A stretch of DNA of 29,873 nucleotides. Origin: Gammaproteobacteria bacterium. Lineage in GTDB: Bacteria > Pseudomonadota > Gammaproteobacteria > DATFLG01. Made by a program: the position numbers and the translations under genes. Positions 1 to 29,873 of this stretch are shown piece after piece; position 1 is the first letter of the stretch; each line of letters begins with the position of its first letter. The DNA lies in the NCBI GenBank assembly GCA_035266965.1, contig DATFML010000361.1, positions 1 to 29,873 on the forward strand, in the 5' to 3' direction. The notes under the pieces are model-generated. The model was not told the DNA's origin. It worked only from the letters and a program-made list of their open reading frames with translations, and did not search any database.

Positions 1-142
1 ACCCGAAGGGCCGGGCCCCATTTTCCGTCCCGCGGCGTTGTCGCTCGCTCATGTAGCCGGGCTACACCGCACTCGCTCCGCCTTGCAGGACGAAAAATGG
101 GGCTCCGGCAGCGGCGACCCCTATAGTGTTAACAGGCCCTAA
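1..142. mobile_element. Partial MITE/REP-like palindromic element (left end cut by window edge)
   Basis: Imperfect inverted repeat CCCCATTTTCCGTCCCGC (~16-33) / GCAGGACGAAAAATGGGG (~85-102) surrounds an inner perfect hairpin TGTAGC-CGG-GCTACA (52-66). It ends in ATAGTGTTAACAGGCCCTAA, which looks like an IS-type terminal repeat. No transposase is present. Confidence 0.55.
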
Positions 143-163
143 CGACCTTTGGATATCACAATC

Positions 164-1774
164 ATGAAGCGCAACACGCTGTATGCATGCCTGATGGGGG
201 CGATGTTGGCCGTCCCCTCCGCACACGCGGGCCAGAAGGAAGACCTCCTGGAACTCAAGGGGACGGTGATCAACCTGCTCAATGCCCTGGTGGAGCAGGG
301 TGTGCTGACCCGGCAGAAGGCTCAGCTGCTGGTCAAACGCGCCGAGGCCGACGCGAAGCGGCAGGCGAAGTCCCCCGCAGCGTCGGGCGAATCGAACAAG
401 AATGTGGTGCGTGTCCCCTACGTCCCCCAGTTCGTCAAGGACCAGATGCGCGAGGAGTTGCGTGCGCAACTGCGCGAAGAGGTCAAGGACGATCTGGTCA
501 CCGAGGCCAAGCAGGATGGCTGGCTGGTGCCCGCATCCCTGCCGGCGTGGGCCAAGCGCTTCAAATTCGGCGGAGACATCCGGTTGCGGGCCGAGGCCGA
601 CCGTTTCGGGAGCGGGAATCCCCCTTACAAATATTTCGACTTCCTTGCCATCAACAAGGCCGGCGGTAGCGGCAAGCTCGACAACCCCTACCTCAACACC
701 ACGGTGAACCGTACCCGCCTGCGGGAACGCCTGCGCTTCGGTTTCAGTGCCAAGGTCACCAACGAGGTCAAGGTGGCCGCGCGTTTGAGCAGCGGCAATC
801 TGCGGGACCCCGTATCCACCAATCAGACCCTGGGCAACTACTTCAATCGCTATCAGGTGGTACTGGACAGGGCCTATCTGCAGTATGCCTTCAAGGGCGC
901 GTCCGGCGATGCCTGGCTGACCCTGTGGGGCGGACGCATGCCCAATCCGTTCTATTCCACCGACCTGGTGTGGGACAAGGATCTGGGATTCGAAGGTCTC
1001 GCCGCAAAATACAAGTACAACATCAACCACGTGCCCTTCGACCGTCAGTCGCTGTTCCTGACCGTGGGCGCCTTTCCCCTGCAGGAAATCGCCCTGTCCG
1101 CCCACGACAAGTGGCTGGTCGGCGGACAGGTGGGTGCGGACCTGCGGTTCTTCGATGACTCGCGCCTGCGACTGGGCCTGGCCTATTACGACTTCCGCAA
1201 CATCACCGGCCAACGCAACGTGCTCAACAGCACGCTGCTGGACTATACGGCGCCGCAGTACATGCAGAAGGGCAATACCCTGTTCGACATCCGCAACGAC
1301 GGCGATCAGAACACCGGACTCTGGGCGTTGGCTGCAAAGTATCGGGAAATCAATCTGACAGCGTCCTACGATTTCGCGCGCTTCAATCCGACCCACATCG
1401 TGCTGACCGCGGATTACGTCAAGAATGTCGGGTTCAGTGAGGAGGGCATCTTTCGCCGTACCGGGGAACACGTGCAACCGCGCACCACAGGTTACCAGAT
1501 TGCCCTCAAGGTGGGTATGCCGCAGGTGCGCCTGTGGACCGACTGGCAGGTGTACGCGGCATACAAGTATCTGGAACGGGATGCGGTCCTCGACGCGTTC
1601 ACGGACTCGGACTTTCACCTGGGCGGCACCGATGCCAAGGGTTGGCTGGTAGGCGGCAAGTACGCCATCGACGACAACGTGTGGTTGGGAGCGCGCTGGC
1701 TGTCCACCGATGCCATCGACGGACCGCCCCTGGCCATCGATATTCTGCAACTGGACATGAATGCCCGCTTCTGA
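164..1774 (+). CDS. Putative outer-membrane porin (Porin_5/PF16930-like) with N-terminal helical extension
   Basis: Signal peptide MKRN...SAHA. Helical N-terminus 'TVINLLNALVEQGVLT...VVRVPYVPQFVKDQMR', followed by a beta-rich body ('GGDIRLR', 'DPVSTNQTLG', 'DLVWDKDLGFEG', 'DSDFHLGGTDAKGW') and a C-terminal Phe (MNARF). The ATG at 164 is preferred over the TTG at 149. Confidence 0.85.
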   Translation: MKRNTLYACLMGAMLAVPSAHAGQKEDLLELKGTVINLLNALVEQGVLTRQKAQLLVKRAEADAKRQAKSPAASGESNKNVVRVPYVPQFVKDQMREELRAQLREEVKDDLVTEAKQDGWLVPASLPAWAKRFKFGGDIRLRAEADRFGSGNPPYKYFDFLAINKAGGSGKLDNPYLNTTVNRTRLRERLRFGFSAKVTNEVKVAARLSSGNLRDPVSTNQTLGNYFNRYQVVLDRAYLQYAFKGASGDAWLTLWGGRMPNPFYSTDLVWDKDLGFEGLAAKYKYNINHVPFDRQSLFLTVGAFPLQEIALSAHDKWLVGGQVGADLRFFDDSRLRLGLAYYDFRNITGQRNVLNSTLLDYTAPQYMQKGNTLFDIRNDGDQNTGLWALAAKYREINLTASYDFARFNPTHIVLTADYVKNVGFSEEGIFRRTGEHVQPRTTGYQIALKVGMPQVRLWTDWQVYAAYKYLERDAVLDAFTDSDFHLGGTDAKGWLVGGKYAIDDNVWLGARWLSTDAIDGPPLAIDILQLDMNARF

Positions 1775-1811
1775 TGGGAGTCGGGCAAGGCGTATCGGCA
1801 GGAGGGTAAAC

Positions 1812-2495
1812 ATGGGATACCGACGGGGGCTGACCATCGTGCTGGTACTCTGCCTCGGCCTGGCTGGTGGCGGCGCCAGGGCGGAGACCGCACGACGGGG
1901 CGGAGACAGCGCTGCGCTGGCGAAGGCCCAGTATTTGCTCAAGCAGCTGTCTTCGGCGAAGGCGGAGCTGCAGACCAAATACGACAAGCTGAAGGCGGCC
2001 AACGACAAACTGAAGGCAGCCAATGCCGGTTTGGAAAAGCAGCTGCACGGGCGCGAGCAGCAACTGGCAACGTCACGCCATCGCAACAACGCCCTCATCG
2101 ACGGCATGAAGAAAGAACGGCAGCGCCTGGTGGACCTGGCCGGCCGCTGGCGGGCCACTGTGGTCGATCTGCATCAGACCCGGCAGGAGAAGCACCGCCT
2201 TCAGCAGGAACTCGCGCAGCAGAGGACGGCATTTCAACAGTGCGACGGCAAGAATATCAAGCTGTACGAGGCGAATGTGGACCTGCTGAAGCGCTATGCC
2301 GACAAAGGGGTTATGGCAGCGCTGCTGCAGAAGGAGCCGGTTACCGGTATCAAGCAGGTGAAGGTTGAAAACATCCTCCAGGAGTACCGGGAAAAGCTCA
2401 AGCGGCTGCGGGTGGAGCAGCTTTCAGGCAGCGCGGACGCGGATTCCTCAAGCAGCACGCAGCCCGCGCGAGCGGCAGGCGGGCCGGGTTCGTAG
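1812..2495 (+). CDS. Secreted/periplasmic coiled-coil protein of the type found next to this porin family
   Basis: GGAGG RBS, signal peptide (…GGARA), long heptad region, and a conserved-looking C-terminal block 'CDGKNIKLYEANVDLLKRY…LLQKEPVTGIKQVKVENILQEYREKL'. It starts 37 bp after the porin stop. Confidence 0.8.
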   Translation: MGYRRGLTIVLVLCLGLAGGGARAETARRGGDSAALAKAQYLLKQLSSAKAELQTKYDKLKAANDKLKAANAGLEKQLHGREQQLATSRHRNNALIDGMKKERQRLVDLAGRWRATVVDLHQTRQEKHRLQQELAQQRTAFQQCDGKNIKLYEANVDLLKRYADKGVMAALLQKEPVTGIKQVKVENILQEYREKLKRLRVEQLSGSADADSSSSTQPARAAGGPGS

Positions 2496-2570
2496 TCCCG
2501 ATCCGGGCGGCCCCGGAAGAAGCGGTGCGCGCCGGCGACGCTCTGCTATGGGAATCTTTGACTCGCCACG

Positions 2571-2966
2571 CTAGTGGCAGCGGGTCATTGCCACCTCGAG
2601 GTCGGTGATCTGGTTCACCAGTAGGTCGCGCCGAACCTTGTTCCTGTAGATGCTCAGCATCTTGTCGCGCCACGTCGGGTGGCGTGTGAGAATCTCTTCC
2701 ACCGCCTTGACTCGGGGTTGGAGTTGCTTCCGGTGCCCACAGATGCACTGTTGGCGGACAGCTGGATTATTCCTGCCGGCGGCAGTGACGCAGGGTGTCA
2801 GAACCTTGCGGTCGATGTCATTGAACGCTTTGACCAGGGCGTCGGTGTCAGAGCTGGCATCCACCTGGAGCCAGGCGGTGGGGCCGGCGATGCTGCCGGT
2901 GCAAGTGGCCATGGTGACGGCAAAGGCCGCGACGCTGATGATGTAACGAATGTGTCCTGGAGCCAT
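2571..2966 (-). CDS. Small secreted hypothetical protein (131 aa, 4 Cys in mature part)
   Basis: AGGAG RBS 9 nt upstream of the ATG at 2966, hydrophobic signal peptide 'YIISVAAFAVTMATCTGSIA', and mature-region motifs TPC, CIC, HPTW and a terminal RCH. Confidence 0.65.
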   Translation of the reverse strand: MAPGHIRYIISVAAFAVTMATCTGSIAGPTAWLQVDASSDTDALVKAFNDIDRKVLTPCVTAAGRNNPAVRQQCICGHRKQLQPRVKAVEEILTRHPTWRDKMLSIYRNKVRRDLLVNQITDLEVAMTRCH

Positions 2967-3157
2967 GAATAGATTCTCCTGGTGTCGTATTCCATGGGGC
3001 GACAAATCGCAAAGAGCAAAAAAAATCAGCGCAGGATCCCATGGCAGTCGAAATCCGGCGTCAGGGTGTATCGTTGGCGAGAATCCGCCAGCGCACGGGC
3101 GCTGTCCGTTACGTTGCATAGACCGGCAAAAGCGGGGCAAGCGCTAATCGAAGGTGC

Positions 3158-3964
3158 TCACTGCGATATTCCCAACGTTTTGGCGAGCTGATCCAGCTTC
3201 GGAACACCCGGACTGCCTTGCCAATGCCCGTGTACGTCCTTGAATACCACCCCCGGAGTCCCCTGGAAATGGAGTTCCTGCATGAGTACCAGGTGCTTGT
3301 GCAATATCTTCCGGTATTTCTCCGGTACCGGCTTCAGCTCTGCTATGCCGCCTTCCTCATTCTTCAAGTCGAAACGCACCTCGTCCTCGGTAAGCGTCTT
3401 CGCCCCGTCCGCCGCCGCCAGGATTGCCGCTGCGCGTCCGGTGCTCGAGTGCTTGAGGAAGCCGACCATCGCCCAGTGGAGCCTGATCTTGCCCGCTCTG
3501 ACCCAAGCCCTGGTTTCTTCCCAGAGCTTGCGACAGTAGTAGCAGTTGGGATCGGCGAAGACGTAGACTTCGGGCGCACCGCGTTTCCCTTCGCTCACCA
3601 GCCCGGGCGAATCGGCGAGTGTCTTGACGACGGCGGCATAATCGGGCTTGGGAATGTATTTCGCGGCGTACGCAGGCGTCAGATTGGTGCCTCGGGCGTC
3701 CAGCAGCGAACCCGATATCAGAAAATTCTTGTAGGTATAGACTACGCCGAACCGGCCGTTCCCGTCCTTGACGACAAAGCCGGTAATTTCGGGTGCGTCC
3801 GTTTTGAATGTCCTGAGCACGACGAAGTCCAGCTTCCTGGCCAGCGGAGCGAGGGCGGCCGGAAGTCTCGCTGCGGTGCGCGCGACTGCCGTTGTGGCCG
3901 AGACGAGGGAGGAGCCGCTGAGCAGGAATAACAGAATAAGACAAGCCAAGGTGCGATTTTTCAT
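3158..3964 (-). CDS. dsbG: Thiol:disulfide interchange protein, DsbG-like
   Basis: Signal peptide, N-terminal dimerisation-type region ('FLISGSLLDARGTNLT'), active site 'VYVFADPNCYYCRKLW', 'VGFLKHSSTGRAAAIL', and cis-Pro loop 'GTP'. Confidence 0.85.
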   Translation of the reverse strand: MKNRTLACLILLFLLSGSSLVSATTAVARTAARLPAALAPLARKLDFVVLRTFKTDAPEITGFVVKDGNGRFGVVYTYKNFLISGSLLDARGTNLTPAYAAKYIPKPDYAAVVKTLADSPGLVSEGKRGAPEVYVFADPNCYYCRKLWEETRAWVRAGKIRLHWAMVGFLKHSSTGRAAAILAAADGAKTLTEDEVRFDLKNEEGGIAELKPVPEKYRKILHKHLVLMQELHFQGTPGVVFKDVHGHWQGSPGVPKLDQLAKTLGISQ

Positions 3965-4417
3965 GAAACATACCCGTTTTTCTGCAACAGACCTTCCGTC
4001 GCGTATATTCAAAGCCTGTCGTGCCGTTGCCCCGACACCGTGCGCTGCAGCTGGTGCGTCTGGCGAGTGCTCCTGGGAAGTACAGTCGGCTCCCGGGCGC
4101 CGGCACCGCCATTGAACGGCGATAGTCCCCGGCGATTAGGGCAGCCAGCATTTCCGGCGCTACATCTCCACCCGCCGAAGAGCGGCAATGGCGCCGCGAT
4201 TGCGATCAACTCCATGCTCAGGCAACAAATCCCGGCTGAAGGGGTTGCACAGCCGCGATCCGATCACCGGAGTTCTTCAGCGACGAATGGTCTCGATTCG
4301 GGGTGAGGACCGTTGGCAACGTCAGGTTCCGTCAACGACAGGCCCCCTGCGCCGCGCCGACGGTGGTCGACAGAGCCTGCTGACATCTGCGCCAACCCGA
4401 TGCGGTCGCGGCCGCCT

Positions 4418-5125
4418 CTACAACTTGCAACCCATCATGGTCAGCCTCAGACGGGTAAAGCTATTGCCCCCCCGATACAGGGTGCAGTCGGGTTTTCCGT
4501 TGGAGGCGGTCCCTGACGTCGCAACGGCGGGTTCAGGCGCCGCGGTCGGCAGGTATGGGTTCTGGCTCGCTGTGGAACCGGTCCTGGAACCGGCTGTAGA
4601 GGATGTCGTGTCGCCGACGATATTGATGTCGATATGGCCATTGTTGCTGTGAACGGTGGTCCGGTCCCGCCACTGGCGCAGGGCGGCGGTAAGGTCGTTC
4701 TCCGCCTGAGCCTGAGCCTGAGCCTGAGCCTGGGTCTTCGGGGCCGTGGAAACTGCCGGCGCCGCCGGTAGGGTCACAGTGGCCGCCGGGGGTTCTGTTG
4801 TGCCTGCCGTTTCGGACGGCTCCGGCCGTACGGGGCCGTGAGGCCGGCTCGGAGTCGAGCTCATACCCTCTGGCGCTGCGGCCGCAGGAGCGGCCTCCGG
4901 AGGGCGGGTTCCAGCGGCAGCGTGCGGCTGAACGGCCGACACAGGGCCGGAGTGTAGGCCGTAGCGCGAGTCGCGCCGGGCCTGAGGGTTTGTCTGCGCG
5001 TGCGCCGTGCCGGGCTGTGAGGCGACCACGGGAGCGGCAGTGGGTTGGTCTCGGGTGCCCTCCATCCAGGCGACGGCGAGGGCGAGGGCAGCGGCGCCGG
5101 CGACGTAGGCGGCGGGACGATTCAT
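4418..5125 (-). CDS. Hypothetical membrane-anchored Pro/Ala/Thr-rich protein
   Basis: GAGG RBS 5 nt before the ATG, an N-terminal hydrophobic anchor (YVAGAAALALAVAW), a low-complexity linker with QAQAQAQAQA, and a short C-terminal segment containing two Cys. Confidence 0.55.
   Translation of the reverse strand: MNRPAAYVAGAAALALAVAWMEGTRDQPTAAPVVASQPGTAHAQTNPQARRDSRYGLHSGPVSAVQPHAAAGTRPPEAAPAAAAPEGMSSTPSRPHGPVRPEPSETAGTTEPPAATVTLPAAPAVSTAPKTQAQAQAQAQAENDLTAALRQWRDRTTVHSNNGHIDINIVGDTTSSTAGSRTGSTASQNPYLPTAAPEPAVATSGTASNGKPDCTLYRGGNSFTRLRLTMMGCKL
4704..4732. repeat. Hexanucleotide tandem repeat (GCCTGA)x4.8
   Basis: GCCTGAGCCTGAGCCTGAGCCTGAGCCTG is read directly; it encodes (QA)n in the minus-strand ORF. 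Confidence 0.95.
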
Positions 5126-5336
5126 GGCAACCTCGTTCCGAAATTGAAAGCGATGGGAAGTTATGTGGGAAGCTTACCGGCGGATCGTGAAACTTTGATT
5201 AACCGGACAGGTCGGTCTGCGCACCAAGGCGCCTGGGGCGGCGTCCTATTGTTACAATTGCATGAAAAATGCCTTCAATGCGGGGTCACAGCATTAGAAG
5301 GGACGGTTGTATCTGTGTGTTCAATCTCTCTACATA

Positions 5337-5834
5337 ATCGTCGTGGCGGGCCACGCGACGCAGAGCAACTCCGGCCAGGATTTCGCGGTTGCCCGCTACA
5401 AGCCGGACGGGACTCTCGATACCGCTTTCGGAAAAGGGGGTATCGTCATTACGCCCGTGGGAAGCAGTACGGTTGACAGTGCCCAGTCTGTAGTGGTCCA
5501 GCCGGACGGAAAGGTCGTCGCTGCCGGCTATAGTGGCACCAGTTCCCAATATCAACTGGCTTTGGCCCGCTATGATGCCGACGGTAGCCTCGATACCGCA
5601 TTCAACGCATCCGGATCCAAGCCCGGAACCGTCACCACCACGGTAGGTTCGGCACCGGACAGCCGGATCTATGCGGCCGCCTTGGAGCCCGATGGCAAGA
5701 TTGTTGTGGGCGGAGCCAGTGGGTCGAGTTCGGCGTACAAAGTCATGGTCGCACGCTAAATCGCTGTAAATGCCCCATGGGGCCTTACACCGGATGCGTT
5801 CAGCTTCTCCGACGCCACCGGCGCTGAGCCGGGT
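5337..5834 (+). pseudogene. Fragment of a delta-60 repeat (DUF5122/TIGR02608-like) surface protein with an internal nonsense codon
   Basis: About 2.5 repeats of 'VARY..DGTLDTAF...QPDGKVV.AG'. There is no signal peptide or credible start. TAA at 5757-5759 falls where the repeat has Tyr (VAR-Y), and the same frame continues protein-like as 'IAVNAPWGLTPDAFSFSDATGAEPG'. Confidence 0.7.
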
Positions 5835-5895
5835 CACCGGGATCGACAAGGGGGAATCGGAGGCAGTTGGGGGAACGCGAACGGGGTCGGCACCC

Positions 5896-5992
5896 GGGGA
5901 TCCTCTGCGCAGGCTGCTGAAGCGGCGCTCACGGCGTTGCAAGGACGCTGGGAATGCGGGATCGCGAAGCGACAGGCCCTTTGTAGACTGCG
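5896..5992 (+). repeat. 97-bp dispersed repeat, copy 1 (MITE-like remnant)
   Basis: About 84/97 identical by hand alignment to 18655-18751. Near its right end it carries GACAGGCCCT. Confidence 0.9.
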
Positions 5993-6304
5993 TCGCGGTG
6001 CCGGTGGCCGTCGGGCCGGATGAAGACGAACACTGTAAGGGCAGGGCGTCGTTGTGGCCGCTGGCATAAACAGGCCGCCCGCGTTGGGCTTTGGCGGGCA
6101 CCTGAAACCACGGGGGCTCGCGGTTGGCGACTTCCCACGTCTGCATGGGGCCGGTGCACCGTTCAGCCGGGTTCCGTGCCGATGCACAGGGGCCGCGCCA
6201 CAGGGCATGACAAGGGACGCCGGGCATTGGCGGGCGCGCGTGCGCACCGGAGCCGCTCGCTGCACGAGGGTGCGCCGATGCGCCGTCGGGTCAACCGGAG
6301 GCGC

Positions 6305-6354
6305 AAAAGAAAACGGCCGCAGCGACACCCGTGGATCAGGATGCCCCTGCGGCC
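6305..6354 (-). terminator. Probable intrinsic terminator of the PEP-CTERM gene
   Basis: GGCCGCAG (6315-6322) / CTGCGGCC (6347-6354) form an inverted repeat, followed on the minus strand by TTTTCTTTT. It lies ~50 nt after the stop; the loop is unusually long. Confidence 0.5.
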
Positions 6355-6406
6355 AATGGGCTGGCGGGGGGAGATTGTTTATGAATTGCCGGTCGAGCGC
6401 GGTGTC

Positions 6407-7252
6407 TTAGGCTTTCATGCTGCGGCGTCGGGCGACGCCGACCAGTCCGATCAGCCCGGAGCTGAACAGCCACACGGCCGCCGGTACCGGTACCGCCGTC
6501 AGCGCGAGATTGCCGTCCGCGCCCAGGGTCAGATCACCGGGGCTTACGGTATGACCGCCGACACTGGTGATCCCGCTCAGGAAGCTGCTGGTGCTGGCTC
6601 CTCCGCCGAGCTGCAGCGTGAAGACCGAGTTGCCTCCGGCGATGGTGTTGGGACTGAAGATGTTCTTGTCGTAGTTGTCCACCTTGAAGTCAAGGGAAGT
6701 CACGCCCAGGTTGCTCGGCCCGAACGTCCCCGAGCCGCCTACGATGGTACCGCTCAGAATCGGGTTGCCGCTCGTGAACCCGCTGTCGGTGGAGAAGTTG
6801 TAGCTGGGGGTTCCGCTCAGGTACAGCTTCGCGTTGCCGCCCGTCAGGGAGAAGGTCGTGATGCCCCCGGAGGTGGAGTTGATCTTTTCCTGGAAGTTGC
6901 CCGCCAGGGTCAACTGGTAACCGGAACCGCTTCCCGTGCTGTTCAGGTGCGGCGCGGCCACGCCGGTCCCGTTCAGGTCGTGCTGCACCACATAATCCTG
7001 AATGTAGCCGTTGTACATGTCACCCGTCGCCGGTGATGCTGGCGAGCCGGTGTTGCCGGCTTGACCTTGCAGCAACACGTCGCCTACGCCGAGGTCGTAG
7101 GAGTCGAAGGGGCCCACTGTGTCCCCATTGCTCACGCCGTTGGGGCCAGCGGCGTAGTTCGCGGTACCCGTCCATGGGACCGAGGCGGCGCTCGCGGACG
7201 CGGCAAACAACACTCCTGCGATGGCGACCGGAATAGTCGTCTTCAGTTTCAT
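6407..7252 (-). CDS. VPLPA-CTERM/PEP-CTERM-type sorted surface protein
   Basis: GGAGG RBS, signal peptide (…ASASA), Gly/Ser/Thr-rich body, and a C-terminal sorting signal 'AVPVPAAVWLFSSGLIGLVGVARRR' (motif, TM helix, basic tail). Confidence 0.9.
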   Translation of the reverse strand: MKLKTTIPVAIAGVLFAASASAASVPWTGTANYAAGPNGVSNGDTVGPFDSYDLGVGDVLLQGQAGNTGSPASPATGDMYNGYIQDYVVQHDLNGTGVAAPHLNSTGSGSGYQLTLAGNFQEKINSTSGGITTFSLTGGNAKLYLSGTPSYNFSTDSGFTSGNPILSGTIVGGSGTFGPSNLGVTSLDFKVDNYDKNIFSPNTIAGGNSVFTLQLGGGASTSSFLSGITSVGGHTVSPGDLTLGADGNLALTAVPVPAAVWLFSSGLIGLVGVARRRSMKA

Positions 7253-7362
7253 TGAGAATCCTCCATGAAGTTGCACTGTAAACTCCGAGCCGGTGCCAAA
7301 TCCACGGCGGTCCTAACGCCCGCCGGCGTGGTCTTTCGCACTCGGCATCCGCAGGCCAGGGA

Positions 7363-7378
7363 TGCAGAACGCGTGCCA
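7363..7378 (-). promoter_or_regulatory. Sigma-54 (-24/-12) promoter of the PEP-CTERM gene
   Basis: The minus strand reads TGGCACGCGTTCTGCA (GG-N10-GC), about 110 nt upstream of the ATG. Confidence 0.7.
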
Positions 7379-7447
7379 CCAAGCATGTACTTGTAAGGTA
7401 CTGAACAGGAAAACTAAATAAGATCTCTTCGAGCCCCCAACAGGGGT

Positions 7448-7465
7448 GTGTAAAGGAGCTCGAAA
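7448..7465. promoter_or_regulatory. Candidate PEP-CTERM-box enhancer site
   Basis: GTGTAAAGGAGCTCGAAA lies ~70 nt upstream of the -24 element. It resembles the TGTAAA/TTTACA-containing boxes I recall upstream of PEP-CTERM genes (recalled, not verified). Confidence 0.4.
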
Positions 7466-7738
7466 AGCACAAAAAAAGCGTAAGAACCGTGTATTAGTAG
7501 TAATCTCGGAGACTTATGATTATATTGTGGCTTTAATATACTAATTAATATGTGGAAACATCATCGACAATTTTCGGAGGTCTTTCCATCGATTCCGTCT
7601 CTACGGATTGCGTCCCCCGTCTCGCCGTTGGCCGGAGCGCCGTGGTTGTTTCGACAAAGGGGTTGCAGAGTCCGGAACCGGGGGTGTGTGGACGTTCGTC
7701 GACCCGGAGGCCGGGAAGGCTCGTCGATTCGCCTGGGC

Positions 7739-8572
7739 CTATTGATGCGGACGATCGGCGGGGCGACCGTTGGGCGGGCTCTGGTCATTCCTCCGAGTCG
7801 CTGCAATGGTCTCGTAGGCGACCCGAATAGCGTGGGTGTTTTGCGAAGCGTGGCTGGTGGCCTCGGCGGAGGCACCGGAGCCCGCGATCTTGTCGGGGTG
7901 ATGGCGACTGAGCAGGCGTCGATAGGCGAGCTTGACAGCTTCGTCCGTGGAATCCGGCGAAAGTCCCAGAAGCGCGTAGGCCTGTGCCAACGACCCGGGC
8001 AGTGCGAGGTGGTGATGCCCGCGACGGTTCATCATTTGCTTGCGCACCGCACGTTCCAACTCGCCGAATGCGATGACGGAGAGTCCCAGGCGCTGGCGTA
8101 TCAGTCGAAGAACCCGCTTGCGGGCCGGCGAGAGAGGACCATCGGCGTACGCCACCCGCAATTGAATGCGCAGCAGGTCGAGTAAGAGTTCGGGGCTTCC
8201 GCGGCAGCCGGTTTGCAGTTGCTCCAACAGCGGCGCCGGGTCGAACGAGGTTTTCTTCCCGTCCTGAAACAGAGCGATGGCCAGCGCGCGCCCCTGGGGC
8301 GAGAGTTTCATTTCAAGGAAGATCTCTTCGGCGGTAGCGATTGCCGCTTCGGTGACCCGGCCGTCGGATTTGGCGACGAAGCCCATGACGGAGAATGTGC
8401 ATGCGTACGTCACGCCTCGGGCAACGTGCGCTCGGTGCGCAGTGCCTTTCCGGGAAAGGGCCTCCACGCTGGAGTCGACCCCGTGACCGAAAGCGCTGCC
8501 CAACAGAAAACCGATCGGGCCGCCGGTCGCCAGCCCGAGCATGGTACCGATGAGCTTGCCCCACCAAGTCAC
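7739..8572 (-). CDS. djlA: Co-chaperone DjlA (TerB-like domain + J domain)
   Basis: N-terminal 'WWGKLIGTMLGLATGGPIGFLLG' membrane segment, 'VMGFVAKSDGRVTE', and a C-terminal J domain 'AYALLGL…AYRRLLSRHHPDK'. GTG start with a GGAGGAGG RBS. Confidence 0.93.
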   Translation of the reverse strand: MTWWGKLIGTMLGLATGGPIGFLLGSAFGHGVDSSVEALSRKGTAHRAHVARGVTYACTFSVMGFVAKSDGRVTEAAIATAEEIFLEMKLSPQGRALAIALFQDGKKTSFDPAPLLEQLQTGCRGSPELLLDLLRIQLRVAYADGPLSPARKRVLRLIRQRLGLSVIAFGELERAVRKQMMNRRGHHHLALPGSLAQAYALLGLSPDSTDEAVKLAYRRLLSRHHPDKIAGSGASAEATSHASQNTHAIRVAYETIAATRRNDQSPPNGRPADRPHQ

Positions 8573-8591
8573 CGTTTTCCACCTCCTCCTT

Positions 8592-8617
8592 GAAGTGATT
8601 ATTGGAAGTGATTATTG
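8592..8617. repeat. Perfect 13-bp tandem duplication GAAGTGATTATTG x2
   Basis: Read directly at 8592-8604 and 8605-8617, just upstream of the djlA RBS. Confidence 0.95.
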
Positions 8618-8896
8618 CAGCGCGGATTCTGAAAGGGTGACGTCTACAGTGGACGGATGATAGCAGGGAAAATTGCTTTTTGAAGGCTTGTCGACCGCAA
8701 TGAATTTGCGTTCACGCACTACGAATGGGCAATAGAACACTGCCTCGCGGAATACGATCCGGATATGTACCACAGGTGTTATGGAAGCGCTGGTGGTGGC
8801 GGCCGGTGAGCCGCAGGGTTGTGTCCATTCCATGCGCGCGGCGTCGATTTTTCCGCAGCTGGGCGCAATCCGAAAGCAGGCTATCAGAACACGGCG

Positions 8897-11095
8897 CTAT
8901 GCCACAGAATCCGGGGTGTCGGATTGCAGGTGAGCGTCGCCCTGAAACACATCCGTGCCCCCTTTGCAGAGCGTCTTGACCCGGTACAATGCCGAGTCGG
9001 CGGCACGCAACAGGTCCTCCACATGTCGCGCAGCAATGGAGTTCAGGGCGACGCCGATGCTGGCACGGATGGGGCGCAGCTGGGCTTCCAAAGCCATGGG
9101 GCGTTCCAATGCGGCGTGGATTCGATCGCACACCTGAAGTGCGTCATCCATTCCGGTGATGCCCTCCAGCAGCACGCTGAATTCGTCACCGCCGAAGCGG
9201 GCAAGGGTGTCTTCCGGACGCAGGCAGCTCTGGATACGTCTGGCCGCTTCCACCAGGTAACGATCGCCGGCGAGATGGCCCAGGTCGTCATTGATGTGCT
9301 TGAACCCGTCCAAGTCGATCATGAGCACGGCATAGCCGGTTTTGTGGCGCTGCTCGCGCGCCATGACATGTTCAATGCGGTCCATGAACAGTCGGCGGTT
9401 GGCCGCACCGGTCAGGTTGTCGTGGCTGGCATCGTATTCCAGTCGGGCCTGGAGTTCCCTGCGTTCGGTGACGTCATGGGCGACGGTGAGGGCGCCGATG
9501 ACCTGGCCGCCATGGCGAATCGGCGTGACCGTGATGGAAACGAACAGGCGTCGCCCGTCCTTGGCCACGCGCTCGGTGTCATGGCGACGGACATCCTCGC
9601 CATCGAACAGCCGTTGGAGAATAGCGATTCCTTCCCCTCGACGTTCCAGCGGTACGAGCAGTTCCACGGATTGGCCGATCACCTCATCGGCGCGGTAGCC
9701 GTACAGTCGCTCGGCCCCCGTGTTCCAGCTCGCTATCCGGCCTTGCAGATCCTTGCTGAGAATCGCTTCGTGGGAGGAGTCGAGCACGGCCGCCAGTCGG
9801 GATCGGTCCAGCTCGGCCTGCTTGCGGTCGGTGATGTCGACGTTGACCGCGACGGCGCCCAGAAGCTGACGGTTGTCGTCGAAGTAGGGTAGTGCGTAGT
9901 TCAGGATGGTCTTGCGGGCGCCGGCGAACGTTTCGATGTCGATCTCTTCGTCCCGGCAGGTTTCCCCATGCCCGAGGGCGCGTGCCATGGCCCATTCGCC
10001 CTCGCCGATGGGCTCTCCGGTCGCACTCCAGCGCGCGCGGAACGCGCTGTAGTGTTCCGGTCCCACCGCTTCCCCGTCCTTGCAGTCCCAGTCCCAGATG
10101 TGGCGGCCGGCGGCGTTGCTCTCCACGATCACGCCCTGCCGGTCGGCGATATAGACGCCCACCGGCAGGGCGTCCAGCACGGCCCGCAGTCGCCGGCGTT
10201 CCCGCTCGGCGGCGTCCATCTCCTGGGACAGGGCGTCGGCCACGCTGCGCAATTCGGTAATGTCCCGGAACGAGATCACCACTTGCTGCGGGCGGTCCGC
10301 ACCTTTGCCGAACAGGGGCTGAGTGTTCATCAGGATCCAGGCTTCGCTTCCGTCGGGCCTGTCCACGCCCATGACGACATTGCGGCTGGGTTCGCCGGTG
10401 CGCAGTGTCAGGCTGGCGGGATGCTCTTCGGTCGGCCAGCGCGATCCGTCCTGGCGTTTGACGTTCCACGCCCTCCCGAGCCGGGAGCGGTGCAGCAGTT
10501 CGTCCGCGGAGTAGCCGAGCAGTTGCTGCGCGCTTCGGTTGCTGTGGAGAATGGCGCCCTGGGCATCCTGAATGACGATGCCTTCCGCGACTTCGTCGGT
10601 GACGGTCCGCCACCAGGCCGCTTCCTCGTGCACCTGCGCCCGCTCCCGGAATCGTGCGATGAGTCCCGCGAGCTCCTCGGCCAGCAGTTCGAAGAAATCC
10701 CTGGCCGTACTGTAGGAATCGAGCGGGAGGTCCTGATTCCGATCGGTATCGAGATAAAGTTCCAGGGTATCAGTATGGTCGTCGGAGTTGACGACAGGGT
10801 TGGCCCAAATGGTGGCGGACGGTTCGAACCCGAAAGATCGGAACGTCTTCTCGCCCAGCGTCAACCGGGCACCGGTCGCCCCGAAGGCGCGGAAGCCGGT
10901 GGGAAGCATTTCCACCGCAGTCTGTAGCACGTCGTCCAGATCGGACGAATCCCGCTCGAACGCTTTGAGAATCGACAGCAGGCAGGAGATGTGCTGGAGG
11001 CAGCATGCCAGGGGCGGGGATTCCTGATCGGCTGTGGCTATGTGCCGCTCCGCAAAGGCGTGCTTCAGAACTCGATTCAGCGTGTCGGGATTCAT
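8897..11095 (-). CDS. Diguanylate cyclase with N-terminal GAF-like domain and three PAS domains
   Basis: PAS starts 'VAEGIVIQDAQG', 'LPVGVYIADRQG' and 'SHEAILSKDLQG…WNTGAERLYGY'. GGDEF domain 'HDNLTGAANRR…IDLDGFKHIND…RPEDTLARFGGDEF' with an intact RxxD I-site; no EAL domain. The start is uncertain (ATG 11095 chosen). Confidence 0.92.
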   Translation of the reverse strand: MNPDTLNRVLKHAFAERHIATADQESPPLACCLQHISCLLSILKAFERDSSDLDDVLQTAVEMLPTGFRAFGATGARLTLGEKTFRSFGFEPSATIWANPVVNSDDHTDTLELYLDTDRNQDLPLDSYSTARDFFELLAEELAGLIARFRERAQVHEEAAWWRTVTDEVAEGIVIQDAQGAILHSNRSAQQLLGYSADELLHRSRLGRAWNVKRQDGSRWPTEEHPASLTLRTGEPSRNVVMGVDRPDGSEAWILMNTQPLFGKGADRPQQVVISFRDITELRSVADALSQEMDAAERERRRLRAVLDALPVGVYIADRQGVIVESNAAGRHIWDWDCKDGEAVGPEHYSAFRARWSATGEPIGEGEWAMARALGHGETCRDEEIDIETFAGARKTILNYALPYFDDNRQLLGAVAVNVDITDRKQAELDRSRLAAVLDSSHEAILSKDLQGRIASWNTGAERLYGYRADEVIGQSVELLVPLERRGEGIAILQRLFDGEDVRRHDTERVAKDGRRLFVSITVTPIRHGGQVIGALTVAHDVTERRELQARLEYDASHDNLTGAANRRLFMDRIEHVMAREQRHKTGYAVLMIDLDGFKHINDDLGHLAGDRYLVEAARRIQSCLRPEDTLARFGGDEFSVLLEGITGMDDALQVCDRIHAALERPMALEAQLRPIRASIGVALNSIAARHVEDLLRAADSALYRVKTLCKGGTDVFQGDAHLQSDTPDSVA

Positions 11096-11372
11096 GATCG
11101 TGTGCAGCGGCCCCACGTCCGCTGCCGTCCAATGGCGGGCCGCGCGAGCCCCGGGGCAGGGCGACCATGATAGCGCTTGTGGAAGGCGTGCAAGCCCCAT
11201 GACAAGTGAGGTTGTGTGCGATCCATGAAGTGGCTGCCTCCCTGGGTACGCCGTGCAGGCCTTCGCGGCGATCGATGCAGACTTCGATAGATCGTTAAAG
11301 CATAGCCCAGTCCGGCGCGCGGGCAATTGCAACCTGCGGGATACCGATGAATCCGGTGGATTGGCGAGGGGC

Positions 11373-11395
11373 GTGTTGCTCGGGGGCGACAACAC
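11373..11395. promoter_or_regulatory. Candidate enhancer (bEBP upstream activating sequence)
   Basis: Inverted repeat GTGTTG-N11-CAACAC about 115-135 bp upstream of the sigma-54 site at 11509. Confidence 0.4.
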
Positions 11396-11508
11396 AATTT
11401 CCCGGTATTGAAGCAGATCCAACGTTTGTGCCTACGCGTCGTCGTTCGTCGGCAACACATCAGGCGGATGACAGTGCTCAAGGCGTTGGTGTGGCGTGCA
11501 TGGAGTCG

Positions 11509-11525
11509 CTGGCACGGGGATTGCT
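11509..11525 (+). promoter_or_regulatory. Sigma-54 (-24/-12) promoter
   Basis: CTGGCACGGGGATTGCT matches the YTGGCACG-N4-TTGCW consensus and points toward the gene at 11714. Confidence 0.8.
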
Positions 11526-11713
11526 CCGCAGAACGAACCGCCGGCTACAGCCAACGTGCCGGGGGAACTCGCCCGCGTCGGGTTGCACTGCTATTGCTGA
11601 CGGGGCGGCCCGCCGTACGCCCCGGCCTGGTCAGACGATTTCCAGGTCGGCGCTCGACGCCAACGGAGACGAACCGTTGGTTTTCGCAAGCAAAGGAACA
11701 AAGGAGGTTCTTC

Positions 11714-12271
11714 ATGAAACTAAAACATATCGCCATTGGATCCGCTCTGTCGGTGTTGATGGCAGCCCCCGCCTTCGCGGCCCAGCAGGCCGGCATGGCG
11801 CAGCACAGTACGTCCGCATCCCGGAATTCCATGAAGATGCAATCGTCGTCCCAGGGCAGCCAGAAGCATCCCGGTGTCAAAGCCGTTCAGAAGAAGCTCA
11901 GGAGCCAGGGCTATAACATCGGCCACGTGGACGGCCTGTGGGGCTCCCGGTCCGAAGGCGCGCTCAAGAAGTTTCAGCAGGCGAACAGCCTGAAGACCAC
12001 CGGCACCCTGAACCACAAGACCGCCAACGCGCTCGGTATCAGCAGCAGCCAGTTTGCCGCTTTCGAGACCGAGGTGGGAAAGTCTTCCGCCGGTCAATCG
12101 GGTTCGAGCATGAAGGGTGGCAGTTCCGCGGGTAACGGCACTTCCATGGGCGGCAGCAGCATGGGCAGCGGAAACTCCATGAACGGAAGCGGCTCCATGG
12201 GGGGCGGCCACGGCATGAGCGGCAGCAAACCCATGAGTGGCAGCAAATCCAACACCGGCAGCCAGTACTGA
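11714..12271 (+). CDS. Secreted peptidoglycan-binding domain protein (PG_binding_1) with Met/Gly/Ser-rich tail
   Basis: AAGGAGG RBS, signal peptide (…APAFA), PGBD 'VKAVQKKLRSQGYNIGHVDGLWGSRSEGALKKFQQANSLKTTGTLNHKT', and a low-complexity C-terminus. Confidence 0.88.
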   Translation: MKLKHIAIGSALSVLMAAPAFAAQQAGMAQHSTSASRNSMKMQSSSQGSQKHPGVKAVQKKLRSQGYNIGHVDGLWGSRSEGALKKFQQANSLKTTGTLNHKTANALGISSSQFAAFETEVGKSSAGQSGSSMKGGSSAGNGTSMGGSSMGSGNSMNGSGSMGGGHGMSGSKPMSGSKSNTGSQY

Positions 12272-12491
12272 GATGGCGGTGATCGTCCCAGCAGGCCTGC
12301 TGATGCGTTTGTGATGAAACTGCACGTCCGTCGCTGGCGCGCAGGCCTGTCGGGGTAATGCCGTTGCGTAAAGCAGGCCGCCGGGCGGCCAGGGTCGGCG
12401 CTGTCGCCCAGGTGTGCCGTGGGGTACGCGCTGGCGGGCGGCAGCGCGGCTCCATGGCCCTGGCCAAGGACCGCGGGAGGAAAGCGCGGTC

Positions 12492-13937
12492 TCAGTTGCG
12501 CCAGAACGCCGGGCTGAGCAGCACCAGGATGGTGAAGATCTCCAACCGCCCCAGCAGCATGGCAATCACCGAAATGATCTTGGCGGTGTCGTTGAGGCTG
12601 TGGAAGTTGGCGGCGACCTTTCCCAGCCCCGGACCGAGGTTGTTCATGCAGGTGGCGATGGCCGAGAAGGCGGTGACCTGATCGACGCCCGTGCTGATCA
12701 TGGCGAGCATCAGCACGGCGAAGGCCGCCACGTAGGCCGAAAAGAAGGCCCATACGGCCGCCATGGTGCGCTCGGGAACCGTGCGCCCGCCCAGTTTGAC
12801 CTGCATCACGGCATTGGGATGGACGAGACGGGTGATTTCGCGGGTGGCCTGCTTGCCGAGCAGCAGCACCCGGATGACCTTCATGCCGCCGGCGGTGGAA
12901 CCCGCGCACCCGCCTATGAAGCTGCTCAGGATGAGCAGTACCGGCAGGGAAAGGGGCCAGACGGAGAAATTGGCGGTGGTGAAACCGGTGCTGGTGATCA
13001 CCGAGATGACCTGGAATGCGGCGTAGCGCAGATCGGTCCACACACTGCCGTAGTAGCCGGTAAACGCCAGGCCGATTGTGATGAGCGTGATGGCCACCGC
13101 CACCACCACCAGGAAGGTGCGCACCTCCGGGTCCGTGAAATAGTGCATGGGATTGCGGCCGCGCCACACCATGAAGTGCACGGTGAAGTTCATGCCGCCG
13201 GCCAGCATGAACACGTCCGCAATCGCCTCGATGGCGGGACTGTTGTAATAGCCGAGGCTGGCGTCGTGCATGGAAAAGCCGCCGGTGGACAGGGTGGAGA
13301 AGCTGTTGCCGATGGCATCGAACGGCTTCATGCCGGCCAGCCAGTAGGCAAACGCGCAGGCAGCGGTCAACGCGAAGTAAATCAGCCACAGGGCCCGGGA
13401 GGTGTGGGCGATGCGGGGCGTGATCTTCTCGTCCTTCATAGGCCCCGGCGTTTCGGCTCGATAGAGCTGCATCCCGCCGACGCCGAGCATGGGCAGTACG
13501 GCGACCGCGAGTACCACCACCCCCATGCCGCCCAGCAGCTGGATCTGCTGGCGGTGATAGAGGATGGAAGGCGGCAGGTTGTCGATATGCTGTATGACCG
13601 TGGCACCGGTGGTGGTGAACCCGGAGACCGATTCGAACAGCGAGTCCACGAAGGACAGATGGGCGCCGAACATGAACGGCAGAGCGCCGAGACAGCCGAG
13701 CACGACCCAGAACAGGGCCACGATGATGAAGCCGTCCTTGGTACGCAGTTCCGCGCGGCGGTGGCGGGTGGGCAGCCACAGGGCCAGACCCAGCGCCACA
13801 ATGACCAGGATGCTGGCAAGAAAATGCTGGGCCTCGCCGTCGTGGTACCACAGGGACACCCCGAGGGGCGGAAGCATGCTCGCCCCGAAGATGAGCACCA
13901 GCAGCCCCAGTATGCGGGCGATAGCGGCGTAGCGCAT
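12492..13937 (-). CDS. trkH: Trk system potassium uptake protein TrkH
   Basis: All four filter-Gly loops are present (TTTGAT, STGGFS, TSTGFT, NNLGPG), plus 'GGMQLYRAETPGP', 'GGCAGSTAGGMK' and 'MLLGRLEIFT'. Confidence 0.95.
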   Translation of the reverse strand: MRYAAIARILGLLVLIFGASMLPPLGVSLWYHDGEAQHFLASILVIVALGLALWLPTRHRRAELRTKDGFIIVALFWVVLGCLGALPFMFGAHLSFVDSLFESVSGFTTTGATVIQHIDNLPPSILYHRQQIQLLGGMGVVVLAVAVLPMLGVGGMQLYRAETPGPMKDEKITPRIAHTSRALWLIYFALTAACAFAYWLAGMKPFDAIGNSFSTLSTGGFSMHDASLGYYNSPAIEAIADVFMLAGGMNFTVHFMVWRGRNPMHYFTDPEVRTFLVVVAVAITLITIGLAFTGYYGSVWTDLRYAAFQVISVITSTGFTTANFSVWPLSLPVLLILSSFIGGCAGSTAGGMKVIRVLLLGKQATREITRLVHPNAVMQVKLGGRTVPERTMAAVWAFFSAYVAAFAVLMLAMISTGVDQVTAFSAIATCMNNLGPGLGKVAANFHSLNDTAKIISVIAMLLGRLEIFTILVLLSPAFWRN

Positions 13938-14452
13938 CAGCGGCCCTCGGTGCGGGCGGCCGGGCAGGCTGCGCTGGGCGTGCAGTCGGGCGGCTGTATG
14001 CTGCCGGCGCAGCGGTCGCTGCGGGCGTTGGAGTCGGAATTGACCGTCACGGGGTTTTTCATACACACACAGCGCGCCGGCGGGCGCAAGGCGCCGCAGC
14101 AGCCGTAGGTTGTCGCTTGTTTGCCGCGCGAGCATGCCCGCAGCGGTCCGTGGGCTGGCGTATTCTTGCACGCAGAGCGGCAAATCGCCAGCCGCCCGGG
14201 CGCCCACGTGCAGACCCCCTCCGGTGCACGGAATGTGCGATCCGATGGCGGCGAGAATGCCTCCGGGCGGTTTCCGGGGACGCACTCTCGCGCGACTGGC
14301 GCTGCGCCCGCTCCGACTGATCGCGGGGGGCGCAACGACAGTGCGGGCAGCCCCCGGCACGCGACGCGTATATGGAGGCGGCAGCTGTTAGAATGTCGCC
14401 GTGCCAACATTGTCTGCGTGCCGTCGACCGGGCGGGCACGCGCCCGATACCC

Positions 14453-15466
14453 ATGCCAGCAGCCGATTCTCACCACGATTCCGTACCCTCGACCAACGCG
14501 CGGAAACTGGCGGTGGCCCCGATGATGGACTGGACGGATCGCCACTGCCGGTACTTTCTGCGCCTGATCTCCCGGCACACCTGGCTGTACACGGAAATGG
14601 TGACCAGCGGGGCCGTCCTGCACGGCGATCGGCAGCGATTGTTGGGATTCGATCCCCTGGAGCATCCCATCGCCCTGCAGTTGGGCGGCAGCGAGCCGGA
14701 GGAACTGGCCGAGGCGGCTCGTATCGGCGCCGGTTTCGGCTACGACGAGATCAACCTGAATGTGGGCTGCCCCAGCGACCGGGTCCAGTCCGGGCGCTTC
14801 GGGGCCTGTCTGATGCTGGAGCCCGGGCGGGTGGCCGAAAGTGTGGCTGCCATGATCGGCGCGGTAGCGGTGCCGGTGACGGTGAAGACCCGTATCGGGG
14901 TGGACGAGCACGATTCCTATGACGCGCTGTGCCGGTTCGTGGAGGCGGTGGCCGACGCCGGCTGCGGCACGCTCATCGTCCATGCCCGCAAGGCCTGGCT
15001 GCAGGGGCTGAGCCCCAGGGAGAACCGGGATGTGCCGCCTCTGCACTACGATGTGGTGTACCGTCTGAAAGCCGACTTTCCGGCGCTGGAGATCCTCGTG
15101 AACGGTGGGGTACACAATCTGGATGAAGCGCTAGGGCATCTGGAGTATGTGGACGGCGTCATGATCGGCCGCCAGGCCTACCACAATCCCTACCTGCTGG
15201 CGGCGGCCGACAGCCGCATTTTCGCGGATCCCGCAGCGCCGCCCTCGCGTGAGCAGGTGGTGGCGGCCCTGCTGCCCTATGTGGAACGGCAACTGGCCGA
15301 CGGGGTCCCGCTGCAGCGCATCACCCGCCACATCCTGGGACTGTTTCAGGGTGTGCCCGGGGCGCGCGCCTGGCGTCGGCACCTGAGCGAGCAGGCGCAC
15401 CGTCCGGGTGCCGGTGTCGACGTGGTGCGTGGGGCGCTGGACAGGCTGCGTGACGTTGCGGCGTGA
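14453..15466 (+). CDS. dusA: tRNA-dihydrouridine(20/20a) synthase DusA
   Basis: 'APMMDWTDRHCRYFLR', 'LYTEMVT', 'INLNVGCPSDRVQSGRFGACLM', 'HARKAWLQGLSPRENR', 'VMIGRQAY'. Confidence 0.96.
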   Translation: MPAADSHHDSVPSTNARKLAVAPMMDWTDRHCRYFLRLISRHTWLYTEMVTSGAVLHGDRQRLLGFDPLEHPIALQLGGSEPEELAEAARIGAGFGYDEINLNVGCPSDRVQSGRFGACLMLEPGRVAESVAAMIGAVAVPVTVKTRIGVDEHDSYDALCRFVEAVADAGCGTLIVHARKAWLQGLSPRENRDVPPLHYDVVYRLKADFPALEILVNGGVHNLDEALGHLEYVDGVMIGRQAYHNPYLLAAADSRIFADPAAPPSREQVVAALLPYVERQLADGVPLQRITRHILGLFQGVPGARAWRRHLSEQAHRPGAGVDVVRGALDRLRDVAA

Positions 15467-15527
15467 GGTGCGCACGGCGGCCGGCGGGAGCCGTCGGTGC
15501 CGCTGGCTGCGCGGACGGGGAACGGGG

Positions 15528-16208
15528 ATGAAAGGGGAGCGGCCCGCAGGCGCGGCGACGGGAAAACGGCTGGTTGTGGCGCTGCTGCTGGGCGCCGCCG
15601 TGGTGGCCGCGCTGCTGCTGCGGGGGCATGTGGATGGCGCGGCGTTGCGCCGCTGGCTCGACGGCGCCGGCTGGTGGGGGCCGCTGGCCTTCGTGGCCGC
15701 CTATGCGGCAGCCACTGTGGCATTCTTCCCGGGTTCGATCCTGACGCTGGCCGGCGGTGCGCTGTTCGGCCCGTTATGGGGCACCTTCTACAGCCTGACC
15801 GGCGCGACAGCCGGGGCGACAGGGGCGTTCCTGGTGGCGCGCTACCTGGCGGCGGACTGGGTCGCCCGGCGCAGTGGCGGTCGGCTGCGGCGACTGATGG
15901 ACGGTGTGGACGCCGAGGGCTGGCGGTTCGTGGCCTTCGTGCGGCTGGTTCCGCTGTTCCCGTTCAATCTGCTCAATTTCGCCCTGGGGCTGACGCGCAT
16001 TCGCCTGCTCCATTATGTGATCGCCTCGTATGTCGCCATGTTGCCCGGGGCGCTGGCTTACACCTATCTTGGTTATGCCGGCCGCGAGGCGCTGGCAGGC
16101 GGTCCGGGTCTTGTCCAGAAGGGTCTGCTGGCCCTCGGCCTGCTGGCCACAGCGGCCTTTCTGCCCCGCTTTGTCATGCGGTTGCGGCGGGGGCGCGGAA
16201 CAGGATGA
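15528..16208 (+). CDS. TVP38/TMEM64 (DedA/VTT, SNARE_assoc) membrane protein
   Basis: 'FPGSILTLAGGALFGP', 'FLVARYL', 'FVRLVPLFPFNLLNFALGLT', 'MLPGALAYTYLG'. Confidence 0.9.
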   Translation: MKGERPAGAATGKRLVVALLLGAAVVAALLLRGHVDGAALRRWLDGAGWWGPLAFVAAYAAATVAFFPGSILTLAGGALFGPLWGTFYSLTGATAGATGAFLVARYLAADWVARRSGGRLRRLMDGVDAEGWRFVAFVRLVPLFPFNLLNFALGLTRIRLLHYVIASYVAMLPGALAYTYLGYAGREALAGGPGLVQKGLLALGLLATAAFLPRFVMRLRRGRGTG

Positions 16209-16368
16209 CCCTGCACGCCGGCTCGTTCATTCGATCGTGGGGTCCGGGCCGATCTGCGCGCGGCTCGGCGGTGACGGCGGGTGACGGGGTCCGGCGCGGT
16301 GCACTGCAGATGTTGCGCGCCGCCGAGCCGATCCCACGGTGCGCAACAGGCGCGGAGGATGTGCGGTC

Positions 16369-17328
16369 ATGCATGCCACATTGCCCTTGCTGAAGAACAC
16401 GGATTTCCCACCCCTGCGGCGAGGGGCGCTGGAAACGGTGCAGGTGAACATGGGCTATCGCTGTAACCAGTCCTGTCTGCACTGTCACGTGAATGCCGGC
16501 CCGGCCCGCACCGAGGTGATGGCACGGGAAACGGTGGATGAGGTGCTGGCATACCTGCAGGCGAGCGGGGCGGCCAACCTGGATATCACCGGTGGCGCCC
16601 CGGAGCTCAATCCCCATTTCCGTTACCTGGTGGAGCGGGCTGGCGCGCTGGGTGTGCATGTCATGGACCGTTGCAACCTCACGGTGCTGAACGAGCCCGG
16701 GCAACAGGACCTGGCCGAATTTCTTGCTTCCCGCCGGGTGGAAGTGGTGGCTTCGCTGCCCTGTTATCTGCCCGACAACGTGGACGGTCAGCGGGGCGCC
16801 GGTGTCTACGACGGCAGTATGCGGGCATTGCGCCGGTTGAACGCGCAGGGTTACGGGCGCCCGGGTTCCGGCCTGGTGCTGAATCTGGTTTACAACCCGG
16901 TGGGTCCGGACCTGCCCCCGCCTCAGGCCAGCCTCGAAGCCGACTACAGGCACCACCTCCATGCACGCTATGGAATCGAGTTCAATCATCTGTTCACCCT
17001 GACCAACATGCCCATCCAGCGTTTCGGCAGCACCCTGGTCTCGAAGGGGCAGTTCAATACCTATATGGAACGACTGCGCACGGCCTACTGTCCGGACAAC
17101 CTGCAGCGGGTGATGTGCCGCACCCTCATCAGTGTGGACTGGCAAGGCCGTGTCTATGACTGCGACTTCAATCAGATGCTTGGTCTGGCCAAGCCCTCGG
17201 GCCGCGGCGATGGCGTGCGGTTGCGGGATCTGATGGATACCGACCTGACCGGTCATCCGATTGCGGTGGCCGACCACTGCTACGGTTGCACCGCCGGCCA
17301 GGGTTCCAGTTGTGGCGGCGCGCTGTAG
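16369..17328 (+). CDS. arsS: Radical SAM protein ArsS (TIGR04167, DUF3641 C-terminus)
   Basis: CxxxCxxC in 'QVNMGYRCNQSCLHCHVNAGP', 'LDITGGAPELNPHFR', 'LVYNPVG', 'NMPIQRF', 'YDCDFNQML', and C-terminal 'HCYGCTAGQGSSCGGAL'. Confidence 0.92.
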   Translation: MHATLPLLKNTDFPPLRRGALETVQVNMGYRCNQSCLHCHVNAGPARTEVMARETVDEVLAYLQASGAANLDITGGAPELNPHFRYLVERAGALGVHVMDRCNLTVLNEPGQQDLAEFLASRRVEVVASLPCYLPDNVDGQRGAGVYDGSMRALRRLNAQGYGRPGSGLVLNLVYNPVGPDLPPPQASLEADYRHHLHARYGIEFNHLFTLTNMPIQRFGSTLVSKGQFNTYMERLRTAYCPDNLQRVMCRTLISVDWQGRVYDCDFNQMLGLAKPSGRGDGVRLRDLMDTDLTGHPIAVADHCYGCTAGQGSSCGGAL

Positions 17329-17355
17329 CGCCCGTCAGCACACACGGGGACGCGG

Positions 17356-18045
17356 ATGACCATGCCCGCGCGATTGTCCGTGATCGTTCCTGCGCTCAAC
17401 GAGGCCGACGGCATCGACGCGACCCTCGCCAGTCTCCAGCCCCTGCGGGCCCGGGGCCACGAAATCCTGGTGGTGGACGGGGGCAGCACCGACGGGACCC
17501 CCGACCGTGCGGCCCGGCGGGCGGACCGGGTGCTGCGCGGGCCGCGGGGACGGGCGCGCCAGATGGCGGCCGGGGTGGCGGCCTGCCGCGGGACGGTATT
17601 GTGGTTCGTGCATGCCGACACCGTGGTGCCGCCCGATGCCGACCTGACGCTGCTTACGGCCCTGACCCGGGACGGTTATCGCTGGGGTCGTTTCGACGTG
17701 AATCTGGCGGGATGCCATGCGCTGCTGCCGACGGTCTCGGCGGCCATGAATCTGCGTTCGCGGCTCACCGGCATCGCGACCGGCGACCAGGGCCTGTTCG
17801 TCACCCGCACCCTTTACGATGCGGTGGGCGGGTTTCCCGACCAGCCGTTGATGGAGGACATCGCCTTGAGCCGGCGCTTGAAAGCCCACGGGCCGCCGGC
17901 GTGCCTCAGGGTCCGGCTGCTGACCTCCGCGCGGCGCTGGGAGCGCGACGGTGTTGCCCGCACGATTGCACTGATGTGGCGGCTGCGTCTGGCCTATGCC
18001 CTGGGGGCCGATCCCGCCGCCCTGGCGCAACGCTACCATGGCTGA
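17356..18045 (+). CDS. TIGR04283-family glycosyltransferase (GT2, arsS-associated)
   Basis: 'SVIVPALNEA', 'VVDGGSTDGT', 'GRARQM', 'FVHADT', 'GIATGDQGLFV', 'GGFPDQPLMEDIALSRRL', 'TSARRW'. Confidence 0.9.
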   Translation: MTMPARLSVIVPALNEADGIDATLASLQPLRARGHEILVVDGGSTDGTPDRAARRADRVLRGPRGRARQMAAGVAACRGTVLWFVHADTVVPPDADLTLLTALTRDGYRWGRFDVNLAGCHALLPTVSAAMNLRSRLTGIATGDQGLFVTRTLYDAVGGFPDQPLMEDIALSRRLKAHGPPACLRVRLLTSARRWERDGVARTIALMWRLRLAYALGADPAALAQRYHG

Positions 18046-18679
18046 CGCTCCCCTGTTTCCGGATGGGCGTGTGCTGGTGTTTTCCAAGGCGCCGGTCCCC
18101 GGACAGGTCAAGACGCGGCTGATGCCCCTGCTGGGGGGCGATGGTTGTGCGCGCCTGCAGCGCCGCCTGGTGGCCCGGACGCTGCAAACCGCTGTCTCGG
18201 CCTCACTCTGTCCGGTAGAGCTGTGGTGCACGGACAGCGCCGATCCGTTCCTCCGGGATTGCGCCGGGCGCTACGGCGCCACCCTGCATGACCAGGGGGA
18301 AGGCGACCTGGGTAGGCGCATGTTGGGCGCCCTGCGGGACGCATTGCGGCGCGCCCGGTTTGCGGTTCTTGTGGGCACGGACTGCCCCGCCGCTTCGGCT
18401 GCGGATCTGGCCCACGCGTTCGCCGCCTTGCGCGCGGGTCGGGATGTGGTTCTGGGTCCGGTGGAGGACGGCGGTTACTGGCTGATAGGCGGGCGACGCA
18501 CCGACCGACGCCTGTTCGATGCCATACCCTGGGGCAGTGGACGGGTCGCAGCGCTGACCCGGGCGCGGCTGCGGGACATGCAGTGGAGTTGGGAGGAGCT
18601 GCCGGAGTCCTGGGATATCGATCGTCCGGAAGACCTCGCGAGATGGCGGCGCCTGGGGAACCTCTGCGCCGGCCGCTGA
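18038..18679 (+). CDS. TIGR04282-family (DUF2064, CofC-like) protein
   Basis: 'VFSKAPVPGQVKTRL', 'QGEGDLGRRM', 'VGTDCP', 'VLGPVEDGGYWLIG', 'IPWGS', 'WDIDRPEDL'. It overlaps the upstream gene by 8 nt. Confidence 0.9.
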   Translation: MADAPLFPDGRVLVFSKAPVPGQVKTRLMPLLGGDGCARLQRRLVARTLQTAVSASLCPVELWCTDSADPFLRDCAGRYGATLHDQGEGDLGRRMLGALRDALRRARFAVLVGTDCPAASAADLAHAFAALRAGRDVVLGPVEDGGYWLIGGRRTDRRLFDAIPWGSGRVAALTRARLRDMQWSWEELPESWDIDRPEDLARWRRLGNLCAGR

Positions 18680-18751
18680 AGCGGCGTTCACGGCGTTGCC
18701 AAGGCGCTCGGAATGCGGGGTCGCGAAGCGACAGACCCTCTGTAAACGGCG
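18655..18751 (+). repeat. 97-bp dispersed repeat, copy 2
   Basis: Matches 5896-5992 in the same orientation and overlaps the last codons and stop of the TIGR04282 gene. Confidence 0.9.
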
Positions 18752-18877
18752 CTTCCCCGCCTCTTTGCGCCTGGCGATCATCCCCTTGATCGACCTGTGC
18801 AGAGGCCCCTGGGGGCGCACGCCGGATTTGTGGACGAGAACCTTCGGGAAGGCACGGAAGGTTGATCTCCGCCGCCC

Positions 18878-19471
18878 TTATTGGGGAGCAGGCTCGCCCC
18901 ACAGGTTCGGCAGCAGGGTATTGGCGTAGCCGGAGACGAATGCCTTCGCCTCGCCGGTGTCCGGGCTGAACACGTGACGGCGTACCGCGCCGATATCGGC
19001 GCCATAGACATGGATGCTGATGGACACGCGGTCGTCGAAAGCGTTCTTCACCGAATGGATGTCGCCGATGCCAGGAGACACCGCATCCACCTGACCCGTG
19101 GCCAGTGTGCTGGTCCCCAGACTGCGCAGCCGGCCCGTCGGAGCCCGCTCGAAGGACTCGCAGACTTCGGCGCCGCGCAGAACGCCCACCAGCCCCCAGA
19201 TGGTGTGGTCGTGCACGGGCGTGGACTGGCCCGGACCCCATACGAAGCTGACCACCGAAAACCGTTCCAGCGGGTCGCAGTAGAGCAGATACTGGCGGTA
19301 GTAGGTGGCATCGGGTTGCGCGAAGGCATCGGGAAGCCAGTCGTCGTAGCGCACCAGCTCGCCCAGCAGCTCGCGCCCGCCGGCCAGAATGGCGGGCTCG
19401 TCGGCCCCCACCTGGGAGGTCAGCAACGTCATCTGTCGCACGAATTCCCGCAATCTGCCCGTACCGCTCAT
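18878..19471 (-). CDS. Gln-type thiol dioxygenase (cysteine dioxygenase family; 3-mercaptopropionate dioxygenase-like)
   Basis: Cupin 3-His site 'TPVHDH…DIHSV', 'YRQYLLY' (Gln-type), 'FSVVSFVWGPGQ', and 'SISIHVYG'. Confidence 0.9.
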   Translation of the reverse strand: MSGTGRLREFVRQMTLLTSQVGADEPAILAGGRELLGELVRYDDWLPDAFAQPDATYYRQYLLYCDPLERFSVVSFVWGPGQSTPVHDHTIWGLVGVLRGAEVCESFERAPTGRLRSLGTSTLATGQVDAVSPGIGDIHSVKNAFDDRVSISIHVYGADIGAVRRHVFSPDTGEAKAFVSGYANTLLPNLWGEPAPQ

Positions 19472-19667
19472 GGTCGATGCTCCGTGACGGGGTGGCTCCG
19501 GCCGCCGGCTCTCCGGCGTTTTCCACGGGGCGGAGTCGATCGTCGTGGCTCCCGGTCGATGGAAAAGCCTTTGCTCGCCCCGCACGCATTCCGGCCCGCA
19601 AGCAGGCGCCTCGTGTCCCACTATAGCCCAGGTGCCGGCGGGGCAACGCCATCCAGGTCGTCTCGGG

Positions 19668-21287
19668 CTAGACCGGCGGCACCAGAGGTTTGAAGCGCGC
19701 ATCGCCGTCCCTGGCGATCTGGGGTACCAGGTCCACCTCCCAGGTGAGGTAGCCCTGCATGGCGGCGGGGTCCGCTTCCGGGTGCTCGTAGGGCTTGTAC
19801 CACAGGTCGTCCGCTTCGCAGGTGGGCCGCTCCATGCCGGCGGCGGTGGGCAGGCCTGCGCCAAACCAGGCACGGGTGCCGCCTTCCAGGACCTGGACGG
19901 CCACGTCGGGCCGCGCCGCCTGTGCGTCGCCGGCGGTCAGTCGGGCGAGCAGGGCATCCGGGGATGTCACTACCAGAGAGTCCATCGGCGGCATCACCGC
20001 CAGCGCCTGCTGCAGGCGTGCCCGCACGCCCCACCAGGCCCCGGGTATATGTCCGGCCTGGTACTCTTTGCTGGTGGCTACATCCAGCACGGCCGTGCTG
20101 CCGTCAGCCAGGGCACGCTGCAGCGCTCCGGCGTCGACCGTGGCGACGGCTTCCAGGGCCGGTGCCGGTGTCGGAACGGGTCCCTGTACCAGCCTTTGAT
20201 CGCCAATCCCTCCGGCCAGGACATAGACCTCCTGCCAACCCAGCTGCCGCAGCCAGGAGGCGGTCATCAAGGCGCGCACCTCCGTATCGTCCACCAGCAC
20301 CAGGCGGGCATTCAGCACCCCGACGTACTCGTCGGTGGCCTGCACGAGCTGTCCCCCCGGCGCGCTGCGGCTGCCGGGCAGGTGACCGGCCTCGAATTCC
20401 TCGGGGCTGCGCACATCGAACACGAAGGTCGTACGGCGCGGGGATTCGGCCTGCCATGCGGCCAGTTCCGTCCGATCGACATTTTCCACCCCGGCCCGGC
20501 GGGCGACATTGCGCGCGGCGGCGAGCGCTCGGGCTCGTGTCTGCGGTGAAGGGGGCGGAGCGGCTCGTTGTGCGCCGTGCTCCAGCTCGAAGCCTGCCAG
20601 GCGCCAGCCCATGGTGCCGCCCTTGAGGGCGGCCACCGGGTTGGGAATGCCCGCATTGATCAGGGACTGGGCGCCGATGATGCTGCGGGTACGCCCGGCG
20701 CAGTTCACCACCACCAGCGTGCGGGGGTCGGGGGCCAGTTCCCGGACCCGGTAGGCCAGCTCGGCGCCCGGGGTGTCGATGCCGCCGGGAATGTGCATGC
20801 GCCGGTACTCCTCCATGGGCCGGGCGTCGAGAACCACCAGCGGATCGCCGGCGTCCAGCCGGGCCTTGAGCTCTTTGGGGGTGAGCAAAGGTGTATGGCA
20901 GGTCTGTTCGACGATTTCCCCGAACGCCTTGCTGGGCACGTTGACTCCGGAGAACAGCTCGAAGCCGGCGGCCCGCCAGCCCTCGATGCCCCGTTCGAGG
21001 ACCGCCACGTCGCTGTAGCCCAGCGCCTGCAGGCGGGCGGCCGCCCGCGGAGCCAGATCGTCTTCCCCGCCATCCACCACCACCGTGGGCGTGTTCCGCC
21101 GCGGTACCAGAGCCCCGATCAACAGCTCCAGGCGACTGAGGGGGAGGCAGGAGGCGAGCAACAGATGCCCGGCGGAGAAGGGGCCCTGTTCCCGTACGTC
21201 GATCAGCGCCAGTTCGCCGCCGGCGCGCAACAGATCCTTGAGCCCATTCGGGGTAATGCTTTGCGCGGCGGACTTCGGTCGGGCCAT
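19668..21287 (-). CDS. Four-domain rhodanese-like sulfurtransferase
   Basis: Four repeats starting 'LIDVRE', 'VLDARP', 'VFDVRS' and 'VLDVAT', with GH/MH-I/L-P/L-G/A signatures. An active-site-like 'VNCAGRTRS' is present in domain 2. Confidence 0.9.
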   Translation of the reverse strand: MARPKSAAQSITPNGLKDLLRAGGELALIDVREQGPFSAGHLLLASCLPLSRLELLIGALVPRRNTPTVVVDGGEDDLAPRAAARLQALGYSDVAVLERGIEGWRAAGFELFSGVNVPSKAFGEIVEQTCHTPLLTPKELKARLDAGDPLVVLDARPMEEYRRMHIPGGIDTPGAELAYRVRELAPDPRTLVVVNCAGRTRSIIGAQSLINAGIPNPVAALKGGTMGWRLAGFELEHGAQRAAPPPSPQTRARALAAARNVARRAGVENVDRTELAAWQAESPRRTTFVFDVRSPEEFEAGHLPGSRSAPGGQLVQATDEYVGVLNARLVLVDDTEVRALMTASWLRQLGWQEVYVLAGGIGDQRLVQGPVPTPAPALEAVATVDAGALQRALADGSTAVLDVATSKEYQAGHIPGAWWGVRARLQQALAVMPPMDSLVVTSPDALLARLTAGDAQAARPDVAVQVLEGGTRAWFGAGLPTAAGMERPTCEADDLWYKPYEHPEADPAAMQGYLTWEVDLVPQIARDGDARFKPLVPPV

Positions 21288-21490
21288 GTCTGTCCAGCTT
21301 CCCGCTGTGGGGCATTTGCAAGGTCAGCGGCAGAATAATCAGACGCTGCGCTGAACGCAACGGCACTCACGAGAGACCGCATCGGGGGTCGATCCGGGTT
21401 TTTCACATCGGCGGAGGCGGCCGCGCAGCACGCACGGTGCCGCGGCGTCCGGGCGCCTCGGTGCACGTACCCGCAAGCCGCCGCGCCGGC

Positions 21491-21531
21491 TCAAGCGTGT
21501 GCTTGAAGCGGTTGTTTGAATCATCTACCAT
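21491..21531 (+). promoter_or_regulatory. Sigma-70 promoter overlapped by TetR-type operator palindrome
   Basis: -35 TTGAAG (21503-21508), 17-nt spacer, -10 TACCAT (21526-21531). Palindrome TCAAGC-GTGT-GCTTGA (21491-21506) plus an imperfect second copy TGAAGC-GGTT-GTTTGA (21504-21519). Confidence 0.65.
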
Positions 21532-21561
21532 GCTGGCTTCGTCCCAGCCTGCAGAAAGTCC

Positions 21562-22197
21562 GTGACAGAACCCGGCCCCAACGTCCGCCAACGCCTTATC
21601 GAGGCGGCCATGGGCGTGTTCGCCGAAAAGGGCTATTCCCGTGCGTCGACGCGGGAAATCTGCCGGCTGGCAGGGGCCAACGCGGCCGCGATCCATTACT
21701 ACTTCGGCGACAAGGCGACCCTGTACCGGGAGGTGTTTCGACCTCCTGAATACGTTACCGAGGTCCCGGAAGCACTCAGCGCGCCGGACTCGACGCTGCG
21801 CGAAGGTCTGGAGGCTTTCTTCAGGCCACTGACCAGGCTGTTGACCGAATCCTGCATGGCGCCGCACCAGCACATGCTGCTGGTCCGCGAGCAGGTCCAG
21901 CCCACCGGGCTGTTGAACGAGCGGCGGGTGGATTTCTTCCGCCCTCGCCACGAGCAGGTATGCCGGTTCCTGTGTCGGCACTGCGGCGCCGCGGAGCCCG
22001 ATGAGGCGATCGAACAACTCGCCATCAGCCTGGCCGGCATGGCACTGGTGTTTTTCATGAAGCGCGACTATGTGGAGGCTTTTGCCCCCGGCCTGTTGAG
22101 CGACGGCCCCGCCCTGGCGGCAACCCTGGAACGGCTGACCGACTACGGCGTCACCCTGGCGGAAGCCGAAGCCCGCAGGCGGCGGGCGGGCGGTTGA
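21562..22197 (+). CDS. TetR/AcrR-family regulator (CecR/YbiH-like C-terminus)
   Basis: HTH 'RQRLIEAAMGVFAEKGYSRASTREICRLAGANAAAIHYYFGDKATLYREV'; GTG start. Confidence 0.9.
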   Translation: MTEPGPNVRQRLIEAAMGVFAEKGYSRASTREICRLAGANAAAIHYYFGDKATLYREVFRPPEYVTEVPEALSAPDSTLREGLEAFFRPLTRLLTESCMAPHQHMLLVREQVQPTGLLNERRVDFFRPRHEQVCRFLCRHCGAAEPDEAIEQLAISLAGMALVFFMKRDYVEAFAPGLLSDGPALAATLERLTDYGVTLAEAEARRRRAGG

Positions 22198-22357
22198 AGT
22201 CGATCGGCGGCCGATGATGATCAGCGGCGCGAAATACAACAACTGCGTGGCCGTCTATGACGGCCCTGTGATGAATTGGGGCGGTAGGCGGACTGTGGCA
22301 GGCGCTGCCGGTGCCGAAACCGTCGTCCCGGTGGAACACTCCTGAGGAGCTCAGCTC

Positions 22358-23491
22358 ATGGCTTCGCGCAAGACCCGTCTTATCCGACGCATCGTGATCA
22401 TGCTGTTGTTCGTGGGCATCGTCTACGGCGGGGCGATCGGATTCAACCGATTCGTCGGCTCCATGATCCGCAAGGCCATGGCCTCGGCGCCGCCTCCCAC
22501 CGTCAGTGTTTCCGTCGCCAAAGCCCAAACCCACACATGGCACCAGCGGCTGCACGCGGTGGCCAGCCTCAAGGCCGTCCAGGGCACGACCCTCACCACC
22601 CAGACCGCCGGCACCGTGATCGGACTGCATTTCCATTCCGGGCAGGACGTCAAGGCCGGCACCCTGCTGGTGCAGCTCAACGACAACGTGGCGCGTGCCC
22701 GGTTGGCCGCCGACAAGGCCAAGTTGCTCAACGCGCGCCAGCAACTGCAGCGCCAGCGCAAGCTCTATACCAGGCAGGCCACCAGCCAATCCCAGTTGCA
22801 ATCGGCGGAGGCGGGCTTCGGAGAAGCCCAGGCGGCCGTGCAGGCCGATGAGGCGGCGCTCACCAATCTGCAGGTGCGAGCGCCCTTCACCGGTCACCTG
22901 GGCATACGTCAGGTGAGCCTCGGTCAGTATGTCTCGCCCGGCACCAGCGTCGTCGATATCCATCAGTGGAAGCCTCTGCTGGTGGAGTTTCAGATCCCCC
23001 AACGGGACCAGGCGCGCATCGCCGTGGGTAACAGCGTGAAGCTGACGGTCACGGGCATCGAAGGGCACACCTTCCAGGGCAAGATCACCTCGCTGGGGTC
23101 GTCGCTGAACAACGGCACCCGCAGCCTGGGGGTGCAGGCCACGGTTCCCAACAGCGACCGCCGGCTGCGTCCCGGCATGTTCGGAGAAGTCACGGTGCGG
23201 CTGGCGGCCCAGAACAAGGTGGTCGCGGTGCCGCAGACCGCCATTTCCTACAGCACCTATGGCCAGTACGTCTACGTCATCGAGCACACCAAGAAGGGCA
23301 CTGTCGCTCAGCAGCGTGTGGTACAGACCGGCAGCCGGCGCGACGCACTGATCGCCGTGAGCCAGGGCCTGAAAGCAGGCGAGGAAGTGGTGACCGCGGG
23401 CCAGGTCAATCTGTATTCGGGAGCCCACGTAAAAATCAAACCGCCGTCGAAAGCCCTCAGTGAAGCGGGCGCACAGCAGCCGGGGAGCTGA
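22358..23491 (+). CDS. RND efflux periplasmic adaptor (membrane fusion protein)
   Basis: GAGGAG RBS, N-terminal TM helix, 'GQDVKAGTLLVQLND', hairpin coiled coil, 'RAPFTGHLGIRQVSLGQYVSPG', 'LRPGMF', 'VVTAGQ'. Confidence 0.95.
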   Translation: MASRKTRLIRRIVIMLLFVGIVYGGAIGFNRFVGSMIRKAMASAPPPTVSVSVAKAQTHTWHQRLHAVASLKAVQGTTLTTQTAGTVIGLHFHSGQDVKAGTLLVQLNDNVARARLAADKAKLLNARQQLQRQRKLYTRQATSQSQLQSAEAGFGEAQAAVQADEAALTNLQVRAPFTGHLGIRQVSLGQYVSPGTSVVDIHQWKPLLVEFQIPQRDQARIAVGNSVKLTVTGIEGHTFQGKITSLGSSLNNGTRSLGVQATVPNSDRRLRPGMFGEVTVRLAAQNKVVAVPQTAISYSTYGQYVYVIEHTKKGTVAQQRVVQTGSRRDALIAVSQGLKAGEEVVTAGQVNLYSGAHVKIKPPSKALSEAGAQQPGS

Positions 23492-23494
23492 GTC

Positions 23495-26400
23495 ATGGCC
23501 AAGCATCTGACCAACTCCCGTTGGACGGACCTGTTCGTCCGCCGGCCGGTGCTGGCCGTCACGCTGGCGACGGTGGTGGTGGTACTCGGCGCTTTCGGCA
23601 TCAGCAAGATGACCATCCGGGAGTATCCCAAGCTCACCACCACGGTGATCACGGTGGGCACCTCTTACCCGGGCGCCAGTCCGCAGACCGTGCAGAGCTA
23701 CATCACCCAGCCGCTGAGCCGGGTGCTGGGCAGCGTGCCGCATCTCGATTACATGACCTCCAGCAGCAGCCAGGGGACCTCCACGGTTACGCTGTACATG
23801 AAGCTCAACGCCAATTCCGAAGAGGCGCTGACCAACACCCTGACCCAGATCAAGCAGGTCGAGAGCCTGCTGCCCAAGAACAGCTTTCCGCCGGTGGTGA
23901 ATTCCTCCTCGGGCAGCCGCACGGCGCTGATGTACATTGCCTTTTCCAGTCCCGGCGGGCAGATGACCATCCCGCAGATCGTCGACTACGTGGTGCGCAA
24001 CGCCCAGCCGCTGCTGCAGACGGTGTCGGGGGTTTCCCAGGCCCAGGTGGTGCCGGTGGGCGCCTCGGGGGGCAACGGCAACAACCAGGCGGTGCGGGTC
24101 TGGCTCAATCCCCAGGAGATGGCCGCCCGGGGCATCACCCCCGCCGATGTGGAGAAAGCGCTGGCTTCCCAGAACGTGGTGGCGGCCACCGGCAAGACCG
24201 AGGGCAATCTGATTTCCGTGCCCCTGACCAGCAACATGGAGATGACGTCCGCCAAGGATTTCCGCAAGCTGGTGGTGAAGACGGTGAACGGCACGCCCAT
24301 CTACCTGCAGGACGTGGCCAGGGTGGAGATCGGCGCCGAAAGCTACGTGTCCAAGTTCTACTTCGACGGTCACCCCGCGGTGGCCATCGGCATCCAGACC
24401 ACGCCTTCGGCCAACGACCTGCAGGTGGCCCTGGGGGTCAATCGCAAGATTCAGGAGCTCAAGAAGCGCCTGCCGCCCGGCATGGAGGTGGGTCTGCCCT
24501 ACAACGGCGCCAACTTCATCCACACCGCCATCGACGAGGTGGCCACCACCATCGGCATCACCCTCGGCGTGGTGGTGCTGGTGATCTTCCTGTTTCTGGG
24601 TTCGCTCCGGGCGCTGGTCGTGCCCCTGGTGGCCATCCCTCTGTCCCTGGTGGGCGCCGGGTTCTTCATGTACATGGTGGGGTATTCGCTCAATCTGCTG
24701 ACCCTGCTGGCATTCGTGCTCGCCATCGGGCTGGTGGTGGACGATGCCATCGTGATGGTGGAGAACGTCCACCGGCACGTGGACGAGGGCAGATCCGGGT
24801 TCCAGGCGGCGGTCATTTCGGCGCGGGAGCTCACCCTGCCCATCATCGTGATGTCCACCACCCTGATTGCGGTCTACCTGCCGGTGGCGTTCGGCGGCGG
24901 GCTGACCGGTGCCCTGTTCACGGAATTCGCGATGACCATCGTGTTCGCCGTCATGCTGTCCATGGTGATCGCCCTGACCCTGTCGCCCATGCTCAGCGGG
25001 CGGATCCTGCGCTCGACGCCGGCCCATGGACTGAACCACTTCCTGGAAGTGGGCTTCCAGCGCTTCCGGGCGCTGTTCGACCGCTCGCTGCACAGCTTCC
25101 TTGAGTTCCCGGTGGTGGGTACCGTGTTCATCATCGCCACCTTCGTGGCCTTGTATTTCCTGTTCGCCGGGGTGCGTCACGAGCTCTCGCCGCCCCAGAA
25201 CAGCGGCGTGGTGTTCTCGTTGGGCACCGCACCGCCCAATGCGGCACCCAACTACGTGGACGCCTTGGGCCAGCAGGTGCTGAAGACCTTCGGCCACTTC
25301 CCCCAGAAGGATCACACCTTCCTGGTGACCGGCTTCAGCCCCAACGGCGGCGGCAACAACAGCCTGATCGGGGGCATGACGCTCAAGCCGTTCAGTGAGC
25401 GCAAGCAGACCGCGAGCGATCTCAAGCCGAAGATCCAGAAGGACCTCGGTGGGGTCACGGGCCTTAAGGCCGCGGCCTTCACGCCGCCGCCGCTGCCCGG
25501 TTCGGCGGGCCTGTTTCCCATCGATTTCGTGATCACCTCATCGAGACCCTATGCGGACCTGGATCACGTGGCCAATGCGGTGCTGGCCAAGGCGCGGGAA
25601 AGCCATCGGTTCCTGTTTCTGCAGAAGGATCTGAAAATCGACCAGCCCCAGTACGAGCTGGTGGTCAACCGCAAGTTGGCGGCGGATCTGGGCATCACCA
25701 TGGATCAGGTGGCGGCGGACCTGCAACCCATGCTGTCGGGCGCCTATGTCAATCGATTCACCATGGACGGCTATGCCTATCAGGTGATCCCCCAGACGCC
25801 GGACATGTTCCGTGCCGATCCCAGCGATCTGGAGCAGTATCACATCAAGGCCGCCGACGGGAGACTCATTCCCCTGTCCACGCTGGTGTCGTTCAAGACC
25901 CGGGTGATTCCGCAGGATCTGCCCCAGTTCGACCGCATCAACAGCGTGACCATCCAGGGCGTGCCGTTCCCCGGCGTGTCCCAGGGGGATGCCCTGCAGT
26001 ATCTGGCCCAGACCACCCACGACATAGCGCCGGATGCCGCCATCAACTACGGCGGTTCGTCGCGCCAGTTCATGGAACAGGGCAACACCTTCATGGTGTC
26101 GGTGGTGCTGGCTTTGGTGCTCATCTATCTGCTGCTGTCGGCGCAGTTCAACAGCTTCCGGGATGCGATGATCGTCATGTTCGCGGTGCCCATGTCGGCG
26201 GCGGGCGCGCTACTGTTCATGGCCCTGGGCATGGCCACCCTGAACATCTACACCGAGATCGCCCTCATCACGCTGATCGGCCTGATCACCAAGCAGGGCA
26301 TCCTGGTGGTGCAGTTCGCCAACAACCTTCAGGAGAGCGAGGGGCTGGGTCTGCGTGAGGCGGTGGAGAAGGCCACCAGCATTCGCCTGCGGCCCATCCT

Positions 26401-26647
26401 CATGACCACCCTGGCCATGGTCCTGGGCGTGATTCCCCTGATCACCGCCACGGGCTCCGGCGCACCGCCGCGCAACGAGCTCGGCATCGTCATCGCCAGC
26501 GGCCTGGGCATCGGCGCTCTGTTCAGCCTCTACATCGTGCCGGTGATGTACCTGTACCTGTCCAAGGACCACGCCAGGATCGCCGCCAACGAGGCGGCGC
26601 AGCAGCGGGATCTGGACGCCCTGGCTGCCGAGGAGGGTGGCAGCTAG
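23495..26647 (+). CDS. RND efflux permease (AcrB/AcrD/AcrF family, HAE1-like)
   Basis: 1050 aa. 'FVRRPVLA', 'IREYP', TM4 'IGLVVDDAIVMVENVHR', TM10 'GLITKQGIL', TM11 'RLRPILMTT'. Confidence 0.96.
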   Translation: MAKHLTNSRWTDLFVRRPVLAVTLATVVVVLGAFGISKMTIREYPKLTTTVITVGTSYPGASPQTVQSYITQPLSRVLGSVPHLDYMTSSSSQGTSTVTLYMKLNANSEEALTNTLTQIKQVESLLPKNSFPPVVNSSSGSRTALMYIAFSSPGGQMTIPQIVDYVVRNAQPLLQTVSGVSQAQVVPVGASGGNGNNQAVRVWLNPQEMAARGITPADVEKALASQNVVAATGKTEGNLISVPLTSNMEMTSAKDFRKLVVKTVNGTPIYLQDVARVEIGAESYVSKFYFDGHPAVAIGIQTTPSANDLQVALGVNRKIQELKKRLPPGMEVGLPYNGANFIHTAIDEVATTIGITLGVVVLVIFLFLGSLRALVVPLVAIPLSLVGAGFFMYMVGYSLNLLTLLAFVLAIGLVVDDAIVMVENVHRHVDEGRSGFQAAVISARELTLPIIVMSTTLIAVYLPVAFGGGLTGALFTEFAMTIVFAVMLSMVIALTLSPMLSGRILRSTPAHGLNHFLEVGFQRFRALFDRSLHSFLEFPVVGTVFIIATFVALYFLFAGVRHELSPPQNSGVVFSLGTAPPNAAPNYVDALGQQVLKTFGHFPQKDHTFLVTGFSPNGGGNNSLIGGMTLKPFSERKQTASDLKPKIQKDLGGVTGLKAAAFTPPPLPGSAGLFPIDFVITSSRPYADLDHVANAVLAKARESHRFLFLQKDLKIDQPQYELVVNRKLAADLGITMDQVAADLQPMLSGAYVNRFTMDGYAYQVIPQTPDMFRADPSDLEQYHIKAADGRLIPLSTLVSFKTRVIPQDLPQFDRINSVTIQGVPFPGVSQGDALQYLAQTTHDIAPDAAINYGGSSRQFMEQGNTFMVSVVLALVLIYLLLSAQFNSFRDAMIVMFAVPMSAAGALLFMALGMATLNIYTEIALITLIGLITKQGILVVQFANNLQESEGLGLREAVEKATSIRLRPILMTTLAMVLGVIPLITATGSGAPPRNELGIVIASGLGIGALFSLYIVPVMYLYLSKDHARIAANEAAQQRDLDALAAEEGGS

Positions 26648-26648
26648 G

Positions 26649-26700
26649 GGTCCATGGGGGCATAGTGTGGCCGAGAGTGACACTATCCCCCCCATGGACC
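26649..26700. repeat. Long near-perfect inverted repeat immediately after the RND stop
   Basis: GGTCCATGGGGGCATAGTGT (26649-26668) pairs with ACACTATCCCCCCCATGGACC (26680-26700), about a 20-bp stem. Confidence 0.85.
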
Positions 26701-26734
26701 ACTGGGCGCTCCGGCTTCGCTGCCGGCTCACAGT

Positions 26735-26765
26735 CCGCCGGACGTTACTGTCCGGCGGGTTTTTC
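26735..26765 (+). terminator. Intrinsic terminator of the efflux operon
   Basis: CCGCCGGAC-GTTACT-GTCCGGCGG (perfect 9-bp stem) followed by GTTTTT. Confidence 0.8.
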
Positions 26766-26922
26766 TCGGGTATTCGGATTGCGCTGTGTTTTGGCAGTCC
26801 CGATTCTCGTGGCACTGGTCGCGCGGACAGTGTGTTTCCGCCTTCTCCGAAGTATATGTAGGGAGATCGTTCATATCCCCCCCACCACCGGGCCTGAACG
26901 CACACCATTGGTGAAATACTAA

Positions 26923-28152
26923 TCAGAACGCAGGGAGGTCCGGCATCGCGCGCGCGCCAATGCCGACGCCCTCGATTTCAACAAGCCATTCAGGTCGGCA
27001 CACAGCCCCGTGCACAGCAATCACGGGCACTTTCGGAAGACGCTCCTGAAGGTGTGCGCGAATCCAGCGCCCATCAGCCGGATCCCGGAGATAGACGATC
27101 AGGTACATCATGTCATCGAGGTTCGCTGAATCGGCTCGCAGCAGGGCCTCCACATTACCGAGTGCAACCGCAAGCTGCTTTTCGACGTCACCAGGATGCA
27201 CCACGTGCCCGAGGCTATCGATGCTGGCAGTCCCGGATATGAAGTACTGCGAGCGGTCAGCGAATGCGACACGTGTGGCGCGTTCGAAGGTGACGTTGTA
27301 GTCGTTTGTGGCACAAAGGTGCTCGAAGTCGTTGAGATAGGCTATCTGATCGGGGCGGACGTCAAGGACCGAATATGCATCCATGGCGACCAGATCCAGG
27401 CGATGCGCGCAGGCGCCTTGAATTCCTGTGCTGGCAATGTAATGCGTGTCCGCTGTAAGGCCCTGCGCGGCGAAAAGGTCGGTCCGACGATGCACCATGT
27501 CCCGGTAGAACACATCGACGTCCTTCAGATACAGCCAGGTACGGACGCAGTGGTCACGTAGAGTACCCCCTTGGCTCTCAAGTGCTCTAATGAGATCGTT
27601 AAATACCATCTCTGTCTGTGTCCCTGACTCGGTGGGCGCTCCGTCCTCAGCTGCCGCACATAGTCCGGTGCTCCAGAGATGTCGTATACCGCTCTTCTCG
27701 ACGAGGGTGTGCCGCGGCGAAAGGCACCTCTTCAGAATAGGCTGCGGTCCGGTGACATGATAGGCCAGCAGAGCGATCTTTGCGCCCGATACCGGAGGCT
27801 GCTGCACTATGGATACGGCGACAGGGCCCGCAGTTTGATCCTCGACCAGTGGACTTTGACGCACCGTAGCGACCTGATTGATGGTGTCGCTCAGGAAAAT
27901 GCGTCGAAAGATAGCGCTTTCTGCGGGTAGCTCAAGCCCCAGGAGGGCCCTATGATAGCGCTCGCAAACCTCGCGTACCTGGTCCTCAAAAGTGCGGTCA
28001 GGTGATGCCTCAATCGATAGAAAATGCTCAGCGCCACTGGAGGTCCCGTGGAAGCTGCGGGTCGTGGCGCCAGACGCGGGGTCCCGTGCAGTGAAATGGC
28101 CAGCCAGTGGTGTGGCTCTCTGGGGTGCGGCGAGGAAAGCCGCGCGGCTCAC
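26923..28152 (-). CDS. Rid/YjgF-superfamily protein, chorismatase (FkbO/Hyg5)-like multi-domain type
   Basis: 'CVRTWLYLKDVD..Y', 'IASTGIQG', 'VTFERAT', 'FISGTASID..GHVVHPGDVEKQ', 'VYLRD', 'VCRPEWLVEIEG'. The GTG start overlaps the upstream stop (GTGA). Confidence 0.8.
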   Translation of the reverse strand: MSRAAFLAAPQRATPLAGHFTARDPASGATTRSFHGTSSGAEHFLSIEASPDRTFEDQVREVCERYHRALLGLELPAESAIFRRIFLSDTINQVATVRQSPLVEDQTAGPVAVSIVQQPPVSGAKIALLAYHVTGPQPILKRCLSPRHTLVEKSGIRHLWSTGLCAAAEDGAPTESGTQTEMVFNDLIRALESQGGTLRDHCVRTWLYLKDVDVFYRDMVHRRTDLFAAQGLTADTHYIASTGIQGACAHRLDLVAMDAYSVLDVRPDQIAYLNDFEHLCATNDYNVTFERATRVAFADRSQYFISGTASIDSLGHVVHPGDVEKQLAVALGNVEALLRADSANLDDMMYLIVYLRDPADGRWIRAHLQERLPKVPVIAVHGAVCRPEWLVEIEGVGIGARAMPDLPAF

Positions 28153-28832
28153 AACGGCTGCACGCTAATCGGTTGGTCCGGAAACGCGAGTTGGTCGCGG
28201 TCGCGCCAATCTGATCGAACATAATTGATTTCCAGAAGGCGGCGCACACCCACGATGGGCCGCGGCTCGAAACCGTGCCAGGTATCCGGACCAGGTACGA
28301 ATATGACGGCCGAATTGAATTCCGCAGAACTCCGGCCGACCCAGCGCCGTTCGGAATCGTAGATGTCGGTTCCCCACCCGCTCGCTTCAGGGCCGGTGCA
28401 AAGGTACAGGACCATGGAGAAGAGCTTCTCAGGAATGTCGCGATGAGGTTCAAGCCAGGCACCGTCGGTGTCCTGGATGTATTCCAACCGCAAGTAGGCT
28501 TCGTCGGTAATAATTCCGAGGGTATCTGCAAGCTGTTGCGCCACCAGCGGACTCTGCAGTGCGCTCGCAAAGGCTTCGCAAACGGGAAACCGTGCACGCA
28601 GCGTCGGCGTGAAGAAGGTCCGTTTGCTGTTGTCGACGTCCCGCACTCCTCGGCAATCTCCGACGACCGGTGGAGCGATCGGCAGCATCAATACAGCAGC
28701 CGCGAGCGACTCGGGCAGTACTTCGTTGAGTATCCAATGGCGGTATGGCCGGGAGTTACACCGAGCGGCTTGCAGCGCACCACAGAAATGAGCCGCCACG
28801 ATATTTGATGCGGGCACAGCCGGGAAATTCAA
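28149..28832 (-). CDS. 2OG-Fe(II) oxygenase (copy B)
   Basis: HxD 'LEPHRD', distal His 'TWHGF', Arg 'GVRR', 'SMVLYL', 'GTDIYD'. The TTG at 28832 has an AAGGAG RBS; an alternative GTG start lies at 28862. Confidence 0.85.
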   Translation of the reverse strand: MNFPAVPASNIVAAHFCGALQAARCNSRPYRHWILNEVLPESLAAAVLMLPIAPPVVGDCRGVRDVDNSKRTFFTPTLRARFPVCEAFASALQSPLVAQQLADTLGIITDEAYLRLEYIQDTDGAWLEPHRDIPEKLFSMVLYLCTGPEASGWGTDIYDSERRWVGRSSAEFNSAVIFVPGPDTWHGFEPRPIVGVRRLLEINYVRSDWRDRDQLAFPDQPISVQPL

Positions 28833-28869
28833 GCGAGCGCTCCTTCGCGGCAATATCGGCACCGATCAC

Positions 28870-29559
28870 TCAACGTGGAGCCCATTCGATAATCTTGCGT
28901 ACAAACGGTACGGACTTCGCGGCCGCGCTTATCCGATGACGGACATATTCGCGGCGCACGTATGAGGGCGAATCCACGTAGCAGAGTTGCAGACTCATGC
29001 GCCGCCCTTTCTGAGGCAGGAAGCCATGCCAGGAATGGTCGCAGACTCGAAACATCAGCATGCGTCCGAATTCCGGGGCAAACTCAAACGCACAGTCATC
29101 CCTGTCAGCGCTACGCAACACACGGAGACGCCCGCGTTCATATGGCCATTCGCGACTGAAACCTACCAGGACAGTGATGATCTTGTGTTTGGAGTCCGGG
29201 TGAGCGTACCCCTCATTATAATGCCCGGTAGTATTCCCCATCATGAGAATCAAGGGTGGGTTAGCGCTGAGATCGGTGTCGAACTTCCTCTCTACCAGGT
29301 GACGAAACCGATCGCTGAGCAATTCCTTGACTGCTGTTCCGAAGCTGGGACCGTAGCGCAGGCTCGGCAAACCATAACTACCGCGGTCCGGTATGGTAGG
29401 CGCGTCCGCGAGCACGGTGTTCTTATGTTGGGGACCTATTGCCTGATCTACGAAAGCATAATCGTAGGGATCGTGCTGCAGGGCGGCGGCGGCGATAGCG
29501 CCCTCGTCGAACAACTCCAAGGGGCGAGATCCGTCGCCATTGCCGCTGGGGTATGTCAT
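28870..29559 (-). CDS. 2OG-Fe(II) oxygenase (copy A)
   Basis: GGGAGG RBS, 'PYDYAFV', 'LRYGPSF', HxD 'AHPDSKHKIITVLV', 'GRLRVLRS', 'SWHGF', 'GRRMSLQL'. Confidence 0.85.
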   Translation of the reverse strand: MTYPSGNGDGSRPLELFDEGAIAAAALQHDPYDYAFVDQAIGPQHKNTVLADAPTIPDRGSYGLPSLRYGPSFGTAVKELLSDRFRHLVERKFDTDLSANPPLILMMGNTTGHYNEGYAHPDSKHKIITVLVGFSREWPYERGRLRVLRSADRDDCAFEFAPEFGRMLMFRVCDHSWHGFLPQKGRRMSLQLCYVDSPSYVRREYVRHRISAAAKSVPFVRKIIEWAPR

Positions 29560-29873
29560 TCCTGACCTCCCATTCAGTCCGATTATCAAGTCGCGTAATT
29601 TACTGGAAACGGTTCTTGCAAGCATTGACCTGAATCAATACTTTCAATCGCACGCTGTTCCCAGCCGGCAGAAGGATCTGGGCTGTTGGAACGCCGGTCG
29701 GAACCCGCGACGGCCAGGCGATAGAACAATTACCCCGGGCGTGCACATGACACTGGGTAATGAAGTTCCGGAATACAGCTTCAGCACCGCTTCGATGCTG
29801 ACCAATCAGGCGCGCTTGCTCCCGACGCTATGTCTGTCGATTCCGGCCACTGTCGTGTCGTGTGAGCGGGGGC

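Follow-up and report, generated by a model that had tools for sequence, protein, structure and literature searches.

The three genes next to one end of the 29,873-nt contig analysed here (the window, which is the whole contig) form a self-contained cassette with its own promoter, in the order box-A-B-R. The best overall explanation for this trio, to which we give a probability of roughly 0.4, is an FNR-switched, chorismate-derived small-molecule pathway, most likely serving ubiquinone synthesis at low oxygen. Its parts were located in the window as follows.

28870..29559, minus strand: gene A, Fe(II)/2OG oxygenase, PolD/PasI-like, 229 aa
28149..28832, minus strand: gene B, divergent Fe(II)/2OG oxygenase, 227 aa from TTG (237 aa if GTG at 28862 is the start)
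26923..28152, minus strand: gene R, predicted chorismatase fold, three fused Rid-like domains, 409 aa
29625..29638, minus strand: FNR/FixK-type box TTGATTCAGGTCAA, read directly in the sequence
29597..29602, minus strand: candidate -10 hexamer TAAATT, proposed from the sequence and its conservation in the congener copy at locus L004
26911..29662, minus strand: transferable unit (box, promoter, A, B and R), delimited by identity to the L004 copy

The initial annotation of this DNA had described three same-strand genes with 7–37 nt between A and B and a GTGA overlap between B and R; both gap values were recovered, depending on the start of B, and the stop/start overlap was confirmed. Gene A starts with ATG at 29559, preceded at 6 nt by the ribosome-binding site GGGAGG; a longer reading frame, from 29625, would overlap the promoter. 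Gene B starts with TTG, with AAGGAG 7 nt upstream, in agreement with the MSFP/MTYP starts of its homologues, and on Shine-Dalgarno grounds the 37-nt gap appears preferable. The neighbouring RND efflux gene ends at 26647 and R, ending at 26923, converges on it, with a hairpin and then a T-run between them (26728–26764) that are kept in congeners, so the earlier placing of the block just past the efflux terminator holds.

Relatives of R are present in at least 596 species genomes (596 of 600 among the pattern matches listed), and the family comprises 486 clusters at 50% identity. A gene-neighbourhood search, which had been suggested with the initial annotation, showed that the trio co-occurs, since A and B adjoin R in nearly all of the best 80 loci, in the orders A-B-R, R-A-B, or B'A'...R. 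Neighbourhoods reaching up to 10 kb to either side were sampled at 84 loci, and the only constant genes in these loci are A, B, and R, all other neighbours being variable. No scaffold enzyme (NRPS, PKS, AMP-ligase, or acyltransferase) recurs beside the trio in the 84 loci, nor was a recurrent exporter, regulator, or receptor found beside the cassette in the examined loci. The earlier description of a tailoring module therefore stands for the type of enzyme, A lying near PolD/PasI and R having a chorismatase fold, but not for any scaffold cluster to be tailored. Divergent members of the R family, in Elusimicrobiota and on unassigned metagenome contigs, sit in unrelated contexts (radical-SAM genes, polysaccharide genes, or trmB), and neither A nor B was found near those of other phyla. 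The searchable literature on chorismatases, ubiquinone, and FNR regulons yielded no pathway with such a trio, in line with the earlier statement that it matches none described.

The evidence for oxygen control is a conserved FNR/FixK box travelling with the cassette, which was absent from the initial annotation. An exact TTGA-N6-TCAA precedes 53 of the 84 trio transcription units (63%), compared to 5.3% of 876 control genes from the same loci, and the consensus across trio units is TTGA(T/C)C(T/C)AG(A/G)TCAA. As expected of an FNR/FixK site (a palindromic TTGAT-N4-ATCAA), the box, TTGATTCAGGTCAA in the window, is conserved upstream of orthologous operons, and it is kept in the congener copy L004 as TTGACTCAGGTCAA. 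The candidate -10 region, GTAAATTACGC, is also conserved in L004. Taking TAAATT as the -10 hexamer would set the centre of the box near -41.5, which is the spacing of class II FNR promoters as known from E. coli FNR; a consensus promoter scan chose TTTCCA-16-GATAAT at 29609–29582 instead. Contig C243 of the same genome carries the gene for a Crp/Fnr protein of 241 aa, identified as a true FNR by its Cys-x2-Cys-x5-Cys...Cys cluster (Cys17, Cys20, Cys26, and Cys119) and its E--SR recognition helix (ETVSR). Taken together, the trio is very probably a conserved cassette regulated by low oxygen, and FNR would act on it as an activator. The placement of two O2-requiring enzymes behind a low-oxygen switch is paradoxical unless their affinity for O2 is high.

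Ubiquinone synthesis has oxygen-dependent and oxygen-independent sets of hydroxylases. The oxygen-independent pathway, UbiT-UbiU-UbiV, is itself controlled by FNR (PMC6747719, PMC10470549, PMC10990095), and it shares with the trio its phylum range and type of box and is physically joined to it, as ubiT, ubiU, and/or ubiV touch or fuse with the trio in 13 of the 84 loci, in at least five arrangements. In L033, L063, and L069, ubiT-ubiU-ubiV-R is divergent from A-B with a shared box between; L038 and L047 carry ubiU-ubiV-ubiT-R-A-B; and in L062 and L071, ubiTUV is divergent from R-A-B. The trio gene adjoining ubiT is nearly always R. Other neighbours include hemN (8/84 loci), an fnr/crp-like gene (7/84), and fabA-type genes. 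In the window, the trio is not beside ubiTUV, and the U32 gene of this genome is on contig C51. The repeated linkage to ubiT-ubiU-ubiV, hemN, and fnr-like genes had also not been noted in the initial annotation and, together with the FNR box, shifts the reading of the trio from secondary metabolism to low-oxygen physiology. The two systems would also both draw on the chorismate branch point, given that prephenate, which is made from chorismate, is the oxygen donor for UbiU/V (PMC10990095). They differ in that UbiU and UbiV are Fe-S proteins of the U32 family working without O2, whereas A and B have an O2-using facial triad. Common control by FNR, and not a common pathway, could also account for the linkage.

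Three simple relationships between the trio and the known ubiquinone genes were considered and rejected. A strict dependence on UbiU/V is ruled out because the U32 pair was not seen in 5 of 26 trio genomes, two of which are chromosome-level assemblies. Replacement of missing aerobic hydroxylases is likewise ruled out, since carriers have a flavin hydroxylase plus Coq7 or two flavin hydroxylases; the genome of the window has two UbiH-type flavin hydroxylases and Coq7. As carriers generally possess complete aerobic sets, the cassette fills no obvious gap. Finally, R would do the same job as UbiC and XanB2 if it makes 4-hydroxybenzoate, although the fold of UbiC is unrelated to that of R. UbiC is present in this genome and in the other Beta- and Gammaproteobacterial carriers, so R is no simple substitute there and a plain replacement of UbiC is ruled out for these organisms. 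Twenty trio genomes, mostly alphaproteobacterial, gave no UbiC match, and many Alphaproteobacteria are known to lack both UbiC and XanB2, their source of 4-hydroxybenzoate being an acknowledged gap (PMC12423496).

Under the preferred reading, an FNR-type regulator would turn the cassette on when oxygen is scarce. R would then protonate and cleave the enolpyruvyl ether of chorismate or a very close analogue, yielding pyruvate and either a hydroxybenzoate or a dihydroxycyclohexadiene carboxylate, and A and B, distantly related members of a PolD/PasI-like branch that acts on small molecules, would oxidise the ring or a derivative with residual O2. What the enzymes act on, in which order, and with what product is put forward conditionally, and we consider the odds about even that the trio performs chorismate-derived small-molecule chemistry at all. 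Since the cassette is repeatedly fused to or beside ubiTUV, with R mostly next to ubiT, ubiquinone biosynthesis at low oxygen is the likeliest role, for example by providing the aromatic head group and hydroxylating it beforehand or, alternatively, by drawing on the chorismate/prephenate pool needed by the U32 hydroxylases. Such a specific role in ubiquinone biosynthesis is nevertheless tentative and on its own rather improbable. Bolder still, and more doubtful, is the idea that the trio constitutes an unrecognised third route to the ubiquinone head group, tuned to microoxic conditions that lie between those of the flavin/Coq7 hydroxylases and those of UbiU/V. In such a route, R would supply a chorismate-derived ring or manage the pool of organic oxygen donors, A and B would be high-affinity Fe(II)/2OG oxygenases adding ring hydroxyls, and a single FNR-switched cassette would be moving among the Alpha-, Beta-, and Gammaproteobacteria. 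The trio is thus a testable candidate for two gaps in ubiquinone synthesis, that at intermediate oxygen and that of the aromatic precursor in many Alphaproteobacteria. Even if it is unrelated to quinones, R defines an uncharacterised chorismatase-fold family, and the trio would yield a new product of chorismate that is specific to low-oxygen conditions.

The same chemistry could instead lead to a soluble hydroxylated aromatic compound unrelated to ubiquinone, such as a di- or trihydroxybenzoate or a hydroquinone, with a redox shuttle, an iron(III) reductant or chelator, and a low-oxygen signal as candidate roles; phenazines are a precedent for chorismate-derived shuttles. The chorismatase-like motifs and the two small-molecule-type oxygenases fit this equally well, the cassette stands alone in most loci, with no tie to ubiTUV in about 85%, and the named carriers, among them Acidiphilium, Sulfuriferula, Thiobacillaceae, and Roseiarcus, come from peat, bog, and similar samples. 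We regard this alternative as unlikely: no exporter, regulator, or receptor recurs beside the cassette, and co-regulation alone hardly accounts for the repeated operon fusions of R with ubiT, ubiU, and ubiV, which take several independent forms.

The assignment of R depends mainly on structure. Its AF2 model (pLDDT 71, with residues 200–290 poor) aligned with FkbO (4bps) at a VIA-align Z of 20.7 over 298 of 331 residues and with the Hyg5-type structures 5ag3 and 5a3k at Z 20.6, the next unrelated folds being at about Z 10. From this model, R is predicted to be a single-chain pseudo-trimer of three Rid/YjgF-like domains of the chorismatase type, like FkbO (CH-I), Hyg5 (CH-II, a 3-hydroxybenzoate synthase), and XanB2 (CH-III), with which it would share the fold over about 300 residues. 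The motifs RTW-Y, F-I-S-G-T-A-S, and V-C-R-x-x-W-L-V-E-I-E-G, all invariant within the R family, align with FkbO and Hyg5, corresponding to RTW-Y, (F/V)-S-G-T-A-S, and C-R-x-x-(W/L)-L-V-E-I-E-G as the forms common to R and the chorismatases. In the last of these, Glu392, invariant in 20 homologues, aligns with the L-L-V-E-I-E-G segment of 4bps and 5ag3, and the enolpyruvyl methylene is protonated by Glu334 in Hyg5 and Glu338 in FkbO (PMC7170507). The CH-II signature is Gly164, Gly231, and Cys318 in Nat-Hyg5 (PMC7170507); Gly307 (in S-G-T-A-S) and Cys385 (in V-C-R) of R match a Gly and a Cys in the aligned 5ag3 sequence, FkbO having Ala at both, and the first CH-II Gly falls in a region of R that cannot be aligned by sequence.

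At the level of profiles, R is more distant. PF01042 matched in the C-terminal domain, the N-domain of FkbO/Hyg5 (PF21168) gave no match at E ≤ 0.1, and TIGR04444, the FkbO/Hyg5 chorismatase model, reached 62.6 bits, where the cut-off is 325, and covered residues 203–396 only. The initial description of a chorismatase-like Rid protein is thus borne out by the fold and the catalytic Glu, but R lies far below the chorismatase cut-off and its N-domain goes unrecognised. R is only 15–16% identical to the known chorismatases and about 45–60 residues longer, its family has five invariant Cys and several invariant His of its own, and its operon has an FNR box and two oxygenase genes and is no part of a polyketide, xanthomonadin, or rapamycin-type cluster.

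These distances give some room to a quite improbable alternative, that R is a single-chain RidA-like imine/enamine hydrolase clearing a reactive product of amino acid or amine oxidation by A and B. Plain RidA proteins and chorismatases are equally near in sequence to the C-terminal domain of R, the best PDB sequence match of the family profile is the plain RidA PH0854 (51 bits), and the family is listed as 'Rid family hydrolase' or 'enamine deaminase RidA' at NCBI and JGI. R Arg386 also lines up with the Arg in the SRLPKD segment of PH0854, which we take to be the catalytic Arg of RidA, but its equivalent is also present in FkbO and Hyg5 and so does not discriminate between the two. The modelled fold as a whole (360 residues) argues for a chorismatase, with Z 20.7 compared to about Z 8–9 for single RidA domains, and RTW-Y and SGTAS in the middle and last domains are chorismatase motifs. 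In addition, R is one chain of three domains, RidA being a homotrimer of subunits of about 125 aa, and R scored 26.5 bits with TIGR00004, for which the cut-off is 106.

Both A and B are Fe(II)/2OG oxygenases, as the initial annotation had proposed. A exceeds the PF13640 gathering cut-off (32.2 bits, cut-off 27) and B falls below it (22.3 bits), but B has the facial triad and aligned with the A family in hhalign with 96% probability over 170 columns. In the alignment of 31 homologues of A, His120 and His178 are invariant and Asp122 is replaced by Asn in one; Arg187-x-Ser189 is conserved among them too and, as Arg187-Met-Ser189 nine residues past His178 in A, fits the Arg-x-Ser that binds the C5-carboxylate of 2OG and is expected some 9–10 residues past the distal His. 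In B, His130-x-Asp132, His186, and Arg197/Arg198 are invariant in 26 homologues, the Arg pair lying eleven to twelve residues past His186 without a Ser. ESM Atlas feature matches for the trio proteins were '2OG oxygenase' or 'NikM family'. PolD and PasI are the best PDB sequence matches for both proteins, and the AF2 model of A (pLDDT 86.7) has as its top PDB matches PasI (9ei6/9ei7) and PolD (9blq), with TM scores of 0.67–0.79. PolD, of the polyoxin pathway of Streptomyces cacaoi, and PasI, of Photorhabdus asymbiotica, resemble A in length (about 210–235 aa) and in their prolyl-hydroxylase-like Fe(II)/2OG fold, and their structures were determined with 2OG or succinate and, for PasI, with a phosphorylated nucleoside acid, a small molecule. 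Identity to them is only about 19–20%, and the trio has no enolpyruvyl transferase, radical-SAM PolH, or ligase; with no nucleoside-antibiotic genes around it, the substrate is not expected to be that of PolD or PasI.

The matches that follow PolD and PasI are HIF prolyl hydroxylase 2 (PHD2) and then the ribosomal prolyl hydroxylases Tpa1/OGFOD1, which raises the very improbable alternative that A and/or B are oxygen-reading PHD/Tpa1-type protein hydroxylases, modifying a conserved protein, possibly R, in a hypoxia-sensing circuit. The unusual conservation of A (63–93% identity across Alpha-, Beta-, and Gammaproteobacteria) and the wiring of the operon to oxygen through the FNR box would suit such a role, but the PHD matches reach TM scores of only 0.45–0.53, below those of the small-molecule enzymes, the cassette has no DNA-binding or signalling partner, and two different oxygenases with a metabolic-fold enzyme resemble a pathway.

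The block has a GC content of 58.5%, compared to 64.8% for the rest of the window and 65.4% for the genome, where the standard deviation in 2.7-kb windows is 2.3%, and the block ranks at the 0.3rd percentile. The three genes have a GC3 of 0.64, as against 0.84–0.90 in the adjacent efflux genes. The drop in GC reported earlier is thus real but smaller than the spot counts had indicated (about 50–55% against about 68–72%). The unit at 26911–29662 is 87.4% identical over 2752 nt to positions 8404–11155 of L004, and L004 in turn matches contigs of the congeneric genome G028 at 99.9% identity. The flanks of the two copies are unrelated on both sides, placing them at different genomic sites, and their homology breaks off abruptly, 12 nt past the R stop at one end and 24 nt upstream of the box at the other. 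Within the genus the cassette is patchy: a third congener is without it, and the site is empty in two congeners. It was also absent from 37 sampled genomes of other families of the same class. No obvious direct or inverted repeats were found at its edges on inspection of the junctions by eye, and no integrase or transposase was seen inside it. The foreign composition, patchiness, and empty sites agree with the horizontal acquisition proposed in the initial annotation, and these comparisons show the cassette to be a mobile unit, with carriers among the Alpha-, Beta-, and Gammaproteobacteria. Compared with congeners, the inserted DNA holds one or more genes besides the trio, among them a lipoprotein gene whose start lies on contig C380.

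That a larger cluster for a secondary metabolite (NRPS, PKS, or lipid) runs on past the contig end and closes with the trio is barely credible: the contig stops 211 nt beyond the cassette, leaving its upstream neighbours outside view, and the insertion holds that one more gene or more, but a scaffold enzyme recurs in none of the 84 loci and the L004 homology stops short on both sides. Cultured carriers of the trio are Sulfuriferula sp. GW1, S. multivorans, and Acidiphilium iwatense.

Sequence comparisons give good support to the view that the minus-strand block at 26923–29559 is an FNR-switched, horizontally mobile cassette of three enzymes. The block is occupied by two Fe(II)/2OG oxygenase genes, A and B, and by R, which encodes a chorismatase-fold protein with three Rid-like domains; the window that carries it is an entire contig (C361) of a 506-contig metagenome-assembled genome that is 88% complete.

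29625–29638, minus strand: predicted FNR/FixK-type palindrome (the box), TTGATTCAGGTCAA
28870–29559, minus strand: gene A, ATG start with GGGAGG before it, PF13640 match above the cut-off
28149–28832, minus strand: gene B, TTG start with AAGGAG 7 nt upstream, PF13640 match below the cut-off
26923–28152, minus strand: gene R, GTG start, PF01042 (Rid domain) match at the C-terminus

An alternative longer reading frame for A, starting at 29625, would cross the promoter, and the TTG start of B, for which a GTG at 28862 is the other possible start, agrees with the MSFP/MTYP starts of its homologues. The start codon of R and the stop codon of B, TGA, overlap as GTGA; this overlap and an A–B gap of 7 or 37 nt had been reported in the initial annotation, and both proved exact when read from the gene calls.

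Of 84 trio transcription units, 53 have the palindrome TTGA-N6-TCAA in the 250 nt preceding their first gene; among 876 other genes from these loci the share is 5.3%, with a background of 0.027 per 330 nt. Its consensus, TTGA(T/C)C(T/C)AG(A/G)TCAA, is of the FNR/FixK/Anr type, and the units that lack it are mostly those in which R follows ubiTUV (the O2-independent ubiquinone genes ubiT, ubiU and ubiV) within a longer operon. The genome also encodes an authentic FNR, with Cys17, Cys20, Cys26, Cys119 and the helix ETVSR. With TAAATT at 29597–29602 taken as the −10 element, the box would be centered near −41.5, a spacing to be read as tentative since a consensus scan chose a different −10. In two Hyphomicrobiales loci (L039 and L041), GTGATCCAGATCAC or GTGATCTAGGTCAC takes the place of the TTGAT...ATCAA box at about 9.9 kb, upstream of R; as the outer bases of the palindrome are changed, this suggests that the lineage may use a different Crp/Fnr-family regulator.

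The genes near the trio point to low-oxygen physiology, above all to ubiquinone. The most recurrent neighbors were ubiT (SCP2), ubiU and ubiV (U32), found at 13 of the 84 loci, followed by hemN at eight and fnr/crp-like genes at seven; FixJ/NarL-type regulators, an ABC exporter and a fabA/KAS set also recurred. Chance alone would place a given locus within 10 kb of a genome's one ubiTUV locus in far fewer than 1% of genomes. At least five arrangements of the linkage were seen: ubiT-ubiU-ubiV-R divergent from A-B with one box between them (L033, L063, L069), ubiU-ubiV-ubiT-R-A-B (L038, L047), ubiV-ubiU-ubiT divergent from R-A-B (L062, L071, L028), ubiTUV convergent with the trio (L076), and ubiTUV near the trio (L019, L082). 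The trio gene adjoining ubiT is nearly always R, and prephenate, one step from chorismate, is the oxygen source of UbiU/V (PMC10990095). This repeated operon fusion suggests that the cassette product may serve ubiquinone biosynthesis when oxygen is low; a rival reading is that the product is a soluble redox-active aromatic compound.

The genomes that carry the cassette set limits to the ubiquinone link. The window's genome carries UbiC, a tandem pair of UbiH-type hydroxylases and Coq7, and the aerobic hydroxylase sets were normal in the 26 carrier genomes tested, which excludes a cassette that replaces missing aerobic enzymes. Strict dependence on UbiU/V is excluded as well, because the U32 pair was not found in five of these 26 carriers. 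A match to UbiC was absent from 20 carriers, mostly alphaproteobacterial going by their record titles, in agreement with a gap known for that class (PMC12423496); this absence proves nothing alone, since the trio is missing from most Alphaproteobacteria too. Two other settings were noted beside the trio. In L047, a radical-SAM gene with a Radical_SAM_C domain (YhcC-like; 6417–7421) lies immediately before ubiU-ubiV-ubiT-R-A-B. Four loci (L039, L041, L042, L055) share a conserved set lying next to the trio, no more than 6 kb upstream, comprising a FabA-like dehydratase, two ketoacyl synthases, a short-chain reductase and a zinc alcohol dehydrogenase, which is reminiscent of an O2-independent route to unsaturated fatty acids.

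A structural model of R (pLDDT 71, weak at residues 200–290) aligned over its full length to FkbO and Hyg5-type chorismatases with Z scores of 20.6–20.7, while unrelated folds scored about 10 and single RidA domains about 8–9. In sequence alignment the RTW-Y motif of R matches the chorismatase structures, and the Glu of V-C-R-x-x-W-L-V-E-I-E-G corresponds to Glu334 of Hyg5, which is essential (PMC7170507). FkbO differs from R in having Ala at the position of the Gly in S-G-T-A-S and at that of the Cys in V-C-R-x-x-W-L-V-E-I-E-G; the residues of all three motifs are invariant across the R family. R is nevertheless termed chorismatase-fold rather than a member of the chorismatase model TIGR04444, because it scored 62.6 bits against a curated cut-off of 325, gave no match to the chorismatase N-domain model in a profile search, and belongs to a family with five invariant Cys of its own. 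It is probably an enzyme that acts like a chorismatase, outside TIGR04444. The alternative is a RidA-type role for R. In a profile alignment Arg386 (V-C-R-P-E-W) falls on the Arg of S-R-L-P-K-D in PH0854, a plain RidA structure; this residue does not discriminate between the two roles, as FkbO and Hyg5 have the same Arg. The R family comprises 486 clusters at 50% identity with E ≤ 1e-30, and more distant members, such as those in Elusimicrobiota, are not accompanied by A or B. The chorismatase-fold family extends far beyond the proteobacterial trio. Three such lone relatives (L089, from an Elusimicrobiota metagenome-assembled genome, L092 and L093) scored 379–478 bits against the family profile and lie among radical-SAM genes, in a polysaccharide gene cluster, or beside trmB.

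A and B are distant paralogues, and both keep the His-x-Asp...His triad. The structures closest to the model of A (pLDDT 86.7) are the Fe(II)/2OG enzymes PasI, whose solved structure contains a phosphorylated nucleoside acid, and PolD, from a polyoxin producer. HIF prolyl hydroxylase and Tpa1 are the next matches, and a further rival explanation takes A and/or B as protein hydroxylases. On the fold and motifs, it is plausible that the substrate which R cleaves is chorismate or something very like it, and that A and B would oxidize the product. Oxygenases controlled by a low-oxygen switch are a paradox unless their Km for O2 is low.

Homologues of R number in the thousands. When a single genome from each species was scanned with a pattern, at least 600 matches were returned, of which 596 of the 600 listed encode an R relative. 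Among the 80 best loci of these at least 596 carriers, plus assemblies, A and B adjoined R in nearly all that were sufficiently long. Sulfuriferula sp. GW1 and Acidiphilium iwatense are cultured carriers. Gene order among the loci was R-A-B in 46, A-B-R in 21 and B'A'...R in three. Across Alpha-, Beta- and Gammaproteobacteria, identity at most loci was 63–93% for A, 56–87% for B and 53–64% for R (about 87–90% in the congener). The three genes thus do co-occur across genomes, a point on which the initial annotation had let its proposal of a horizontally acquired tailoring module stand or fall. The view of the block as the tail of a cluster is refuted, since the trio is conserved as a unit while the surrounding genes differ between loci, and no NRPS, PKS, ligase or acyltransferase recurred near it in the loci compared; a larger gene cluster is left as a very improbable rival. 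Additional oxygenases were seen at two loci: L007 (6830–9859) has a third, A-like one (38% identical to A) immediately upstream of R, followed by a trypsin-like protease and an FHA-domain protein, and L039 has a similar A-like copy (3039–3689; 31% identical).

Window positions 26911–29662 (2.75 kb) aligned with the copy in a congener (L004, the same organism as G028) at 87.4% nucleotide identity, and the homology stopped abruptly on both sides: the upstream edge lies 24 nt from the box, the other 12 nt past the stop codon of R. In L004 the cassette is flanked by unrelated genes, and it was absent from a third congener with a 100% complete genome and from each of 37 genomes that sample the other families in the class. 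In both congeners the efflux operon and its terminator are followed by another gene, and the site is called empty there because that gene lies on a different contig (C380) in the window's genome. As the efflux gene itself is 91% and 86% identical between congeners, the 87% of the cassette fits either old presence in the genus with later relocation and loss, or separate acquisitions. In the R tree, strongly supported groupings cut across the classes: Sulfuriferula and a Burkholderiales metagenome-assembled genome cluster with alphaproteobacterial ones, and Thiobacillaceae are nested among Alphaproteobacteria.

The low GC described in the initial annotation is real, at 58.5% for the block versus 64.8% in the remainder of the window and 65.4% genome-wide (0.3rd percentile among 2.7-kb windows), but smaller than spot counts had implied. 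GC3 is 0.64 in A, B and R alike versus 0.84–0.90 in the adjoining efflux genes. Because the trio averaged merely 0.9 points below its own flanks in 76 related loci, the shift is a feature of this host–cassette pair and not of the genes as such. Outside the cassette, a 539-aa protein with four rhodanese domains (19668–21287) is encoded upstream of the TetR-regulated RND efflux operon (21562–26647), and these are ordinary chromosomal genes of high GC3.

In comparison with the congeners, more than the cassette is inserted behind the efflux terminator (29663–29873 and C380 1–467), with 211 unique nt past the edge of homology. At its start C380, which carries the gene that succeeds the efflux operon in the congeners, has the 5′ end of a lipoprotein gene on the minus strand. 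At the other end of the window, the first ~140 nt (1–140) are a multicopy repeat with at least 15 near-identical copies (94–99%) elsewhere in the genome, many of them exactly at contig ends, and this probably represents the end of an IS or MITE at which the assembly breaks up. The congener G027 has a related copy downstream of its efflux operon (L099, 4703–4811).
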